From: a virus
Taxonomy: Duplodnaviria; Heunggongvirae; Uroviricota; Caudoviricetes
Strand: one strand, 5' to 3'
IMG/VR virus record: IMGVR_UViG_2537562217_000016
DNA: 13,763 nucleotides
In this document: positions 1 through 13,763 of the stretch, piece by piece
How the letters are laid out: every line of letters begins with the position of its first letter
How positions within the stretch are numbered: position 1 is the stretch's first letter
Program-made: the position numbers and the translations under genes
Notes under the pieces: generated by a model
What the model was told of the DNA's origin: nothing
Seen by the model: the letters and a program-made list of their open reading frames with translations, nothing else
The model's database searches: none

Positions 1-1259
<1,259 letters not shown>

Positions 1260-1284
<25 letters not shown>

Positions 1285-1664
1285 CGCATAATCCGGGATA
1301 CGCATTCAGCGATGACTGCATTTTCACCGGTTTTTACTGCATCCAGAAGTGACTCTTTAAATGGTACGGGCCGGGGCTGCAGAAAGGTCGGCATGGCATT
1401 GAGCAGACAGAGCGTTTTTTCCGTGAGGACGACATCAGCCGCTCCCACAGCCAGCAACTGAGAGTAACGAATATAGCTGTTATCCCGAAGCCATATCAGC
1501 GTATCAATAAAACACCGGCACTTTTTCTGGTCGTGATCAACCTGGTCCGGGATATCGAAAAAACCAGAATAAATCAAAACCTGAGGTGCCGGATGCGTGT
1601 TCAGTAATCGGCAGAATATTTTGCCGGTGAGTACATAAAAATCATCATTTAAGGAGTGCATCAT
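1260..1664 (-). CDS. Hypothetical protein (134 aa), no recognisable family
   Basis: Only long ORF covering 1285..1662; convergent with and overlapping the P-loop ORF by 25 bp. Its start codon overlaps the start of the divergent 71-aa ORF, so strand assignment is uncertain. Confidence 0.35.
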
Positions 1665-1878
1665 GAATCCCCGATTAACGTTAACAGAACATCAGCGCCG
1701 TGCTGAAGCAGTGAACAATGTTCTGGAAGATATTATCCGGTTATACCGCGGAGAACTGAGTGTCTGTCGTGCCGCTTTTCATTTTCAGGGAATACAAAAG
1801 CAGTTTGATACTTCTGTTTTTGCAGAAGGTATTACTTATGCCCTGGACCGGATAAGGTCAGAAAATCGCCCCGGATAA
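1663..1878 (+). CDS. Hypothetical small protein (71 aa)
   Basis: Strong RBS AAGGAG (1651..1656) 6 nt upstream of ATG 1663; followed by a 12-bp-stem hairpin at 1933..1964. Confidence 0.45.
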   Translation: MNPRLTLTEHQRRAEAVNNVLEDIIRLYRGELSVCRAAFHFQGIQKQFDTSVFAEGITYALDRIRSENRPG

Positions 1879-1932
1879 TCCCTAAACCACATTAACAGAA
1901 ATCCCGCCATCCCTGCCGCATCATGAAAGAAC

Positions 1933-1964
1933 GACCAGCCCGGCACCCGAAAGCCGGGCTGGTC
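1933..1964. other. Perfect 12-bp stem / 8-nt loop hairpin (gaccagcccggc acccgaaa gccgggctggtc); possible terminator or REP-like element
   Basis: Read directly. No T-run follows on the plus strand; a weak T-rich tract (GTTCTTTCA) follows on the minus strand. Confidence 0.4.
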
Positions 1965-2068
1965 ATCGCCCCACAGGAATGCGCTGTGAGCCGACCAAGG
2001 TTCAGTCAGTCTCGCGAGACCTGACCAGACTGCCATATTTTTTAATAATTGTAAAAGGCTTACAGATT

Positions 2069-2833
2069 ATGAAAATGCAGACATTACCCATCGTGCCGTG
2101 GATTGGTGGCAAACGCCGCCTTGCAAAACACATTCTGCCGCTGTTTCCGGCGCATGAATGTTATGTGGAGCCGTTTTGTGGGGCAGCAGCGCTCTATTTT
2201 CTTAAGACACCCGGCAAGATCGAAGTCATCAATGATATCAACGGTGAACTGGTGAATCTGTACCGGGTGGTAAAGCATCACCTGGAAGAATTTGTCCGCC
2301 AGTTCAAATGGGCGCTGGTCAGCCGTCAGATCTACAAATGGCTGCAGATCACCCCGGAAGAAACACTGACGGATATCCAGCGTGCGGCACGGTTCTACTA
2401 CCTTCAGAAGCAGGCGTTTGGCGGCAAGGTGGCAGAGCACAGCTTCGGTACCTCCACCACATCCCCGCCACGCTTCAACCTGCTACGTATTGAAGAAGAA
2501 CTGTCAGCGGCACACCTGCGGCTTTCCAGAACAGTCATAGAACACATGGACTGGCAACAGTGCATTGAGCGTTATGATCGTCCGCACACGCTGTTCTACT
2601 GCGACCCACCGTACCTGGGTACGGAAGGCTATGGTGTGGATTTTCCTGAAGGGAACTACTCGCGGCTGGCAGAGCTGGCCCGGTGCATCAGAGGAAAAAT
2701 GATAATTTCGGTGAACGACATCCCGCAGATGCGCGAGGTGTTCACTGGACTGAACATACAGACAGTGAATATCAACTACAGTCTGGCGGGTAAACCCACG
2801 CCGCGCCGTGAACTGCTAATCTGCAACTTCTGA
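2069..2833 (+). CDS. Dam-family (D12 class) N6-adenine DNA methyltransferase, orphan
   Basis: N-terminal AdoMet-binding region PWIGGKRRL...EPFCGAAALYF and catalytic DPPY motif (LFYCDPPYLGTEGY); overall resemblance to Dam. Start chosen at ATG 2069 (RBS AAAAGG 2053..2058) rather than the longer track ORF from 1979. No adjacent restriction endonuclease candidate. Confidence 0.85.
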   Translation: MKMQTLPIVPWIGGKRRLAKHILPLFPAHECYVEPFCGAAALYFLKTPGKIEVINDINGELVNLYRVVKHHLEEFVRQFKWALVSRQIYKWLQITPEETLTDIQRAARFYYLQKQAFGGKVAEHSFGTSTTSPPRFNLLRIEEELSAAHLRLSRTVIEHMDWQQCIERYDRPHTLFYCDPPYLGTEGYGVDFPEGNYSRLAELARCIRGKMIISVNDIPQMREVFTGLNIQTVNINYSLAGKPTPRRELLICNF

Positions 2834-2840
2834 AACAAAA

Positions 2841-2863
2841 CCGGAAAGCACAATGCTTTCCGG
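2841..2863 (-). terminator. Rho-independent terminator for the leftward repressor transcript
   Basis: Perfect 10-bp stem ccggaaagca / tgctttccgg with a 3-nt loop, followed on the minus strand by TTTTGTTTCA (2840..2831). About 85 bp downstream of the repressor stop and abutting the dam stop. Confidence 0.55.
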
Positions 2864-2949
2864 TAAACCAAACAACTTCCACTATGTCACTGGCGATGTT
2901 TTCTGAAAGCATCCAGATCAACCACCTGTCCTTTGTGTCCGGGTCAGTA

Positions 2950-3306
2950 TCAGCCTGCGATTTTTCCTGGTTTTGGCTGAGTATAGAATCGCCCAATCTC
3001 AAGAAATGAGCGTTGTTGGTCTGGTGTCATGTCGTCAAAAGTATCTATTAGTTTTTGTTTTTCTGGGGAAATTTGATTCTGGTTTCTAGTCATACCATCT
3101 GTGCTCATTCCAGTGAGCAACCAATTTACATCAACATTAAACTCTTGATGCATCTTTAACAGAAACTCCCCTCCAGGCATCGCCTTTCCATTTTCAATCT
3201 GACTGATACCACCATTAGAAATACCTAAACGAGCTGCAAATTCTCTCTGGTTCAACCCTGCTTTCTTCCTCACAGAAATAACGCGCTCTCCTATATCTTT
3301 GCTCAT
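2950..3306 (-). CDS. Phage repressor, XRE/Cro-CI family HTH
   Basis: HTH_3 signature LNQREFAARLGISNGGISQIENGKAMP near the N-terminus; divergent from the early operon; operator half-site overlaps its start codon. Confidence 0.8.
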   Translation of the reverse strand: MSKDIGERVISVRKKAGLNQREFAARLGISNGGISQIENGKAMPGGEFLLKMHQEFNVDVNWLLTGMSTDGMTRNQNQISPEKQKLIDTFDDMTPDQQRSFLEIGRFYTQPKPGKIAG

Positions 3307-3329
3307 AAAAGTGAATCTCTATCTTGATA

Positions 3330-3347
3330 TGCTCATAATTATGAGCA
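3330..3347. promoter_or_regulatory. Operator: perfect 18-bp palindrome TGCTCATAATTATGAGCA within a candidate early promoter
   Basis: Read directly. It fills the spacer between candidate -35 TTGATA (3324..3329) and -10 ATAATC (3348..3353); a third copy of the half-site TGCTCATAA sits at 3300..3308 over the repressor start codon. Confidence 0.5.
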
Positions 3348-3399
3348 ATAATCTAACACATATAAGGCAAACATCATTGCATCAACAAAGGAGACAACG

Positions 3400-3588
3400 A
3401 TGACTGCAGAACAAGTCAAAGCTCTCTTCCGCCAGCGCGGGATCACTTTCACCCGCTGGGCAGAAGAAAACGGCTACAACCGCAATGAGGTATACCGCGT
3501 TCTCAACGGGCAGACCAAAGCCCGTTACGGTAAATCCCATGAAATCGCCGTGAAGTTGGGACTGAAATCAACAGCTCAGGCGGCCTAA
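3400..3588 (+). CDS. ner: Ner-like small DNA-binding protein (winged HTH, Ner/Nlp-type), first gene of early operon
   Basis: RBS AGGAG 3389..3393, ATG 3400. 62 aa with HTH and a C-terminal GKSHEIAVKLGL resembling the Ner/Nlp GE.IIAKALG motif; position equivalent to Mu ner. Confidence 0.6.
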   Translation: MTAEQVKALFRQRGITFTRWAEENGYNRNEVYRVLNGQTKARYGKSHEIAVKLGLKSTAQAA

Positions 3589-3640
3589 ATATTTTGAGTC
3601 TTTGTAAAAGGTTATCACATATCGCAAAAGAGGTATGCAG

Positions 3641-3949
3641 ATGAGTAAGACGAATGTTTCAAGCTCCGGCAGTCGCATCCTCCGGGTACTCAAAGCGCTG
3701 CGCGGTCATGCCCTGAACGGTATTTCTAACGGTGAACTGGCGACAGCACTGCACGAGTCACCGGCAAACATCAACCGGGCACTCAACACCCTCATTGAAG
3801 AAGGGCTGGCTCTGAAACTGGAGAACGGACGTTTTGCACCGGGCATCCAGTTACTGCAGATCGCCATGGCCCACAGTAACGAGATGGCACGTGCACAGGA
3901 TCGTATTAACGAAATTAACCAACGTGTCATTTCAGGTAGTCGTTTGTAA
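3641..3949 (+). CDS. Winged-helix DNA-binding protein (MarR/IclR-like HTH), hypothetical regulator
   Basis: RBS AAAAGAGG 3626..3633 favours ATG 3641 over ATG 3635. Motif GISNGELATALHESPANINRALNTLIEEGL is typical of a wHTH recognition helix. Confidence 0.6.
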   Translation: MSKTNVSSSGSRILRVLKALRGHALNGISNGELATALHESPANINRALNTLIEEGLALKLENGRFAPGIQLLQIAMAHSNEMARAQDRINEINQRVISGSRL

Positions 3950-3959
3950 GGAGTAATCA

Positions 3960-4880
3960 ATGGGACGTACCAAATCACCGATTAACACTGAACTGAACGC
4001 CGATGTACCGCTGTCGGATGATCTCAACGTCAGCCTGAATGCCATGACACAGCATCGCATGGAGATCATGCAGCAGTTTGGTGATGGACTGCCTTATGAA
4101 CGTGAACGCATCGTTCACGAAGCACGTTTTTATATGGCGCAGAGTGCTGAATCTATGTTGGAAGCGGGTAAGCGGCTGATCATCTTAAAAGAAAATGAAC
4201 CGCATGGTGATTTCACAAATATTCTGGAAAACGACCTCGGATTAGCACCACAGGTAGCTCGTCGCATGATGCAGGCCAGCGTGAAATTTCTCGGCAATGG
4301 AGATGAACAGCCAAAACGCTCAGCGCTGAGCGTTTTGGGAAAAACCAAGTTATATGAACTGATGGTTCTGGATGACGAAGAACTCGACGCATTAGCTGAT
4401 GGTGGAACCGTCGCCGGTGCAACGCTTGATGATATTGATCGCATGACCAGCCGCGAACTGAAGGCCGCCCTGCGTGAAGCGCGCGAAACCAACGCAGCTC
4501 AGCAACAGGTGCTTGCCGGAAAGGACGAAAAAATCAACGAACTGGCCACAAAACTGGAGAAGAAATCGCGCCTGCAACCTCCGCCGCCAGACGAAGAACT
4601 GAAAAAATTGCGGGCGGAAGTGACGGCATTAGCGGTTGAGGCCGAATCGGCTATCGCCGTCCGGCTGTCCAGTGTTTTTGAGACCCTGTGTGAATACTGC
4701 ACCAAAAACATGATCGATACCCCCAGAGATTTCATGGCCGGTCTGGTCTGCCAGATTGAACGCAGTGTTCATGCATTACGTGAGACGTTTGACCTTGAGG
4801 CCGCTCCATCGGGTAACGATGCCCCCGCCTGGCTGACCGAACCGGAACCTGAAATCAACCGACCGGAGGATATGCAGTAA
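3960..4880 (+). CDS. Hypothetical protein with DUF3102-like N-terminal region and central coiled coil (306 aa)
   Basis: RBS TAAGGAG 3948..3954, ATG 3960. Coiled-coil-like segment ETNAAQQQVLAGKDEKINELATKLEKK...LKKLRAEVTALAVEAE; the DUF3102 resemblance is recalled, not searched. Confidence 0.65.
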   Translation: MGRTKSPINTELNADVPLSDDLNVSLNAMTQHRMEIMQQFGDGLPYERERIVHEARFYMAQSAESMLEAGKRLIILKENEPHGDFTNILENDLGLAPQVARRMMQASVKFLGNGDEQPKRSALSVLGKTKLYELMVLDDEELDALADGGTVAGATLDDIDRMTSRELKAALREARETNAAQQQVLAGKDEKINELATKLEKKSRLQPPPPDEELKKLRAEVTALAVEAESAIAVRLSSVFETLCEYCTKNMIDTPRDFMAGLVCQIERSVHALRETFDLEAAPSGNDAPAWLTEPEPEINRPEDMQ

Positions 4881-5197
4881 TGAATACGAATAACACACAA
4901 AATACCCTGATGGACAGCCCGGAGGCACTGGGGCACGCACTGTGTAATCTGCTGCCGGAGATGGTGCAGGGTTTCCGCGTGGTGACCCCTTCCGGTGAAA
5001 TCTGCGTACCCGCACAGGAGACGCACCCGTTTGTACTGACGATGGAGGTGATGCTGATGCAGCAGATAAGACGTCTGCAGAATCAGTCAGCATTACGCCC
5101 GGTAGTTGCACCGCAACCGGTAAATACCGTGGTGAAAACCTGCGATGGCGAAACACTGTGCGACCTCGCCAGAAAAATTGCCGCCAGAATCGGATAA
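4880..5197 (+). CDS. Hypothetical protein (105 aa)
   Basis: Start ATG overlaps the upstream stop (TAATG at 4878..4882), indicating translational coupling; no recognisable motif. Confidence 0.5.
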   Translation: MNTNNTQNTLMDSPEALGHALCNLLPEMVQGFRVVTPSGEICVPAQETHPFVLTMEVMLMQQIRRLQNQSALRPVVAPQPVNTVVKTCDGETLCDLARKIAARIG

Positions 5198-5212
5198 CAG
5201 GGAAGACAAGCT

Positions 5213-6982
5213 ATGACCCCGGCACTGACTGAAAAACTGGTTGAAACAGCCCGCGCGGCACGTGACGCGGGGCATGGTAAACGCGGTGCAATATACGACG
5301 CTGCCTGTGCTGAACTTGGCATGTCCCGCGCCACTCTGCTGCGCAGGCTGAAGGAGGTATCTGTGACTGATAAACGCAAAAAACGCGCCGATGCCGGGCG
5401 CAGCGCCCTGACCCGCGACGAAGCCGCGCTGATATCTGCCACACTGCGTGAGGCCACCCGCAAGAACGGTAAGCGTCTCTATTCCATCGCAGATGCAGTG
5501 GAAACCCTGCGGGCTAACGGCTTTATCACCGCAGGCAGAACAGATGAAACCACCGGTGAGTTTTTCCCGTTGTCTGAAGATGCCATCAGCCGTGCTCTGC
5601 GTAACTATGGCCTGCACCCGGAACAACTGGATGCCCCTGCACCACATACCGAAGTGGCCAGTCTGCATCCCAATCATGTCTGGCAGATTGACGCCTCACT
5701 CTGCACGCTTTACTACCTGAGCAATGGACATAAAGGGCTGCAGGTGATGGACAGCGCGAAGTTCTACAAGAACAAGCCCGCTAACCTTGCCCGTATCGCC
5801 AGTGACCGCGTGTGGAGTTACGAGATTACCGACCATGCCAGCGGCTGGATTTACGTTGAGTATGTGACGGGCGCGGAATCAGGTGAGAACCTGTGTTCTG
5901 TGCTTATCAACGCCATGCAGGAGCGTGGCGGCGCAGACGTGCTGCACGGCGTGCCGAAAATACTCTATCTCGACCCCGGCTCGGCAAACACCGCGGGTAT
6001 GACGAAAAACATGTGCCGCTCACTGGGCATCGACCTGATAGCGCACAAGCCGCATAACGCCCGCGCCACCGGACAGGTGGAAAAGGCGCGTGACATTATC
6101 GAACGCAAGCTGGAGCCGGGTCTGAAGTTCCGGCCGGTTCACAGTCTGGAAGAACTCAACGCGCTGGCCGCGAAATGGCGCAGCCACTTTAACGCCACGG
6201 CTGTTCACAGCCGCCACGGTAAAACCCGCACGGATATCTGGCTGAAGATTACTGCTGAGCAGCTGAAAAAAGCGCCTTCCGTTGAGGTATGTCGTGAACT
6301 GGCTGTGGCGGCACCAGAACTCCGCAAAGTCACGCCAAAACTTCGTGTCTCGTTCCGGGGCACTGAATTTGACGTATCAACGGTACCGGGCGTACTGGTT
6401 GGTGAAAAACTGATGATTACCCGTAACCCATGGCGCAGCGATGTGGCACAGGTGGTTCTGACCGGTGAGGACGGCCACGAGACGTTCTTCCTGGTCGAAG
6501 AGGTCAGAAAGAACAAGTTTGGCTTTGCTGAAGGCGCGGCGGTATTTGGCGAAAGTTACAAAGCCCTGCCGGAAACCCCGGCACAGATGGCGGCAAAAGA
6601 AACCGAAGCGCTGGTTACCGGTACAGACAACGCCGCAGATGCAGCCGCCGCACGCAAGGCGAAGGCGCTGCCGTTCGGCGGGCGGCTTGACCCGTATAAA
6701 CATATCGACGACACCACACTTCCGGCCTATATGCCGAAGCGTGGTCAGGCCTCTGACGTACGCGGGCCGCGCACTGAACAACGTCCCATGACTCATGTGG
6801 AGGCCGCGAAAGCCCTGCGCGATAAGTTCAGCGCCGACGGCCTTACCTGGACGCCGGAACATTACCGCCAGTTAACGGCACAGTACCCGGACGGCGTACC
6901 GGAAGCCGCACTGGATGAAGTCATGGCCACGCTGACCACACCGGCCCGCAGCAGTGTTATCAGCATTGTTAACGGCAACTGA
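5213..6982 (+). CDS. DDE transposase of transposable phage (TnsB/Tn552/TniA-type DD(35)E core; MuA analogue)
   Basis: Catalytic triad read from the translation: D160 (HVWQIDAS, codon 5690..5692), D254 (ILYLDPGS, 5972..5974), E290 (ATGQVEKAR, 6080..6082), i.e. D-93-D-35-E. Basic N-terminal DNA-binding region. Position between ner and the ATPase. Confidence 0.85.
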   Translation: MTPALTEKLVETARAARDAGHGKRGAIYDAACAELGMSRATLLRRLKEVSVTDKRKKRADAGRSALTRDEAALISATLREATRKNGKRLYSIADAVETLRANGFITAGRTDETTGEFFPLSEDAISRALRNYGLHPEQLDAPAPHTEVASLHPNHVWQIDASLCTLYYLSNGHKGLQVMDSAKFYKNKPANLARIASDRVWSYEITDHASGWIYVEYVTGAESGENLCSVLINAMQERGGADVLHGVPKILYLDPGSANTAGMTKNMCRSLGIDLIAHKPHNARATGQVEKARDIIERKLEPGLKFRPVHSLEELNALAAKWRSHFNATAVHSRHGKTRTDIWLKITAEQLKKAPSVEVCRELAVAAPELRKVTPKLRVSFRGTEFDVSTVPGVLVGEKLMITRNPWRSDVAQVVLTGEDGHETFFLVEEVRKNKFGFAEGAAVFGESYKALPETPAQMAAKETEALVTGTDNAADAAAARKAKALPFGGRLDPYKHIDDTTLPAYMPKRGQASDVRGPRTEQRPMTHVEAAKALRDKFSADGLTWTPEHYRQLTAQYPDGVPEAALDEVMATLTTPARSSVISIVNGN

Positions 6983-6992
6983 GGAGGGAAAC

Positions 6993-8159
6993 ATGCTGGT
7001 ACTGAAGCAGCAACTGAAAGAGGCCCGTATTCCACAGGCGGTGGTGGCGAGAGCTGTCGATGTTTCTGAGGCCACGCTGGCCCAGATTGTGAATCATAAC
7101 GCGTGGCCCCGCACCAGCCCCGGAGAAGTGCGCCGGCGTCTTGCGTCCTGGCTGGAAAGTCAGGGGATTGATACAACGAAGAGTTTTGATGCTGTACAGG
7201 GCGCGGCCACGCCCCGTACAGCGGGTACCACAGATAAAACGAGCCTCAGTGAGGAAGAGAATATGTTACTCAAAAAACAGGTGTTATTTCCAGCAACCAA
7301 AAAAGCGTTTGGTCTTTTCCGTGACCCGTTCGCCGACGAAGCCATGCAGGGTTCTGATGATGTGTTCACCACCCCGGATATTCGCTACGTGCGTGAGGCG
7401 TTGTACCAGACAGCCCGTCATGGTGGGTTTATGGCCGTCATCGGTGAGTCCGGTGCGGGTAAATCCACGCTGCGCCGCGACCTGACTGAACGTATCAACC
7501 GCGAGAATGCGCCGGTAATTGTTATCGAGCCATACATCATCGCTATGGAAGACAACGATGTGAAAGGGAAAACCCTGAAGGCAGCAGCGATTGCCGAAGC
7601 CATTATCAGTACCATCGCACCACTGGAAAGCATCAGACGCAGTCAGGACGCCCGCTTTCGCCAGTTGCATCGCGTCCTGAAAGACAGCAGCCAGGCGGGG
7701 TTCAGCCACGTTCTGGTGATTGAGGAGGCCCACAGTCTGCCCATTCCGACACTGAAACACCTCAAACGCTTTTTTGAGCTGGAGTCCGGTTTCAAAAAAC
7801 TGCTGTCCATCGTGCTGATTGGCCAGCCGGAACTGGCGACAAAACTGTCTGAACGCAATATGGAAGTCCGTGAAGTCGTTCAGCGCTGTGAGGTGGTCGA
7901 ACTTCTGCCTCTGGACAATAACCTTGAAGAGTTTCTGACGTTCAAACTGCAACGGGCCGGTAAACAACTGACGGACATTATGGACGCCAGCGCAGTGGAT
8001 GCCATACGTGCCCGCCTGAGCAATCCGGGAAGTCATCGTAAAAATATGGTCAGCCTGCTGTATCCGCTGGCCGTCAGTAACCTGGTAATAGCCGCCATGA
8101 ATCTGGCCGCTGAAATCGGGGTTCCACAGGTCAACGCTGACGTTGTCAAAGGGGTTTAA
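6993..8159 (+). CDS. Transposition-associated AAA+ ATPase (MuB/TniB/TnsC analogue) with N-terminal HTH extension
   Basis: RBS GAGGAGGG 6981..6988, ATG 6993, 10 nt after the transposase stop. Walker A GESGAGKST (~7441..7470), Walker B HVLVIEEAH; N-terminal HTH-like ARAVDVSEATLAQIVNHN. Confidence 0.8.
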   Translation: MLVLKQQLKEARIPQAVVARAVDVSEATLAQIVNHNAWPRTSPGEVRRRLASWLESQGIDTTKSFDAVQGAATPRTAGTTDKTSLSEEENMLLKKQVLFPATKKAFGLFRDPFADEAMQGSDDVFTTPDIRYVREALYQTARHGGFMAVIGESGAGKSTLRRDLTERINRENAPVIVIEPYIIAMEDNDVKGKTLKAAAIAEAIISTIAPLESIRRSQDARFRQLHRVLKDSSQAGFSHVLVIEEAHSLPIPTLKHLKRFFELESGFKKLLSIVLIGQPELATKLSERNMEVREVVQRCEVVELLPLDNNLEEFLTFKLQRAGKQLTDIMDASAVDAIRARLSNPGSHRKNMVSLLYPLAVSNLVIAAMNLAAEIGVPQVNADVVKGV

Positions 8160-8161
8160 TA

Positions 8162-8431
8162 ATGAAATCCACCACAGGTATCAACCAGCAAATCAGCAAA
8201 GTGCAGTCAGCCATTATGGCGCTTAAGGCGACGAACACGGATGTACAAAGCATCACCATCAGGGGTAACAAACCTGTCATCCGCGTTTCCCGGAGTGCGC
8301 ATTGCATGCGCATGCTTGAGCAGGGAAAGGCCTGTTATCTGTATACCGGTCATGACCACAGGGGACATTTCCGTCAGGGCGTTTTCGAACTGCACGGCTG
8401 TCGCGTCGTGTGGCCGGAATCTTTGTGGTAA
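8162..8431 (+). CDS. Hypothetical protein (89 aa) in the position of Mu kil
   Basis: ATG 2 nt after the ATPase stop; Cys/His-rich C-terminal half (HCMRM...CYLYTGHDHRGH...HGC). Function unknown. Confidence 0.5.
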   Translation: MKSTTGINQQISKVQSAIMALKATNTDVQSITIRGNKPVIRVSRSAHCMRMLEQGKACYLYTGHDHRGHFRQGVFELHGCRVVWPESLW

Positions 8432-8458
8432 TCAGCACAACAGGAGGAGTCATAAAAT

Positions 8459-8989
8459 ATGGCAAAAAGTACAAAAGGGGCAAAACGTATCAAAGCCGCA
8501 GCAGCACTCTGGGTGCCGGGGACACGCGAAGAGGTCATTGAGGGAATCAGACTGCTTGGTGACGCGCAACGTGAACTGGTCAGGGCTGAAACAGAAATGA
8601 ATGACACCATTGGCGACATCACTGCACGTTATGCCCCGCTCACCGAGAGCCTGAAAAAACGCATGGCCGAACTGCAGTCCGGTATCCAGACATGGTGTGA
8701 GGCGCACCGTGATGAACTGACCGGCAACGGGAAGGTGAAGTTCGCTAACCTCACCACCGGCGAGGTGCAGTGGCGAAACCGTCCGCCGTCAGTCAGCATT
8801 CGCGGGGCGGATAATGTCATTGAACTGCTGAGACGTCTGGGGCTTGAGCGCTTTATTCGTGTAAAGGAGGAAATAAATAAAGATGCCATTCTGAATGAAA
8901 AAGAGGCTGTGAAAAATATTCCCGGTATTACCATAAAAAGTGATATTGAGGATTTTTCAATAATTCCTTTTGAGCAGGATGTGCAGTAA
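8459..8989 (+). CDS. gam: Host-nuclease inhibitor protein Gam (Mu Gam family)
   Basis: RBS AGGAGG 8442..8447. Extended colinear similarity to phage Mu Gam as recalled: RIKAAAA, ETEMND, WCEAHRDELTGNGKVKFANLTTGEVQWRNRPPSVSIRG, LGLERFIRVKEEINKDAIL, GITIKSDIEDFSIIPFEQ. Confidence 0.9.
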   Translation: MAKSTKGAKRIKAAAALWVPGTREEVIEGIRLLGDAQRELVRAETEMNDTIGDITARYAPLTESLKKRMAELQSGIQTWCEAHRDELTGNGKVKFANLTTGEVQWRNRPPSVSIRGADNVIELLRRLGLERFIRVKEEINKDAILNEKEAVKNIPGITIKSDIEDFSIIPFEQDVQ

Positions 8990-9086
8990 ACACACCACGT
9001 TAATTATTTAATAAAAACATTTTCTTTTTTATTCCGGCGTCAGCGCCGCGGGCTTCTGCACGCCGGAAACAGAGGAGAATTAAATT

Positions 9087-9281
9087 ATGATATTTAAATG
9101 TATTCAGTGCGAGAGGGATATAACAGCCCTGCGTTTTCACAGCGCCATCGCCGTGATGTCCGGTAAGTATCACATACCTGCAGTACGTGTCACCCTGGTC
9201 TGCCCGTACTGCAGCCAGCATTTTTCGGCGGACGTGCCCGTCATGGAATTCTCCCGCCCTGACAGGGAGGACGCGCAATGA
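9087..9281 (+). CDS. Small zinc-ribbon protein (64 aa; CxxC ... CxxC)
   Basis: RBS GAGGAG 9073..9078, ATG 9087. Cys pairs KCIQCE and VCPYCS. Confidence 0.5.
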   Translation: MIFKCIQCERDITALRFHSAIAVMSGKYHIPAVRVTLVCPYCSQHFSADVPVMEFSRPDREDAQ

Positions 9282-9550
9282 TTACCCCACAGGAAGCACG
9301 ACAGCGCACCCGAACTCTTGTTGAACACTATGTCAACGAGTGTGAATGCCGCGACCTCACCGATGTGAAGCACGTCCTGACGGCGCTAATCAGCATGGCC
9401 ACACAGGCCATTGTGGCGACCAACGGAAAGGAGGCTGCCCTGCAGGTACTGATGAACACACTCACCCACACGGCAGAGCATGAGGTGCCGTACCGGATGG
9501 AAACCACTGCAGAAGGCGGCCTGCACATCACCGTCAGCCGGAAGCACTGA
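9278..9550 (+). CDS. Hypothetical protein (90 aa)
   Basis: ATGA start/stop overlap with the upstream ORF (translational coupling); no recognisable motif. Confidence 0.45.
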   Translation: MITPQEARQRTRTLVEHYVNECECRDLTDVKHVLTALISMATQAIVATNGKEAALQVLMNTLTHTAEHEVPYRMETTAEGGLHITVSRKH

Positions 9551-9559
9551 GGGCGCGGC

Positions 9560-9856
9560 ATGACACGAAACACCGAACTCACCCGCACCGCCCTCTACCG
9601 TCTGGCCCTGCAGCGTTTCGGGCCGGACGCACAGGCCCTGAAACTGGCAGAAGAGGCCGCTGAACTGGCGGCCAGTGCCGCCCGCAACCTGAACGGACAG
9701 GGCAGCGAAAGTGACCTCGCGGCAGAGCTGGCAGACGTGGAAATCATGACAGAGCAACTGCGCCTTCAGGGGATGGACCGGCTGATTGACTTCCACAAAC
9801 AGAAAAAACTGGAACGTCTGGCTGCACGACTGGGCGTGATTTACACGAACGAGTAA
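9560..9856 (+). CDS. Putative MazG-like all-alpha NTP pyrophosphohydrolase-domain protein (98 aa)
   Basis: Acidic helix motifs LAEEAAELAASAA and AAELADVEIMTEQL plus C-terminal KQKKLERL resemble the EExxE/ExxD metal-binding helices of small phage MazG-like proteins. Assignment is from motifs only. Confidence 0.45.
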   Translation: MTRNTELTRTALYRLALQRFGPDAQALKLAEEAAELAASAARNLNGQGSESDLAAELADVEIMTEQLRLQGMDRLIDFHKQKKLERLAARLGVIYTNE

Positions 9857-9870
9857 CCGGGAGGCATTCA

Positions 9871-10086
9871 ATGGCTGACATACTCAGGGAAATCACCGCA
9901 TGGACACTGATTCTTACTGGCCTGGCGACATGCCTCAGTGCGGGGGCAGCCCTGGCTGCCCTGCTGATGCACATAACAACACAGTGGTTATGGGAAAAGC
10001 TTAAAGCAGCATACAGCCTGAAAGAGCTGTCCGACGCTGTCCGGGCATGGAAACGGCAGAAAAATACCGGAGATACAGAACAATGA
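9871..10086 (+). CDS. Small membrane protein (71 aa; one predicted TM helix)
   Basis: RBS GGGAGG 9857..9862, ATG 9871. Hydrophobic stretch WTLILTGLATCLSAGAALAALLM. Confidence 0.45.
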   Translation: MADILREITAWTLILTGLATCLSAGAALAALLMHITTQWLWEKLKAAYSLKELSDAVRAWKRQKNTGDTEQ

Positions 10087-10766
10087 CAGACCAGAATAAA
10101 CACATTGAGAAACTGAAAAAGTTGCTGGCGCTGGCCGCATCCGGCAACCCGCACGAGGCCGCTCTGGCACTGCGCCGAGCCCGTAAACTGATGGATGTTC
10201 ACGGCATCACACATTCCGACATTGCTATGAGTGATATTGATGAAACCATCAGTCACTACTGGCCGACAGGCAGTCTCCGTCCACCGCGCTACATGCTGGG
10301 CCTGATGAACATCATCCGCGAGGTATTTGGTGTTAACTCCATCATTCACCCCGGCACGCATCCGTCTGTGGGGTTCTACGGCAACCGGGAACGTGCGGCA
10401 CTGGCTGCATACACCTGGGAAGTGCTGGCCCGTCAGCTGAAAAAGGCGCGTCAGCAGTATATCAGTGCACAGAACAAAAGAATAAAAACCGCCACCCGCA
10501 CCAGCCGTGGAGACCAGTTTGCCGAAGGCTGGGTGCTGGCCGTTATCAGTGAAATACAGTCCTTTGCCCTGACCGATGATGAGCGTGAATTGATGCAGCA
10601 GTGGCTGGAACATAAATACCCGCAGACGCAAACCACCAGGGCGCGTAAACCGGGAAGAAGCCGCAATGGCGACGCCTCGCGCTATGCGGGGTTTCGTGAA
10701 GGGCAGAACGTCAGACTGCACCGCCCGGTCAGTGGGCAGGAACAACAGAAACTGGAGGCCAGATGA
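10083..10766 (+). CDS. DUF2786-like protein (227 aa)
   Basis: ATG 10083 overlaps the upstream stop (ATGA) and is preferred over the track start at 10047. N-terminal motif IEKLKKLLALAASGNPHEAALALRRARKLM resembles the DUF2786 signature as I recall it. Confidence 0.6.
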   Translation: MTDQNKHIEKLKKLLALAASGNPHEAALALRRARKLMDVHGITHSDIAMSDIDETISHYWPTGSLRPPRYMLGLMNIIREVFGVNSIIHPGTHPSVGFYGNRERAALAAYTWEVLARQLKKARQQYISAQNKRIKTATRTSRGDQFAEGWVLAVISEIQSFALTDDERELMQQWLEHKYPQTQTTRARKPGRSRNGDASRYAGFREGQNVRLHRPVSGQEQQKLEAR

Positions 10767-10993
10767 TTACGCTATCAGGTAAAAGCCGGAAATTAAAAGC
10801 CTGCCGAATATCTGCCAGATACCTTTTTGCCCGCGCCTTTTTTAAGAACGTCAGGCCGGGGATCACAATTGGTGTTATTGCCGGACGCGAACAGGTTGAA
10901 AAATACATGTCAGGTGCATGGTGGAATAACGACCCTGTCATTGCTGCCCGTAATATTCATATCGAATGGGGAGGTATTCAGAATGACTACTGA
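10763..10993 (+). CDS. Hypothetical protein (76 aa)
   Basis: ATGA overlap with the upstream ORF stop; no motif recognised. Confidence 0.4.
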   Translation: MITLSGKSRKLKACRISARYLFARAFFKNVRPGITIGVIAGREQVEKYMSGAWWNNDPVIAARNIHIEWGGIQNDY

Positions 10994-11189
10994 AACCATT
11001 GTCTGTTTTCTTTTCTGGTATATGTACGCAGGATCATGCAGCGCAAGACTTCATCGTTCCCTGGGCTATGGCAGGCACTACGACACCGCGCATTACATCC
11101 TGTACATGACCGCCGTCATGTTGTTCTGGCCAGTCACCCTGCCAGCTGCAACCGACATTGTTGCCGACAGACTGAAAAAAAGGAGATGA
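10983..11189 (+). CDS. Small membrane protein (68 aa; two hydrophobic segments)
   Basis: ATG 10983 overlaps the upstream ORF end. Hydrophobic segments IVCFLFWYMYAG and ILYMTAVMLFWPV. The track's longer ORF from 10827 is rejected as an upstream extension. Confidence 0.4.
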   Translation: MTTETIVCFLFWYMYAGSCSARLHRSLGYGRHYDTAHYILYMTAVMLFWPVTLPAATDIVADRLKKRR

Positions 11190-11190
11190 T

Positions 11191-11388
11191 ATGCAGAAAA
11201 AACGCCTGATACAGCTTATCCATATTGCCCGTAATGAACTGGGTATGGATGAAGACACCTACCGCCAGATGTTACAGGGGCTGACCGGTAAAGCCTCAAC
11301 CAAAGGAATGGATACCACACAACTAAACTGCGTGCGTAAGCGTCGTCTCAGCACCGTCTGGCAGATCCTGAAATTCCTGAGAGAATAG
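11191..11388 (+). pseudogene. GemA/gp16-like (DUF1018) gene truncated by IS66-family insertion; only ~48 native codons (11191..~11335) remain
   Basis: RBS AGGAG 11181..11185, ATG 11191. N-terminal LIQLIHIARNELGMDEDTYRQMLQGLTGKASTKGM matches the conserved start of Mu gp16/GemA-like proteins as I recall it. The reading frame runs into the IS end at ~11336 and stops at 11386..11388. Confidence 0.55.
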
Positions 11389-11416
11389 TGGACACCAAAT
11401 ATGGTGGACGCTATTC

Positions 11417-11821
11417 ATGAAATCATTAACCGCAGTGCGTAAAAAAAGCCCTAATTATCCCGTTGAGTTCAAAATCAAAATGGTGGAACTCTCGCATCGA
11501 CCAGAGATCTCCGTAGCGCAACTCGCTCGTGAGCATGGGATCAACGATAATTTGCTGTTCAAGTGGCGCCAGTACTGGCGCGAAGGAAAACTACGTCCTC
11601 CTTCAACAACAGAAAACAACGTGCCTGAGCTGCTCCCGATAACACTTGATGCCGAAGATGTTGTCCCTACAACCTCCCCCCGGTCACAACCTGTAGCTGC
11701 TGCGACACCTGAATCACTCAATATCAGCTGTGAAGTGACGTTCCGGCACGGATCACTCCGTCTGAATGGTGCCATCAGCGAAAATATCCTGAACCTGCTG
11801 ATACGGGAGCTCAAACGTTGA
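11417..11821 (+). CDS. tnpA: IS66-family accessory protein TnpA (orfA)
   Basis: 134 aa with HTH region ISVAQLAREHGINDNLLFKWRQYW; first ORF of the IS66 module. Confidence 0.85.
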   Translation: MKSLTAVRKKSPNYPVEFKIKMVELSHRPEISVAQLAREHGINDNLLFKWRQYWREGKLRPPSTTENNVPELLPITLDAEDVVPTTSPRSQPVAAATPESLNISCEVTFRHGSLRLNGAISENILNLLIRELKR

Positions 11822-12165
11822 TCCCATTACCATCAGGGACAAAGATCTGGCTGGTCGCTGGCATCACCGATATGAGAAACGGCTTCAACGGCCTGGCGGC
11901 AAAGGTGCAGACGACGCTGAAAGACGATCCGATGTCAGGTCACGTTTTTATCTTCCGTGGGCGTAATGGCAGTCAGGTAAAGCTCCTCTGGTCTACCGGC
12001 GATGGACTGTGTCTGCTGACCAAACGGCTGGAGCGCGGCCGCTTCGCCTGGCCGTCAGCCCGGGATGGCAAAGTGTTCCTCACACCGGCACAGCTGGCGA
12101 TGCTGCTGGAAGGTATCGACTGGCGGCAGCCTAAAAGACTACTTACGTCCCTGACTATGTTGTAA
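11818..12165 (+). CDS. tnpB: IS66-family TnpB (orfB)
   Basis: Highly characteristic IPLPSGTKIWLVAGITDMRNGFNGLAAKVQ... N-terminus; TTG start at 11818 overlaps the tnpA stop (11819..11821). Confidence 0.9.
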   Translation: MIPLPSGTKIWLVAGITDMRNGFNGLAAKVQTTLKDDPMSGHVFIFRGRNGSQVKLLWSTGDGLCLLTKRLERGRFAWPSARDGKVFLTPAQLAMLLEGIDWRQPKRLLTSLTML

Positions 12166-12213
12166 GCCTCTTTATCCTGGTCGACGCTGAATGAGCCTGG
12201 TAATATACCCGGT

Positions 12214-13751
12214 ATGAGCAGCTCACTTCCTGACGATATCAATGCACTGAAACGTCTCCTTGCCGAACAGGAGGCGCTGAACCGTGCCCTGCTGGAAAAG
12301 CTGAACGAGCGTGAACGCGAAATAGACCATCTGCAGGCACAGCTGGATAAGCTGCGCCGGATGAACTTCGGCAGCCGCTCGGAAAAAGTCTCCCGTCGTA
12401 TCGCACAGATGGAAGCTGACCTGAAGGCACTTCAGAAAGAAAGTGATACCCTTACCGGTCGGGTTGACGACCCGGCCGTGCAGCGCCCGCTGCGTCAAAC
12501 CCGCACCCGCAAACCGTTCCCCGAATCACTCCCCCGCGATGAAAAACGGCTGCTGCCGGCAGCGTCATGCTGCCCGGAATGTGGAGGCTCGCTGAGCTAT
12601 CTGGGTGAGGATGCCGCCGAACAGCTGGAGTTGATGCGCAGCGCCTTCCGGGTTATCCGGACTGTACGTGAAAAGCATGCCTGTACTCAGTGCGATGCCA
12701 TCGTGCAGGCCCCCGCGCCTTCACGGCCCATCGAGCGGGGTATCGCAGGACCGGGGCTGCTGGCCCGCGTGCTGATCTCAAAGTATGCAGAGCACACCCC
12801 GCTGTACCGCCAGTCTGAAATGTACGGCCGCCAGGGCGTGGAGCTGAGTCGTTCACTGCTGTCGGGCTGGGTGGATGCATGCTGCCGGCTACTGTCACCG
12901 CTGGAAGAAGCGCTTCAGGACTATGTGCTGACTGACGGTAAGCTCCATGCTGATGACACGCCTGTCCCGGTGCTGTTGCCAGGCAATAAGAAAACGAAGA
13001 CCGGGCGGTTATGGACCTACGTTCGTGACGACCGTAACGCCGGGTCAACGCTGGCGCCGGCGGTGTGGTTCGCTTACAGCCCGGACAGAAAAGGCATCCA
13101 TCCGCAGACCCATCTTGCGGGGTTCAGTGGTGTACTGCAGGCGGATGCATACGCCGGGTTCAACGAGCTGTACCGGGATGGCCGGATAACGGAAGCCGCC
13201 TGTTGGGCTCACGCCCGCCGTAAAATCCACGATGTGCACGTTCGCACCCCGTCAGCCCTGACGGAGGAAGCGCTGAACGGATCGGCGAACTGTACGCCAT
13301 CGAGGCAGAGATAAGGGGAATGACGGCGGAGCAGCGCCTTGCCGAACGTCAGTTGAAAACGAAACCGCTGCTGAAATCCCTGGAAAGCTGGCTGCGTGAA
13401 AAGATGAAAACCCTGTCGCGACACTCAGAACTGGCGAAAGCGTTCGCATACGCCCTGAACCAGTGGCTGGCGCTGACGTACTATGCAGATGATGGCTGGG
13501 CTGAGGCGGACAATAACATCGCTGAAAATGCGTTGCGGATGGTCAGTCTGGGCCGCAAAAACTACCTGTTCTTCGGTTCGGATCATGGAGGAGAGCGGGG
13601 AGCGCTGCTGTACAGCCTGATCGGGACGTGCAAACTGAACGGAGTGGAGCCAGAAAGCTACCTCCGCTATGTCCTTGACGTCATAGCCGACTGGCCGATA
13701 AACCGGGTCGGCGAACTGCTCCCCTGGCGCGTAGCACTGCCGACTGAATAA
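12214..13751 (+). pseudogene. tnpC: IS66-family transposase TnpC (orfC), interrupted by an apparent 1-nt frameshift near 13276..13278
   Basis: ORF 12214..13314 (366 aa; leucine-zipper-like N-terminus, CPECGG zinc-finger-like motif, DDE region) and ORF 13320..13751 (143 aa) are colinear in different frames. The downstream frame is already open from ~13260 (…[20 protein letters not shown]…), and the combined ~510 aa matches full-length TnpC. Confidence 0.8.
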
Positions 13752-13763
13752 CACATCCCCGTC

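What the first reader, a model, noticed from the sequence alone, without database searches (positions are those of the whole stretch)
2069..2833. Orphan Dam-family adenine methyltransferase abutting the prophage repressor
The DPPY catalytic motif and N-terminal AdoMet-binding region identify a Dam-like methyltransferase, yet no restriction endonuclease gene is nearby. Its stop codon sits 8 bp from the terminator of the convergent repressor transcript. Orphan Dam-like enzymes in phages and plasmids are used for anti-restriction self-modification or epigenetic regulation; in Mu, the mom modification operon is known to depend on Dam methylation, so a phage-linked dam copy could make the element host-independent.
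Basis: partly seen in the sequence, partly recalled or inferred. Interest (0 to 1): 0.45.

Follow-up and report, generated by a model that had tools for sequence, protein, structure and literature searches.

The report
Known prophage methylase with unannotated partner RNA
The gene is a real but already catalogued orphan DNA adenine methylase (M.EcoMIV) inside a Mu-like prophage of E. coli ST131; the new point is that it travels with a conserved, apparently undescribed small structured RNA gene that probably controls it.

Summary
Bases 2069-2833 (+) encode a 254-aa D12-class N6-adenine methyltransferase with intact AdoMet and DPPY motifs and no endonuclease partner. It converges on the repressor gene, and a minus-strand terminator overlaps its stop codon.

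The gene is not new. It is nucleotide-identical to M.EcoMIV (EC958_1101) of prophage Phi2 of E. coli ST131, described in 2015 as a silent orphan of unknown specificity. The prophage is BcepMu-like, about 37 kb, and inserted in ycaL. The methylase lies 27 kb and 9 kb from its ends, so it is inside the element.

It is not a Dam orthologue. It belongs to the phage B3 ORF48 / phiE125 gp27 family and lacks the Dam residues that read GATC (R124, K9).

The unexpected result is the 130 bp upstream (1910-2039). On the opposite strand it shows a promoter-like extended -10, three covarying helices and a U-rich tail. It accompanies this methylase family across beta- and gammaproteobacterial phages, sometimes with com, and occasionally with mom instead of the methylase. 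It matches no Rfam family.

I infer a modification enzyme expressed in lytic growth and held off in the lysogen by this RNA.

The parts
2069..2833 (+). Orphan D12-class N6-adenine DNA methyltransferase, identical to M.EcoMIV / WP_000783854.1. Motif I is at 2168-2191 and DPPY at 2603-2614.
   Evidence: Pfam PF02086 at E 6e-29. PADLOC MTase_II at 371 bits and TIGR00571 at 116.6 bits. Nucleotide-identical to the EC958 gene. dN/dS 0.05-0.09.
1923..2035 (-). Candidate small structured RNA gene, transcribed away from the methylase. Parts: extended -10 (TG 2035-2034, hexamer CAGTCT 2032-2027); inferred start near 2020; hairpin P3' 2030-2002; closing helix P0 2003-2000 with 1932-1929; unpaired CUUGG 1999-1995; hairpin P2' 1994-1984 with 1976-1966; GC-rich hairpin P1' 1965-1953 with 1944-1932; U-rich tail 1931-1923.
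   Evidence: Conserved although the flanks differ. Covariation is strong. G.U wobble asymmetry favours the minus strand, 298 against 68, and 160 against 3 in P2'. The minus strand folds 10-17 kcal/mol better in most lineages. Covariance model R1 scores 117.7 bits here and finds the element beside the methylase family widely. Coordinates. No Rfam match.
2830..2864 (-). Intrinsic-terminator-like hairpin with a U-tract, placed to end the leftward repressor transcript. The U-tract overlaps the methylase stop codon.
   Evidence: Terminator scan: stem of 11 pairs, tail TTTGTTTCAG. There is no T-run on the plus strand. This sequence is specific to the ST131/PhiKM lineage.
2950..3306 (-). Prophage repressor candidate (HTH_3 / cI-like), convergent with the methylase.
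   Evidence: PF01381 at E 4.6e-15 and PF07022 at E 1.8e-5. PHROG transcriptional repressor families. Same position as BcepMu gp17.
3400..3588 (+). Ner/Cro-like small DNA-binding protein, first gene of the rightward early operon.
   Evidence: phrog_925 at E 3.8e-33. Annotated as DNA-binding protein in RefSeq.
5213..8159 (+). Transposition genes: DDE transposase (5213-6982) and MuB-like AAA+ ATPase (RefSeq start 6993, end 8159). They mark the element as a transposable phage.
   Evidence: PF00665 rve and PF13401 AAA_22. RefSeq annotation. BcepMu gp09/gp08 occupy the same order.
544..1878 (.). Variable accessory slot between the lysis genes and the methylase. It holds three ORFs of unknown function: 556-1284 (+), a P-loop protein in phrog_3787 whose 5' end is cut by the IS; 1260-1664 (-), phrog_2266; and 1663-1878 (+), phrog_4490.
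   Evidence: No nuclease or defence match. Other lineages carry a DUF2441 gene here instead.
1..573 (-). End of an IS21/IS100-family insertion sequence (istA runs off the window). It replaces the prophage sequence to the left of base 574.
   Evidence: Homology to 390 E. coli chromosomes begins exactly at 574. Matching plasmid hits are annotated as IS100-family istA.
11336..13763 (+). IS66-family element (ISEc22/23-like; tnpA, tnpB, tnpC) inserted in the gemA/gp16 gene.
   Evidence: Prophage homology ends at 11335. IS66 annotations. The truncated GemA ORF at 11191-11388 matches PF06252.

Best explanation
SHOWN. Bases 2069-2833 encode M.EcoMIV, an orphan D12-class N6-adenine DNA methyltransferase of the phage B3 ORF48 / phiE125 gp27 family. 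It sits in the central accessory slot, between the leftward lysis/structural operon and the repressor/early region, of a ~37-kb BcepMu-like transposable prophage (ST131 Phi2 / phage PhiKM) inserted in ycaL. It is conserved under purifying selection and has no endonuclease partner.

SHOWN. Its upstream 130 bp is a conserved structured element read on the opposite strand. The element has a promoter-like extended -10, three covarying helices and a U-rich tail. It accompanies this methylase family across many unrelated phages, either directly upstream of the methylase or upstream of a com gene that precedes it.

INFERRED.
- The enzyme is the phage's own DNA-modification (anti-restriction) function, an analogue of Mu Mom. 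It methylates replicating or packaged phage DNA during lytic growth and is off in the lysogen.
- The partner element is a ~100-nt small RNA gene. Its promoter lies back-to-back with the methylase start region, and it holds methylase expression down in the lysogen. The mechanism would be promoter competition or transcriptional interference, or antisense pairing with any methylase transcript that starts upstream of it.
- The recognition sequence is unknown and probably not read the way Dam reads GATC.
For: Identity and fold: Pfam, TIGRFAM and PADLOC matches. The nearest solved structures are DpnM and EcoDam at E 1e-17 to 1e-14.

Already described: the gene is nucleotide-identical to the EC958 gene for WP_000783854.1. 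The paper describes M.EcoMIV on Phi2 as carrying PF02086, with low transcript, no motif assigned, and no homologue above 65% identity of known specificity.

Prophage: PhiKM, classed as Bcepmuvirus, carries a 100% identical methylase. The gene order matches BcepMu. The prophage ends are TG...CA with a 5-7 bp duplication in ycaL, and its length is 37,054 bp.

Orphan and conserved slot: Klebsiella, Salmonella and other prophages keep the methylase while its neighbours change.

Selection: dN/dS is 0.05-0.09.

The RNA:
- 85.6% identity against 79.2% for the CDS and 38.7% for the flank.
- 92.9% of cells paired, with 51 double changes against 19 in shuffles.
- On 56 sequences, 36 of 37 pairs show double changes and the covariation score is 0.600 against 0.236, reached by 0 of 500 shuffles.
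- Wobble asymmetry is 298 against 68, 160 against 3 in P2', and 57 against 0 in a model-free extension test.
- The hexamer is TAGGCT, TAGAAT or CAGGCT in 39 of 55; A2 plus T6 are present in 46 of 55; an upstream TG is present in 28 of 55.

Linkage: R1 hits lie upstream of the methylase, on the opposite strand, in about 50 of 60 genome loci. An RNA-only pattern scan of IMG/VR returned 12 contigs. Eleven have the methylase adjacent and divergent, and one has com plus mom.

com architecture: found in B3 and five other loci.
Against: No activity or target sequence has been shown for this enzyme or, in the papers I could read, for any close relative. The anti-restriction role rests on analogy.

There are no expression data for the RNA. 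The E. coli copy has a weak -10 hexamer (CAGTCT). Photorhabdus copies fold no better on the minus strand.

I could not locate the methylase's own promoter. The one consensus hit, at 2021-2049, is not conserved and would leave too short a leader.

A test for trans pairing of the RNA with the methylase ribosome-binding region was negative, with mean z of -0.27.

Alignment A6 was fitted to the model, which inflates the pair counts. Absence from Rfam and from the searchable papers does not prove the RNA is undescribed.
Confidence: 0.6

Rival explanations
1. It is a true iso-specific Dam (GATC) enzyme. It tops up host Dam on rapidly replicating phage DNA, as T4, T2 and P1 Dam do, protecting against MboI/DpnII-type restriction or MutH nicking.
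For: It belongs to the Dam superfamily. It passes the TIGR00571 subfamily cut-off and its best solved relatives are all GATC enzymes. A GATC enzyme would be invisible in the Dam+ EC958 methylome. The aromatic residue at the Y119 intercalation position is kept as F117, and R137 is kept.
Against: The Dam equivalog score is 67 against a cut-off of 441. R124, whose loss removes discrimination at the fourth base pair of GATC, has no counterpart, and K9 is a proline. The recognition hairpin has a different, family-specific sequence (AFGGKV..FGT[AS]TT). GATC is mildly depleted in the prophage, 95 observed against 142 expected, which a self-methylating GATC phage would not need. REBASE, as quoted in the paper, lists it as putatively asymmetric type IIA.
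Confidence: 0.25
2. The conserved upstream block is not a minus-strand RNA. It would be either a DNA-level control region (binding sites for a late activator, repressor or transposase, plus the methylase promoter) or a plus-strand 5' leader that masks the ribosome-binding site.
For: The core of P2' (CACAG-N7-CTGTG) varies little over much of the set while its loop varies freely, as a dimer-binding site would. P3' is a dyad. The plus-strand fold can pair CUGUGAGYC with GGCUUACRG over the Shine-Dalgarno region in many sequences. Watson-Crick covariation says nothing about strand.
Against: The wobble asymmetry strongly favours the minus strand, and transitions almost never create plus-strand G.U pairs. 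In the wider set 36 of 37 pairs covary, which is unusual for protein sites. The proposed plus-strand anti-SD pairs never covary and break in Xenorhabdus. The AGCCUA anti-SD idea fails where the box is TAGAAT. The element keeps the same orientation and spacing whether the next gene is the methylase, com or com-mom.
Confidence: 0.2
3. It is a lysogenic-conversion gene (moron) that methylates the host chromosome to reprogramme gene expression, or to 'vaccinate' the host against incoming restriction systems.
For: It lies in a variable accessory slot next to the immunity region, where morons are common. In Burkholderia phage phi1026b the homologous gene had sizeable RNA-seq signal in a lysogen.
Against: In the EC958 lysogen the transcript was significantly lower than dam, and every detected m6A motif was assigned to another enzyme. 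The tight link to com and to mom-type modules points to phage DNA modification.
Confidence: 0.1
4. It is an inactive relic, or the methylase half of a restriction-modification system whose endonuclease lies nearby.
For: No methylation has ever been attributed to it. In this window the prophage is hit by two insertion sequences.
Against: All catalytic motifs are intact and dN/dS is 0.05-0.09. Thousands of full-length homologues exist. No neighbour matches a nuclease, and the neighbours differ between lineages. The complete prophage in other genomes holds only phage genes.
Confidence: 0.04

Closest known systems
M.EcoMIV (EC958_1101), prophage Phi2 of E. coli ST131 EC958 (Forde et al. 2015, PMC4659465)
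   Same: It is the same gene, nucleotide-identical, with the same protein accession WP_000783854.1. The paper already calls it a prophage-borne type II orphan with PF02086, a predicted Dam homologue, poorly transcribed and with no motif assigned.
   Different: The paper does not place it in a BcepMu-like phage. It does not compare the recognition residues with Dam, and it does not mention the upstream RNA element or the link to com and mom.
Pseudomonas phage B3 ORF48 'Dam' with ORF47 Com; Burkholderia phiE125 gp27, phi1026b, KS9 gp25; Vibrio VP882 methylase
   Same: They share 62-66% identity over the full length. B3 carries the same upstream RNA element (45.6 bits).
   Different: In B3 a Com zinc-ribbon gene sits between the RNA and the methylase, and the module lies among tail genes. 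The E. coli prophage has no com. B3 ORF48 activity was still undemonstrated in 2011.
E. coli Dam, T4 Dam, DpnM (GATC methyltransferases; PDB 2G1P, 1YFL, 2DPM)
   Same: Same D12/alpha-class fold family and motif order (FxGxG then DPPY). An aromatic residue is kept at the intercalating Y119 position.
   Different: Identity is only 26-32%. The Dam equivalog threshold is not met. The GATC-reading residues K9, N120, L122, R124 and P134 are replaced.
Mu com-mom operon
   Same: Both are late, potentially harmful phage DNA-modification functions under dedicated control. The same RNA element precedes com-mom in 3 of 80 mom loci, and precedes com-methylase in B3-like loci.
   Different: Mom (PF25680) is not a methyltransferase. 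Mu itself has no match to the RNA model. Mu relies on host Dam/OxyR, C and Com (textbook knowledge). This prophage has neither com nor mom.
Hia5 / Hin1523 / Nma1821 non-specific adenine methyltransferases of Mu-like prophages (Drozdz et al. 2012, PMC3299994)
   Same: They are Dam-related orphan methylases that stand in for Mom in Mu-like prophages, which is the same biological logic (my recollection of the abstract).
   Different: They form a different family. B3 ORF48 was not among the 1000 closest sequences to Hia5. I did not test whether M.EcoMIV has relaxed specificity.
Phage cis-encoded regulatory RNAs (P22 sar, lambda OOP, P1/P7 c4) and the 'D12-methyl' RNA motif upstream of D12 methylase genes (named from memory)
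   Same: All are short structured RNAs encoded next to, and opposite or upstream of, the phage gene they are linked to. The D12-methyl motif is a precedent for an RNA tied to D12 methylases.
   Different: There is no match to any of the 4227 Rfam 15 families on either strand. As mapped, the predicted transcript does not overlap the methylase ribosome-binding site.

Membership tests
D12-class (alpha-group) N6-adenine DNA methyltransferase, PF02086 | Pfam score above the gathering cut-off over the whole domain | tested here: met
   102 bits against a cut-off of 22, profile positions 1-248 of 253.
D12-class (alpha-group) N6-adenine DNA methyltransferase, PF02086 | AdoMet motif FxGxG lies N-terminal to the catalytic DPPY motif | tested here: met
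   EPFCGAAA at residues 34-41 and DPPY at 179-182. These columns are invariant across the family, EcoDam and DpnM.
Dam (GATC-specific) orthologues | NCBIfam equivalog NF008152 cut-off | tested here: not met
   67 bits against a cut-off of 441. Only the broad subfamily model TIGR00571 is passed, at 116.6 against 114.85.
Dam (GATC-specific) orthologues | Residues that read GATC in EcoDam: K9, Y119, N120, L122, R124, P134, Y138 | tested here: not met
   The aligned residues are P10, F117, G118, K120, A122 (D/E/S in relatives), S, and F or L. Only the aromatic position and R137 are kept. Residue roles are taken from PMC4417163. Identity is about 26%, so the hairpin alignment is approximate.
Dam (GATC-specific) orthologues | Methylation of GATC | not testable with these tools
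   This needs a DpnI/MboI assay or methylome sequencing in a dam- host. It is masked by host Dam in EC958.
Type II restriction-modification system | Cognate endonuclease gene adjacent and co-conserved | tested here: not met
   The neighbours have no nuclease or defence match. They differ between lineages, and the whole prophage holds only phage genes.
B3 ORF48 / phiE125 gp27 phage methylase family | Full-length similarity of at least 60% with a shared recognition-hairpin sequence | tested here: met
   62-66% identity over residues 3-254. The hairpin AFGG[KR]V..[FY]GT[AS]TT is shared.
B3 ORF48 / phiE125 gp27 phage methylase family | Upstream divergent structured element (a feature defined here) | tested here: met
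   R1 scores 117.7 bits at 1910-2039 (-). It hits about 50 of 60 family loci and 11 of 12 pattern-selected viral contigs.
Mu-type com-mom modification module | Mom (PF25680) and Com (PF10122) genes present | tested here: not met
   tblastn of Mu Mom and Com and of B3 Com against the whole prophage found nothing. The zinc-ribbon ORF at 9087-9281 does not match PF10122.
Hia5 / M.EcoGII-type non-specific adenine methylases | Sequence membership in the Hia5 family and near-indiscriminate adenine methylation | not tested
   No Hia5 sequence was available here. The literature reports that B3 ORF48 is not retrieved by Hia5 searches.
Bcepmuvirus-like transposable phage | Divergent early (repressor, transposase, MuB-like, Gam, GemA, Mor) and late (lysis, Mu-like head, P2-like tail) arms; TG...CA ends with a short target duplication | tested here: met
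   The gene order matches BcepMu. PhiKM is classified as Bcepmuvirus. The ends and the GAAGAA(T) duplication are in ycaL.
Any described RNA family (Rfam 15) | Covariance-model match at E of 1 or below | tested here: not met
   No relevant hit in the window at 1800-3450 or in seven diverse loci, on either strand.
Independent small RNA gene | Promoter, conserved structure and intrinsic terminator on one strand | tested here: inconclusive
   The structure and strand bias are strong. The -10 box is conserved, with A2 plus T6 in 46 of 55 and TG in 28 of 55. The tail is U/C-rich rather than a clean U-run. No transcript data exist.

The most novel reading that the evidence does not exclude
The 130 bp upstream of the methylase encodes a previously unannotated family of ~100-nt phage small RNAs. 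The RNA forms a portable control cassette, with or without the Com translational activator, for harmful DNA-modification enzymes: usually this D12 methylase, occasionally Mom. It keeps them silent in lysogens of many beta- and gammaproteobacterial temperate phages. If so, the cassette stands where Mu uses its Dam/OxyR-C-Com circuit, as a different, RNA-based control of phage DNA modification.
Probability: 0.4. Interest if true: 0.7.

Novelty: new variant of a known kind. Interest (0 to 1): 0.5.

Why it matters
The methylase alone adds little. It is a catalogued ST131 prophage gene whose target is still unknown.

Three things could matter.

1. Experimenters should not assume GATC specificity. 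A cloned-gene methylome would settle a gap that has been open in the ST131 methylome since 2015.
2. The enzyme appears to fill the Mom niche in BcepMu-like, B3-like and phiE125-like phages. That bears on how temperate phages cross restriction barriers in clinically important clones.
3. A widespread, strongly covarying RNA is tied to phage DNA-modification genes. It gives a concrete, testable handle on how such enzymes are kept off in lysogens, and it is a candidate new RNA family for the databases.

Tried and rejected
- **N-terminal extension.** The 284-aa ORF from 1979, used in the PhiKM record, is rejected: the frame is not conserved.
- **Methylase promoter.** The sigma-70 hit at 2021-2049 is not conserved and leaves about a 13-nt leader.
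- **Com homologue in the prophage.** None was found by tblastn. The two-CxxC ORF at 9087-9281 does not match PF10122.
- **Plus-strand leader that masks the ribosome-binding site.** Two versions were tried: CUGUGAGYC with GGCUUACRG, and AGCCU with AGGCU. Neither shows covariation, both break in some lineages, and the wobble bias points to the other strand.
- **Trans pairing of the RNA's unpaired GCCUUGG with the methylase Shine-Dalgarno region.** Duplex energies were no better than shuffles, mean z -0.27.
- **Rfam.** No match.
- **The RNA as a general mom regulator.** Only 3 of 80 mom loci carry it, and Mu does not.
- **Specificity from the literature.** The phiE125 and VP882 papers are not held. 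The ST131, ST101 and O111 methylome papers give no motif. No paper mentioning such an RNA was found.
- **Source replicon of the window.** No complete E. coli genome or plasmid in the collections holds the window with both insertion sequences.
- **Structure prediction.** Not run. It could not decide specificity, and only shallow alignments (85% identity or above) were admissible.
Full report
**1. The observation**

The ORF at 2069-2833 (+) encodes 254 residues. It matches Pfam PF02086 (D12-class N6-adenine methyltransferase) over the whole profile at E 6e-29, 102 bits against a cut-off of 22. The AdoMet motif EPFCGAAA is at 2168-2191 and the catalytic DPPY at 2603-2614.

RefSeq uses the same start codon. 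The longer ORF from 1979, used in one phage record, is not conserved, because relatives carry a 1-nt indel and a stop there.

A terminator-like hairpin lies on the minus strand at 2864-2840 and is followed by TTTGTTTCAG. It begins 6 nt after the methylase stop codon, and its U-tract overlaps that stop. The convergent gene 2950-3306 (-) is an HTH_3/cI-like repressor. The description is therefore correct, apart from '8 bp'.

**2. Where the gene sits**

Window bases 574-5200 are 99.9-100% identical to 390 of 5,426 complete E. coli genomes, typically ST131 strains.

In strain 4/1-1 the gene lies in the middle of a prophage. To its left are holin, transglycosylase, terminase, Mu-type portal and head genes and P2-type tail genes, all on the minus strand, ending in a Gin-like invertase. 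To its right are the repressor, a Ner-like gene, DDE transposase, a MuB-like ATPase, Gam, GemA and Mor.

This divergent layout is that of Burkholderia phage BcepMu. An isolated coliphage, PhiKM, classed as Bcepmuvirus, carries a 100% identical methylase.

Comparison with the empty K-12 site shows insertion into the first codons of ycaL. The ends are TG...CA with a 5-7 bp duplication, GAAGAA(T), and the length is 37,054 bp. The methylase is about 27 kb from one end and 9 kb from the other, so it is inside the element.

In this window the prophage segment runs only from 574 to 11335. An IS100-family element lies to the left and an IS66-family element to the right, inside gemA.

**3. It is already known**

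The coding sequence is nucleotide-identical to the EC958 gene for WP_000783854.1. There is one upstream SNP, at 2062.

Forde et al. 2015 (PMC4659465) name this gene M.EcoMIV (EC958_1101), on prophage Phi2. They describe it as a type II orphan with PF02086 and a 'predicted Dam homolog', transcribed significantly less than dam in mid-log culture. No methylation motif was assigned to it. No homologue above 65% identity has a known specificity, and REBASE only putatively lists it as asymmetric type IIA.

**4. What kind of methylase it is**

The nearest solved structures are DpnM and EcoDam, at E 1e-17 to 1e-14 and 26-32% identity. It barely passes the broad Dam subfamily model (116.6 against 114.85 bits) and fails the Dam equivalog (67 against 441).

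Its real family is that of phage B3 ORF48, phiE125 gp27, phi1026b, KS9 gp25 and the VP882 methylase, at 62-66% identity over the full length. There are also thousands of enterobacterial prophage copies at 85-88% identity.

In EcoDam, R124 makes the key contact to the fourth base pair of GATC, and its loss removes that discrimination. K9 and Y138 read the first pair, L122 and P134 the third, and Y119 intercalates (PMC4417163). In the alignment this family keeps an aromatic residue at the Y119 position, but has P for K9, G for N120, K for L122 and A/D/E/S for R124. Its hairpin sequence is its own, AFGG[KR]V..[FY]GT[AS]TT.

GATC specificity should therefore not be assumed. At this identity the hairpin alignment is approximate, so GATC is not excluded either.

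dN/dS of 0.05-0.09 shows that the protein is under purifying selection.

**5. It is an orphan**

The three ORFs to the left (phrog_3787, phrog_2266, phrog_4490) match no nuclease or defence family.

In Klebsiella, Salmonella, Citrobacter and other prophages the methylase keeps the same slot, which reads: holin | variable genes | methylase | variable genes | repressor. The neighbours change; one example is a DUF2441 gene. BcepMu itself has other genes there and no methylase.

**6. The unexpected part: a conserved structured element upstream**

The ~130 bp upstream of the start codon stays conserved where the flanks are unalignable. Window against Klebsiella gives 85.6% identity for this block, 79.2% for the coding sequence (where dS is at least 1) and 38.7% for the next 200 nt.

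*Structure.* Read on the strand opposite to the methylase, it folds into hairpin P3', then a short helix P0 that encloses a 12-bp hairpin P2' and a GC-rich 12-14-bp hairpin P1', then a U/C-rich tail.
- On 18 enterobacterial sequences, 92.9% of cells pair, against 33-51% when partners are slid. There are 51 double-sided changes against 19 in shuffles, reached by 0 of 500.
- A covariance model built from them (R1) finds the element upstream of the methylase homologue, always on the opposite strand. It hits about 50 of 60 loci from Burkholderia, Paraburkholderia, Chromobacterium, Nitrosomonas, Methylophaga, Pseudomonas phage B3 and others, at E 1e-16 to 1e-4.
- On 56 sequences, 36 of 37 pairs show double-sided changes and the covariation score is 0.600 against 0.236, reached by 0 of 500 shuffles. 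The caveat is that this alignment was fitted to the model.

*Strand.* G.U pairs possible only in the minus-strand RNA outnumber those possible only in the plus strand by 298 to 68, and by 160 to 3 in P2'. A model-free outward extension of P2' gives 57 to 0. The minus strand folds 10-17 kcal/mol better in most lineages, though not in Photorhabdus.

*Promoter-like box.* At the 5' side of the structure there is a conserved box that fits an extended -10. The hexamer is TAGGCT (22), TAGAAT (10) or CAGGCT (7) of 55. A2 plus T6 are present in 46 of 55, and a TG lies one base upstream in 28 of 55. The E. coli copy reads TGGCAGTCT (2035-2027), which is weaker.

No Rfam 15 family matches on either strand. 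Two literature searches found nothing on it.

**7. An independent test of the linkage**

I scanned IMG/VR with a pattern taken only from the RNA core. It returned 12 contigs, and R1 scores all 12 at 55-65 bits.
- Eleven carry a methylase homologue (60-67% identity) directly adjacent and divergent.
- The twelfth carries a Com zinc-ribbon gene (PF10122) followed by Mom (PF25680, E 3.6e-73) in the same place.

Among genome loci there are two architectures:
- the element, then 15-40 nt, then the methylase start;
- the element, then about 15-20 nt, then com, then the methylase. This second form is seen in B3 and five other loci.

Conversely, only 3 of 80 mom loci carry the element, and Mu itself does not.

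The element is thus chiefly the partner of this methylase family. Com is an optional extra layer, and Mom is an occasional replacement cargo.

**8. Interpretation**

Sharing com and the RNA with mom marks this methylase as a phage DNA-modification function of the Mom type. It is not a device that supplies Dam to a mom operon, and the E. coli prophage has neither mom nor com.

I infer that the enzyme methylates phage DNA during lytic growth to escape restriction and is kept off in the lysogen. That fits the low transcript and the absence of an extra motif in EC958.

I infer that the partner element is a small RNA gene of about 100 nt, running from roughly 2020 to 1924. Its promoter lies about 37 bp from the methylase start codon. 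It would lower methylase expression either by competing with or interfering with a back-to-back or convergent methylase promoter, or by pairing with transcripts that start upstream of it. Such transcripts must occur in B3, where the module lies inside the late operon.

These last steps are inference. I could not find the methylase promoter, and a test for trans pairing with the ribosome-binding region was negative.

**9. Rivals**

- A genuine GATC Dam remains possible, at about 0.25.
- The upstream block could be a DNA-level control region or a plus-strand leader, at about 0.2. The wobble bias and the near-universal covariation argue against this.
- A host-reprogramming moron is disfavoured by the EC958 data.
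- A dead gene or a hidden restriction partner is very unlikely.

**10. Verdict**

The gene itself is already described, and the Mu-based rationale does not hold.

The value of the locus lies in two points: the specificity has still not been determined and is probably not Dam-like, and the gene is coupled to a widespread structured RNA that is, as far as I could check, unannotated.

Noticed in passing
window 1910-2039 (-); also L092 2196-2326, L107 1154-1285, and about 60 other loci: A conserved, strongly covarying structured element lies opposite to and just upstream of the methylase. It is a candidate ~100-nt small RNA with an extended -10 box and a terminator-like end, and it matches nothing in Rfam 15. 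It is linked to the B3-type methylase family, sometimes through com, and rarely to mom.
   Followed up: yes
window 1-573 and 11336-13763: The prophage segment is bounded by an IS100/IS21-family element on the left, which removes the first six codons of the phrog_3787 gene. On the right an IS66-family element sits inside gemA/gp16, and its tnpC reads as two ORFs in different frames (12214-13314 and 13320-13751). No complete E. coli genome or plasmid in the collections has this exact arrangement.
   Followed up: partly
L093 about 2302 and L001 about 20600 (NZ_CP023844): The intact prophage is inserted in the first codons of ycaL. Its ends are TG...CA with a GAAGAA(T) target duplication, and GATAAATG motifs repeat near both ends; these are likely transposase-binding sites. 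A Gin-like invertase and alternative tail-fibre segments lie at the far end.
   Followed up: partly
window 9087-9281 (+): A 64-aa ORF with two CxxC pairs (phrog_3401, function unknown) lies in the early region after gam. It is zinc-ribbon-like but does not match Com (PF10122) or B3 Com.
   Followed up: partly
window 1260-1664 (-) and 1663-1878 (+): Two annotated ORFs of unknown function diverge from overlapping start codons (CAT/ATG sharing bases 1663-1664). The minus-strand ORF also overlaps the 3' end of the P-loop ORF 544-1284 by 25 nt. There is no room for conventional promoters, so one call may be spurious or the arrangement may be regulatory.
   Followed up: no
L014 (Pantoea stewartii) 3846-4000: In this relative the methylase and the last ~70 nt before its start are kept, but the RNA element is replaced by unrelated sequence. 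This is a natural variant in which the methylase is uncoupled from the RNA.
   Followed up: no
whole prophage (L093 2302-19501 plus L001 747-20600): GATC occurs 95 times against about 142 expected from base composition, a ratio of 0.67. This agrees with the published remark that GATC is under-represented in the EC958 prophages.
   Followed up: no
window 2062: The only difference from EC958 across 1910-2949 is A (window) for G at 2062. It lies 7 nt upstream of the methylase start codon, at a position that also varies between lineages (A, G or T).
   Followed up: no

What the first reader, a model, noticed from the sequence alone, without database searches (positions are those of the whole stretch)
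3300..3353. Perfect 18-bp palindromic operator with a third half-site over the repressor start codon
TGCTCATAATTATGAGCA (3330..3347) is a perfect palindrome placed exactly between a candidate -35 (TTGATA) and -10 (ATAATC) of the rightward early promoter. The same half-site TGCTCATAA recurs at 3300..3308, overlapping the repressor's own ATG. This predicts repression of the early (transposase) operon together with repressor autoregulation.
Basis: seen in the sequence. Interest (0 to 1): 0.45.

Follow-up and report, generated by a model that had tools for sequence, protein, structure and literature searches.

The report
Prophage repressor operators at early promoter
The 18-bp palindrome is very probably the main binding site through which a Mu-like E. 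coli prophage's repressor shuts off its transposase operon, an ordinary phage switch design in an uncharacterised but very common prophage.

Summary
TGCTCATAA recurs at 3300-3308 over the repressor start codon.

The window is 100% identical to Escherichia phage PhiKM, a BcepMu-like transposable phage, and occurs as a prophage in about 390 complete E. coli genomes.

Comparison with about 150 related loci supports an operator:
- Each immunity type carries a different dyad in the same spacer. 46% of 67 spacers have at least 7 complementary pairs, against 0.6% of shuffles.
- The dyad changes with the repressor's HTH domain, not with the conserved first early protein gp16.
- A second site lies about 30 bp upstream in 10 of 33 immunity groups.

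It is conserved at 227-228 bp in all type-A lineages, including at synonymous positions.

Repression of the early operon is well supported. Autoregulation follows from geometry only. Nothing here is experimental. This is a new member of a textbook kind, of modest interest.

The parts
3330..3347 (.). O1: primary operator, perfect 18-bp dyad TGCTCA-TAATTA-TGAGCA filling the spacer of the early promoter
   Evidence: Arms are invariant and the centre is variable in type-A relatives. Relatives carry other dyads at the same position.
3300..3317 (.). O2: degenerate second operator TGCTCA-TAAAAG-TGAATC, 30 bp upstream of O1. Its left arm overlaps the repressor start codon (CAT 3304-3306).
   Evidence: 3 mismatches. 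TGCTCAT and TGAAT are conserved in all type-A lineages, although codon 3 changes from K to I. A site at offset -28 to -34 occurs in 10 of 33 immunity groups against 0.33 in controls.
3102..3119 (.). O3: distal operator TGCTCA-TTCCAG-TGAGCA inside the repressor gene (codons L63-T69, LLTGMST), 228 bp from O1 and 198 bp from O2
   Evidence: exact. Conserved at 227-228 bp in five type-A sequences examined, with a variable centre. Four of its 5 degenerate codons have an invariant third base, against 10 of 48 gene-wide. A heteroimmune phage encodes the same peptide without the dyad. It marks the left edge of type-A DNA homology.
3324..3329 (+). -35 hexamer TTGATA of the early promoter Pe (predicted)
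   Evidence: A -35-like hexamer sits at the equivalent position in relatives.
3347..3352 (+). -10 hexamer AATAAT of Pe (predicted). The transcription start is expected near 3359-3360.
   Evidence: 17-bp spacer, 10/12. (A/C/T)ATAAT lies 44-47 nt before the gp16 ATG in most enterobacterial relatives, and 37-60 nt across the selected promoters. Homology between heteroimmune phages begins exactly here, at 3347/3348.
2950..3306 (-). Immunity repressor, 118 aa: N-terminal XRE/HTH_3 domain (about residues 1-66) plus a C-terminal domain of about 45 aa with no known family
   Evidence: HTH_3, E 4.6e-15; 434 repressor, E 3e-8; P22 c2; RefSeq WP_000031013.1; C-terminus has no family.
3353..3399 (+). Conserved leader of the early transcript, containing AAACATCATTGCATCA (3369-3384) and the gp16 Shine-Dalgarno GGAG (3390-3393). 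Candidate site for the conserved gp16/Ner-like protein.
   Evidence: the motif is conserved from E. coli to Pseudomonas and Xanthomonad relatives, across all immunity types.
3400..3588 (+). First early gene, 62-aa BcepMu_gp16-family small HTH protein (called 'ner-like' in B3-type phages)
   Evidence: TIGR04111, 97.4 bits against cut-off 34; phrog_925; annotated 'Ner-like antirepressor' in phage Bise.
3635..8159 (+). Rest of the early operon: wHTH protein (3635-3949), DUF3102 protein (3960-4880), ORF 4880-5197, DDE transposase (5213-6982), MuB-like AAA+ ATPase (6993-8159). Gam and other genes follow.
   Evidence: The genes are tightly packed on one strand, and no convincing terminator lies between them.

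Best explanation
O1 (3330-3347) is the primary operator of the prophage's 118-aa XRE-type repressor. A repressor dimer places one 434-like HTH on each TGCTCA arm. Because the site fills the whole 17-bp spacer between the -35 and -10 of Pe, bound repressor excludes RNA polymerase. This keeps the gp16-wHTH-DUF3102-transposase-MuB operon silent in the lysogen and confers immunity.

O2 (3300-3317) is a weaker site three helical turns upstream. It covers the repressor's own start codon and the short untranslated stretch before it. It is probably filled cooperatively, or at higher repressor concentration, and limits repressor synthesis.

O3 (3102-3119), inside the repressor gene, is probably an auxiliary site. 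It could stabilise occupancy by DNA looping and/or act as a roadblock.

What is shown: the sites, their positions relative to a predicted promoter, their conservation, and their module-specific variation. What is inferred: binding, cooperativity, looping, and the sign of autoregulation.
For: 1. Anatomy. A perfect dyad fills the spacer of the only promoter-like site in 2800-5300.

2. The repressor's N-terminal domain is homologous to the operator-binding domains of 434 cI and P22 c2.

3. Family-wide rule. Among 67 distinct gp16-proximal promoter spacers, the mean is 6.1 complementary pairs against 3.7 in shuffles. 46% have at least 7 pairs, against 0.6% of shuffles.

4. Specificity.
- Spacer identity rises from 0.33 to 0.91 as repressor N-terminal identity rises from below 35% to above 90%.
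- The window and L003 encode the identical gp16 (WP_000123378.1), yet their spacers are unrelated (35% identity) and their repressor N-terminal domains are 27% identical.
- The wHTH protein WP_000047758.1 is identical in L003 and L005, which carry different dyads.
- Between the window and L003, the only coding sequence in the non-homologous block (2981-3347) is the repressor gene.

5. Within type A (E. coli, Symbiopectobacterium, Serratia and metagenomic lineages), the arms of O1, the left arm and TGAAT of O2, and both arms of O3 are invariant. The centres, flanks and most synonymous sites vary.

6. A second site at -28 to -34 occurs in 10 of 33 independent immunity groups, against 0.33 (maximum 2) in control offset windows.

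7. Distal operator-like sites inside or near the repressor gene recur in other types: L008 at -259, L170/L186 at -249/-250, L112/L114 and L064 at about -191.

8. In the B3-like relative Fc02, a temperature-sensitive repressor derepresses pE upstream of the ner-like gene (PMC9936078).
Against: - There is no binding, footprint or transcript-start data for this phage. Pe is a consensus match only.
- Covariation of spacer and repressor is partly expected from physical linkage alone, because the mosaic junction lies at the -10. The argument therefore rests on the combination of dyad symmetry, repeated copies and arm-specific conservation.
- No leftward promoter reaching 9/12 was found, so the autoregulation mechanism is undefined.
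- O2 matches only 9 of 12 arm positions.
- Across the family, only 10 of 33 groups show a clear -30 site.
- Distal sites other than type A's are near background. About 16 hits at 10/12 or better were seen, against roughly 5 expected.
- Phages with a different repressor type use the same TGCTCA/TGAGCA arms, so arms do not map one-to-one to repressor families.
Confidence: 0.8

Rival explanations
1. Only O1 is functional. O2 and O3 are by-products: O2's left arm is forced by the Met-Ser start of the gene, and O3 by the LLTGMS peptide. In this reading there is no operator-mediated autoregulation or looping.
For: O2 has only 9 of 12 arm matches. GCTCAT is simply ATG-AGC read backwards. O3 lies in the conserved LLTG motif that ends the HTH domain. 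Two-thirds of immunity groups show no clear -30 site.
Against: - The T before GCTCAT is kept although codon 3 changes from Lys to Ile. The non-coding right arm TGAAT is invariant in all type-A lineages.
- In O3, 4 of 5 degenerate codons keep their third base, against 21% gene-wide.
- L131 encodes LTGMSTD without the dyad.
- The O1-O3 distance is fixed at 227-228 bp.
- The -30 offset is enriched about 30-fold over control offsets.
Confidence: 0.2
2. The palindrome is bound by another phage regulator, either the gp16/Ner-like protein (as lambda Cro shares operators with cI) or the wHTH protein, rather than by the divergent repressor.
For: gp16 is a small HTH protein made from this very promoter. 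Cro-type proteins commonly bind the same operators as the repressor.
Against: gp16 is 100% identical in phages with unrelated palindromes (window and L003). The wHTH protein is identical in L003 and L005, which carry different palindromes. Neither protein can read module-specific sequences. A family-wide conserved motif in the leader is a better candidate for the gp16 target.
Confidence: 0.05
3. The dyad matters as a nucleic-acid structure, not as a protein site: an RNA hairpin in the leader of a leftward repressor transcript, or a DNA cruciform. Symmetry would be maintained by compensatory change.
For: The 28-nt segment folds at -8.2 kcal/mol, z = -3.3. Symmetry is kept with different sequences in different phages.
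Against: - The extra copies (O2, and many -30 sites in relatives) repeat the arm sequence without being self-complementary.
- Within type A the arms are invariant rather than compensating.
- The element lies upstream of the predicted early start, so it is absent from the early RNA.
- The longer leftward RNA fold is not better than shuffles (z = -1.0).
- There is no Rfam match.
Confidence: 0.04
4. It is a chance palindrome in an AT-rich promoter region.
For: 5.4% of shuffled windows contain a perfect palindrome of 18 bp or more. The intergenic region is 32% GC.
Against: There is a second exact 12/12 arm match 228 bp away, with about 0.001 expected. It is conserved across genera. The dyad rule at the same position holds across the family.
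Confidence: 0.01

Closest known systems
434 cI / P22 c2 / lambda cI immunity regions (OR operators between divergent repressor and early genes)
   Same: - The repressor's DNA-binding domain is homologous to 434 cI and P22 c2.
- The operator is a dyad of 14-18 bp with an AT-rich centre, overlapping the early promoter.
- The repressor gene is divergent.
- There are neighbouring sites of graded quality, the weakest over the repressor's own start. This resembles the OR3/PRM logic (established knowledge of the lambdoid switch).
- A distal site that could loop recalls OL-OR.
   Different: - The protein is 118 aa, with no S24 autocleavage domain, so induction cannot work by RecA-stimulated self-cleavage.
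- The first early protein does not covary with the operators, so it is not a Cro that shares them.
- The operator lies wholly inside the spacer.
- The distal site is inside the repressor's coding sequence.
Phage Mu c repressor / Ner with operators O1-O3 controlling Pe and Pc
   Same: It is a transposable phage. A repressor gene lies divergent from an early operon that begins with a small HTH protein and continues to transposase A and ATPase B. There are three operator sites, one associated with the repressor's own expression (established knowledge of Mu).
   Different: Mu's repressor has a MuA-like winged-helix domain and binds arrays of non-dyad repeats. Here the repressor is an XRE HTH with 18-bp dyads. 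gp16 matches the Ner-type family HTH_35 only weakly (E 0.003, below cut-off).
B3-like Pseudomonas phages (B3, Fc02): repc / pE / ner-like
   Same: They share the gp16/ner-like first early gene and a short intergenic region with pE. My survey finds a GGTnnnn-N-nnnnACC-type dyad in the pE spacer of these phages too. In Fc02, a temperature-sensitive repressor derepresses pE (PMC9936078).
   Different: No operator is defined in that paper. There, the lysogenic repressor transcript comes from a distal promoter, pC1, antisense to the early genes. No equivalent promoter was detected here.
CTXphi RstR and Qin prophage DicA (short XRE repressors without a cleavage domain)
   Same: These give the best NCBIfam similarities, both below cut-off: RstR E 2.8e-10 and DicA E 5.6e-10. 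They are short HTH repressors of divergent promoters, with heteroimmune variants that carry matching operator changes (established knowledge for RstR).
   Different: Scores are far below the family cut-offs, so this protein is not a member. The phage types and operator sequences are unrelated.

Membership tests
XRE (HTH_3) phage immunity repressor with dyad operators, 434/P22 type | N-terminal HTH_3 domain homologous to 434 cI / P22 c2 DNA-binding domains | tested here: met
   Pfam HTH_3 at E 4.6e-15, 55.8 bits against cut-off 23. PDB 434 repressor at E 3.3e-8 and P22 c2 at E 1.4e-5.
XRE (HTH_3) phage immunity repressor with dyad operators, 434/P22 type | Dyad-symmetric operator of 14-18 bp overlapping the core of the early promoter | tested here: met
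   An 18-bp perfect dyad fills the 17-bp spacer of the 10/12 promoter match. The promoter is predicted, not mapped.
XRE (HTH_3) phage immunity repressor with dyad operators, 434/P22 type | Several neighbouring operators positioned for cooperative binding | tested here: inconclusive
   O2 lies 30 bp away and O3 228 bp away. The -30 site is enriched family-wide. Cooperativity itself cannot be tested with these tools.
XRE (HTH_3) phage immunity repressor with dyad operators, 434/P22 type | Physical, sequence-specific binding of the repressor to the operator | not testable with these tools
   Needs EMSA, footprinting or ChIP.
Lambda cI / LexA-like cleavable repressors | C-terminal S24 peptidase domain for RecA-stimulated self-cleavage | tested here: not met
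   The protein is 118 aa with no Peptidase_S24 hit. The C-terminal 54 aa match no Pfam or PDB family.
Lambda-type cI/Cro bistable switch | The first early protein (Cro) binds the same operators as the repressor | tested here: not met
   gp16 is identical in phages with unrelated operators. This is an indirect test by covariation.
Mu-type immunity (Rep + Ner, O1-O3) | Repressor DNA-binding domain of the MuA/Mu-repressor winged-helix type | tested here: not met
   Only XRE-type HTH families match.
Mu-type immunity (Rep + Ner, O1-O3) | Early operon with Ner-like protein, DDE transposase and AAA+ target-DNA activator | tested here: inconclusive
   The transposase (rve; phrog_310) and the ATPase (AAA_22; phrog_296) are present. 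gp16 matches HTH_35 only at E 0.003, below cut-off.
BcepMu/B3-like transposable phage early region | BcepMu_gp16-family protein as the first gene after the divergent repressor | tested here: met
   TIGR04111 at 97.4 bits against cut-off 34. The window is 100% identical to phage PhiKM, classified as Bcepmuvirus.
BcepMu/B3-like transposable phage early region | Repressor inactivation derepresses the promoter upstream of the gp16/ner-like gene | not testable with these tools
   Shown for the relative Fc02 by RNA-seq of a temperature-sensitive repressor lysogen (PMC9936078). Not done for this phage.

The most novel reading that the evidence does not exclude
The repressor may work through a three-operator loop. 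O1 in the promoter spacer, and O2 over its own start codon, would be bridged to O3, which is written into synonymous positions of the repressor's own coding sequence 198-228 bp away. The cassette bounded by O3 and O1 (3102-3347: HTH domain plus operators) would be the unit exchanged between heteroimmune phages, since the homology breakpoints fall exactly at these sites. If so, the gp16-led phages offer more than 30 natural, predictable, mutually orthogonal repressor/operator pairs built on one promoter scaffold.
Probability: 0.35. Interest if true: 0.5.

Novelty: new member of a known kind. Interest (0 to 1): 0.3.

Why it matters
This prophage sits in about 7% of complete E. coli genomes (391 of 5,426), including strains labelled O25b:H4-ST131 and many human clinical isolates. 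Its switch has not been described. The deposited phage record does not even annotate the repressor gene.

Knowing the operators gives direct handles for testing what induces this transposable prophage. The repressor has no self-cleavage domain, so the inducing signal is unknown. The operators also allow construction of derepressed or cured derivatives.

The family-wide rule (a dyad in the spacer, with a second site 30 bp upstream) allows operator prediction for dozens of uncharacterised immunity types. It could also supply orthogonal repressor/promoter pairs.

Conceptually, this is a textbook design and would not surprise a phage geneticist.

Tried and rejected
- **Leftward promoter.** The consensus scans of 2800-3800 and 3300-5300 found no minus-strand site at 9/12 or better. 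By eye, the best candidates are a CATAAT inside O1 and a GAGATT 7 nt before the ATG, which would give a leaderless mRNA. Both have poor -35 elements, so Pc remains unassigned.
- **RNA structure.** The O1 hairpin alone folds well (z = -3.3). The 66-nt leftward leader, in which an O1 arm could pair with the start-codon half-site, is no better than shuffles (z = -1.0). The fold of the early leader pairs CAUC with the gp16 start region (z = -2.7). By my reading of the leaders, the distant relatives lack that complementarity, so I did not pursue it.
- **Known RNAs.** There are no Rfam or tRNA matches in the window.
- **Host-factor boxes.** By inspection, the sequence fits neither the LexA box (CTGT-N8-ACAG) nor the Fur 7-1-7 motif. 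A host site also would not change with immunity type.
- **Other operator copies in the phage.** There are no further exact sites in the 34.7 kb. Four sites with 1-2 mismatches are close to the background of about 1.25.
- **C-terminal domain of the repressor.** It has no Pfam or PDB relative. I did not model the structure, because a monomer model would not settle the oligomeric state.
- **Literature.** I found no paper defining operators for BcepMu-like phages or describing PhiKM. The original B3 and BcepMu genome papers are not in the held library, so a prior description there cannot be excluded.

Full report
**What the window is**

Bases 2700-4200 are 100% identical to Escherichia phage PhiKM (PQ738613, genus Bcepmuvirus, from a uropathogenic E. 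coli). The 661-bp immunity region (2940-3600) is at least 99% identical in 391 of 5,426 complete E. coli genomes. Records labelled O25b:H4-ST131 are among them.

The gene content is that of a Mu-like transposable phage.
- A 118-aa XRE/HTH_3 protein is encoded on the minus strand at 2950-3306.
- On the plus strand, tightly packed, are: a 62-aa BcepMu_gp16-family HTH protein (3400-3588), a winged-HTH protein (3635-3949), a DUF3102 protein (3960-4880), a small ORF (4880-5197), a DDE transposase (5213-6982), a MuB-like AAA+ ATPase (6993-8159), then Gam and others.

**Checking the observation**

The sequence is as described.
- TGCTCATAATTATGAGCA at 3330-3347 is a perfect 18-bp palindrome.
- TGCTCATAA recurs at 3300-3308, with its CAT being the repressor start codon.
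- TTGATA is at 3324-3329.

The consensus scan pairs TTGATA with AATAAT at 3347-3352, a 17-bp spacer and 10 of 12 matches. This is the only promoter-like site on either strand between 2800 and 5300.

The palindrome alone is weak evidence, because 5.4% of dinucleotide shuffles contain one of 18 bp or more. The arm pattern TGCTCA-N6-TGAGCA, however, occurs exactly twice in the window (3330 and 3102) and twice in the whole 34.7-kb phage. About 0.001 is expected per window.

The site at 3300 extends to a full but degenerate 18-mer, TGCTCATAAAAGTGAATC, with 9 of 12 arm positions. I call the three sites O1 (3330-3347), O2 (3300-3317) and O3 (3102-3119). O3 lies inside the repressor gene, across codons LLTGMST.

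**Heteroimmune relatives**

E. coli genomes carry relatives in which the right side of the region is conserved and the left side is replaced. The conserved part is the -10, a 47-nt leader, and gp16 onward.

Homology between the window and L003, L005, L006 and L008 begins at 3347/3348, which is the last base of O1 and the first of the -10; with L007 it begins at 3339, inside O1. Each replacement brings a different repressor N-terminal domain and a different dyad in the same spacer:
- L005: TATCCCATTTTTGGGATA
- L007: TGTCTAATTTTTTAGACA
- L008: GTTGAAAATTTTCTAC
- L003: GTGAG-N4-TCTGCAC, present twice
- L006: GAGAACAATAGTTCTC

**Family survey**

I used a gp16 alignment to fetch 144 further loci from genomes and viral contigs. 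I located the best promoter 37-60 nt upstream of each gp16 start.

Among 67 distinct spacers, the number of complementary pairs averages 6.1, against 3.7 in composition-matched shuffles. 46% have at least 7 pairs, against 0.6% of shuffles.

The rule holds from Enterobacterales to Pseudomonas, Burkholderiales and Pasteurellaceae. An example is TTGACA-GGTACTCATTTGAGTAC-CATCAT. A dyad filling the spacer of the early promoter is therefore a design feature of this phage family.

**Which protein reads the dyad**

Spacer identity follows the identity of the repressor's N-terminal domain. It is 0.33 for pairs below 35% identity, 0.76 for 70-90%, and 0.91 above 90%. The same holds among pairs whose gp16 proteins are at least 85% identical.

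The window and L003 encode the very same gp16 (WP_000123378.1), yet their spacers are unrelated. L003 and L005 share an identical wHTH protein (WP_000047758.1), yet their dyads differ. Neither conserved regulator can therefore be the specific reader.

Between the window and L003, the only gene in the non-homologous block (2981-3347) is the repressor.

One caveat applies. Spacer and repressor are adjacent, so linkage alone would make them covary. The functional inference rests on covariation combined with dyad symmetry, repeated copies of the same arms, and arm-specific conservation.

The repressor's N-terminal domain is homologous to the operator-binding domains of 434 cI and P22 c2, which bind dyads of comparable size (established knowledge).

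**Conservation within type A**

Five diverged type-A lineages were found: E. coli, Symbiopectobacterium L010, L098, L106/L111, and Serratia L020/L125. They share about 80% DNA identity from 3099-3102 rightward.

- In O1 the arms are invariant, while the centre varies: TAATTA, AAATAA, TTATTG.
- In O2, TGCTCAT and the non-coding TGAAT are invariant, although codon 3 changes from Lys to Ile.
- O3 is present in every lineage at 227-228 bp from O1, with invariant arms and a variable centre.

In the first 70 codons, only 10 of 48 codons with an invariant degenerate amino acid also keep their third base. Four of the five such codons inside O3 do. Against the remaining background of 6 of 43, this gives roughly p = 0.002 by my binomial estimate.

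The heteroimmune phage L131 encodes the same LTGMSTD peptide as ATT CTT ACG GGT ATG AGC. That lacks the right arm. O3 is therefore not forced by the protein sequence.

The left edge of type-A homology falls at O3. The right edge of immunity-specific sequence falls at O1. The HTH domain plus its operators thus behaves as a cassette.

**The second and third sites elsewhere in the family**

I scanned each locus with the arms of its own O1. Sites matching at least 10 of 12 positions cluster at offsets -29 to -34: L003 group, L006, L008, L012, L021, L023, L051, L055, L056, L131, L146, L147 and L152.

I grouped loci into 33 immunity groups by repressor similarity. Ten groups have a site of at least 9/12 within -34 to -28. 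Control windows of the same width average 0.33 groups, with a maximum of 2. The window's O2 sits at -30.

Distal sites are less general. Type A's is at -228 (12/12), L008's at -259, and L112/L114 and L064 have one near -191. An unrelated repressor group that uses the same TGCTCA arms has an exact site at -249/-250. Apart from type A, these are not far above background.

**How it most likely works**

A repressor dimer on O1 occupies the DNA between the -35 and -10. It excludes RNA polymerase from Pe and so silences the whole early operon, including the transposase. This step is well supported by comparison. It is also supported by the behaviour of the B3-like relative Fc02, where a temperature-sensitive repressor derepresses pE upstream of the ner-like gene (PMC9936078).

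O2 lies 30 bp away, close to three helical turns. It covers the repressor's start codon and the 11 bp before it.

Any leftward transcript must either start between 3307 and 3347, with its promoter under O1/O2, or start further right and pass both sites. Occupancy must therefore affect repressor expression. Negative autoregulation at high repressor level is the simplest reading.

The leftward promoter could not be found. There is also no clear Shine-Dalgarno before the repressor ATG, here or in several relatives, which would be compatible with a leaderless mRNA (my inspection). This step is inference.

O3 could stabilise the complex by looping. Its distances of 198 and 228 bp from O2 and O1 are near-integral numbers of turns at 10.4 bp per turn. 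It could also act as a roadblock. This is conjecture, supported only by conservation.

**Rivals**

- Binding by gp16 or by the wHTH protein is excluded by the identity and covariation argument above.
- A structural RNA or cruciform role is unlikely. The extra copies repeat the arms without being self-complementary. The arms are invariant within type A rather than compensating. O1 lies upstream of the predicted early start. The leftward leader fold is not significant, and there is no Rfam match.
- Chance is excluded.
- The live alternative is that only O1 is functional.

**Comparison with known systems**

In working principle, this is a 434/P22/lambda-type switch placed in a Mu-like transposable phage. 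It is not a lambda-cI-family member in the full sense. It has no S24 cleavage domain, and the first early protein does not share the operators.

It is not Mu-type either, because the repressor fold and operator form differ.

gp16 is conserved across immunity types. So is a leader motif, AAACATC(A/T)TTGCATCA, at 3369-3384. This suggests gp16 acts at its own conserved site, in the manner of Ner.

I found no publication defining these operators.

**Verdict**

This is a new member of a known kind, of modest interest.

Noticed in passing
window 4311-4338: A perfect 28-bp palindrome, CCAAAACGCTCAGCGCTGAGCGTTTTGG, lies inside the DUF3102 gene (peptide PKRSALSVLG), about 925 bp after the gp16 start. 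At the equivalent place, 37 of 85 related loci carry a 24-28-bp near-perfect palindrome, in 27 sequence variants. Inner arm positions show 2-3 different Watson-Crick pair types with 22 of 22 variants paired. The outer CAAA[AT]G and the central RCGY are conserved. This looks like a selected cis element: the DUF3102 protein's own site, a transposition enhancer, or a hairpin. It may be more unusual than the assigned finding.
   Followed up: partly
window 3369-3384 (leader 3353-3399): The motif AAACATC(A/T)TTGCATCA, just before the gp16 ribosome-binding site, is conserved across all immunity types and out to Pseudomonas and Xanthomonad relatives. It is a candidate binding site for the conserved gp16/Ner-like protein, or part of the repressor promoter.
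   Followed up: partly
PQ738613.1 29342-29731 (window 2950-3306): The GenBank record of phage PhiKM does not annotate the repressor gene. It lists only a 41-aa ORF on the opposite strand. RefSeq prophage annotations do have the gene (WP_000031013.1).
   Followed up: yes
window 2950-3095 (repressor residues about 71-118): The C-terminal 45 aa or so (SPEKQKL..D.M.P(D/E)Q.R..LE.G....QPKP.K) are shared by repressors with unrelated HTH domains (L003, L005, L008, type A). They match no Pfam or PDB family. With no cleavage domain present, this shared module may be the oligomerisation surface or the target of a common inducer or antirepressor.
   Followed up: partly
L156, L161, L163, L164, L170, L186: Other phages, whose repressor resembles the L007 type rather than type A and which lack the conserved leader motif, also place TGCTCA-AAAT(A/T)T-TGAGCA between a -35 and AATAAT. 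One has an 11/12 site at -30, and two have an exact site at -249/-250. The same arms and the same architecture therefore occur with a different repressor family.
   Followed up: partly
window 2739-2756: TGTTCACTGGACTGAACA is a dyad with perfect arms that differs from the operator by one symmetric change per arm. It lies at the 3' end of the Dam-like methylase gene, 591 bp from O1. Its conservation was not examined.
   Followed up: no
window 11566-11581: A perfect 16-bp GC-rich palindrome, GCGCCAGTACTGGCGC.
   Followed up: no
window 3307-3320 and relatives: There is no recognisable Shine-Dalgarno sequence before the repressor ATG, here or in L003 and L008. This is compatible with a leaderless repressor mRNA, as for lambda cI from PRM.
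   Followed up: no

What the first reader, a model, noticed from the sequence alone, without database searches (positions are those of the whole stretch)
2950..11335. Transposable prophage with Mu-like gene order but a non-MuA transposase
The gene order (repressor, Ner-like, transposase, ATPase, kil-position ORF, Gam, semi-essential small ORFs, GemA-like) is that of the Mu early region, and Gam is a clear Mu Gam homologue. However, the transposase shows a D-93-D-35-E core with a WQID motif typical of TnsB/TniA/Tn552-type enzymes and no resemblance to MuA as I recall it. This is the pattern reported for BcepMu-like phages.
Basis: partly seen in the sequence, partly recalled or inferred. Interest (0 to 1): 0.5.

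Follow-up and report, generated by a model that had tools for sequence, protein, structure and literature searches.

The report
BcepMu-type transposable prophage, IS-disrupted
This is the early (regulation and transposition) region of a well-known, very common E. coli prophage of the BcepMu group, which copies itself like phage Mu but with a different, Tn552-related transposase; this copy is cut on both sides by insertion sequences, and nothing about it is new.

Summary
Window 574-11335 is prophage DNA. It is 99.4% identical to Escherichia phage PhiKM (genus Bcepmuvirus) and 99.8% to prophages in complete E. coli genomes. It is 99.99% identical to an E. coli draft contig.

The 589-aa transposase has D160/D254/E290 (D-93-D-35-E) and WQID at 157-160. 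It is 68% identical over its full length to BcepMu TnpA. BLASTP finds no similarity to MuA (E 0.47), and Pfam finds only rve. Profile comparison shows remote homology to the MuA family (core plus beta-barrel, E 1e-7) and a closer link to Tn552 p480. The partner ATPase is ExeA-type (59% to BcepMu gp08), not MuB-like. Gam is 62% identical to Mu Gam.

- Prophage DNA starts at 574, not 2950.
- Three BcepMu-type genes lie between the Ner-position gene and tnpA.
- In intact relatives the early operon reads outward to the phage end (B3/BcepMu layout, inverted relative to Mu).

Those relatives have TG...CA termini and 6-bp target duplications at two different sites. Here IS100 (1-573) and an IS66-family element (from 11336) bound the fragment. 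The IS66 element cuts gemA after codon 48 and separates mor, so this copy is probably not inducible. Already known; low interest.

The parts
1..573 (-). End of IS100 (IS21 family), with the 5' part of istA on the minus strand. Not part of the phage. It is inserted 18 nt into the first prophage gene.
   Evidence: 99% identical to IS100 copies in >2,600 E. coli genomes. Three copies with different flanks all end at ...GTTCGTGACA = window 573.
574..1284 (+). Prophage gene for a P-loop protein of unknown function (phrog_3787). It lacks its first 6 codons because of IS100.
   Evidence: phrog_3787 E 8e-169. Identity to the intact prophage L002 starts at window 574.
1260..1878 (.). Two small prophage genes of unknown function: 1260-1664 (-), 134 aa, and 1663-1878 (+), 71 aa.
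   Evidence: Annotated in the same order in PhiKM and E. coli prophages. No Pfam or PADLOC hits.
2069..2833 (+). Phage Dam-type N6-adenine DNA methyltransferase.
   Evidence: Pfam MethyltransfD12 E 6e-29. TIGR00571 dam at 116 bits, cut-off 114.85 (scored on the longer ORF 1979-2833).
2840..2864 (.). Perfect 11-bp stem hairpin between the convergent dam and repressor genes; a candidate terminator.
   Evidence: consensus scan only.
2950..3306 (-). cI/Cro-type HTH repressor. It is the counterpart of BcepMu gp17 and the functional analogue of Mu c.
   Evidence: Pfam HTH_3 E 5e-15 and Phage_CI_repr E 2e-5. Transcribed divergently from the early operon.
3307..3399 (.). Switch region. It holds the early-promoter-like site 3324-3352 (+) and an 18-bp perfect palindrome TGCTCATAATTATGAGCA (3330-3347) in the promoter spacer, a candidate operator.
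   Evidence: The function is inferred, not shown.
3400..3588 (+). First early gene, a BcepMu gp16-family HTH protein in the Ner position.
   Evidence: TIGR04111 BcepMu_gp16 at 97 bits, cut-off 34. 46% identical to BcepMu gp16. No BLASTP match to Mu Ner.
3641..5197 (+). Three early genes absent from Mu: a wHTH regulator (3641-3949, like BcepMu gp12), a DUF3102 protein (3960-4880, like BcepMu gp10) and a 105-aa protein (4880-5197, phrog_5446).
   Evidence: tblastn to BcepMu gives 34% and 39% identity.
5213..6982 (+). TnpA, a DDE transposase of the BcepMu/B3 (Tn552-related) family. It has an N-terminal HTH region, an RNase H-like core (D160, D254, E290), a beta-barrel at about residues 369-430 and a C-terminal helical tail.
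6993..8159 (+). TnpB-like AAA+ ATPase (ExeA/AAA_22 type), the presumed transposition partner and target-DNA protein.
   Evidence: Pfam AAA_22 E 4e-20. 59% identical to BcepMu gp08. In phrog_296 together with MuB. No BLASTP similarity to MuB.
8162..8431 (+). 89-aa ORF in the kil position, function unknown (phrog_2041).
   Evidence: No match to Mu.
8459..8989 (+). Gam, a Mu-type protector of DNA ends and host-nuclease inhibitor.
   Evidence: Pfam Phage_Mu_Gam E 1e-40. 62% identical to Mu Gam. BcepMu has no counterpart.
9087..11189 (+). Semi-essential-type early genes: small ORFs 9087-9281 and 9278-9550; MazG-like NTP pyrophosphohydrolase 9560-9856; ORF 9871-10086; DUF2786/DUF7168 protein 10083-10766; ORFs 10763-10993 and 10983-11189.
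   Evidence: The same genes are annotated in PhiKM and E. coli prophages.
11191..11335 (+). First 48 codons of gemA, cut by the IS66-family insertion. The called 65-aa ORF 11191-11388 is a gemA'-IS66 chimera.
   Evidence: 50% identical to the Mu GemA N-terminus and 35% to BcepMu gp02. Junction shown. The intact gene is 149 aa in L002.
11336..13763 (+). IS66-family element (left IR GTAAGCG...). It has orfA 11417-11821, orfB 11818-12165 and a DDE transposase 12214-13751 that is frameshifted near 13277. It runs off the window end and is not part of the phage.

Best explanation
Window 574-11335 is the regulatory and early (transposition/replication) arm of an E. coli prophage of the BcepMu group (genus Bcepmuvirus, the B3/BcepMu type of transposable phage).

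Mechanism, inferred from homology to BcepMu/B3/Tn552 and from general Mu biology:
- The cI-type repressor (2950-3306) is inferred to shut the divergent early promoter, probably through the 18-bp palindrome at 3330-3347.
- On derepression the early operon is read rightward.
- The DDE transposase TnpA (D160/D254/E290) binds the phage ends. These are TG...CA termini with GATAAATG repeats, seen only in intact relatives.
- With the ExeA-type AAA+ ATPase as target-DNA partner, TnpA carries out integration and replicative transposition with 6-bp target duplications.
- Gam protects the linear DNA ends.
- The operon should end with gemA and mor, and Mor turns on middle and late genes.

In this copy an IS66-family element cuts gemA after codon 48 and lies upstream of where mor should be. 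IS100 sits 18 nt into the first gene left of dam. The copy is therefore most likely a crippled, non-inducible prophage or a remnant, while its repressor, Dam and transposition genes remain intact ORFs.
For: Identity to known phage DNA:
- 99.4% nt identity over 8.5 kb to phage PhiKM, classified in Bcepmuvirus.
- 99.8% over 574-11335 to a 37.4-kb prophage in E. coli FDAARGOS_1267 that has lysis, head, tail, gemA and mor genes.
- 99.99% to draft contig APXV01000001.1.

BcepMu gene set: TnpA 68%, ATPase 59%, gp16 46%, gp10 39%, gp12 34% and GemA 35% identical to BcepMu, in the same order. The BcepMu_gp16 NCBIfam model is passed.

Catalytic triad: invariant, with DD35E spacing.

Not Mu: no BLASTP similarity to MuA, MuB or Ner.

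Transposition footprint in relatives: two independent insertion sites (waaH/yibQ, and the start of ycaL) with termini TGATG...AATCA and 6-bp duplications ATTATT and GAAGAA. This matches the published B3/Tn552-family footprint (PMC8705779).

Layout: published for B3/BcepMu (PMC5977238; BcepMu record).

IS junctions.
Against: - No phage end, structural gene or mor gene is inside the window, so what lies beyond the two IS elements in this strain is unknown.
- Transposase activity, the operator and the role of the ATPase are inferred from homology, not shown.
- The claim that the copy is non-inducible rests on the expected polarity of a 2.5-kb IS upstream of mor, not on data.
- The structural models are of modest confidence (mean pLDDT 61-63).
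Confidence: 0.93

Rival explanations
1. It is a canonical Mu-like (Muvirus-type) prophage whose transposase is simply a diverged MuA.
For: Gam is 62% identical and the GemA N-terminus 50% identical to Mu. MuA and this TnpA share phrog_310, and MuB and the ATPase share phrog_296. hhalign links the two transposase families at probability 94%.
Against: There is no pairwise similarity to MuA, MuB or Ner, and no MuA Pfam domains. The triad spacing is D-93-D-35-E, against D269/D336/E392 in MuA. In relatives the early operon is inverted relative to the phage ends and the duplications are 6 bp, not 5 bp. The protein is 68% identical to BcepMu TnpA.
Confidence: 0.02
2. It is not a phage but a non-phage transposon of the Tn552/Tn7/Tn402 kind (transposase plus AAA+ ATPase) that has picked up phage-like genes.
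For: The closest non-phage relative of the TnpA/ATPase pair is a resolvase-transposase-ExeA ATPase module on the Salmonella plasmid pSENV (E 4e-19 and 2e-14). No structural genes are in the window.
Against: The same DNA at 99.4-99.8% identity is contiguous with complete lysis, head and tail modules in PhiKM and in E. coli prophages, and in a 37.5-kb draft contig carrying the same gemA::IS66 allele. The pSENV proteins are only 26-28% identical. Gam, GemA and the BcepMu gp16/gp12/gp10 homologues are phage genes.
Confidence: 0.02
3. The 10.8-kb segment is an isolated prophage remnant. IS100- or IS66-mediated deletion or inversion has removed or displaced the structural half and/or the mor end, so the IS elements are rearrangement scars rather than simple insertions into an otherwise complete prophage.
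For: Both borders of the phage DNA are IS ends. No complete E. coli genome has the IS100 junction or the whole window layout. All contigs with both IS elements are about 13.7 kb and stop inside the IS copies.
Against: A contig with the identical gemA::IS66 junction but no IS100 continues about 27 kb leftward. That is the right length for the whole lysis/head/tail arm, which fits IS66 being a simple insertion in a complete prophage in that lineage. Only 18 nt of the left gene are missing at the IS100 junction, as expected for a plain insertion.
Confidence: 0.3

Closest known systems
Burkholderia phage BcepMu (Bcepmuvirus; Summer et al. 2004, J Mol Biol 340:49) and its E. coli relative Escherichia phage PhiKM (PQ738613)
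   Same: The transposase (68%), ExeA-type ATPase (59%) and gp16, gp12, gp10 and GemA homologues are in the same order. A divergent cI-type repressor is present. The early operon reads outward to the genome end with mor last. Dam and other accessory genes lie between the repressor and the lysis cassette. PhiKM is 99.4% identical in DNA.
   Different: BcepMu has no Gam; its early region carries DUF3164, HU-like and SSB-like genes instead. The E. coli lineage carries a Mu-type Gam (62% to Mu), and its GemA is closer to Mu (50%) than to BcepMu (35%). This copy is interrupted by IS100 and an IS66-family element.
Pseudomonas phage B3 (Beetrevirus) and B3-like transposable phages
   Same: The TnpA is 56% identical over its full length. 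B3 has the same 'inverted early operon' layout and a Tn552-related transposase (PMC5977238; Toussaint & Van Gijsegem 2018, cited in PMC8705779). The 6-bp duplications and TG...CA ends match (PMC8705779).
   Different: B3 is described in the literature as a siphovirus. The E. coli/BcepMu group has a contractile P2-like tail.
Escherichia phage Mu (MuA/MuB)
   Same: The inferred lifestyle is the same. The order within the early operon matches: regulator, transposase, ATPase, small ORFs, Gam, small ORFs, GemA, Mor. Gam and GemA are true homologues. The transposase core and beta-barrel are remotely homologous (hhalign E 1e-7). Relatives carry a Gin-like invertase next to the tail-fibre genes.
   Different: There is no pairwise similarity of TnpA, ATPase, repressor or Ner. 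Spacing is DD35E rather than MuA's D-66-D-55-E. Duplications are 6 bp instead of 5 bp. The early operon is inverted relative to the ends.
Tn552 p480/p271, and the wider TnsB/TniA group of DDE transposases with an AAA+ partner
   Same: It shares the WQxD first-aspartate motif, DD35E spacing and the beta-barrel after the core. hhalign to the p480 fragments gives E 2e-7 and 1e-4. An ATPase gene lies immediately downstream; p271 matches at BLASTP E 0.004. Foldseek's best solved match is TnsB (E 4e-10).
   Different: BLASTP shows only a 46-residue motif-level match to p480, and nothing significant to TniA or TniB. Pfam Mu-transpos_C is not detected. The ATPase is ExeA/AAA_22 type. The element is a 37-kb phage, not a transposon.
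Resolvase / 554-aa transposase / ExeA ATPase module of the Salmonella virulence plasmid pSENV (annotated 'IS481 family transposase')
   Same: It is the best non-phage match for both proteins: transposase 26% over 377 aa, E 4e-19; ATPase 28% over 208 aa, E 2e-14. The gene order is the same.
   Different: It has no phage genes and an adjacent resolvase. The window TnpA scores far below the IS481 NCBIfam cut-off (67 against 224 bits), so it is not an IS481 member.

Membership tests
BcepMu/B3-type transposable phages (Bcepmuvirus) | Transposase homologous over its full length to BcepMu gp09 / B3 TnpA | tested here: met
   68% identity over 98% of its length to BcepMu gp09. 56% to B3 TnpA. Catalytic D, D and E are invariant in the family alignment.
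BcepMu/B3-type transposable phages (Bcepmuvirus) | ExeA-type AAA+ transposition ATPase directly downstream of tnpA | tested here: met
   59% identity to BcepMu gp08. Pfam AAA_22. The gene starts 11 nt after the tnpA stop.
BcepMu/B3-type transposable phages (Bcepmuvirus) | BcepMu gp16-family small HTH protein as the first early gene, divergent from a cI-type repressor | tested here: met
   TIGR04111 at 97.4 bits, cut-off 34. Repressor HTH_3 / Phage_CI_repr on the opposite strand.
BcepMu/B3-type transposable phages (Bcepmuvirus) | Early operon transcribed outward, ending with gemA-mor at a genome end; lysis, head and tail arm on the other side of the repressor | tested here: inconclusive
   Met in near-identical intact prophages L002 and L003 and in BcepMu itself. 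In the window, gene directions agree, but mor, the end and the structural arm lie beyond the IS elements.
BcepMu/B3-type transposable phages (Bcepmuvirus) | TG...CA termini and 6-bp target-site duplication at variable chromosomal sites | tested here: inconclusive
   Not present in the window. Met in two relatives at different loci: TSDs ATTATT and GAAGAA, termini TGATG...AATCA.
BcepMu/B3-type transposable phages (Bcepmuvirus) | Nucleotide-level identity to a classified member | tested here: met
   99.4% over 99% of window 2850-11400 to PhiKM, whose taxonomy line reads Bcepmuvirus.
Mu-like phages in the strict sense (Muvirus; MuA/MuB) | MuA-type transposase (Mu DNA-binding domains, D269/D336/E392 core, Mu-transpos_C) | tested here: not met
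Mu-like phages in the strict sense (Muvirus; MuA/MuB) | MuB-type ATPase, Ner and c repressor homologues; repressor at the left genome end | tested here: not met
   MuB BLASTP E 2.6. Ner E 5.9. In relatives the repressor lies about 9.3 kb from the nearer (mor-side) phage end and about 28 kb from the other, not at a genome end.
Mu-like phages in the strict sense (Muvirus; MuA/MuB) | Gam and GemA homologues in the early region | tested here: met
   Gam 62%. GemA N-terminus 50%.
Tn552 / TnsB / TniA-type DDE transposases | DD(35)E spacing with a W-Q-x-D first motif | tested here: met
   D160-93-D254-35-E290 with WQID. Aligned to Tn552 'IWQADHT', '...YTDHGS...' and '...GKIER...'.
Tn552 / TnsB / TniA-type DDE transposases | Significant sequence similarity to a named member | tested here: inconclusive
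   Profile against Tn552 p480 fragments: probability 93.5%, E 2e-7, and probability 54%, E 1e-4. BLASTP shows only a 46-aa match, E 8e-4. TniA: E 0.08 by BLASTP and probability 23% by hhalign. No TnsB hit by sequence in PDB.
Tn552 / TnsB / TniA-type DDE transposases | Beta-barrel domain after the catalytic core (Pfam Mu-transpos_C) | tested here: inconclusive
   The Pfam model is not matched. A six-strand barrel is predicted at residues ~369-430 with pLDDT 74-87, and it aligns to MuA domain II-beta and to the Tn552 C-terminal region.
IS481 family | Score above the NCBIfam transpos_IS481 cut-off | tested here: not met
   67.3 bits against a cut-off of 224. The similarity covers the HTH and core only.

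The most novel reading that the evidence does not exclude
The gemA::IS66 allele is shared by a lineage of E. coli: 16 contigs carry it, some with and some without the extra IS100. It could be more than decay. By blocking Mor-dependent late expression it may have 'locked in' a prophage whose repressor (immunity), Dam methylase and intact TnpA/ATPase genes are retained for the host's benefit, or could still move DNA in trans. The Mu-type Gam/GemA genes in a BcepMu backbone would then mark this E. coli lineage as a stable Mu x BcepMu hybrid.
Probability: 0.08. Interest if true: 0.3.

Novelty: already known. Interest (0 to 1): 0.1.

Why it matters
It matters little beyond correct annotation.
- The prophage is a textbook member of the BcepMu/B3 branch of transposable phages. 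Its Tn552-related transposase and inverted early operon were described in 2004-2018.
- The tnpA-ATPase module is present in 640 of 5,426 complete E. coli genomes.
- The useful outcome is a clean gene map, the exact IS borders, and a graded statement of how this transposase relates to others: BcepMu, then B3, then the pSENV module, then Tn552, then TniA, then MuA. MuA is a remote homologue rather than unrelated.
- For genome annotation, these genes should not be labelled 'IS481 transposase' or 'general secretion ExeA', and the segment should be flagged as an IS-disrupted prophage.

Tried and rejected
- Sequence searches of the PDB with the protein and with a 20-sequence profile gave no MuA or TnsB hit at E<=10, only weak retroviral integrase matches. 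They could not rank the families.
- The first AlphaFold model (full length, 20 close homologues) had pLDDT below 50 across the catalytic core and was not used for fold search.
- A second database search with a divergent 6-sequence profile still returned only relatives of 56% identity or more, so the alignment stayed shallow. The core-plus-barrel model improved only to pLDDT 63. Its fold-search results are treated as supportive only.
- Phage-end motifs (TGATGCGCC..., GATAAATG) were searched in the window and none was found.
- PADLOC and Pfam scans of the accessory genes left of the repressor and of the small early ORFs found only the Dam methylase.
- The IS481 label, suggested by NCBIfam and tblastn, was rejected as a family assignment. 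The score is far below cut-off, and the best 'IS481' hit is really a 554-aa transposase with its own ExeA ATPase.
- I did not try to find the other sides of the two IS elements, because every contig with both junctions ends inside the IS copies.

Full report
**What is in the window.**
- Six-frame ORF listing and translation show a compact, mostly rightward gene array between about 550 and 11,400. It is flanked by insertion-sequence DNA.
- Window 1-573 is the end of IS100 (IS21 family), with istA on the minus strand. Independent IS100 copies with different flanks all stop at the same base, window 573.
- From 11336 an IS66-family element begins with the typical GTAAGCG inverted repeat. It carries orfA, orfB and a DDE transposase and runs off the window.
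- The 10.76 kb in between (574-11335) is prophage DNA. It is 99.8% identical to a prophage in E. coli FDAARGOS_1267 and 99.4-99.6% to many others.
- Window 2850-11400 is 99.4% identical to Escherichia phage PhiKM, whose record is classified in Bcepmuvirus.
- Window 1191-13763, including the gemA::IS66 junction, is 99.99% identical to the E. coli draft contig APXV01000001.1. The single difference is a 1-nt indel in the IS66 transposase.
- No complete E. coli genome has the IS100 junction or the whole layout.

**Check of the observation.**
- The repressor (2950-3306, minus strand) is a cI/Cro-type HTH protein.
- The first early gene (3400-3588) passes the NCBIfam BcepMu_gp16 model (97 bits, cut-off 34). 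It has only faint profile similarity to the Ner families and no BLASTP similarity to Mu Ner.
- The 589-aa transposase (5213-6982) has WQID at 157-160 and D160, D254 and E290, which is exactly D-93-D-35-E. The triad is invariant in BcepMu, B3, phiSHP3, Mae-JY22 and Bise homologues that share 34-67% identity.
- Gam (8459-8989) is 62% identical to Mu Gam.
- The gemA ORF is only a 48-codon stump fused to IS66 sequence.
The first two are homologues of BcepMu gp12 and gp10.
The Dam methylase and three further genes (574-2833) belong to the same phage.

**What the transposase is.**
- BLASTP against MuA gives nothing (best E 0.47). Pfam finds only rve, with no Mu-specific domains.
- PDB sequence searches with the protein or a family profile hit neither MuA nor TnsB.
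- Against BcepMu gp09 the protein is 68% identical over 98% of its length. Against B3 TnpA it is about 56% identical.
- The partner ATPase (6993-8159, AAA_22/ExeA type) is 59% identical to BcepMu gp08 and shows no BLASTP similarity to MuB.
- The families are not unrelated, however. MuA and this TnpA both fall in phrog_310, and MuB and the ATPase both fall in phrog_296.
- A profile-profile comparison of six BcepMu/B3-type TnpAs with four MuA-family proteins gives probability 94% and E 1.3e-7 over 239 columns. It aligns D254 with MuA D336, E290 with MuA E392, and the following beta-barrel with MuA domain II-beta.
- With single-sequence targets the order is clear. Tn552 p480 (C-terminal fragment) gives E 2e-7 and probability 93.5%, and its N-terminal fragment gives E 1e-4 with IWQAD aligned to VWQID. 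TniA gives E 9e-4 and probability 23%. MuA gives E 0.5.
- The best non-phage match by plain BLASTP is a 554-aa transposase on the Salmonella plasmid pSENV (E 4e-19). It is itself followed by an ExeA-family ATPase that matches the window ATPase (E 2e-14) and is preceded by a resolvase, a Tn552-like three-gene module. Its 'IS481' label does not transfer, because the window protein scores 67 bits against a cut-off of 224.
- A core-plus-barrel AlphaFold model of modest quality (pLDDT 63) shows an RNase H-like fold followed by a six-strand barrel.
- Foldseek ranks TnsB first (E 4e-10), then IstA and retroviral integrases.
- Given the model quality these ranks are supportive only, but they agree with the sequence picture.

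**Layout and footprint in intact relatives.**
- In E. coli FDAARGOS_1267 and KA0011 the same early operon continues through full-length gemA and mor and then reaches the phage end next to host genes. The lysis, head and P2-like tail genes lie on the other side of the repressor, on the opposite strand. This is the BcepMu arrangement and the published B3-type 'inverted early operon' (PMC5977238). It is not the Mu arrangement.
- The two prophages sit at different loci, one between waaH and yibQ and one in the start of ycaL. They share termini 5'-TGATGCGCCGCGCGATAAATG...CTCAAGTCTAATCA-3' and are flanked by 6-bp direct repeats, ATTATT and GAAGAA.
- The intact element is 37,367 bp and has a GATAAATG motif at the same distance from both ends.
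- TG...CA ends and 6-bp duplications are the published footprint of B3/Tn552-family transposition (PMC8705779; PMC2628397 for BcepMu-type TG...CA ends).
- None of these end sequences is in the window.

**How it most likely works.**
- Shown: the gene content, the homologies and the transposition footprint in relatives.
- Inferred: the repressor holds the early promoter shut. The only sigma-70-like site in the 93-bp divergent region is at 3324-3352, and a perfect 18-bp palindrome occupies its spacer.
- Inferred: after derepression, TnpA with the ATPase performs integration and replicative transposition, Gam protects DNA ends, and Mor at the operon's end starts the late cascade.
- In this copy the IS66-family insertion truncates GemA and lies upstream of where mor should be. 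IS100 cuts the first six codons of a P-loop gene next to the lysis cassette. The copy is therefore probably not inducible.
- Whether the remaining phage arms still adjoin the IS elements cannot be told from the window. A 37.5-kb draft contig with the identical gemA::IS66 junction but no IS100 extends about 27 kb to the left. This suggests that IS66 at least is a simple insertion into a complete prophage.

**Comparison and novelty.**
- This is a member of a described group. Relevant sources are BcepMu (Summer et al. [quoted passage not shown]
- Bcepmuvirus prophages are routinely reported in E. coli ST131 and in human gut isolates (bioRxiv 10.1101/2022.05.07.487787; PMC12629997).
- The tnpA-ATPase module is present in 640 of 5,426 complete E. 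coli genomes, with up to three copies in one genome. The 90%-identity protein cluster that contains this TnpA has 5,173 member sequences.
- The one mildly interesting feature is mosaicism. Gam is absent from BcepMu and is Mu-like here, and GemA is closer to Mu than to BcepMu. Mosaicism of this kind is common among phage genomes (general knowledge, not tested here).

**Verdict.** The finding is already known, and interest is low.

Noticed in passing
window 1-573: End of IS100 (IS21 family) with the start of istA on the minus strand. It is inserted 18 nt into the prophage P-loop gene (phrog_3787). No complete E. coli genome has this junction.
   Followed up: yes
window 11336-13763 (about 13277): IS66-family element whose DDE transposase is frameshifted by a 1-nt deletion relative to the otherwise identical draft contig APXV01000001.1 (L022). 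This may be a real mutation or a sequencing error.
   Followed up: partly
L003 2983-6100 (E. coli KA0011): In another lineage an ISEc23 (IS66 family) sits in the same P-loop gene that IS100 hits in the window. These are two independent IS insertions in one non-essential prophage gene.
   Followed up: no
hit H25, E. coli Ec-U4 NZ_CM192147.1 3506819-3520556: The same prophage stretch carries an ISEcp1-blaCTX-M-15 insertion there, so a resistance gene is embedded in a Bcepmuvirus prophage.
   Followed up: no
L021 370-3536 (Salmonella plasmid pSENV NC_019120.1): A resolvase, a 554-aa transposase (labelled IS481 family) and an ExeA-family ATPase form a Tn552-like module. It is the closest non-phage relative of the phage TnpA/ATPase pair, and the IS481 label looks wrong for it.
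   Followed up: partly
window 3330-3347: Perfect 18-bp palindrome TGCTCATAATTATGAGCA inside the spacer of the early-promoter-like site. A related half-site lies at 3298-3308. It is a candidate repressor operator.
   Followed up: partly
L006 745-3029 and L007 6459-8697: Intact relatives carry a Gin/Cin-type serine invertase next to oppositely oriented tail-fibre and assembly genes. This looks like an invertible host-range segment as in Mu, located at the phage end opposite to mor.
   Followed up: no
L018 5765-7304 (S. aureus pMW2): The Tn552 transposase p480 gene is split into two overlapping ORFs (frameshift) in this plasmid copy. For that reason it had to be compared as two fragments.
   Followed up: no

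What the first reader, a model, noticed from the sequence alone, without database searches (positions are those of the whole stretch)
3641..5197. Three-gene insert between ner and the transposase
In phage Mu the early operon runs ner-A-B with nothing between ner and A. Here three tightly packed, apparently co-translated genes sit in that slot: a winged-helix DNA-binding protein (3641..3949), a 306-aa protein with a DUF3102-like N-terminal region and a long coiled coil (3960..4880), and a 105-aa protein whose start overlaps the previous stop (4880..5197). They are expressed from the early promoter before the transposase, the timing at which a transposable phage would deploy regulators or host-takeover and anti-defence factors. 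None has an assignable function from sequence.
Basis: partly seen in the sequence, partly recalled or inferred. Interest (0 to 1): 0.55.

Follow-up and report, generated by a model that had tools for sequence, protein, structure and literature searches.

The report
Conserved early genes hiding a palindrome
The "three-gene insert" is mostly the normal, conserved early-gene layout of BcepMu/B3-type transposable phages (only the third small gene is a real add-on), but the middle gene (DUF3102) carries inside its own coding sequence a perfect palindrome that changes in step with the protein's predicted DNA-reading helix, which suggests that this widespread protein of unknown function binds a site in its own gene.

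Summary
The three ORFs exist as described (3641-3949, 3960-4880, 4880-5197). The window is an E. coli BcepMu-like transposable prophage, 99.7% identical to phage PhiKM. They are not an insert as a set. g1 (small MarR/IclR-type winged helix) and g2 (DUF3102) sit directly upstream of tnpA-tnpB in every relative examined: BcepMu gp12/gp10, B3 ORF14/13, phiSHP3 and about 100 prophage loci. Only g3 is lineage-restricted; phages with 99%-identical tnpA lack it. No function could be assigned to g3.

New observation: g2 contains a perfect 28-bp palindrome (4311-4338) in the codons of a low-confidence linker. It is single-copy and the longest perfect palindrome found by my scan of the PhiKM, BcepMu and B3 records. 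Alleles differ in sequence but stay palindromic (88 compensatory cells against 27.6±4 in shuffles). It lies at the centre of a hypervariable cassette that reassorts independently of its flanks. The inner half-site tracks residue 101 of the predicted recognition helix: Q with GCG/ACG, R with CGG/CGC, H with GTC. The same element is found at the same codons in many Firmicutes and Campylobacter DUF3102 genes.

Best reading: g2 is an HTH/coiled-coil protein that recognises a site in its own gene (inferred, untested). Anti-defence has no support.

The parts
3324..3352 (+). Sigma-70-like early promoter candidate (TTGATA-17-AATAAT). It overlaps an 18-bp perfect palindrome, TGCTCATAATTATGAGCA (3330-3347), a likely repressor or Cro-type operator.
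   Evidence: 10/12 match; palindrome; position between the divergent CI-like repressor gene (2950-3306, minus strand) and the ner-like gene. Function is inferred.
3400..3588 (+). First early gene: a small HTH protein of the BcepMu gp16 family (Ner/Cro-like by position, not a Mu Ner family member).
   Evidence: TIGR04111 97.4 bits against cutoff 34; Pfam HTH_35 below cutoff; phrog_925.
3641..3949 (+). g1: a 102-aa stand-alone winged-helix protein (MarR/IclR-type HTH plus a C-terminal helix). It is a conserved partner gene immediately upstream of g2 in the B3/BcepMu lineage.
   Evidence: Pfam HTH_IclR 26 bits against cutoff 22; profile hits to MarR/IclR structures at E about 1e-5; phrog_1368; synteny; dN/dS 0.03.
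3960..4880 (+). g2: a 306-aa DUF3102 protein. It has an N-terminal helical domain with a predicted HTH, a SAP-like 'DDIDRMTSRELK' motif, an antiparallel coiled-coil hairpin (about 164-250), a C-terminal helix and a conserved PxW tail.
   Evidence: Pfam DUF3102 27.0 bits against cutoff 24.4; phrog_1748 E=1e-143; AF2 mean pLDDT 72.8, 80-89 over residues 50-110; 1,585 representative clusters; always directly upstream of tnpA.
4203..4292 (+). Codons 82-111 of g2: predicted helix-turn-helix (HGDF-helix, LG turn, putative recognition helix APQVARRMMQASVKFL).
4209..4379 (+). Hypervariable cassette of g2 (codons about 84-140). It occurs as discrete allele types that reassort independently of ner, the repressor, g1, the rest of g2 and tnpA.
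   Evidence: Per-block identity profiles. Example: L058 has ner 100%, g1 99%, tnpA 98% and tnpB 100%, but g2 77%.
4311..4338 (.). Perfect 28-bp palindrome CCAAAACGCTCAGC|GCTGAGCGTTTTGG inside g2 (codons 118-127, PKRSALSVLG, the low-pLDDT linker). It is the proposed cognate cis-site of g2.
   Evidence: single copy and longest perfect palindrome found by my scan of the PhiKM, BcepMu and B3 records; covariation; helix/half-site association; same element in distant DUF3102 genes. Chance expectation is about 13763 x 4^-14 = 5e-5.
4880..5197 (+). g3: a 105-aa lineage-restricted accessory ORF whose start overlaps the g2 stop. Function unknown.
   Evidence: 11 clusters only; the 55%-identical allele lies in the same slot; absent from near-identical phages; present in 410 of 5,426 complete E. 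coli genomes; dN/dS 0.31-0.56; AF2 pLDDT 58.8 and no fold match.
5213..6982 (+). tnpA: a Tn552-type DDE transposase (589 aa) with no detectable Mu-type end- or enhancer-binding HTH domains.
   Evidence: Pfam rve only; phrog_310 aligned from profile position 130 onward; BcepMu gp09 is annotated as a Tn552/IS1604 rve transposase.
6993..8159 (+). tnpB: an AAA_22 transposition ATPase.
   Evidence: Pfam AAA_22 73 bits; phrog_296.

Best explanation
The interval holds three things.

(i) A conserved two-gene early module that belongs to the core of B3/BcepMu-type transposable phages. g1 is a small winged-helix protein. g2 is a DUF3102 protein.

(ii) One recently gained accessory ORF, g3, of unknown role.

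(iii) A cis-element hidden in g2. g2 is most likely a dimeric, coiled-coil, sequence-specific DNA-binding protein. Its HTH recognition helix (residues 96-111) would read the single-copy palindrome at 4311-4338, which is encoded in the tolerant linker of its own gene. Helix and site travel and evolve together as a specificity cassette, in the way lambda O and its ori do.

Proposed mechanism:
- Once made from the early promoter, g2 occupies this site about 870 bp upstream of tnpA.
- There it acts as a type-specific nucleoprotein landmark. The most likely role is an intragenic roadblock or feedback governor of read-through into tnpA-tnpB.
- An alternative role is an enhancer-like organiser of the transpososome, standing in for the enhancer-binding domain that this transposase lacks.

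Shown:
- The genes, their synteny and the accessory status of g3.
- Selection for two-fold symmetry at the palindrome.
- The cassette structure and the residue/half-site association.
- Family-wide conservation of the element.

Inferred:
- That g2 rather than another factor binds the site.
- What binding achieves.
For: Module conservation. Early transcription of the homologous pE operon in the B3-like phage Fc02: RNA-seq in PMC9936078.

Palindrome:
- It is perfect (14+14 bp), single-copy and the longest perfect palindrome found by my scan of each of the three phage genome records (PhiKM partial; BcepMu and B3 complete).
- It sits at the same codons in BcepMu (30 bp), B3 (26 bp) and most enteric loci, with more than 15 different inner sequences.
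- On 37 distinct sequences, 90.7% of cells are paired, and 88 cells carry changes on both sides against 27.6±4.0 in shuffles (0/500). The covariation score is 0.472, against at most 0.094 when partners are slid.

Symmetry fits duplex DNA better than an RNA hairpin:
- The second pair from the centre covaries (GC 22, AT 13, other 2). It does so through a synonymous Leu CTG/TTG choice that tracks Ala GCG/Thr ACG. Those positions would lie in a hairpin loop.
- G·T and A·C mismatches are balanced (18 vs 24).
- The T-run is only 3-4 nt.

Link to g2:
- The hypervariable cassette is centred on the palindrome.
- Helix residue 101 against half-site triplet 6-8: Q with GCG (15) or ACG (2), R with CGG (6) or CGC (4), V with GTG (4), H with GTC (3), with no exception in 37 allele combinations. 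Residues 98-99 track triplet 9-11.
- Over 152 protein combinations, the residue 101 / residue 120 pair has the highest mutual information, 0.93 bit.
- Loci with less than 65% flank identity but the same inner site share helix residues 98-101 in 59 of 72 pairs, against a background of 119 of 1022. Loci with more than 90% flank identity but different sites share them in 12 of 417 pairs.
- g1 is 99% identical across different palindrome alleles, so it cannot be the allele-specific reader.

Family-wide conservation:
- The same 'AAAT-N6-8|N6-8-ATTT' palindrome lies at the same 'xN-x6-LG' codons in Lactobacillus plasmids, a GBS phage and a Campylobacter phage.
- In the 27 unique Firmicutes-type viral segments I could locate (all 27), 9-12 of 12 positions are symmetric. 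Control centres give arms of at most 3.
- The Q with (A/G)CG and R with CGN pairings mostly hold there too.
Against: - No experiment shows DNA binding.
- The helix and the site are at most about 75 nt apart, so tight linkage alone could give much of the association. My tests are not phylogeny-corrected.
- There are exceptions: at the protein level Q-R 8 and R-A 5; L118 pairs Q with CGG and L192 pairs R with TCG.
- The palindrome also encodes residues 120 and 125, so protein-internal coevolution with residue 101 is not formally excluded.
- Some members lack the element: PM105/Ps60-type, KS10 gp15, the E. hormaechei phage-plasmid, and several Firmicutes genes; it is degenerate in Lonsdalea.
- My motif search failed in 43 of 80 Firmicutes-type loci, and these were not scored.
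- The RNA of the + strand does fold into a stable 12-bp hairpin (-27.7 kcal/mol for the 88-nt stretch, z = -3.5).
- The downstream role (roadblock or enhancer) is speculation.
Confidence: 0.55

Rival explanations
1. The palindrome is a nucleic-acid structure: an RNA hairpin acting as a weak intragenic terminator, attenuator or processing site in the early transcript, or a DNA hairpin or cruciform. It would have nothing to do with g2 binding. On this view the helix/site association is hitch-hiking within one small recombining block, and the flanking hypervariability is a by-product, for example breakage and gene conversion at a cruciform.
For: - Strict compensatory covariation over 12-14 pairs is what base-pairing selection produces.
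- The + strand RNA folds into a 12-bp hairpin; the 88-nt stretch around it has z = -3.5.
- The A-tract and T-tract flanks resemble a bidirectional terminator.
- Imperfect variants often have their mismatches next to the centre: L056, L083, L090.
- Early-operon reads are described as 'dwindling distally' in Fc02.
Against: - Positions that would form the tetraloop also covary: pair 16/19 shows 13 double changes and 2 exceptions.
- There is no excess of G·U-type over A·C-type mismatches on either strand.
- The T-run is only 3-4 nt and fails the terminator scan. It is shorter still in the Firmicutes versions.
- Mid-stem A·A mismatches persist in three genera (L003-5).
- The same residue/triplet pairings recur on unrelated helix backgrounds and in different phyla. 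Linkage alone does not predict this.
Confidence: 0.22
2. One reading: the genes are early-expressed host-takeover, anti-repressor or anti-defence factors occupying a variable slot before the transposase.
For: - Early-operon position.
- g3 is narrowly distributed, weakly constrained and recently gained or lost, the profile of a phage accessory ('moron'-type) gene.
- Other unrelated small ORFs occasionally occupy the same junctions.
- In Firmicutes phages the DUF3102 gene is often followed by an antirepressor gene.
Against: - g1 and g2 are invariant core genes in all relatives, not a variable slot.
- Both look like DNA-binding proteins.
- There is no significant hit to defence-related models and no structural similarity to any characterised protein.
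- For g3 there is simply no evidence either way.
Confidence: 0.12
3. g2 with its palindrome is a replication-origin-like or partition-like (centromere) module inherited from plasmids and phages. It would be retained in transposable phages for a role unrelated to control of the transposase genes.
For: - DUF3102 genes carrying the same embedded palindrome lie next to replication genes on Lactobacillus plasmids.
- The site-in-own-gene layout parallels lambda O/ori and the parS site inside spo0J (my own knowledge).
- The architecture of a coiled coil plus an N-terminal DNA-binding domain resembles KfrA-type plasmid proteins (my own knowledge).
Against: - There is one site only, with no iterons or adjacent AT-rich unwinding region.
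- Transposable phages replicate by transposition and need no origin or partition system.
- No ParA/ParB, KfrA_N or initiator domains are detected in g2 or its relatives.
- In most phages the gene is the second gene of the early operon rather than part of the replication module.
Confidence: 0.1

Closest known systems
BcepMu gp12/gp10 and Pseudomonas phage B3 ORF14/ORF13 (also phiE255 gp41, PM105_14/13, phiSHP3 orf18/orf17)
   Same: These are direct homologues in the same order and position: wHTH, DUF3102, transposase, ATPase. g2 is 39% identical to BcepMu gp10 and 48% to B3 ORF13. BcepMu and B3 carry the embedded palindrome at the same place.
   Different: BcepMu has an extra small gene (gp11) between the two, and the window has g3 after g2. 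In the deposited records these genes are annotated only as 'conserved protein', 'transcriptional regulator' or 'DUF3102'. I found no functional study and no mention of the palindrome.
Pfam DUF3102 (PF11300)
   Same: g2 passes the gathering threshold (27.0 vs 24.4 bits), as do 31 of 34 diverse relatives at E ≤ 1. The family is spread over phages and plasmids of Proteobacteria, Firmicutes and Campylobacter.
   Different: The family has no described function or structure. The transposable-phage subfamily has its own about 130-aa C-terminal extension (coiled-coil hairpin plus PxW tail) and a fixed position before tnpA.
Lambda O protein and ori-lambda (and other initiators whose site lies inside their own gene)
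   Same: Works like (analogy from my own knowledge): the binding site lies inside the protein's own coding sequence, in codons for a flexible linker, and the N-terminal DNA-binding part and the site form a type-specific cassette exchanged among related phages.
   Different: There is no sequence or fold relationship. There is a single palindrome rather than four iterons plus an AT-rich region, and the host phage replicates by transposition.
ParB/Spo0J-parS and KorB-OB or KfrA-type plasmid DNA-binding proteins
   Same: An HTH protein recognises a palindromic site that can lie inside its own gene (parS in spo0J). As in KfrA, there is an N-terminal DNA-binding domain followed by a long coiled coil (my own knowledge).
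   Different: No ParB, KorB or KfrA_N domain is detected in g2 or in 34 relatives. There is no partner ATPase of the ParA type and only one site per genome.
Phage Mu transpositional enhancer (IAS) and MuA domain I-alpha
   Same: A single-copy internal cis-site near the early promoter region is bound by a winged-helix/HTH module. The window's transposase lacks any such N-terminal domain, so a separate protein could supply the function.
   Different: The Mu IAS coincides with the repressor operators and is read by the transposase itself. There is no homology between g1 or g2 and the Mu DNA-binding domains. DUF3102 with its palindrome also occurs in non-transposable phages and plasmids, so an enhancer role cannot be the family's general function.

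Membership tests
Pfam DUF3102 (PF11300) | Score at or above the curated gathering threshold of the family model | tested here: met
   27.0 bits against cutoff 24.4, residues 65-173 on profile positions 24-128.
B3/BcepMu-type transposable-phage early module | Gene order wHTH, DUF3102, Tn552-type DDE transposase, AAA_22 ATPase, downstream of a BcepMu gp16-family HTH gene and divergent from a CI-like repressor | tested here: met
   PhiKM is classified as Bcepmuvirus.
IclR family transcription regulators (g1) | N-terminal IclR-type wHTH plus a C-terminal effector-binding (IclR_C/GAF-like) domain, about 250 aa in total | tested here: not met
   Only the HTH part matches (HTH_IclR 26 bits, residues 14-59). 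The protein is 102 aa and has no effector domain. It is a stand-alone MarR/IclR-like winged helix, not a full IclR-family member.
   17.9 bits against cutoff 25. It instead meets TIGR04111, the BcepMu_gp16 family (97.4 vs 34 bits).
Helix-turn-helix DNA-binding proteins (g2 N-domain) | Tri-helical fold with a conserved turn glycine and a recognition helix; demonstrated DNA binding | tested here: inconclusive
Protein/cognate-site specificity cassette (lambda O/ori-like logic) | The site lies within or next to the gene; site and DNA-reading residues co-vary; they are exchanged as a unit between relatives | tested here: met
   Physical binding itself was not tested.
Intrinsic (rho-independent) terminator | GC-rich stem-loop followed immediately by a run of at least 5 T in 8 nt | tested here: not met
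   The stem is present, but the T-run is only TTTT (or ATTT in many alleles). The element is not reported by the terminator scan.
Known anti-defence or defence-associated proteins | Similarity to a described defence or anti-defence family | tested here: not met
   PADLOC gives only weak HTH or coiled-coil noise (best E=2.5e-5 to the wHTH of a CARF protein; g3 has none). There are no structural matches. No dedicated anti-defence library was available.
ParB/KorB or KfrA DNA-binding families | ParB-type N-terminal or HTH domain, or the KfrA_N domain | tested here: not met
   No such Pfam hit in g2 or in 34 diverse relatives, even at E ≤ 1.

The most novel reading that the evidence does not exclude
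DUF3102 proteins, found in thousands of temperate phages, phage satellites and plasmids across at least three phyla, would be a previously unrecognised class of self-site DNA-binding proteins. Each gene carries its own cognate palindromic operator in the codons of an internal linker. The recognition helix and the site diversify together into many specificity types. In B3/BcepMu-type transposable phages this type-specific protein-site pair, placed just before tnpA, would govern expression or activity of the transposition machinery. Co-resident related prophages would then be controlled independently.
Probability: 0.45. Interest if true: 0.75.

Novelty: new variant of a known kind. Interest (0 to 1): 0.6.

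Why it matters
Taken as written, the finding is ordinary. These are the known, conserved but uncharacterised early genes of BcepMu/B3-type phages, plus one small accessory ORF.

What matters is the embedded palindrome. It gives a concrete, cheaply testable hypothesis for DUF3102, a domain of unknown function with about 1,600 clusters at 50% identity. That domain sits at the start of the early operon in many temperate phages and next to replication genes on plasmids.

The data also supply a natural 'recognition code' table: helix residue against half-site triplet over dozens of alleles. This could be checked directly by binding assays and used to design orthogonal protein/operator pairs.

For transposable phages, it points to a candidate cis-acting control site next to the transposase genes in a lineage whose transposase lacks the Mu enhancer-binding domain.

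It is also a clear example of a regulatory DNA element overprinted on coding sequence. Such an element constrains codon choice and creates a local hotspot of protein variation. Annotation pipelines and selection scans would misread this as diversifying selection on the protein.

Tried and rejected
- Sequence searches of all three proteins against PDB chains gave nothing for g2 and g3, and only sub-threshold MarR hits for g1 as a single sequence. A 34-sequence g2 profile found only a designed helical protein at E=0.09.
- Foldseek against BFVD returned only other DUF3102 proteins for g2 and nothing for g3.
- The afdb50 library was not available.
- PADLOC and NCBIfam gave no informative hit for g2 or g3. 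Rfam at gathering thresholds gave no family anywhere in the window.
- I considered g1 as a detached equivalent of MuA domain I-alpha. There is no similarity to the Mu DNA-binding domain models, and g1 is nearly invariant across palindrome alleles, so it is not the allele-specific reader. Rejected as stated.
- I considered the palindrome as an analogue of the strong gyrase site. It is not central in the genome (about 7-8 kb from the left end in BcepMu and B3). Rejected.
- I looked for extra copies of the half-site elsewhere in three phage genome records. None exceeded chance.
- I looked for Rosetta-stone fusions. Longer homologues (430-545 aa) carry Cys-rich N-terminal extensions with no Pfam match. 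Uninformative.
- The search for related loci with the 34-sequence alignment failed because it had no sufficiently conserved stretch.
- My regular expression located the linker motif in only 37 of 80 Firmicutes-type loci. The other 43 were not scored, so the family-wide frequency of the palindrome is not established.
- Literature searches for DUF3102, BcepMu interaction data and palindromes in transposable phages found no functional information.
Full report
**What the window is.** The 13.8-kb window is the early (left) part of a transposable prophage of Escherichia coli.
- Positions 2900-8500 are 99.7% identical to Escherichia phage PhiKM, which is classified as Bcepmuvirus.
- Positions 3300-5300 occur in 635 of 5,426 complete E. 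coli genomes. 409 of these cover at least 80% of the stretch, at many different chromosomal positions and with up to three copies per genome.
- The layout is: Dam-type methylase (1979-2833); CI-like HTH_3 repressor on the minus strand (2950-3306); promoter-like site at 3324-3352, overlapping an 18-bp palindrome; small HTH gene (3400-3588); g1; g2; g3; DDE transposase (5213-6982); AAA_22 ATPase (about 6993-8159); a small ORF; Gam (8459-8989).
- An IS66-family element has inserted into the gemA homologue further right.

**Checking the observation.** The g3 start overlaps the g2 stop in TAATG.
- Each ORF is a full-length member of a PHROG family.
- g1 is a 102-aa MarR/IclR-type winged helix without an effector domain.
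- g2 passes the Pfam DUF3102 threshold and is largely helical, with a long antiparallel coiled-coil hairpin.
- g3 has no family beyond its own small cluster.
- The gene called 'ner' belongs to the BcepMu gp16 family and is not a member of the Mu Ner family.

**Is it an insert?** For g1 and g2 it is not.
- I collected 19 loci from one-genome-per-species contigs, 80 viral contigs and the annotated genomes of BcepMu, B3, PM105, phiSHP3 and KP12. Every locus with enough sequence has g1-g2-tnpA-tnpB in this order, usually with 10-30 nt between genes.
- BcepMu gp12 and gp10, and B3 ORF14 and ORF13, are the homologues. They have been in the databases since 2004 as conserved hypotheticals.
- KS10 has a Mu/D3112-type transposase and still carries a distant g2 relative directly upstream of it, but no g1.
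- In the B3-like phage Fc02, RNA-seq shows that the whole pE operon, from ner through tnpA and tnpB to mor, is switched on within 10 minutes of induction. The authors state that most of its ORFs have no assigned function.

**g3 is different.**
- Only 11 protein clusters exist in 5.8 billion proteins, nearly all at least 89% identical. The one 55%-identical, 87-aa allele lies in the same slot.
- Phages whose tnpA and tnpB are 97-100% identical to the window's lack g3 and have a 19-nt junction instead.
- Its dN/dS is 0.31-0.56, against 0.03 for g1.
- Other loci occasionally carry unrelated small ORFs at the g2-tnpA or g1-g2 junction, for example BcepMu gp11.
Its AF2 model is poor (pLDDT 58.8) and matches nothing.

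**An unexpected pattern in g2.**
- g2 is by far the fastest-diverging gene of the module. Locus L058 shows ner 100%, g1 99%, tnpA 98% and tnpB 100% identity, but g2 only 77%.
- The divergence is concentrated in codons about 84-140. That segment occurs as discrete allele types that do not follow the phylogeny of the flanks or of ner and the repressor.
- A repeat scan then showed a perfect 28-bp palindrome at 4311-4338, CCAAAACGCTCAGC|GCTGAGCGTTTTGG, exactly at the centre of the hypervariable segment.
- It encodes residues 118-127 (PKRSALSVLG), which fall in the only internal low-confidence stretch of the N-terminal half of the AF2 model.
- The chance expectation for such a palindrome in the window is about 5e-5.
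- It is the longest perfect palindrome found by my scan and is single-copy in the PhiKM record and in the complete BcepMu and B3 genomes. No further half-site copies exceed chance.

**The palindrome is under selection as a palindrome.**
- At the same codons BcepMu has TTCAAAAGCGGCGTT|AACGCCGCTTTTGAA, B3 has CAAAACGGACAAC|GTTGTCCGTTTTG, and the enteric loci have more than 15 other versions.
- The outer CAAA(A/T)...(A/T)TTTG is conserved. The inner 7-8 bp differ but remain fully complementary.
- On 37 distinct sequences, 90.7% of cells are Watson-Crick or G·U pairs, and 7 of 14 pairs show changes on both sides. There are 88 compensatory cells against 27.6±4.0 in column shuffles (0 of 500 reach the observed value). 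The covariation score is 0.472, against at most 0.094 when the partners are slid by 1-3 columns.
- The encoded peptide changes radically between alleles (KRSALSVLG, KAQALALLG, NVPALAHLG, KAKTFSLLG and others). The constraint is therefore on nucleotides, not on the protein.

**Duplex DNA site or hairpin?** The + strand RNA can form a 12-bp hairpin. The 88-nt stretch folds at -27.7 kcal/mol, z = -3.5. Three observations favour two-fold symmetric recognition of duplex DNA.
- The second pair from the centre, which would lie in a tetraloop, covaries: GC 22, AT 13, other 2. It does so through a synonymous Leu CTG/TTG choice that follows Ala GCG/Thr ACG.
- G·T-type and A·C-type mismatches are equally frequent (18 vs 24). 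No transcribed strand is therefore favoured.
- The T-run is only 3-4 nt and fails the terminator scan. It is no better in the Firmicutes versions.

The hairpin reading is not excluded, and I keep it as the main rival.

**Who reads the site?**
- g1 is 99% identical in phages with quite different palindromes, so it cannot be an allele-specific reader.
- The hypervariable cassette of g2 includes a predicted helix-turn-helix just upstream of the palindrome. It has helix 82-92, an invariant LG turn and helix 97-111, whose invariant A100 and conserved MMQA..K(F/Y)L face follow a variable start.
- The variable residues fall at positions 2-3 and 6 of the putative recognition helix. In canonical HTH proteins these are base-contacting positions (established knowledge; applying it here is my inference).
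- Among 37 allele combinations with an intact palindrome, residue 101 predicts half-site positions 6-8 without exception: Q with GCG (15) or ACG (2), R with CGG (6) or CGC (4), V with GTG (4), H with GTC (3), A with NTG (3). Residues 98-99 track positions 9-11: QV with TCA, RI with AAA, RA/RV with ACA.
- These pairings recur on different helix backgrounds. For example, HERAAQR goes with GCGACAGC and HERAARR with CGGACAAC; PKSTAHR and ARQVAHR both go with GTC.
- Over 152 distinct protein combinations from the large protein searches, the pair residue 101 / residue 120 (the codon that spells positions 6-8) has the highest mutual information in the matrix, 0.93 bit.
- Loci whose g2 flanks are less than 65% identical but share the inner site share helix residues 98-101 in 59 of 72 pairs, against a background of 119 of 1022. 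Loci with more than 90% identical flanks but different sites share them in 12 of 417 pairs.
- This is the behaviour of a protein/site specificity cassette. It does not prove binding. The helix and the site are at most about 75 nt apart, the tests are not phylogeny-corrected, and there are exceptions.

**The element is a property of the DUF3102 family, not only of transposable phages.**
- Distant DUF3102 genes (about 28% identity) carry the same kind of palindrome at the homologous 'xN-x6-LG' codons:
  - L. plantarum plasmid: CAAATGTTGCGAC|GTCGCAACATTTG.
  - L. brevis plasmid: CAAATACGACGAC|GTCGTCGTATTTG.
  - L. pentosus plasmid: 13 of 14 positions.
  - A group B Streptococcus phage: AAATCGTTCAAC|GTTGAACGATTT.
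  - Campylobacter phage CJLB-5: 11 of 12 positions.
- Shuffled genes give best arms of about 7.
- In the 27 unique segments that I could locate in Firmicutes-type viral contigs (all 27), 9-12 of 12 positions are symmetric about the same centre. Control centres give arms of at most 3.
- The Q with (A/G)CG and R with CGN pairings largely hold there too.
- Not all members have the element. PM105-type, KS10, an Enterobacter phage-plasmid and several Firmicutes genes lack it, and Lonsdalea copies are degenerate. In addition, 43 of 80 loci were not scorable with my motif.
- In Firmicutes phages and prophage-like plasmids the gene is typically the second gene of the early operon, directly after cro and often before an antirepressor gene. 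On Lactobacillus plasmids it follows the replication gene.

**Mechanism proposed.**
- g2 is made from the early promoter and dimerises through its coiled coil.
- It then binds the single palindrome inside its own gene, about 870 bp upstream of tnpA.
- The element is conserved in families with and without transposases. The general function is therefore most simply local control.
- I think an intragenic roadblock is most likely. It would feed back on everything downstream (here tnpA-tnpB) while sparing the cro/ner-type first gene.
- In the transposable phages a second possibility is an enhancer-like role. The Tn552-type transposase lacks any counterpart of the Mu enhancer-binding domain.
- The many specificity types would keep co-resident related prophages from cross-talking.
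- All of this last paragraph is inference.

**Comparison with what is known.**
- The genes themselves are known members of known families (BcepMu gp12/gp10, DUF3102). As a gene-content observation the finding is ordinary.
- The logic of a site inside the protein's own gene, in linker codons, with the N-terminal specificity region exchanged as a cassette, is that of lambda O and ori. It is also partly that of parS inside spo0J.
- There is no homology to those systems, there is a single site rather than iterons, and no ParB, KfrA or initiator domains are detected.
- I found no description of the palindrome or of any DUF3102 function in the searchable literature. That library is incomplete: the original BcepMu and B3 genome papers were not readable.

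**Verdict.**
- The interval contains a previously unremarked, strongly selected, family-wide palindrome that co-varies with the predicted DNA-reading helix of the protein that encodes it.
- I rate this a new variant of a known kind, with moderate-to-good interest, because it turns a large domain of unknown function into a directly testable protein/operator hypothesis.

Noticed in passing
window 3330-3347: An 18-bp perfect palindrome, TGCTCATAATTATGAGCA, overlaps the spacer and -10 region of the predicted early promoter between the divergent repressor and ner-like genes. It is probably the repressor/Cro-type operator. It is also present in PhiKM.
   Followed up: partly
window 11191-13763: An IS66-family element has inserted into the gemA homologue, leaving only a 65-aa N-terminal GemA fragment. 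The element carries orfA (11417-11821), TnpB_IS66 (11818-12165) and a DDE transposase. The IS66 transposase is itself split into two ORFs (12214-13314 and 13320-13751). This prophage copy may therefore be defective for late gene activation.
   Followed up: partly
window 2840-2864: A perfect 11-bp-stem hairpin, ACCGGAAAGCACAATGCTTTCCGGT, with a T-run on the minus strand lies between the Dam methylase gene and the end of the repressor gene. It looks like a terminator for the repressor transcript. PhiKM has the same stem with a different loop.
   Followed up: no
window 5213-6982 (tnpA) compared with the phrog_310 profile: The transposase aligns only from profile position 130 of 696. It has no Mu-type HTH_Tnp_Mu or Mu-transpos_C Pfam domains. 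KS10, which also has a DUF3102-like gene upstream, uses a Mu/D3112-type transposase with Mu-transpos_C. The DUF3102 gene is therefore linked to two different transposase families.
   Followed up: partly
proteins P0191, P0201, P0205, P0247, P0248, P0257: Some g2 homologues are 430-545 aa long and carry 150-280-aa N-terminal extensions. Several of these have repeated Cys-rich (C-x2-C...H) motifs that look like zinc-binding modules. None has a Pfam match.
   Followed up: partly
L021 and L015 (Sodalis MAG), L017 and L094: Several relatives show decayed copies: g2 or tnpB split by frameshifts, duplicated g2 fragments, and a g2 truncated at codon 123 just after the palindrome in L094. These look like pseudogenised prophages.
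   Followed up: no
window 544-1284 and 1260-1664: A 246-aa ORF with a P-loop-like 'GPVGSGKS' motif near its N-terminus has no Pfam match. A 134-aa ORF lies on the opposite strand. Both sit in the region between the lysis genes and the Dam methylase gene, which differs between PhiKM and KP12 and may be another accessory region.
   Followed up: no
L117 (Enterobacter hormaechei IncFIB phage-plasmid), 5899-7506: A shorter (243-aa) DUF3102 protein without the palindrome lies two genes upstream of a Mor-family activator gene on an SSU5-like phage-plasmid. Another DUF3102 context therefore also involves Mu-type regulators.
   Followed up: no

What the first reader, a model, noticed from the sequence alone, without database searches (positions are those of the whole stretch)
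9087..11189. Array of seven translationally coupled small ORFs after gam
After gam, seven ORFs follow on one strand with ATGA-type start/stop overlaps or short gaps bearing strong RBSs: a zinc-ribbon protein, a 90-aa ORF, a MazG-like protein, a membrane protein, a DUF2786-like protein, a 76-aa ORF and a second membrane protein. This corresponds to the Mu semi-essential region, where accessory host-interaction genes accumulate; most of these have no known function.
Basis: partly seen in the sequence, partly recalled or inferred. Interest (0 to 1): 0.5.

Follow-up and report, generated by a model that had tools for sequence, protein, structure and literature searches.

The report
Accessory early-gene block of Mu-like prophage
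The seven tightly packed small genes after gam are real and form the variable "semi-essential" early block of a Mu-like prophage found in about one in nine complete E. coli genomes; this is an ordinary, already recognised kind of region whose genes mostly have no known function.

Summary
Observation confirmed. Seven same-strand ORFs lie at 9087-11189, between gam (8459-8989) and a gemA gene that an IS66-family element cuts at 11336. Junctions are -4, +9, +14, -4, -4, -11 and +1 nt, and every start has a Shine-Dalgarno match. NCBI's PGAP annotation of an identical E. coli copy uses the same boundaries.

Identities:
- O1: four-Cys zinc ribbon.
- O2: unknown function.
- O3: small MazG-like NTP pyrophosphohydrolase (motif and PHROG match; fold evidence weak).
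- O4: one-TM protein.
- O5: DUF2786+DUF7168.
- O6: conserved Trp-rich 76-aa protein.
- O7: small membrane protein.

Interpretation supported, with nuance. The region occurs in 629 of 5426 complete E. coli genomes. In 35 related viral contigs the block has eight arrangements (O1 35, O5 33, O7 33, O3 28, O6 21, O2 20, O4 12). O4 is lost by a natural in-frame deletion, and O7 has two alleles about 40% identical. Mu itself has no homologue of any of the seven. O5 recurs in distant Mu-like phages and on conjugative plasmids.

Extra: a conserved hairpin in the gam-O1 spacer, also present in Mu with compensatory changes.

Low interest: an uncharacterised member of a known kind.

The parts
8459..8989 (+). 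gam (host-nuclease inhibitor). This is the conserved upstream anchor of the block.
   Evidence: Pfam Phage_Mu_Gam E 1.1e-40. phmmer against Mu gp10 gives 3.4e-66.
9019..9080 (+). Conserved hairpin in the 97-nt gam-O1 spacer. The core stem-loop is 9032-9068. An outer stem (9019-9028 with 9071-9080) pairs a U-run with the O1 Shine-Dalgarno sequence.
   Evidence: - Fold: -29.5 kcal/mol, z -3.9, 0 of 200 shuffles as stable.
- Nine variants including Mu: 90% of cells paired against 32-52% when slid, and 4 pairs changed on both sides.
- The exact core occurs once per contig in 45 viral contigs, always after gam or DUF3164.
- It is in 620 E. coli genomes (678 places), close to the 629 genomes (696 places) that hold the region.
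- No Rfam match and not terminator-like.
9087..9281 (+). O1: 64-aa zinc-ribbon protein (CxxC ... CPxC).
   Evidence: - phrog_3401, E 1.2e-40.
- C5, C8, C39 and C42 are kept in intact homologues down to 26% identity.
- dN/dS 0.04-0.27.
- Present in 35 of 35 related contigs.
- Only 10 clusters at E<=1e-3 among 1.84 billion representatives.
9278..9550 (+). O2: 90-aa protein of unknown function. Its start overlaps the O1 stop (ATGA).
   Evidence: - phrog_3691, E 4.2e-56.
- 40% identical homologue in a Salmonella Newport prophage.
- dN/dS 0.40-0.48.
- Present in 20 of 35 contigs.
9560..9856 (+). O3: 98-aa MazG-like all-alpha NTP pyrophosphohydrolase.
   Evidence: - phrog_2245 (NTP pyrophosphohydrolase), E 5.5e-34.
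- E31, E32, E56 and D59 are invariant and E35 nearly so across 22 homologues, giving EExxE(20)ExxD.
- A profile search aligns these motifs with MazG 5ie9, at E 0.58 only.
- AlphaFold2 model pLDDT 80. Top Foldseek hits are DCTPP1, MazG 1vmg and 5ie9, HisE, AF1178, YpjD and E. coli MazG, all with E>0.1.
- PGAP names it an NTP pyrophosphohydrolase family protein.
- Present in 28 of 35 contigs.
9871..10086 (+). O4: 71-aa single-pass membrane protein. It is the most sporadic cassette.
   Evidence: - Kyte-Doolittle 19-residue peak of 1.98 at residues 14-32.
- phrog_3958.
- Removed by a 221-nt deletion (9845-10065) in L003 and L004. The deletion fuses O3 in frame to the last six O4 codons and keeps the ATGA with O5.
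- Present in 533 of 629 E. coli genomes and 12 of 35 contigs.
10083..10766 (+). O5: 227-aa basic protein with DUF2786 and DUF7168 domains. It is the widely conserved anchor gene of the block.
   Evidence: - Pfam DUF7168 1e-25 and DUF2786 4.4e-11, both above the curated cut-off.
- Net charge +12.
- Fold relatives in many unrelated phages.
- Found upstream of gemA, after gam or DUF3164, in Salmonella, Proteus, Aeromonas, Pasteurella and Pseudomonas Mu-like phages.
- Found on 283 plasmids, 227 of them conjugative.
10763..10993 (+). O6: 76-aa basic, Trp-rich protein of unknown function.
   Evidence: - phrog_3681.
- Homologues in Salmonella, Proteus, Citrobacter and Serratia with invariant F22, F27, K28, P32, G33, W53, W54, H66, W69 and G70.
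- Also present in a Serratia contig (L014), about 1.3 kb upstream of terminase genes and with no Mu-type early genes among those called.
- Present in 21 of 35 contigs.
10983..11189 (+). O7: 68-aa small membrane protein with two hydrophobic segments. It has strongly divergent alleles.
   Evidence: - Kyte-Doolittle peak of 1.52 at residues 39-57, plus a shorter hydrophobic segment at residues 5-21 that I read from the sequence.
- phrog_6436.
- A 71-aa allele only about 40% identical sits between near-identical flanks.
- The window allele is in 464 of 629 E. coli genomes.
- Present in 33 of 35 contigs.
11191..11335 (+). gemA (gp16) N-terminal 48 codons. This is the downstream anchor, truncated here.
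   Evidence: Pfam GemA 3.4e-07. Intact copies continue ...AACTGCGTGC|TGGAATCC, whereas the window continues with GTAAGCG. In intact prophages gemA and mor follow.
11336..13763 (+). IS66-family insertion sequence that interrupts gemA and runs to the window end.
   Evidence: Pfam HTH_Tnp_1, TnpB_IS66, and DDE_Tnp_IS66 split over two ORFs (12214-13314 and 13320-13751). This junction is found in 0 of 5426 complete E. coli genomes.

Best explanation
The seven ORFs are the distal, variable part of the early operon of a Mu-like transposable prophage. They correspond to the semi-essential early (SEE) region between gam and gemA/mor.

Inferred steps:
- They are transcribed with the transposition genes as one rightward early mRNA. 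This starts at the early promoter, between the divergent repressor gene (2950-3306, minus strand) and the ner-like gene (3400-3588).
- Overlapping or nearly abutting stop and start codons, each with its own Shine-Dalgarno site, let ribosomes pass from one cistron to the next, so the genes are expressed together.
- The GC-rich hairpin in the 97-nt spacer after gam has no U-tail. It probably acts on the mRNA, either by stabilising the upstream transposition/gam segment or by limiting ribosome entry to O1, whose SD it can pair with.

Shown:
- The block is a set of independently exchangeable gene cassettes. O1 (zinc ribbon), O5 (DUF2786+DUF7168) and O7 (small membrane protein) form a near-constant backbone in this clade. 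O2, O3, O4 and O6 come and go.

Likely roles (inferred):
- O3 hydrolyses nucleoside triphosphates or alarmones, as other single-domain phage MazG-like enzymes do.
- O5 is a basic, possibly nucleic-acid-binding early protein shared by phages and conjugative plasmids.
- O4 and O7 act at the inner membrane.
- None is needed for the core transposition machinery.
For: Position and strand: transposase, MuB-like (ExeA-family) ATPase, HI_1482-family protein, gam, seven ORFs, gemA, mor.

No terminator-like site lies inside 9000-11400. Only one lies in 8000-11500, fewer than shuffles give.

Junction geometry and SD enrichment.

Coupled junctions persist when neighbours change:
- The O3 to O5 fusion junction keeps ATGA.
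- Salmonella O1/O3, O3/O5, O5/O7 and O7/gemA all overlap.

Cassette behaviour:
- Eight arrangements in 35 contigs.
- The O4 deletion.
- O7 alleles about 40% identical between near-identical flanks.
- O6 also occurs in a Serratia contig next to terminase genes, with no Mu-type early genes called.
- Mu has no homologue of O1-O7, although its gam and gemA are homologous.

Purifying selection on O1, O3 and O5.

O3: catalytic motif, PHROG match and MazG-type fold neighbours. There is a precedent in Atd1, a phage MazG-like enzyme that depletes (p)ppGpp (bioRxiv 10.1101/2022.06.09.495361).

Hairpin: stability, conservation, compensatory changes and fixed position.

The SEE concept is in the literature (PMC8705779).
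Against: There are no expression data. A single early transcript and real ribosome hand-over are inferred from sequence only.

The O3 assignment is not statistically firm outside PHROGs:
- Pfam PRA-PH scores 15.5 bits, below the 21.3 cut-off.
- The PDB profile hit has E 0.58.
- Foldseek E-values are above 0.1, and the model shows three helices rather than a clear four-helix bundle.

O1, O5 and O7 are nearly universal in the clade. They could therefore be functionally required there rather than accessory.

The 35 contigs were selected for carrying the exact hairpin core, so the frequencies are biased.

In this copy the IS66-family insertion in gemA separates the block from mor, so the prophage may be defective.
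Confidence: 0.85

Rival explanations
1. The seven genes form one co-functional multi-protein system, for example a single anti-defence or host-takeover machine, rather than independent cassettes. Tight coupling would then exist to fix subunit stoichiometry.
For: The junctions are overlapping or very short. O1, O5 and O7 co-occur in 31 of the 35 related contigs. The full seven-gene order is the commonest single arrangement, at 12 of 35.
Against: - O2, O3, O4 and O6 are present in only 20, 28, 12 and 21 of 35 contigs, in eight combinations.
- Two contigs lack O5 and two lack O7.
- O4 is cleanly deleted in natural E. coli prophages.
- O6 occurs alone next to terminase genes in a Serratia contig.
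- O5 occurs alone in many phages and plasmids.
- Equally tight junctions are found throughout the Mu early region.
Confidence: 0.08
2. Some of the small ORFs, chiefly O4, O6 or O1, are not genes. They would be chance open frames or mis-stranded calls in a non-coding or regulatory spacer.
For: - O4 and O6 show almost no informative variation within E. coli.
- O6 dN/dS is about 1 on very few differences.
- GenBank PhiKM annotates a minus-strand ORF instead of O1.
- O4 has no homologue outside the E. coli lineage in the loci examined.
Against: - O6 has homologues at 62-83% identity in five genera, with ten invariant residues and conserved length.
- O1 has dN/dS 0.04-0.27 and four conserved Cys at 26-48% identity.
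- By my reading of the alignment, seven of ten substitutions in O1 fall on + frame third positions.
- Every ORF has an SD site and fills its interval exactly.
- O4 has a clear TM segment, and a roughly 70% identical variant is kept as an ORF-length match in L032 and L062.
Confidence: 0.05
3. The block is essentially core for this phage clade. O1, O5 and O7, and perhaps O3, would have required replication or regulatory roles, so 'accessory' is the wrong label.
For: - O1 is in 35 of 35, O5 in 33 of 35 and O7 in 33 of 35 related contigs.
- O5 holds the same position in Salmonella, Proteus, Aeromonas, Pasteurella and Pseudomonas Mu-like phages.
- O1, O3 and O5 are under strong purifying selection.
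Against: - Two contigs lack O5 (L034, L035) and two lack O7 (L026, L037).
- Mu, a fully functional transposable phage, has no detectable homologue of any of them.
- O7 tolerates about 60% amino-acid divergence between alleles.
- The frequencies come from contigs chosen for sharing the hairpin, so they describe a narrow clade.
Confidence: 0.15

Closest known systems
Semi-essential early (SEE) region of phage Mu, gam to gemA (gp11-gp15)
   Same: - Same place in the same operon: downstream of the transposase and ATPase genes, bounded by gam and gemA/mor.
- A run of small, tightly packed genes of unknown function.
- Mu also has a 98-nt spacer after gam, with a hairpin at the aligned position.
   Different: No sequence homology between any of O1-O7 and Mu gp11-gp15. 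Mu has five genes there, one of them on the opposite strand. Mu lacks any DUF2786/DUF7168 protein or MazG-like enzyme in this interval.
Escherichia phage PhiKM (PQ738613) and the same Mu-like prophage in 629 complete E. coli genomes
   Same: 99.5-100% nucleotide identity over the whole block, with the same gene order, followed by gemA and mor.
   Different: - The window copy carries an IS66-family insertion in gemA that is found in none of 5426 complete genomes.
- PhiKM annotates a minus-strand ORF instead of O1.
- About 15% of copies lack O4 and about 26% carry another O7 allele.
MazG-like single-domain phage NTP pyrophosphohydrolases, for example Atd1 of Pectobacterium phage PcCB7V
   Same: O3 is a roughly 100-aa all-alpha protein with the EExxE...ExxD metal-binding motif. 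MazG, DCTPP1 and HisE entries top the structure search. Atd1 depletes (p)ppGpp and counters TIR-driven abortive infection.
   Different: O3 does not reach any Pfam or NCBIfam threshold. Its substrate is unknown. Its family is confined to Enterobacterales prophages.
DUF2786 / DUF7168 proteins of phages and plasmids (PHROG 421)
   Same: O5 matches both Pfam domains above the curated cut-off, and matches phrog_421 end to end. The predicted fold recurs in many phages and in conjugative plasmids.
   Different: The family has no assigned function. No paper in the library discusses DUF7168, and only four mention DUF2786, each once.
Intercistronic stabilising hairpins of polycistronic operons (REP-type, as in malE-malF); from my own knowledge
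   Same: A GC-rich stem-loop without a U-tail, between cistrons of one operon, at the boundary between a strongly conserved upstream module and downstream genes.
   Different: It is single-copy and prophage-specific, not a dispersed repeat: 620 genomes and 678 places, close to the prophage count. It can also pair with the downstream SD. No experiment links it to mRNA stability.

Membership tests
Semi-essential early (SEE) region of Mu-like transposable phages | Lies in the early operon, on the same strand, downstream of the DDE transposase and the AAA+ target-DNA ATPase | tested here: met
   Transposase 5213-6982 and ATPase ORF 6954-8159 (listed start GTG 6954; the annotated start in identical copies falls near 6993) lie upstream on the + strand. 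In identical copies they are annotated as an integrase-catalytic-domain protein and an ExeA-family protein.
Semi-essential early (SEE) region of Mu-like transposable phages | Bounded by gam on one side and gemA/mor on the other | tested here: met
   Gam Pfam E 1.1e-40 and GemA Pfam E 3.4e-07. Intact copies continue with gp16 and Mor.
Semi-essential early (SEE) region of Mu-like transposable phages | Small genes of unknown function that are poorly conserved among transposable phages | tested here: met
   Six of seven PHROGs are 'unknown function'. No homologues in Mu. Eight arrangements in 35 contigs. Definition taken from PMC8705779.
Semi-essential early (SEE) region of Mu-like transposable phages | Dispensable for lytic growth and transposition | not testable with these tools
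   The only evidence is indirect. Natural prophages lack O4, or lack O2, O3, O5, O6 or O7 in various contigs.
MazG-like all-alpha NTP pyrophosphohydrolase (O3) | EXXE(12-28)EXXD metal-binding motif | tested here: met
   E32-x-x-E35, then 20 residues, then E56-x-x-D59. E31, E32, E56 and D59 are invariant in 22 homologues.
MazG-like all-alpha NTP pyrophosphohydrolase (O3) | Significant match to a curated family model | tested here: not met
   Pfam PRA-PH scores 15.5 bits against a 21.3 cut-off. NCBIfam hisI scores 14.6 against 42.7. Only the uncurated phrog_2245 matches strongly, at 5.5e-34.
MazG-like all-alpha NTP pyrophosphohydrolase (O3) | Four-helix-bundle MazG fold | tested here: inconclusive
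   The AlphaFold2 model (pLDDT 80) shows three helices. The best Foldseek hits are DCTPP1, MazG, HisE and YpjD, but with E of 0.15 or more and TM about 0.5.
MazG-like all-alpha NTP pyrophosphohydrolase (O3) | Pyrophosphohydrolase activity on (d)NTPs or (p)ppGpp | not testable with these tools
   Needs an enzyme assay.
DUF2786 + DUF7168 family (O5) | Both Pfam domains above the gathering score, in N-to-C order | tested here: met
   DUF2786 at residues 8-44, 43.0 bits against 23.9. DUF7168 at residues 46-189, 90.4 bits against 25.5.
Zinc-ribbon protein (O1) | Two CxxC knuckles conserved among homologues | tested here: met
   C5-x2-C8 and C39-P-x-C42 are kept in all intact homologues at 26-48% identity.
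Zinc-ribbon protein (O1) | Membership of a named zinc-ribbon family | tested here: not met
   Every Pfam and NCBIfam hit is below its cut-off: Sgf11 19.2 against 26.4, YnfU 14 against 27.
Translationally coupled operon | Stop and start codons overlap or lie within a few nucleotides, with an SD inside the upstream cistron | tested here: met
   Gaps of -4, +9, +14, -4, -4, -11 and +1. An SD is present at every start.
Translationally coupled operon | Downstream translation depends on translation of the upstream cistron | not testable with these tools
   Needs reporter fusions with upstream stop-codon mutants.
Known anti-phage defence systems (PADLOC) | Match to a defence-system protein model | tested here: not met
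   There are no hits apart from a chance-level JetC match for O6, E 0.026 and 10 bits.

The most novel reading that the evidence does not exclude
The conserved hairpin after gam would be a dedicated regulatory boundary element of Mu-like early operons. It would set how much transcript or how many ribosomes pass from the transposition module into the variable block. Within that block, O5 (DUF2786+DUF7168) would be a general early 'establishment' factor shared by phages and conjugative plasmids. O3 would be an alarmone- or dNTP-hydrolysing counter-defence enzyme. If so, the block would be a compact and experimentally tractable source of new anti-defence or host-takeover functions carried by a prophage found in about one in nine complete E. 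coli genomes.
Probability: 0.25. Interest if true: 0.5.

Novelty: new member of a known kind. Interest (0 to 1): 0.2.

Why it matters
The region is in about 12% of complete E. coli genomes, and the matching records include ST131 and other human isolates, so its genes are common yet unstudied.

The comparison made here sorts the seven into three groups:
- a near-constant backbone (O1, O5, O7);
- frequent cassettes (O3, O6, O2);
- a sporadic one (O4).

That sorting tells an experimenter which genes to delete first. It also picks out O5, a protein family shared by many phages and conjugative plasmids, as the most general unknown.

The block is otherwise an ordinary example of a phage accessory early region and does not change current understanding.

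Tried and rejected
- **Defence-system membership:** a PADLOC scan found nothing meaningful.
- **Solved-structure relatives by sequence:** none for O5. O3 gave only chance-level hits as a single sequence. The O3 profile aligned the MazG motifs of 5ie9, but at E 0.58.
- **Known RNA families in 8000-11600:** none at E<=1.
- **Hairpin as an intrinsic terminator:** rejected. It has no U-tail on either strand and the scan does not call it.
- **Hairpin as a dispersed REP-like repeat:** rejected. It is single-copy and prophage-specific.
- **Internal repeats in the block:** only short two-copy chance matches.
- **Minus-strand ORF at 9000-9278** (annotated in PhiKM): rejected on substitution phase and dN/dS.
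- **Longest-ORF starts** for O5 (10047) and O7 (TTG 10827): rejected. They have no SD, and the homologue alignment and PGAP both support 10083 and 10983.
- **Homology of O1-O7 to Mu gp5-gp17:** none.
- **Literature:** no paper on DUF7168, only incidental mentions of DUF2786, and nothing found on the Mu gam-gp11 spacer.
Full report
**What is in the window**

The window is the early region of a Mu-like transposable prophage. On the + strand it reads, from 3400 onward:
- a ner-like gene (3400-3588);
- an IclR-type HTH gene;
- a DUF3102 gene;
- a 589-aa DDE transposase (5213-6982);
- a MuB-like ATPase, ExeA family (6954-8159 as listed; annotated start near 6993);
- an HI_1482-family gene (8162-8431);
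- gam (8459-8989; Pfam Phage_Mu_Gam 1.1e-40).

An HTH repressor gene lies divergently at 2950-3306. After gam come the seven ORFs of the finding, then the first 48 codons of gemA (Pfam GemA 3.4e-07). At 11336 an IS66-family element begins (TnpB_IS66 and DDE_Tnp_IS66) and runs to the window end. In intact copies gemA and mor follow the seven ORFs directly.

**Checking the observation**

The coordinates and the geometry are right. The ORFs are O1 9087-9281, O2 9278-9550, O3 9560-9856, O4 9871-10086, O5 10083-10766, O6 10763-10993 and O7 10983-11189.

The gaps are -4 (ATGA), +9, +14, -4 (ATGA), -4 (ATGA) and -11, then +1 to gemA. A 97-nt spacer precedes O1.

Every one of the eight starts has a Shine-Dalgarno match of at least 4 nt, and six have at least 5 nt. 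Only 27% and 9% of all 255 + strand ATGs in the window do.

PGAP annotation of a 100% identical E. coli copy uses exactly these seven boundaries. Each ORF matches a separate PHROG over its full length.

The longer starts that the mechanical ORF list gives for O5 (10047) and O7 (TTG 10827) have no SD. The homologue alignment and PGAP do not support them either.

**Are they genes?**

Against variant prophages, dN/dS is 0.04-0.27 for O1, 0.14-0.21 for O3, 0.02-0.15 for O5 and 0.40-0.48 for O2.

O6 is almost invariant within E. coli. It has homologues at 62-83% identity in Salmonella, Proteus, Citrobacter and Serratia. These keep its length and ten invariant residues (F22, F27, K28, P32, G33, W53, W54, H66, W69, G70).

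O4 has a clear transmembrane segment, with a Kyte-Doolittle peak of 1.98. A diverged variant of about 70% identity exists in two viral contigs.

GenBank phage PhiKM annotates a minus-strand ORF where O1 lies. By my reading of the alignment, seven of the ten substitutions there fall on third positions of the + frame. O1's four cysteines are kept in homologues down to 26% identity. So the + strand gene is the real one.

**What the proteins are**

- **O1** is a CxxC...CPxC zinc ribbon. It belongs to no named family, since all Pfam and NCBIfam hits fall below their cut-offs. Its family is very small: 10 clusters at E<=1e-3 among 1.84 billion representatives.
- **O2** has no recognisable domain.
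- **O3** is probably a minimal MazG-like all-alpha NTP pyrophosphohydrolase.
  - It matches phrog_2245 (NTP pyrophosphohydrolase) at 5.5e-34.
  - It carries EExxE, 20 residues, then ExxD. E31, E32, E56 and D59 are invariant in 22 homologues.
  - A family profile aligns these motifs with the Bacillus MazG structure 5ie9, though only at E 0.58.
  - Its AlphaFold2 model (pLDDT 80) finds DCTPP1, MazG, HisE, AF1178, YpjD and E. coli MazG as top neighbours, all with weak E-values.
  - It fails every curated family threshold, so 'MazG-like' is moderately supported, not proven.
- **O4** is a single-pass membrane protein.
- **O5** carries DUF2786 and DUF7168 above Pfam cut-offs and has a net charge of +12.
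  - It folds confidently (pLDDT 86.8).
- **O6** is a basic, Trp-rich 76-aa protein.
- **O7** has one strong hydrophobic segment and a shorter one.
- Nothing matches a known defence system.

**Comparison with related prophages**

The region is in 629 of 5426 complete E. coli genomes, nearly always once, and in phage PhiKM at 99.5% identity.

Variation within E. coli:
- Some prophages carry a 221-nt deletion (9845-10065). It removes O4, fuses O3 in frame to O4's last six codons, and keeps the ATGA overlap with O5. O4 is present in 533 of the 629 genomes.
- O7 has a second, 71-aa allele only about 40% identical, sitting between almost identical flanks. The window allele is in 464 genomes.

Arrangements between the gam-position gene and gemA in other hosts:

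| Host or lineage | Arrangement |
|---|---|
| Salmonella | DUF3164 (in place of gam), O1, O3, O5, O7 |
| Proteus | gam, O1, O2, a 53-aa ORF, a longer O3, O5, O6 |
| Salmonella Newport | distant O1 and O2, O5, and in one copy a different NTP pyrophosphohydrolase (PF04447) |
| Aeromonas, Pasteurella, Pseudomonas (Mu-like phages) | share only O5 |

I then took 45 viral contigs that carry the spacer hairpin (see below). The interval up to gemA is complete in 35 of them. The counts there are O1 35, O5 33, O7 33, O3 28, O6 21, O2 20 and O4 12, in eight different arrangements. These contigs were selected through the hairpin, so the frequencies describe one clade only.

Mu itself has clear gam and gemA homologues (3.4e-66 and 1.9e-12). 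No homologue of any of O1-O7 is found among its gp5-gp17.

O6 also occurs in a Serratia contig about 1.3 kb upstream of terminase genes, with no Mu-type early genes called.

O5-like folds occur in many unrelated phages. O5 homologues are on 283 plasmids, 227 of them conjugative. In one Acinetobacter plasmid the gene sits in a mostly one-strand array of small ORFs that also includes an H-NS-like gene, a thermonuclease and ParAB.

**Interpretation**

The block occupies the position of the semi-essential early region of transposable phages. The literature describes that region as long, poorly conserved and made of small genes of unknown function (PMC8705779).

One refinement applies. The block is a mixture. 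O1, O5 and O7 are a near-constant backbone in this clade. O3, O6 and O2 are frequent cassettes. O4 is sporadic.

Cassettes are exchanged at gene boundaries, and overlapping or abutting stop/start junctions are kept whichever genes end up adjacent. This fits one polycistronic early mRNA with ribosome hand-over. Transcription and coupling themselves are inferred from sequence, not shown.

Only one terminator-like site is found in 8000-11500, and none inside the block.

**A feature just outside the finding**

The 97-nt gam-O1 spacer holds a GC-rich hairpin. Its core is 9032-9068. An outer stem pairs a U-run (9019-9028) with the O1 SD region (9071-9080).

- It folds at -29.5 kcal/mol, z -3.9.
- It is more conserved than the flanking coding DNA. 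The only distant matches of the spacer in the phage collection are about 50-nt stretches covering the hairpin, in Klebsiella and Escherichia Mu-like phages.
- Its exact core occurs once each in 45 viral contigs, always right after gam or DUF3164.
- It occurs in 620 E. coli genomes (678 places), close to the 629 genomes (696 places) that hold the region. It is therefore not a dispersed repeat.
- Mu has a 98-nt spacer with a hairpin at the aligned position and a different stem sequence.
- Over nine variants, 90% of cells pair, against 32-52% when partners are slid, and four pairs change on both sides.
- It has no U-tail, is not called as a terminator, and matches no Rfam family.

My best guess is an mRNA-level element that stabilises the upstream segment or gates translation of O1. 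This is inference.

**Likely functions**

O3 most plausibly hydrolyses nucleoside triphosphates or alarmones. A single-domain phage MazG-like enzyme, Atd1, depletes (p)ppGpp and protects against TIR-driven abortive infection (bioRxiv 10.1101/2022.06.09.495361). O3 was not compared with Atd1 directly.

O5 is a basic early protein shared by phages and conjugative plasmids, and its role is unknown.

O4 and O7 probably act at the inner membrane.

None of this is demonstrated.

**Verdict**

This is an uncharacterised but ordinary member of a known kind of region, already present and auto-annotated in hundreds of genomes. Interest is low.

The most useful outputs are the backbone-versus-cassette sorting of the seven genes, the natural O4 deletion, and the conserved post-gam hairpin.

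Noticed in passing
window 9019-9080 (core 9032-9068): A conserved GC-rich hairpin without a U-tail lies in the gam-O1 spacer, and its outer stem can pair with the O1 Shine-Dalgarno site. It is kept at the same position after gam or DUF3164 in related phages, and in Mu with compensatory stem changes. It is single-copy per prophage and matches no Rfam family.
   Followed up: partly
window 11336-13763: An IS66-family element is inserted after codon 48 of gemA and runs to the window end. It has an HTH ORF, TnpB_IS66, and a DDE transposase split into two ORFs at 13314/13320. This junction is in none of 5426 complete E. coli genomes. The insertion separates the early genes from mor, so this prophage copy may be defective.
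   Followed up: partly
window 9845-10065; L003 and L004 2071-2376: A natural 221-nt deletion in some E. coli prophages removes O4. It fuses O3 in frame to the last six O4 codons (...GVMYTGDTEQ*) and keeps the ATGA overlap with O5.
   Followed up: yes
window 10983-11189; L003 3273-3488; L008 5687-5902: O7 exists as two alleles (68 and 71 aa) only about 40% identical, flanked by near-identical DNA. The 71-aa allele closely resembles the O7 gene of the Salmonella relative L008. This suggests cassette replacement or fast divergence.
   Followed up: partly
L011 3357-4361 (Salmonella Newport-type prophage); L015 2822-3331 (Proteus): Other prophages of this group carry different nucleotide pyrophosphohydrolases in the same interval. 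One is a 334-aa PF04447 dATP/dGTP pyrophosphohydrolase, not called in the sister copy L010. Another is a 169-aa O3 variant with a C-terminal extension of about 70 aa. An NTP pyrophosphohydrolase therefore recurs in this region.
   Followed up: no
L008 3843-4454; L012 3567-4187; L017 1881-2492: In Salmonella, Klebsiella and Aeromonas relatives a DUF3164 protein occupies the position of Gam. In the Salmonella and Klebsiella relatives the same hairpin and an O1-type gene follow it. DUF3164 and Gam look positionally interchangeable.
   Followed up: no
window 8162-8431: The HI_1482-family gene lies directly after the ATPase gene, in the position of Mu kil. It shares a C-terminal 'L.GC.vvW' motif with Mu Kil, but only at phmmer E 0.035, and it has no Pfam hit.
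   Followed up: no
window 1979-2833 and 544-1664: A D12-class N6-adenine DNA methyltransferase (Pfam 8.7e-29) and two ORFs with no family lie to the left of the repressor gene. The otherwise identical prophage in NZ_CM181230 has a different repressor and a nucleoid-associated protein there, so the immunity end is mosaic too.
   Followed up: no
L145 (A. baumannii plasmid p2KSK6) 5001-5690: A DUF2786 homologue of O5 sits in a long, mostly one-strand array of small hypothetical genes on a conjugative MOBF plasmid. The array also holds an H-NS-like gene, a thermonuclease, a short HsdM-like fragment and ParAB. The layout resembles a plasmid leading region.
   Followed up: no
L003, L004, L005, L008, L009 (about 130-650 nt past mor): In these five copies, host genes follow shortly after mor, and in three E. 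coli copies the adjacent host gene is disrupted (hycH fragment next to hyfR, a SWIM-domain gene next to yehP, gspL). The flanking host genes differ between genomes. This shows random transpositional insertion and a prophage end close to mor, so the late genes must lie on the other side of the repressor.
   Followed up: no

What the first reader, a model, noticed from the sequence alone, without database searches (positions are those of the whole stretch)
9560..9856. Putative MazG-like NTP pyrophosphohydrolase in the early region
The 98-aa protein carries acidic helical motifs (EEAAELAASAA ... AAELADVEIM) and a C-terminal KQKKLERL tail that resemble the all-alpha MazG/HisE nucleotide pyrophosphohydrolase fold. 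Phage-encoded MazG-like enzymes hydrolyse nucleotide pools or alarmones, so an early-expressed copy is a plausible host-manipulation or anti-defence factor. Assignment is from motif pattern only.
Basis: inference. Interest (0 to 1): 0.45.

Follow-up and report, generated by a model that had tools for sequence, protein, structure and literature searches.

The report
Small MazG-like nucleotide pyrophosphatase, Mu-like prophage
The 98-residue gene is real and very probably encodes a small MazG-type enzyme that splits nucleoside triphosphates, sitting in the early operon of a Mu-like E. coli prophage; public databases already label it this way, so it is ordinary, though its substrate is unknown.

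Summary
The ORF at 9560-9856 (+) is there exactly as described. It is a real gene: dN/dS is 0.10-0.24, and it occurs in 621 of 5,426 complete E. coli genomes. The window is the early region of a BcepMu-like transposable prophage, 98.4 % identical to phage PhiKM.

The MazG-like reading is supported by independent tests:
- PHROG 2245 "NTP pyrophosphohydrolase", E = 5.5e-34.
- The metal-binding motif E32-x-x-E35-x20-E56-x-x-D59 is kept in 249 of 253 distant relatives.
- 21 of 76 relatives hit Pfam MazG.
- hhalign against the solved, PF03819-carrying Bacillus MazG group gives 85 % probability, P = 6e-6, motifs in register.
- The best Foldseek PDB hits are all-alpha NTP pyrophosphatases, though none is statistically significant.

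The protein belongs to a large clade (10,460 representatives at 50 % identity). That clade falls below Pfam's MazG and HisE thresholds, and I found no close characterised relative. It is not a HisE orthologue and is not detectably related to the anti-defence MazG-like enzyme Atd1.

RefSeq already names the identical protein (WP_001295929.1) "nucleoside triphosphate pyrophosphohydrolase family protein". Substrate and biological role remain inferred. Sanitising or shaping the dNTP pool is most likely; alarmone or anti-defence hydrolysis is possible. Low interest.

The parts
9560..9856 (+). CDS for a 98-aa all-alpha NTP pyrophosphohydrolase-like protein, identical to RefSeq WP_001295929.1. Predicted helices span residues 9-44 (conserved Gly21 followed by Pro22, a likely break) and 50-91 (relatives carry variable-length insertions around residues 70-72).
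9549..9553 (+). Shine-Dalgarno-like GAGGG, 6 nt upstream of the ATG. It overlaps the TGA stop (9548-9550) of the upstream 90-aa ORF, giving tight operon packing.
   Evidence: read directly from the sequence
9650..9664 (+). Codons for E31-E32-A-A-E35, the first half of the metal-binding motif (EExxE).
   Evidence: E31 100 %, E32 99 %, E35 99 % in 253 distant relatives. Aligned with EExGE of the Bacillus MazG group.
9725..9736 (+). Codons for E56-L-A-D59, the second half of the metal-binding motif (ExxD), 20 residues after E35.
   Evidence: E56 99 %, D59 100 %. Aligned with EELGD of the Bacillus MazG group.
9806..9820 (+). Codons for K83-L-E-R86-L87, a clade-specific conserved basic motif in the last helix. 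Inferred to contact the phosphates.
   Evidence: K83 98 %, R86 98 %, L87 99 %. The function is inference only.

Best explanation
The gene encodes a small enzyme of the all-alpha nucleoside-triphosphate pyrophosphohydrolase superfamily (MazG / HisE / DCTPP1 / dimeric dUTPase). By analogy with solved members, two or four copies would assemble so that the central helix pair presents E32, E35, E56 and D59, which hold Mg2+ ions. The enzyme would then cut the alpha-beta phosphoanhydride bond of a nucleoside triphosphate, giving the monophosphate and pyrophosphate. The gene is co-transcribed with the early operon of a BcepMu-like transposable prophage (transposase A, B, Gam ... GemA, Mor), so it should be made early in lytic growth and be silent in the lysogen. 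Its most likely job is to sanitise or shape the (d)NTP pool used during replicative transposition, for example by removing dUTP, dCTP or damaged dNTPs. What is shown: a real gene, superfamily membership, a conserved catalytic motif, and the operon position. What is inferred: catalysis itself, the oligomeric state, the substrate and the biological role. My confidence is about 0.8 for the enzyme class and only about 0.4 for the dNTP-pool role.
For: Enzyme class:
- PHROG 2245 'nucleoside triphosphate pyrophosphohydrolase', E = 5.5e-34, over the whole protein.
- All four acidic residues are kept in 249 of 253 distant relatives, and K/R42 in 94 %.
- 21 of 76 diverse relatives hit Pfam MazG PF03819 (best 2.2e-5), 5 hit PRA-PH and 3 hit MazG-like PF12643.
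- The family profile finds five solved all-alpha NTP-PPases: 5ie9 at E = 0.006, plus 2q73, 2gta, 2q5z and 1vmg.
- hhalign against an alignment of the PF03819-carrying Bacillus MazG group (5ie9) gives 85 % probability and P = 6.3e-6, with EExxE and ExxD in register.
- The AlphaFold model is all-helical (pLDDT 95). Its best Foldseek PDB matches are DCTPP1 (probability 0.97), iMazG, the HisE domain of HISN2, Bacillus MazG, YpjD, AF1178 and S-2L MazG-like.
- BFVD matches reach TM 0.7-0.8 to viral proteins named NTP pyrophosphohydrolase.

Real gene, early operon:
- dN/dS is 0.10-0.24.
- Synteny A - B - Gam/DUF3164 - Zn-ribbon ORF - 90-aa ORF - this gene - DUF2786 - GemA - Mor holds in related prophages.

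dNTP-related role:
- In independent viral lineages the family sits among DNA-metabolism genes: DNA methyltransferases, Holliday-junction resolvases, primase/helicases, RecT, ERCC4 nuclease, family-A polymerase and ThyX.
Against: - The window protein itself is below the curated thresholds: Pfam PRA-PH 15.5 bits against 21.3, TIGR03188 14.6 against 42.7, and no Pfam MazG hit even at E <= 1.
- None of the 120 best family hits carries a precomputed Pfam domain.
- Foldseek E-values to solved structures are not significant (0.1-3; TM 0.4-0.5). The monomer model is an extended two-helix hairpin rather than a compact four-helix bundle.
- The PHROG and BFVD names are annotations, not experiments, and are probably not independent of each other.
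- I found no close characterised relative, so no substrate can be transferred.
- The ThyX link comes from only two lineages.
- Mu-type phages use the host replisome, and no other nucleotide-metabolism gene was recognised in this early region.
Confidence: 0.8

Rival explanations
1. The fold and chemistry are the same, but the physiological substrate is a signalling nucleotide, either the alarmone (p)ppGpp or an immune second messenger. The protein would then be an early-expressed counter-defence or host-takeover factor that keeps the cell from shutting down or committing suicide, as reported for Atd1.
For: A phage MazG-like pyrophosphatase, Atd1 of Pectobacterium phage PcCB7V, was reported to hydrolyse ppGpp and to protect against TIR-STING and retron-TIR toxicity (bioRxiv 10.1101/2022.06.09.495361). 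The gene lies in the accessory part of the Mu-type early operon next to Gam, a host-nuclease inhibitor. In four independent viral lineages (L057, L061, L066, L080) family members lie next to DNA methyltransferases, which are often anti-restriction genes.
Against: The probable Atd1 (QQG33500.1) is not detectably related beyond the motif: hhalign P = 0.13, BLASTP E = 0.25. No nucleotidyltransferase or other recognised anti-defence gene is annotated next to the gene here, and PADLOC finds nothing. A cyanophage MazG long thought to degrade ppGpp does not do so (PMC6850273, title). Most neighbours in other viruses are replication or recombination genes.
Confidence: 0.15
2. It is a phosphoribosyl-ATP pyrophosphohydrolase (HisE), an auxiliary histidine-biosynthesis enzyme.
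For: The only direct Pfam and NCBIfam hits of the window protein are to PRA-PH (E = 0.023) and TIGR03188 hisE (E = 0.029). The HisE domain of plant HISN2 is among the Foldseek hits.
Against: Both hits are far below the curated cut-offs (15.5 against 21.3 bits; 14.6 against 42.7 bits). Relatives hit MazG four times more often than PRA-PH (21 against 5 of 76). No histidine-pathway gene was seen among the annotated neighbours.
Confidence: 0.02
3. It is a non-catalytic helical protein, for example a regulator or binding partner, that only resembles MazG by helical, acidic composition.
For: The best profile hit in the PDB is a non-enzyme helical domain (3zta, E = 6e-4), and several designed helical bundles also appear. 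Foldseek E-values to real NTP-PPases are not significant.
Against: Four specific acidic residues, at exactly the spacing of the metal-binding motif, are kept in 249 of 253 distant relatives together with a conserved basic residue. hhalign aligns them in register with canonical MazG. Such position-specific conservation is not expected from composition alone.
Confidence: 0.04

Closest known systems
Bacillus-conserved MazG (PDB 5ie9; Pfam PF03819), a single-domain nucleotide pyrophosphohydrolase of about 100-120 aa
   Same: It is a similar-sized single all-helical domain. EExxE...ExxD aligns in register. It is the best solved enzyme match by profile (E = 0.006) and by hhalign (85 %, P = 6e-6).
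   Different: Only the central 44 columns align. The window protein does not reach the Pfam MazG threshold. It has a shorter inter-motif loop (20 residues) and clade-specific conserved residues (G21, Q25, I62-M63, Q66, K83-x-x-R86-L87).
PHROG 2245 and the RefSeq 'nucleoside triphosphate pyrophosphohydrolase family protein' WP_001295929.1
   Same: The RefSeq protein is encoded by DNA 100 % identical to the window gene. The PHROG hit is E = 5.5e-34 over residues 1-97.
   Different: These are computational labels. I found no characterised member. The PHROG profile is 218 positions long and the protein matches only positions 113-211.
Human DCTPP1 (7mu5) and integron iMazG (2q5z), dCTP-preferring house-cleaning all-alpha NTP-PPases
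   Same: They are the top Foldseek matches (probability 0.97 and 0.82, 21-24 % identity over about 100 columns).
   Different: E-values are 0.1-0.25, TM is about 0.4-0.5 and rmsd is 7-8.5 Angstrom. Substrate-binding residues cannot be compared with these tools.
Atd1, the MazG-like anti-TIR-defence pyrophosphatase of Pectobacterium phage PcCB7V (probably QQG33500.1, 86 aa)
   Same: It is a small phage-encoded protein with an EExxE...ExxD motif. It offers a precedent for the anti-defence idea.
   Different: There is no significant similarity (hhalign P = 0.13; BLASTP E = 0.25). The spacing between motifs is shorter, and it sits near a nucleotidyltransferase in a lytic Vequintavirinae genome. My identification of QQG33500.1 as Atd1 is an inference from its annotation and position.

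Membership tests
All-alpha NTP pyrophosphohydrolase superfamily (MazG / HisE / DCTPP1 / dimeric dUTPase) | Metal-binding motif E-x-x-E-x(12-28)-E-x-x-D on two adjacent helices | tested here: met
   The motif here is E32-x-x-E35-x20-E56-x-x-D59. All four residues are acidic in 249 of 253 distant relatives.
All-alpha NTP pyrophosphohydrolase superfamily (MazG / HisE / DCTPP1 / dimeric dUTPase) | Statistically supported sequence or profile link to bona fide members | tested here: met
   hhalign of A3 against the PF03819-carrying Bacillus MazG alignment gives 85 % probability, P = 6.3e-6. 21 of 76 relatives hit PF03819. The profile hits 5ie9 at E = 0.006, plus four other solved NTP-PPases more weakly.
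All-alpha NTP pyrophosphohydrolase superfamily (MazG / HisE / DCTPP1 / dimeric dUTPase) | Compact all-helical (four-helix) fold that superposes on solved members | tested here: inconclusive
All-alpha NTP pyrophosphohydrolase superfamily (MazG / HisE / DCTPP1 / dimeric dUTPase) | Dimer or tetramer that forms the active sites | not testable with these tools
   No multimer prediction was available.
All-alpha NTP pyrophosphohydrolase superfamily (MazG / HisE / DCTPP1 / dimeric dUTPase) | Mg2+-dependent hydrolysis of NTP to NMP and PPi | not testable with these tools
   This needs a biochemical assay.
Pfam MazG (PF03819) in the strict sense | Score at or above the Pfam gathering threshold | tested here: not met
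   The window protein has no PF03819 hit even at E <= 1. The 120 best family hits carry no precomputed Pfam domain.
HisE / PRA-PH (PF01503, TIGR03188) | Score at or above the curated threshold | tested here: not met
   PF01503 scores 15.5 bits against 21.3. TIGR03188 scores 14.6 bits against 42.7.
HisE / PRA-PH (PF01503, TIGR03188) | Association with histidine-biosynthesis genes | tested here: not met
   The annotated neighbours are phage early, replication or packaging genes.
PHROG 2245 (phage NTP pyrophosphohydrolase) | Significant match to the family profile | tested here: met
   E = 5.5e-34, 118.9 bits, residues 1-97.
Atd1-type anti-defence MazG-like pyrophosphatase | Detectable homology to Atd1 | tested here: not met
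   hhalign P = 0.13 and BLASTP E = 0.25 against the probable Atd1, QQG33500.1.
Atd1-type anti-defence MazG-like pyrophosphatase | (p)ppGpp hydrolysis and protection from TIR effectors | not testable with these tools
   This needs experiments.
Dimeric dUTPase (Pfam dUTPase_2) | Match to the family profile | tested here: not met
   The family is not among the Pfam hits at E <= 1.

The most novel reading that the evidence does not exclude
This clade has 10,460 representatives at 50 % identity, falls below the Pfam thresholds, has no characterised member that I found, and carries its own conserved residues (Q25, Q66, K83, R86). It could have a substrate of its own, such as an alarmone, an immune signalling nucleotide or a defence-made chain-terminator nucleotide. 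That would make it a widespread phage counter-defence enzyme expressed from the accessory early region of Mu-like phages.
Probability: 0.12. Interest if true: 0.55.

Novelty: already known. Interest (0 to 1): 0.2.

Why it matters
As it stands, this confirms an annotation that the newest RefSeq records and PHROGs already carry, so it adds little. There is modest value in three points. First, it shows that the label rests on real evidence: motif conservation and profile links, not just the name. Second, it identifies the protein as part of a very large phage-associated clade that Pfam does not capture and for which I found no characterised member. Third, Mu-like transposable phages, which use the host replisome, nevertheless keep a nucleotide-hydrolysing enzyme under purifying selection in their early operon. 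If a substrate were determined, that would tell us whether this is pool sanitation or interference with host signalling.

Tried and rejected
- A direct sequence search of the PDB with the single protein gave nothing meaningful, and the shallow family profile gave only E = 0.69 to 5ie9.
- The first structure model, built on 19 close homologues, was poor (pLDDT 71). I replaced it with a model from 76 diverse sequences.
- tblastn with the family consensus found nothing, probably because of low-complexity masking. I repeated it with a real family member.
- My first conservation count was out of register because of hmmalign --trim. I redid it correctly.
- The N-terminal 'fusion' with the zinc-ribbon ORF (P0036, P0026) is rejected as an artefact. 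It comes from long-read assemblies in which the transposase is also fragmented.
- The ThyX neighbourhood (10 of 42 loci) looked like a functional clue but collapses to two lineages.
- Homology to Atd1 was tested and not found.
- The defence-system reading is rejected: no PADLOC hit, and the gene lies in an operon expected to be repressed in the lysogen.
- HisE orthology is rejected on thresholds and context.

Full report
**1. What the window is**

The window is the early (left-to-right reading) region of a BcepMu-like transposable prophage of E. coli. Bases 8100-10800 are 98.4 % identical to Escherichia phage PhiKM (PQ738613, genus Bcepmuvirus). Read on the + strand, the ORF list and family scans give the following layout:
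- a DNA adenine methylase (1979-2833)
- a divergent repressor-like gene (2950-3306, minus strand)
- small regulators
- a DDE transposase (5213-6982)
- a MuB/ExeA-like ATPase (6954-8159)
- an 89-aa ORF
- Gam (8459-8989; Pfam Phage_Mu_Gam, 1.1e-40)
- a zinc-ribbon ORF (9087-9281)
- a 90-aa ORF (9278-9550)
- the target (9560-9856)
- a 71-aa ORF with a hydrophobic stretch (9871-10086)
- a DUF2786/DUF7168 protein

In intact relatives, two small ORFs, GemA and Mor follow.

**2. The observation**

- GAGGG lies 6 nt upstream of the ATG and overlaps the stop codon of the preceding gene.
- PhiKM and RefSeq annotate the same 297-nt CDS.
- Against homologues at 69-93 % amino-acid identity, substitutions pile up at third codon positions (for example 14/13/43 by codon position), and dN/dS is 0.10-0.24. 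The + frame is therefore under purifying selection, and the long antisense ORFs are by-products of 60 % G+C.
- The DNA occurs in 621 of 5,426 complete E. coli genomes, always chromosomal.

**3. What it is**

Direct scans:
- PHROGs gives a strong hit to phrog_2245, "nucleoside triphosphate pyrophosphohydrolase" (E = 5.5e-34), plus weak hits to two other NTP-PPase/MazG-like PHROGs.
- Pfam and NCBIfam give only sub-threshold hits: PRA-PH at 15.5 bits (cut-off 21.3) and TIGR03188 hisE at 14.6 bits (cut-off 42.7).

Size of the family:
- Close homologues (46) are confined to enterobacterial Mu-like prophages and are mostly called hypothetical.
- An exhaustive profile search finds 10,460 representatives at E <= 1e-3 and 1,949 at E <= 1e-10. 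Most listed hits are about 90-110 aa.
- The 120 best hits of a wider profile carry no precomputed Pfam domain, so Pfam does not capture this clade at threshold.

Independent links to bona fide enzymes:
- (a) Of 76 diverse members scanned singly, 21 hit Pfam MazG (best 2.2e-5), 5 hit PRA-PH and 3 hit MazG-like PF12643.
- (b) The 76-sequence profile hits five solved all-alpha NTP pyrophosphohydrolases: 5ie9 (E = 0.006), 2q73, 2gta, 2q5z and 1vmg. EExxE and ExxD are in register in the printed 5ie9 alignment.
- (c) I rebuilt an alignment of the Bacillus MazG group (the 5ie9 sequence; all members carry PF03819). hhalign against the family profile gave 85 % probability and P = 6.3e-6 over the central helix pair, again in register.
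- (d) An AlphaFold model built on the 76-sequence alignment is confident (pLDDT 95, pTM 0.80) and all-helical. Its best Foldseek PDB matches are DCTPP1 (probability 0.97), iMazG, the HisE domain of HISN2, Bacillus MazG, YpjD, AF1178 and the S-2L MazG-like enzyme.

Weaknesses of the structural evidence:
- The Foldseek E-values (0.1-3) and TM-scores (0.4-0.5) are not significant.
- The likely reason is that the isolated monomer is modelled as an extended two-helix hairpin (helices 9-44 and 50-91) rather than a folded-back four-helix unit. The conserved Gly21, the Pro22 that follows it here, and the variable-length insertions that relatives carry near residues 70-72 suggest that real breaks exist at those points.
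- BFVD matches are significant (E down to 1e-4, TM 0.7-0.8) to viral proteins named NTP pyrophosphohydrolase. Those names are annotations and are probably not independent of PHROGs.

**4. Catalytic residues**

I aligned 253 distant relatives to the family HMM.
- E31 is kept in 100 %, E32 in 99 %, E35 in 99 %, E56 in 99 % and D59 in 100 %.
- All four canonical positions (32, 35, 56, 59) are acidic in 249 of 253.
- The spacing, E-x-x-E-x20-E-x-x-D, falls in the 12-28 range that I recall as defining the superfamily motif (my own knowledge of the family literature, not checked here).
- A basic residue at position 42 (K 81 %, R 13 %) follows the first motif, as in the aligned Bacillus sequence.
- The clade also has its own near-invariant residues: A16, G21, Q25, A58, I62, M63, Q66 and K83-x-x-R86-L87.
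It is conserved, but it lies outside the segment that aligns with canonical MazG, so it is a feature of the clade, not of MazG.

**5. Context and function**

- Related Mu-like prophages keep the same gene order: A - B - 89-aa ORF - Gam or DUF3164 - Zn-ribbon ORF - 90-aa ORF - this gene - DUF2786/DUF7168 - small ORF - GemA - Mor. Early expression is inferred from this operon position and was not measured.
- Family members also occur in very different viruses, including Halobacterium phage phiH, Clostridium phages and Xanthomonas phage BUDD.
- The 42 more distant viral contigs I analysed fall into 24 lineages. The nearest sizeable neighbours include DNA methyltransferases (4 lineages), Holliday-junction resolvases (2), primase/helicases (3), RecT, an ERCC4 nuclease, family-A DNA polymerase, ThyX, and in two cases the terminase just downstream. 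The family thus typically sits among, or at the edge of, replication and recombination genes.
- The ThyX link looked striking (10 loci) but comes from only two lineages.
- This context favours a DNA-precursor role, although only weakly.
- No PADLOC defence model matches the gene or its neighbours.

**6. The anti-defence idea**

- There is a precedent. Atd1, a MazG-like pyrophosphatase of Pectobacterium phage PcCB7V, was reported to hydrolyse ppGpp and to protect against TIR-STING and retron-TIR toxicity (bioRxiv 10.1101/2022.06.09.495361).
- I located the probable Atd1 in MW367417. It is QQG33500.1, 86 aa, annotated "phosphoribosyl-ATP pyrophosphatase", and lies two genes from a nucleotidyltransferase.
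- It has EEVEEL...EMSD, but shows no significant similarity to the window protein or its family (hhalign P = 0.13; BLASTP E = 0.25). Atd1's specificity therefore cannot be transferred.
- Conversely, a cyanophage MazG once assumed to degrade ppGpp does not (PMC6850273, title).
- The anti-defence or alarmone reading remains possible but has no positive support here.

**7. Verdict**

- The protein is not a HisE orthologue and not a member of Pfam MazG in the strict sense. It is a member of a large, uncurated, phage-associated clade of the all-alpha NTP-PPase superfamily.
- The identical protein is already in RefSeq as WP_001295929.1, "nucleoside triphosphate pyrophosphohydrolase family protein", and in PHROGs. 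As an annotation this is already known, and interest is low.
- Substrate, oligomeric state and the reason a Mu-like phage keeps this enzyme are open and need the experiments listed under next steps.

Noticed in passing
window 11191-13763: Identity to phage PhiKM stops at about 11335, and the sequence continues with GTAAGCG..., which looks like an IS66-family end (recognised from memory). An IS66-family element (ORFs 11417-11821, 11818-12165, 12214-13314 and 13320-13751) is therefore inserted into the GemA-like gene, leaving a truncated 65-aa ORF (11191-11388). The large IS66 transposase appears split into two ORFs in different frames.
   Followed up: partly
window 9087-9281: A 64-aa ORF with two CxxC pairs (zinc-ribbon-like) matches PHROG 3401 (1.2e-40) and is annotated on the + strand in RefSeq. 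The PhiKM GenBank record instead annotates an ORF on the opposite strand at this place.
   Followed up: partly
L002 6001-6510 (proteins P0012, P0029, P0031): In some related Mu-like prophages the MazG-like protein is 169 aa. It carries a roughly 70-residue C-terminal extension of unknown function, which occupies the slot where this window has a separate 71-aa hydrophobic ORF (9871-10086). The extension is not similar to that ORF.
   Followed up: partly
L005 and L006 4001-4501 (proteins P0036, P0026): Apparent fusions of the zinc-ribbon ORF to the MazG-like protein occur in long-read assemblies where the transposase and ATPase genes are also fragmented. They are most likely frameshift artefacts, not real fusions.
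   Followed up: yes
family profile A3 against the PDB: The best profile hit among solved structures is not an enzyme. It is the helical N-terminal domain of a STAS-domain protein (3zta, E = 6e-4), aligned over an 'EIAD...IM..Q'-like stretch. It is probably a compositional coincidence, but I did not explain it.
   Followed up: no
window 10047-10766: The DUF2786/DUF7168 gene is listed from ATG 10047. Both public annotations give a 684-nt CDS, which corresponds to a start at 10083 overlapping the stop of the preceding 71-aa ORF (ATGA).
   Followed up: partly
L057, L061, L066, L080 (viral contigs): In four independent viral lineages, members of this NTP-PPase clade lie directly next to DNA methyltransferase genes. 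This window also carries a Dam-type methylase (1979-2833), but about 7 kb away.
   Followed up: partly
model m381f751ef3c5 (window 9560-9856): AlphaFold models the monomer, with high confidence, as two long helices rather than a compact four-helix bundle. BFVD models of viral relatives look the same (TM about 0.8). This may mean the bundle forms only on oligomerisation, or it may be a limitation of monomer modelling.
   Followed up: no

What the first reader, a model, noticed from the sequence alone, without database searches (positions are those of the whole stretch)
11191..11420. IS66-family insertion splits the GemA/gp16-like gene
The GemA-like reading frame runs uninterrupted into the IS66-family terminus (GTAAGCG at ~11336) after only about 48 native codons and ends at an IS-internal stop. 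In Mu-like phages gemA precedes the middle-operon activator mor, so a roughly 2.5-kb insertion here probably separates the early region from middle and late functions and may have made the prophage defective.
Basis: partly seen in the sequence, partly recalled or inferred. Interest (0 to 1): 0.5.

Follow-up and report, generated by a model that had tools for sequence, protein, structure and literature searches.

The report
ISEc22 insertion splitting a prophage gemA gene
A common E. coli jumping gene (ISEc22) has landed inside the small gemA gene at the far end of a Mu-type prophage, which is an ordinary gene disruption that may or may not cripple the prophage.

Summary
The GemA/gp16 ORF starts at 11191, matches uninterrupted relatives through 11335 (48 codons plus 1 nt), then runs into the left end of ISEc22 (IS66 family, 99.9% identity) at 11336 and stops at 11388.

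The window is a whole draft contig (APXQ01000025.1) that ends 25 bp before the IS right end. Nine sister assemblies carry the missing side: IS end, 8-bp duplication CTGCGTGC, the remaining 305 nt of gemA, an intact mor, and the phage end. Removing the IS plus one duplication copy rebuilds a gene 450/450 identical to that of E. coli JJ1887.

This prophage has a BcepMu-like layout, with lysis, head and tail genes on the opposite, divergently transcribed arm. Only 829 nt of phage DNA lie beyond the insertion, so the IS separates only mor from the early promoter. Defectiveness is plausible through polarity on mor but is untested.

Two caveats apply. The IS part of the window is a collapsed consensus of at least 5 genomic copies, so the transposase "frameshift" is not attributable to this copy. 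A second IS (IS100) occupies window 1-573.

This is an ordinary finding of low interest.

The parts
11191..11335 (+). 5' fragment of the gemA/gp16-family gene: 48 native codons plus 1 nt of a 149-codon gene
   Evidence: Identical to JJ1887 and PhiKM up to 11335. Pfam GemA profile positions 1-30 of 119. The intact relative covers 1-119 of 119 at 140 bits.
11328..11335 (.). Target site CTGCGTGC, the left copy of the 8-bp target-site duplication
   Evidence: The same 8 bp follow the IS right end in nine sister assemblies, L010-L018. Excising the IS plus one copy restores the gene 450/450.
11191..11388 (+). Chimeric 65-aa ORF: 48 GemA residues plus 17 residues read from the IS left end, with stop TAG at 11386-11388
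   Evidence: This exact product is called on 16 contigs from NCBI, Logan and ENA and is deposited as a hypothetical protein in E. coli P0298942.2 and 2845350.
11336..13763 (+). ISEc22 (IS66 family), positions 1-2429 of 2454. The last 25 bp, including the right inverted repeat, lie beyond the contig end. The sequence is a collapsed assembly consensus of several genomic copies.
   Evidence: 99.9% identity to annotated ISEc22. Length and ends come from reference copy L008.
11336..11361 (+). ISEc22 left terminal inverted repeat, GTAAGCGTCGTCTCAGCACCGTCTGG
   Evidence: Read directly. The right end in the reference and sister contigs is ...CAATACGGTTCTTGCTGCACGCTTAC.
11417..11821 (+). IS66 tnpA (accessory, HTH_Tnp_1), 134 aa
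   Evidence: Pfam PF01527, 9e-12. RefSeq annotation of identical copies.
11818..12165 (+). IS66 tnpB (accessory, TnpB_IS66), 115 aa
   Evidence: Pfam PF05717, 1.6e-38.
12214..13751 (+). IS66 DDE transposase (tnpC), split into 366-aa and 143-aa ORFs by a 1-nt deletion (AAA to AA) at about 13275
   Evidence: Pfam LZ_Tnp_IS66, zf-IS66, DDE_Tnp_IS66 and IS66_C. Deletion found by alignment to the reference. It cannot be assigned to this copy.
574..11190 (+). Context: regulatory and early arm of a BcepMu-like transposable prophage. It includes a Dam-like methylase, repressor 2950-3306 (-), DDE transposase 5213-6982, B-like ATPase 6993-8159, Gam 8459-8989 and a DUF2786 protein 10083-10766.
   Evidence: Collinear with the JJ1887 prophage at 99.48% with no gaps. 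Annotation and Pfam.
1..573 (-). Context: the istA-side 573 bp of IS100 (IS21 family). Its terminus ...GTTCGTGACA ends at 573. It is inserted 18 nt into a 242-aa P-loop gene of the same prophage.
   Evidence: A sister contig (L025) spans the whole 1,954-bp IS100 with the 5-bp duplication CCGGT.

Best explanation
A copy of ISEc22, a 2,454-bp IS66-family insertion sequence with tnpA, tnpB and a DDE transposase, transposed into codon 49 of the 149-codon gemA/gp16 gene of a BcepMu-like transposable prophage. It duplicated the 8-bp target CTGCGTGC. The IS lies in the same orientation as the phage early operon. Shown: GemA is reduced to its first 48 residues fused to 17 IS-encoded residues. The remaining 305 nt of gemA, an unchanged mor gene and the 163-nt phage right end now lie 2.46 kb further from the early promoter. 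Inferred: GemA is lost, which is probably tolerable because its function is unknown and, from my recollection of the Mu literature, it is dispensable in Mu. Expression of Mor, the only Mor/C-family activator annotated in this prophage, now depends on read-through of the IS or on transcription starting inside it. Late-gene activation is therefore probably weakened or uncoupled from normal early control. I put the chance that lytic development is significantly impaired at about 50-55%. The allele is fixed in a small clone of draft-sequenced E. coli and is absent from 5,426 complete genomes.
For: The break with intact relatives is exact at 11335|11336, and the sequence beyond it is 99.9% ISEc22. 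The IS has a 2,454-bp architecture with GTAAGCG.../...CGCTTAC ends and an 8-bp duplication in a reference copy. The predicted right junction GCACGCTTAC|CTGCGTGC|TGGAATCCATG is present in nine assemblies. Two assemblies, GCA_000357405.2 and GCA_000356465.2, have both junction contigs. Excision in silico restores gemA 450/450, and mor is 129/129 identical. All five ISEc22 copies in a sister assembly have pairwise matching 8-bp duplications. The 65-aa chimeric and the 98/102-aa remnant products are deposited from the same strains. Prophage architecture comes, and the phage end is shared across four host contexts. The cascade Mor to Pm to C to late promoters in Mu is described in bioRxiv 10.1101/2025.05.02.651988. 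GemA is described as a hallmark protein of unknown function in PMC9239132. IS66-family members with 8-bp direct repeats and multi-ORF structure are listed in PMC3281130.
Against: Contiguity across the IS is not demonstrated. All contigs break in or at the IS, which is present in at least 5 copies and was assembled as one consensus. The right junction was not retrieved for the window's own assembly, GCA_000356525.2. For the functional part, no + strand terminator-like site is predicted in the IS. The IS genes are co-oriented and closely spaced, which disfavours Rho-dependent polarity. mor also has its own GGGAG Shine-Dalgarno sequence 6 nt from its ATG. So mor may still be expressed and the prophage may remain viable.
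Confidence: 0.9

Rival explanations
1. The insertion is functionally neutral for the phage. GemA is dispensable, early transcription reads through the co-oriented IS or starts within it, mor is translated from its own ribosome-binding site, and the prophage remains inducible and productive. The structure is the same as in the best explanation, but the consequence differs.
For: No predicted intrinsic terminator on the + strand between the IS left end and mor. mor is intact with its own Shine-Dalgarno sequence. The rest of the early arm and 8 kb of the late arm are gap-free relative to the JJ1887 prophage.
Against: An extra 2.46 kb with three foreign ORFs, plus about 300 nt of probably untranslated gemA remnant before mor, is a typical setting for polarity. 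A second IS (IS100) in the same prophage suggests it is no longer under purifying selection.
Confidence: 0.4
2. One reading: the 2.5-kb insertion physically separates the early region from the middle and late genes, as it would in phage Mu itself, and so cuts off downstream morphogenetic functions.
For: gemA does precede mor, as in Mu.
Against: In this phage, only 829 nt of phage DNA lie downstream of the insertion site: the gemA remainder, mor, and a 163-nt end. The next genes are host genes, ycaL in JJ1887 and a rihA fragment with gltL in this lineage. Lysis, head and tail genes are on the opposite arm and opposite strand.
Confidence: 0.03
3. The junction is an assembly artefact: a chimeric contig joining a prophage contig to an unrelated IS copy.
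For: The IS part of the contig is a pasted collapsed consensus. One sister contig ends with two bases that do not match the expected flank.
Against: The same left junction occurs in at least 16 contigs from independent NCBI assemblies, a Logan run assembly and an ENA metagenome. The reciprocal right junction, with the exact 8-bp duplication, occurs in nine assemblies. Gene callers report the truncated halves, not the intact gene, in the same strains.
Confidence: 0.02
4. The insertion was simple originally, but later homologous recombination between two of the at least 5 ISEc22 copies inverted or translocated DNA. The two gemA halves would then no longer be adjacent, and mor would be physically detached from the prophage.
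For: Multiple identical IS copies exist in the chromosome and on a plasmid. No contig bridges the IS with unique sequence on both sides.
Against: There is no positive evidence for rearrangement. In strain 2845350 the two halves carry locus tags 0714 and 0717, separated by the two partial IS ORFs that end and start the junction contigs, which is consistent with adjacent ordering. Both flanks are otherwise collinear with the reference prophage.
Confidence: 0.06

Closest known systems
ISEc22 (IS66 family insertion sequence of E. coli)
   Same: 99.9% nucleotide identity. It has the same tnpA-tnpB-tnpC organisation, the same GTAAGCG termini, a 2,454-bp length and an 8-bp target duplication.
   Different: Nothing of substance differs. 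The window copy shows one substitution (11485) and a 1-nt deletion (about 13275), both of which belong to a collapsed assembly consensus. The insertion site in gemA is not seen in any of 5,426 complete E. coli genomes.
gemA (gp16) and mor of bacteriophage Mu
   Same: It has a Pfam GemA domain and lies immediately upstream of, and overlapping, a Mor-family activator gene at the 3' end of the early operon.
   Different: In Mu the middle and late genes continue downstream of mor. Here the genome ends 163 nt after mor, and only one Mor/C-family gene is annotated, with no separate C.
BcepMu-like transposable phages (genus Bcepmuvirus), for example Escherichia phage PhiKM and the aroA-ycaL prophage of ST131 strain JJ1887
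   Same: 99.3-99.5% DNA identity over the early arm. Gene order is the same: repressor, transposase, B-like ATPase, Gam, DUF2786, GemA, Mor. The late arm is divergent, and the host flanks vary.
   Different: The window's prophage sits at a different chromosomal site (a rihA fragment next to gltL). It carries two IS insertions, ISEc22 in gemA and IS100 in a P-loop gene.
IS-disrupted prophages in E. coli generally (recalled from general knowledge, not tested here)
   Same: An IS lands in a prophage gene, is fixed in a clone and may contribute to prophage decay. A sister assembly also has ISEc22 between lambdoid tail genes.
   Different: There is no evidence here that the prophage is actually defective.

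Membership tests
IS66 family / ISEc22 | Three co-oriented ORFs: tnpA (HTH), tnpB (IS66 Orf2-like) and tnpC (DDE_Tnp_IS66 with zinc-finger and leucine-zipper regions) | tested here: met
   Pfam PF01527, PF05717, PF13007, PF13005, PF03050 and PF13817, all well above their cutoffs.
IS66 family / ISEc22 | Imperfect terminal inverted repeats beginning 5'-GTAAGCG | tested here: met
   The left end is at 11336 in the window. The right end ...CGCTTAC is outside the window but present in the reference and in nine sister contigs.
IS66 family / ISEc22 | 8-bp target-site duplication | tested here: met
   CTGCGTGC lies on both sides of the gemA copy across paired contigs. Four other copies in a sister genome and the reference copy also have 8-bp duplications. 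An 8-bp direct repeat is listed for IS66 members in PMC3281130.
IS66 family / ISEc22 | Near-identity to the named element ISEc22 | tested here: met
   99.8-99.9% identity over 2,428 nt to copies that RefSeq annotates as the 'IS66-like element ISEc22 family'. The ISfinder reference entry itself could not be consulted.
GemA / gp16 family (PF06252) | Significant match to the GemA profile | tested here: met
   The window fragment scores 31.6 bits (cutoff 27) but covers only profile positions 1-30 of 119. The intact relative scores 140 bits over 1-119, and the 98-aa remnant scores 92 bits over 34-119.
GemA / gp16 family (PF06252) | Position at the end of the early operon, directly upstream of and overlapping mor | tested here: met
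   Shown in JJ1887 and PhiKM and in sister contigs downstream of the IS.
GemA / gp16 family (PF06252) | Activity of Mu GemA (modulation of host gene expression and DNA topology) | not testable with these tools
   PMC9239132 describes GemA as a protein of unknown function.
Mu-like (BcepMu-type) transposable prophage | DDE (rve) transposase, AAA+ B-like protein, Gam, GemA, Mor and a Mu-type portal | tested here: met
   Precomputed Pfam hits and annotations.
Mu-like (BcepMu-type) transposable prophage | The same phage terminus (ending CA) joined to different host DNA in different genomes | tested here: met
   Four contexts share 163 nt after mor, ending ...TAATCA, and then diverge. The left end was not located: a search for an inverted copy of the right end found nothing.
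Mu-like (BcepMu-type) transposable prophage | The early arm is inverted relative to Mu, so that mor is the terminal gene and late genes are transcribed divergently | tested here: met
   JJ1887 map. L025 shows the same layout in the IS-bearing lineage.

The most novel reading that the evidence does not exclude
The co-oriented IS rewires mor, the prophage's only Mor/C-type activator. It removes mor from repressor-controlled early transcription and places it under the IS's own constitutive, low-level read-out transcription. This would create either a lysogen locked out of late gene expression that still replicates by transposition when induced (a self-killing, non-productive element) or one with leaky late and lysis expression. 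Together with the IS100 hit and an ISEc22 hit in a lambdoid tail module, it would illustrate IS bursts domesticating several prophages in one clone.
Probability: 0.1. Interest if true: 0.3.

Novelty: already known. Interest (0 to 1): 0.1.

Why it matters
It matters little beyond annotation. It shows that the 65-aa "hypothetical protein" deposited for these strains is a gemA-IS fusion artefact. It also shows that the 98/102-aa "hypothetical proteins" are the other half of the same gene. The contig is bounded by two insertion sequences, which is why it ends where it does. For anyone studying this clone, the prophage carries two IS hits and may be on the way to decay. For automated scans, it is a reminder that Mu gene order cannot be assumed for BcepMu-type prophages, and that IS sequence at draft contig ends can be a pasted consensus.

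Tried and rejected
1. I looked for the same junction in 5,426 complete E. coli genomes. None has it, and the best hits stop at 11335.

2. I looked for the prophage in the phage collection. Only PhiKM matched, and it is uninterrupted.

3. I first treated the 1-nt deletion in the transposase as a real pseudogenising mutation of this copy. I rejected that after finding the identical IS consensus, frameshifts included, on at least nine contig ends of one sister assembly.

4. The 'TC' tail after the IS end in contig APXV01000001.1 initially suggested a different right flank or a rearrangement. It is explained as repeat-consensus padding, because in another assembly all left-junction contigs end in the same extra base 'G'.

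5. The IS100 and prophage BLAST matches overlap at 574-589, which suggested a shared sequence. Comparing four independent IS100 copies put the true IS100 end at 573, so the overlap is chance flank similarity.

6. A search for an inverted copy of the phage right end, to locate the left end in JJ1887, found nothing with 6 or fewer mismatches. I did not pursue it.

7. Literature searches for the strain name P0298942 and for phage PhiKM returned nothing relevant.

8. I did not run structure prediction, remote-homology searches or collection scans, because identity to known elements was already 99% or higher.

Full report
**1. The observation**

The ORF at 11191-11388 (+) encodes 65 aa. Pfam finds a GemA domain covering only residues 19-48, which match profile positions 1-30 of 119 (31.6 bits, cutoff 27).

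Alignment with the uninterrupted genes of E. coli JJ1887 (annotated 'gp16 family protein', 149 aa) and of Escherichia phage PhiKM ('protein GemA') shows base-for-base identity up to 11335. All similarity is lost from 11336, where GTAAGCGTCGTC... begins. That gives 48 native codons plus one base, then 17 codons read from foreign DNA and a TAG stop.

The foreign DNA (11336-13763) is 99.8-99.9% identical over its whole length to elements annotated ISEc22 (IS66 family) in thousands of E. coli replicons. The alignments begin at 11336. Its ORFs carry the IS66 domain set: HTH_Tnp_1; TnpB_IS66; and LZ, zinc-finger, DDE_Tnp_IS66 and IS66_C.

**2. What lies beyond the window**

A complete reference ISEc22 copy is 2,454 bp. 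It has GTAAGCG.../...CGCTTAC ends and a perfect 8-bp duplication. The window therefore stops 25 bp before the IS right end.

The window is the entire 13,763-bp contig APXQ01000025.1 of draft assembly GCA_000356525.2. No complete E. coli genome has this junction. However, the exact chimeric 65-aa product is called on 16 contigs from NCBI drafts, a Logan run and an ENA metagenome.

I predicted the other junction as IS end + CTGCGTGC + TGGAATCCATG..., with remnant ORFs of 98 or 102 aa. Both exact proteins exist, deposited from the same strains that carry the 65-aa product (E. coli P0298942.2 and 2845350). Their contigs start inside ISEc22 and show precisely the predicted junction in nine assemblies. 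It is followed by the gemA remainder, a 129-aa Mor-family gene and host DNA.

Two assemblies contain both junction contigs. Deleting the IS and one copy of the duplication in silico regenerates a gene 450/450 identical to JJ1887's, and Mor is 129/129 identical.

**3. Caveats from the assemblies**

In sister assembly GCA_000356465.2, the same 2.35-kb IS core, including two 1-nt deletions, is attached to at least nine contig ends with unrelated flanks. Every left-junction contig ends with the same extra base. The IS sequence in these drafts is therefore one collapsed consensus of at least 5 copies. Three consequences follow:

- The 1-nt deletion at about 13275, which splits the transposase in the window into 366 aa and 143 aa, cannot be ascribed to the gemA copy and may be a homopolymer error.
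- The odd 'TC' tail in one sister contig is padding from the repeat consensus.
- Physical contiguity across the IS is inferred, not demonstrated.

The five copies pair up by matching 8-bp duplications, so each arose by simple insertion. Later IS-IS recombination cannot be excluded, and I give it about 6%.

**4.

The uninterrupted prophage in JJ1887 spans aroA to ycaL. Tail, head and lysis genes are all on the minus strand. Next come a P-loop gene, a Dam-like methylase and the repressor. The rightward early operon follows: Ner-like protein, transposase, B-like ATPase, Gam, several small ORFs, DUF2786, GemA, Mor.

Four different genomic contexts share the 163 nt after mor, ending ...TAATCA, and then diverge. 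This marks the transposable-phage terminus. Only 829 nt of phage DNA lie beyond the insertion point. This is the BcepMu-type layout, and the depositor classifies PhiKM as a Bcepmuvirus. The IS therefore does not stand between the early region and the late genes. It stands only between the early promoter and mor.

**5. Likely consequence (inference)**

In Mu, Mor activates the middle promoter, whose product C activates the late promoters (bioRxiv 10.1101/2025.05.02.651988). GemA is a hallmark protein of unknown function (PMC9239132). Here only one Mor/C-family gene is annotated, so late expression probably depends on it.

Points suggesting the prophage still works:
- The IS is co-oriented with the operon.
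- No + strand terminator-like site is predicted in the IS.
- mor keeps its own GGGAG ribosome-binding site.

Points suggesting it is impaired:
- There are 2.46 kb of extra transcript.
- About 300 nt of probably untranslated gemA remnant precede mor.

I estimate roughly even odds that the lytic cycle is significantly impaired. This needs experiment.

**6. Second IS**

Window 1-573 is the istA-side end of IS100. A sister contig spans the whole 1,954-bp element with a 5-bp duplication (CCGGT), 18 nt into the 242-aa P-loop gene. The late arm continues beyond it, collinear with JJ1887 at 99.86%.

The window's 246-aa ORF at 544-1284 is therefore also an IS-gene chimera, and the contig is bounded by repeats at both ends. 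One assembly with the gemA insertion calls the P-loop gene at its native 242 aa. This suggests that ISEc22 arrived before IS100.

**7. Verdict**

A known IS sits in a known prophage gene, verified as a simple insertion. The functional speculation is plausible but unproven, and it rested on the wrong gene map. Interest is low.

Noticed in passing
window 1-573 (junction 573|574) and ORF 544-1284: The left end of the window is IS100 (IS21 family, istA on the minus strand). It is inserted 18 nt into a 242-aa P-loop gene of the same prophage, about 150 nt from the divergent holin/late-operon start. Sister contig L025 spans the full 1,954-bp IS with the 5-bp duplication CCGGT. The 246-aa ORF at 544-1284 is an IS-gene chimera.
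   Followed up: yes
whole window (= contig APXQ01000025.1, GCA_000356525.2): The window is a complete draft contig bounded by two repeated insertion sequences. This explains both of its ends.
   Followed up: yes
window ~13275 (transposase ORFs 12214-13314 and 13320-13751) and 11485: A 1-nt deletion in an AAA run splits the ISEc22 transposase. The same IS consensus, indels included, is pasted onto at least nine contig ends in a sister assembly. The change is therefore a property of a collapsed repeat consensus, and possibly a homopolymer error, not of the copy in gemA.
   Followed up: yes
L028 / L034 (GCA_000356465.2 contigs APXH01000118.1 and APXH01000063.1): Another ISEc22 copy, with duplication GGTAAAAG, lies between the tape-measure gene and the tail assembly chaperone genes of a lambdoid prophage in the same clone. 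A further copy, with duplication AGGAAATA, lies on an IncF-type plasmid between finO and an SNase-hha-repA region. There are at least five copies per genome.
   Followed up: partly
L011 3123-3430 (downstream of mor in the IS-bearing lineage): In this lineage the prophage right end abuts a 48-aa IU_nuc_hydro fragment next to a four-gene ABC-transporter cluster, which I read as a disrupted rihA beside gltLKJI. The ST131 relative instead sits between aroA and ycaL. This fits random Mu-type transposition and suggests a host gene was knocked out by the prophage.
   Followed up: partly
L004 (GCA_000355415.2, AQDS01000062.1): This assembly has the ISEc22-gemA junction but calls the P-loop gene at its native 242 aa. 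That implies no IS100 there, so ISEc22 inserted first and IS100 arrived later in a sub-lineage. This is inferred from the product length only.
   Followed up: no
L019 (Logan SRR7851093) and L020 (ENA ERZ28578755): Two unrelated contigs begin inside gemA, 7 nt past the ISEc22 target site, so the same 98-aa ORF is called there. L019 has the ycaL flank and L020 has a further, different host flank. Whether these breaks reflect IS polymorphism or chance contig ends is unknown.
   Followed up: no
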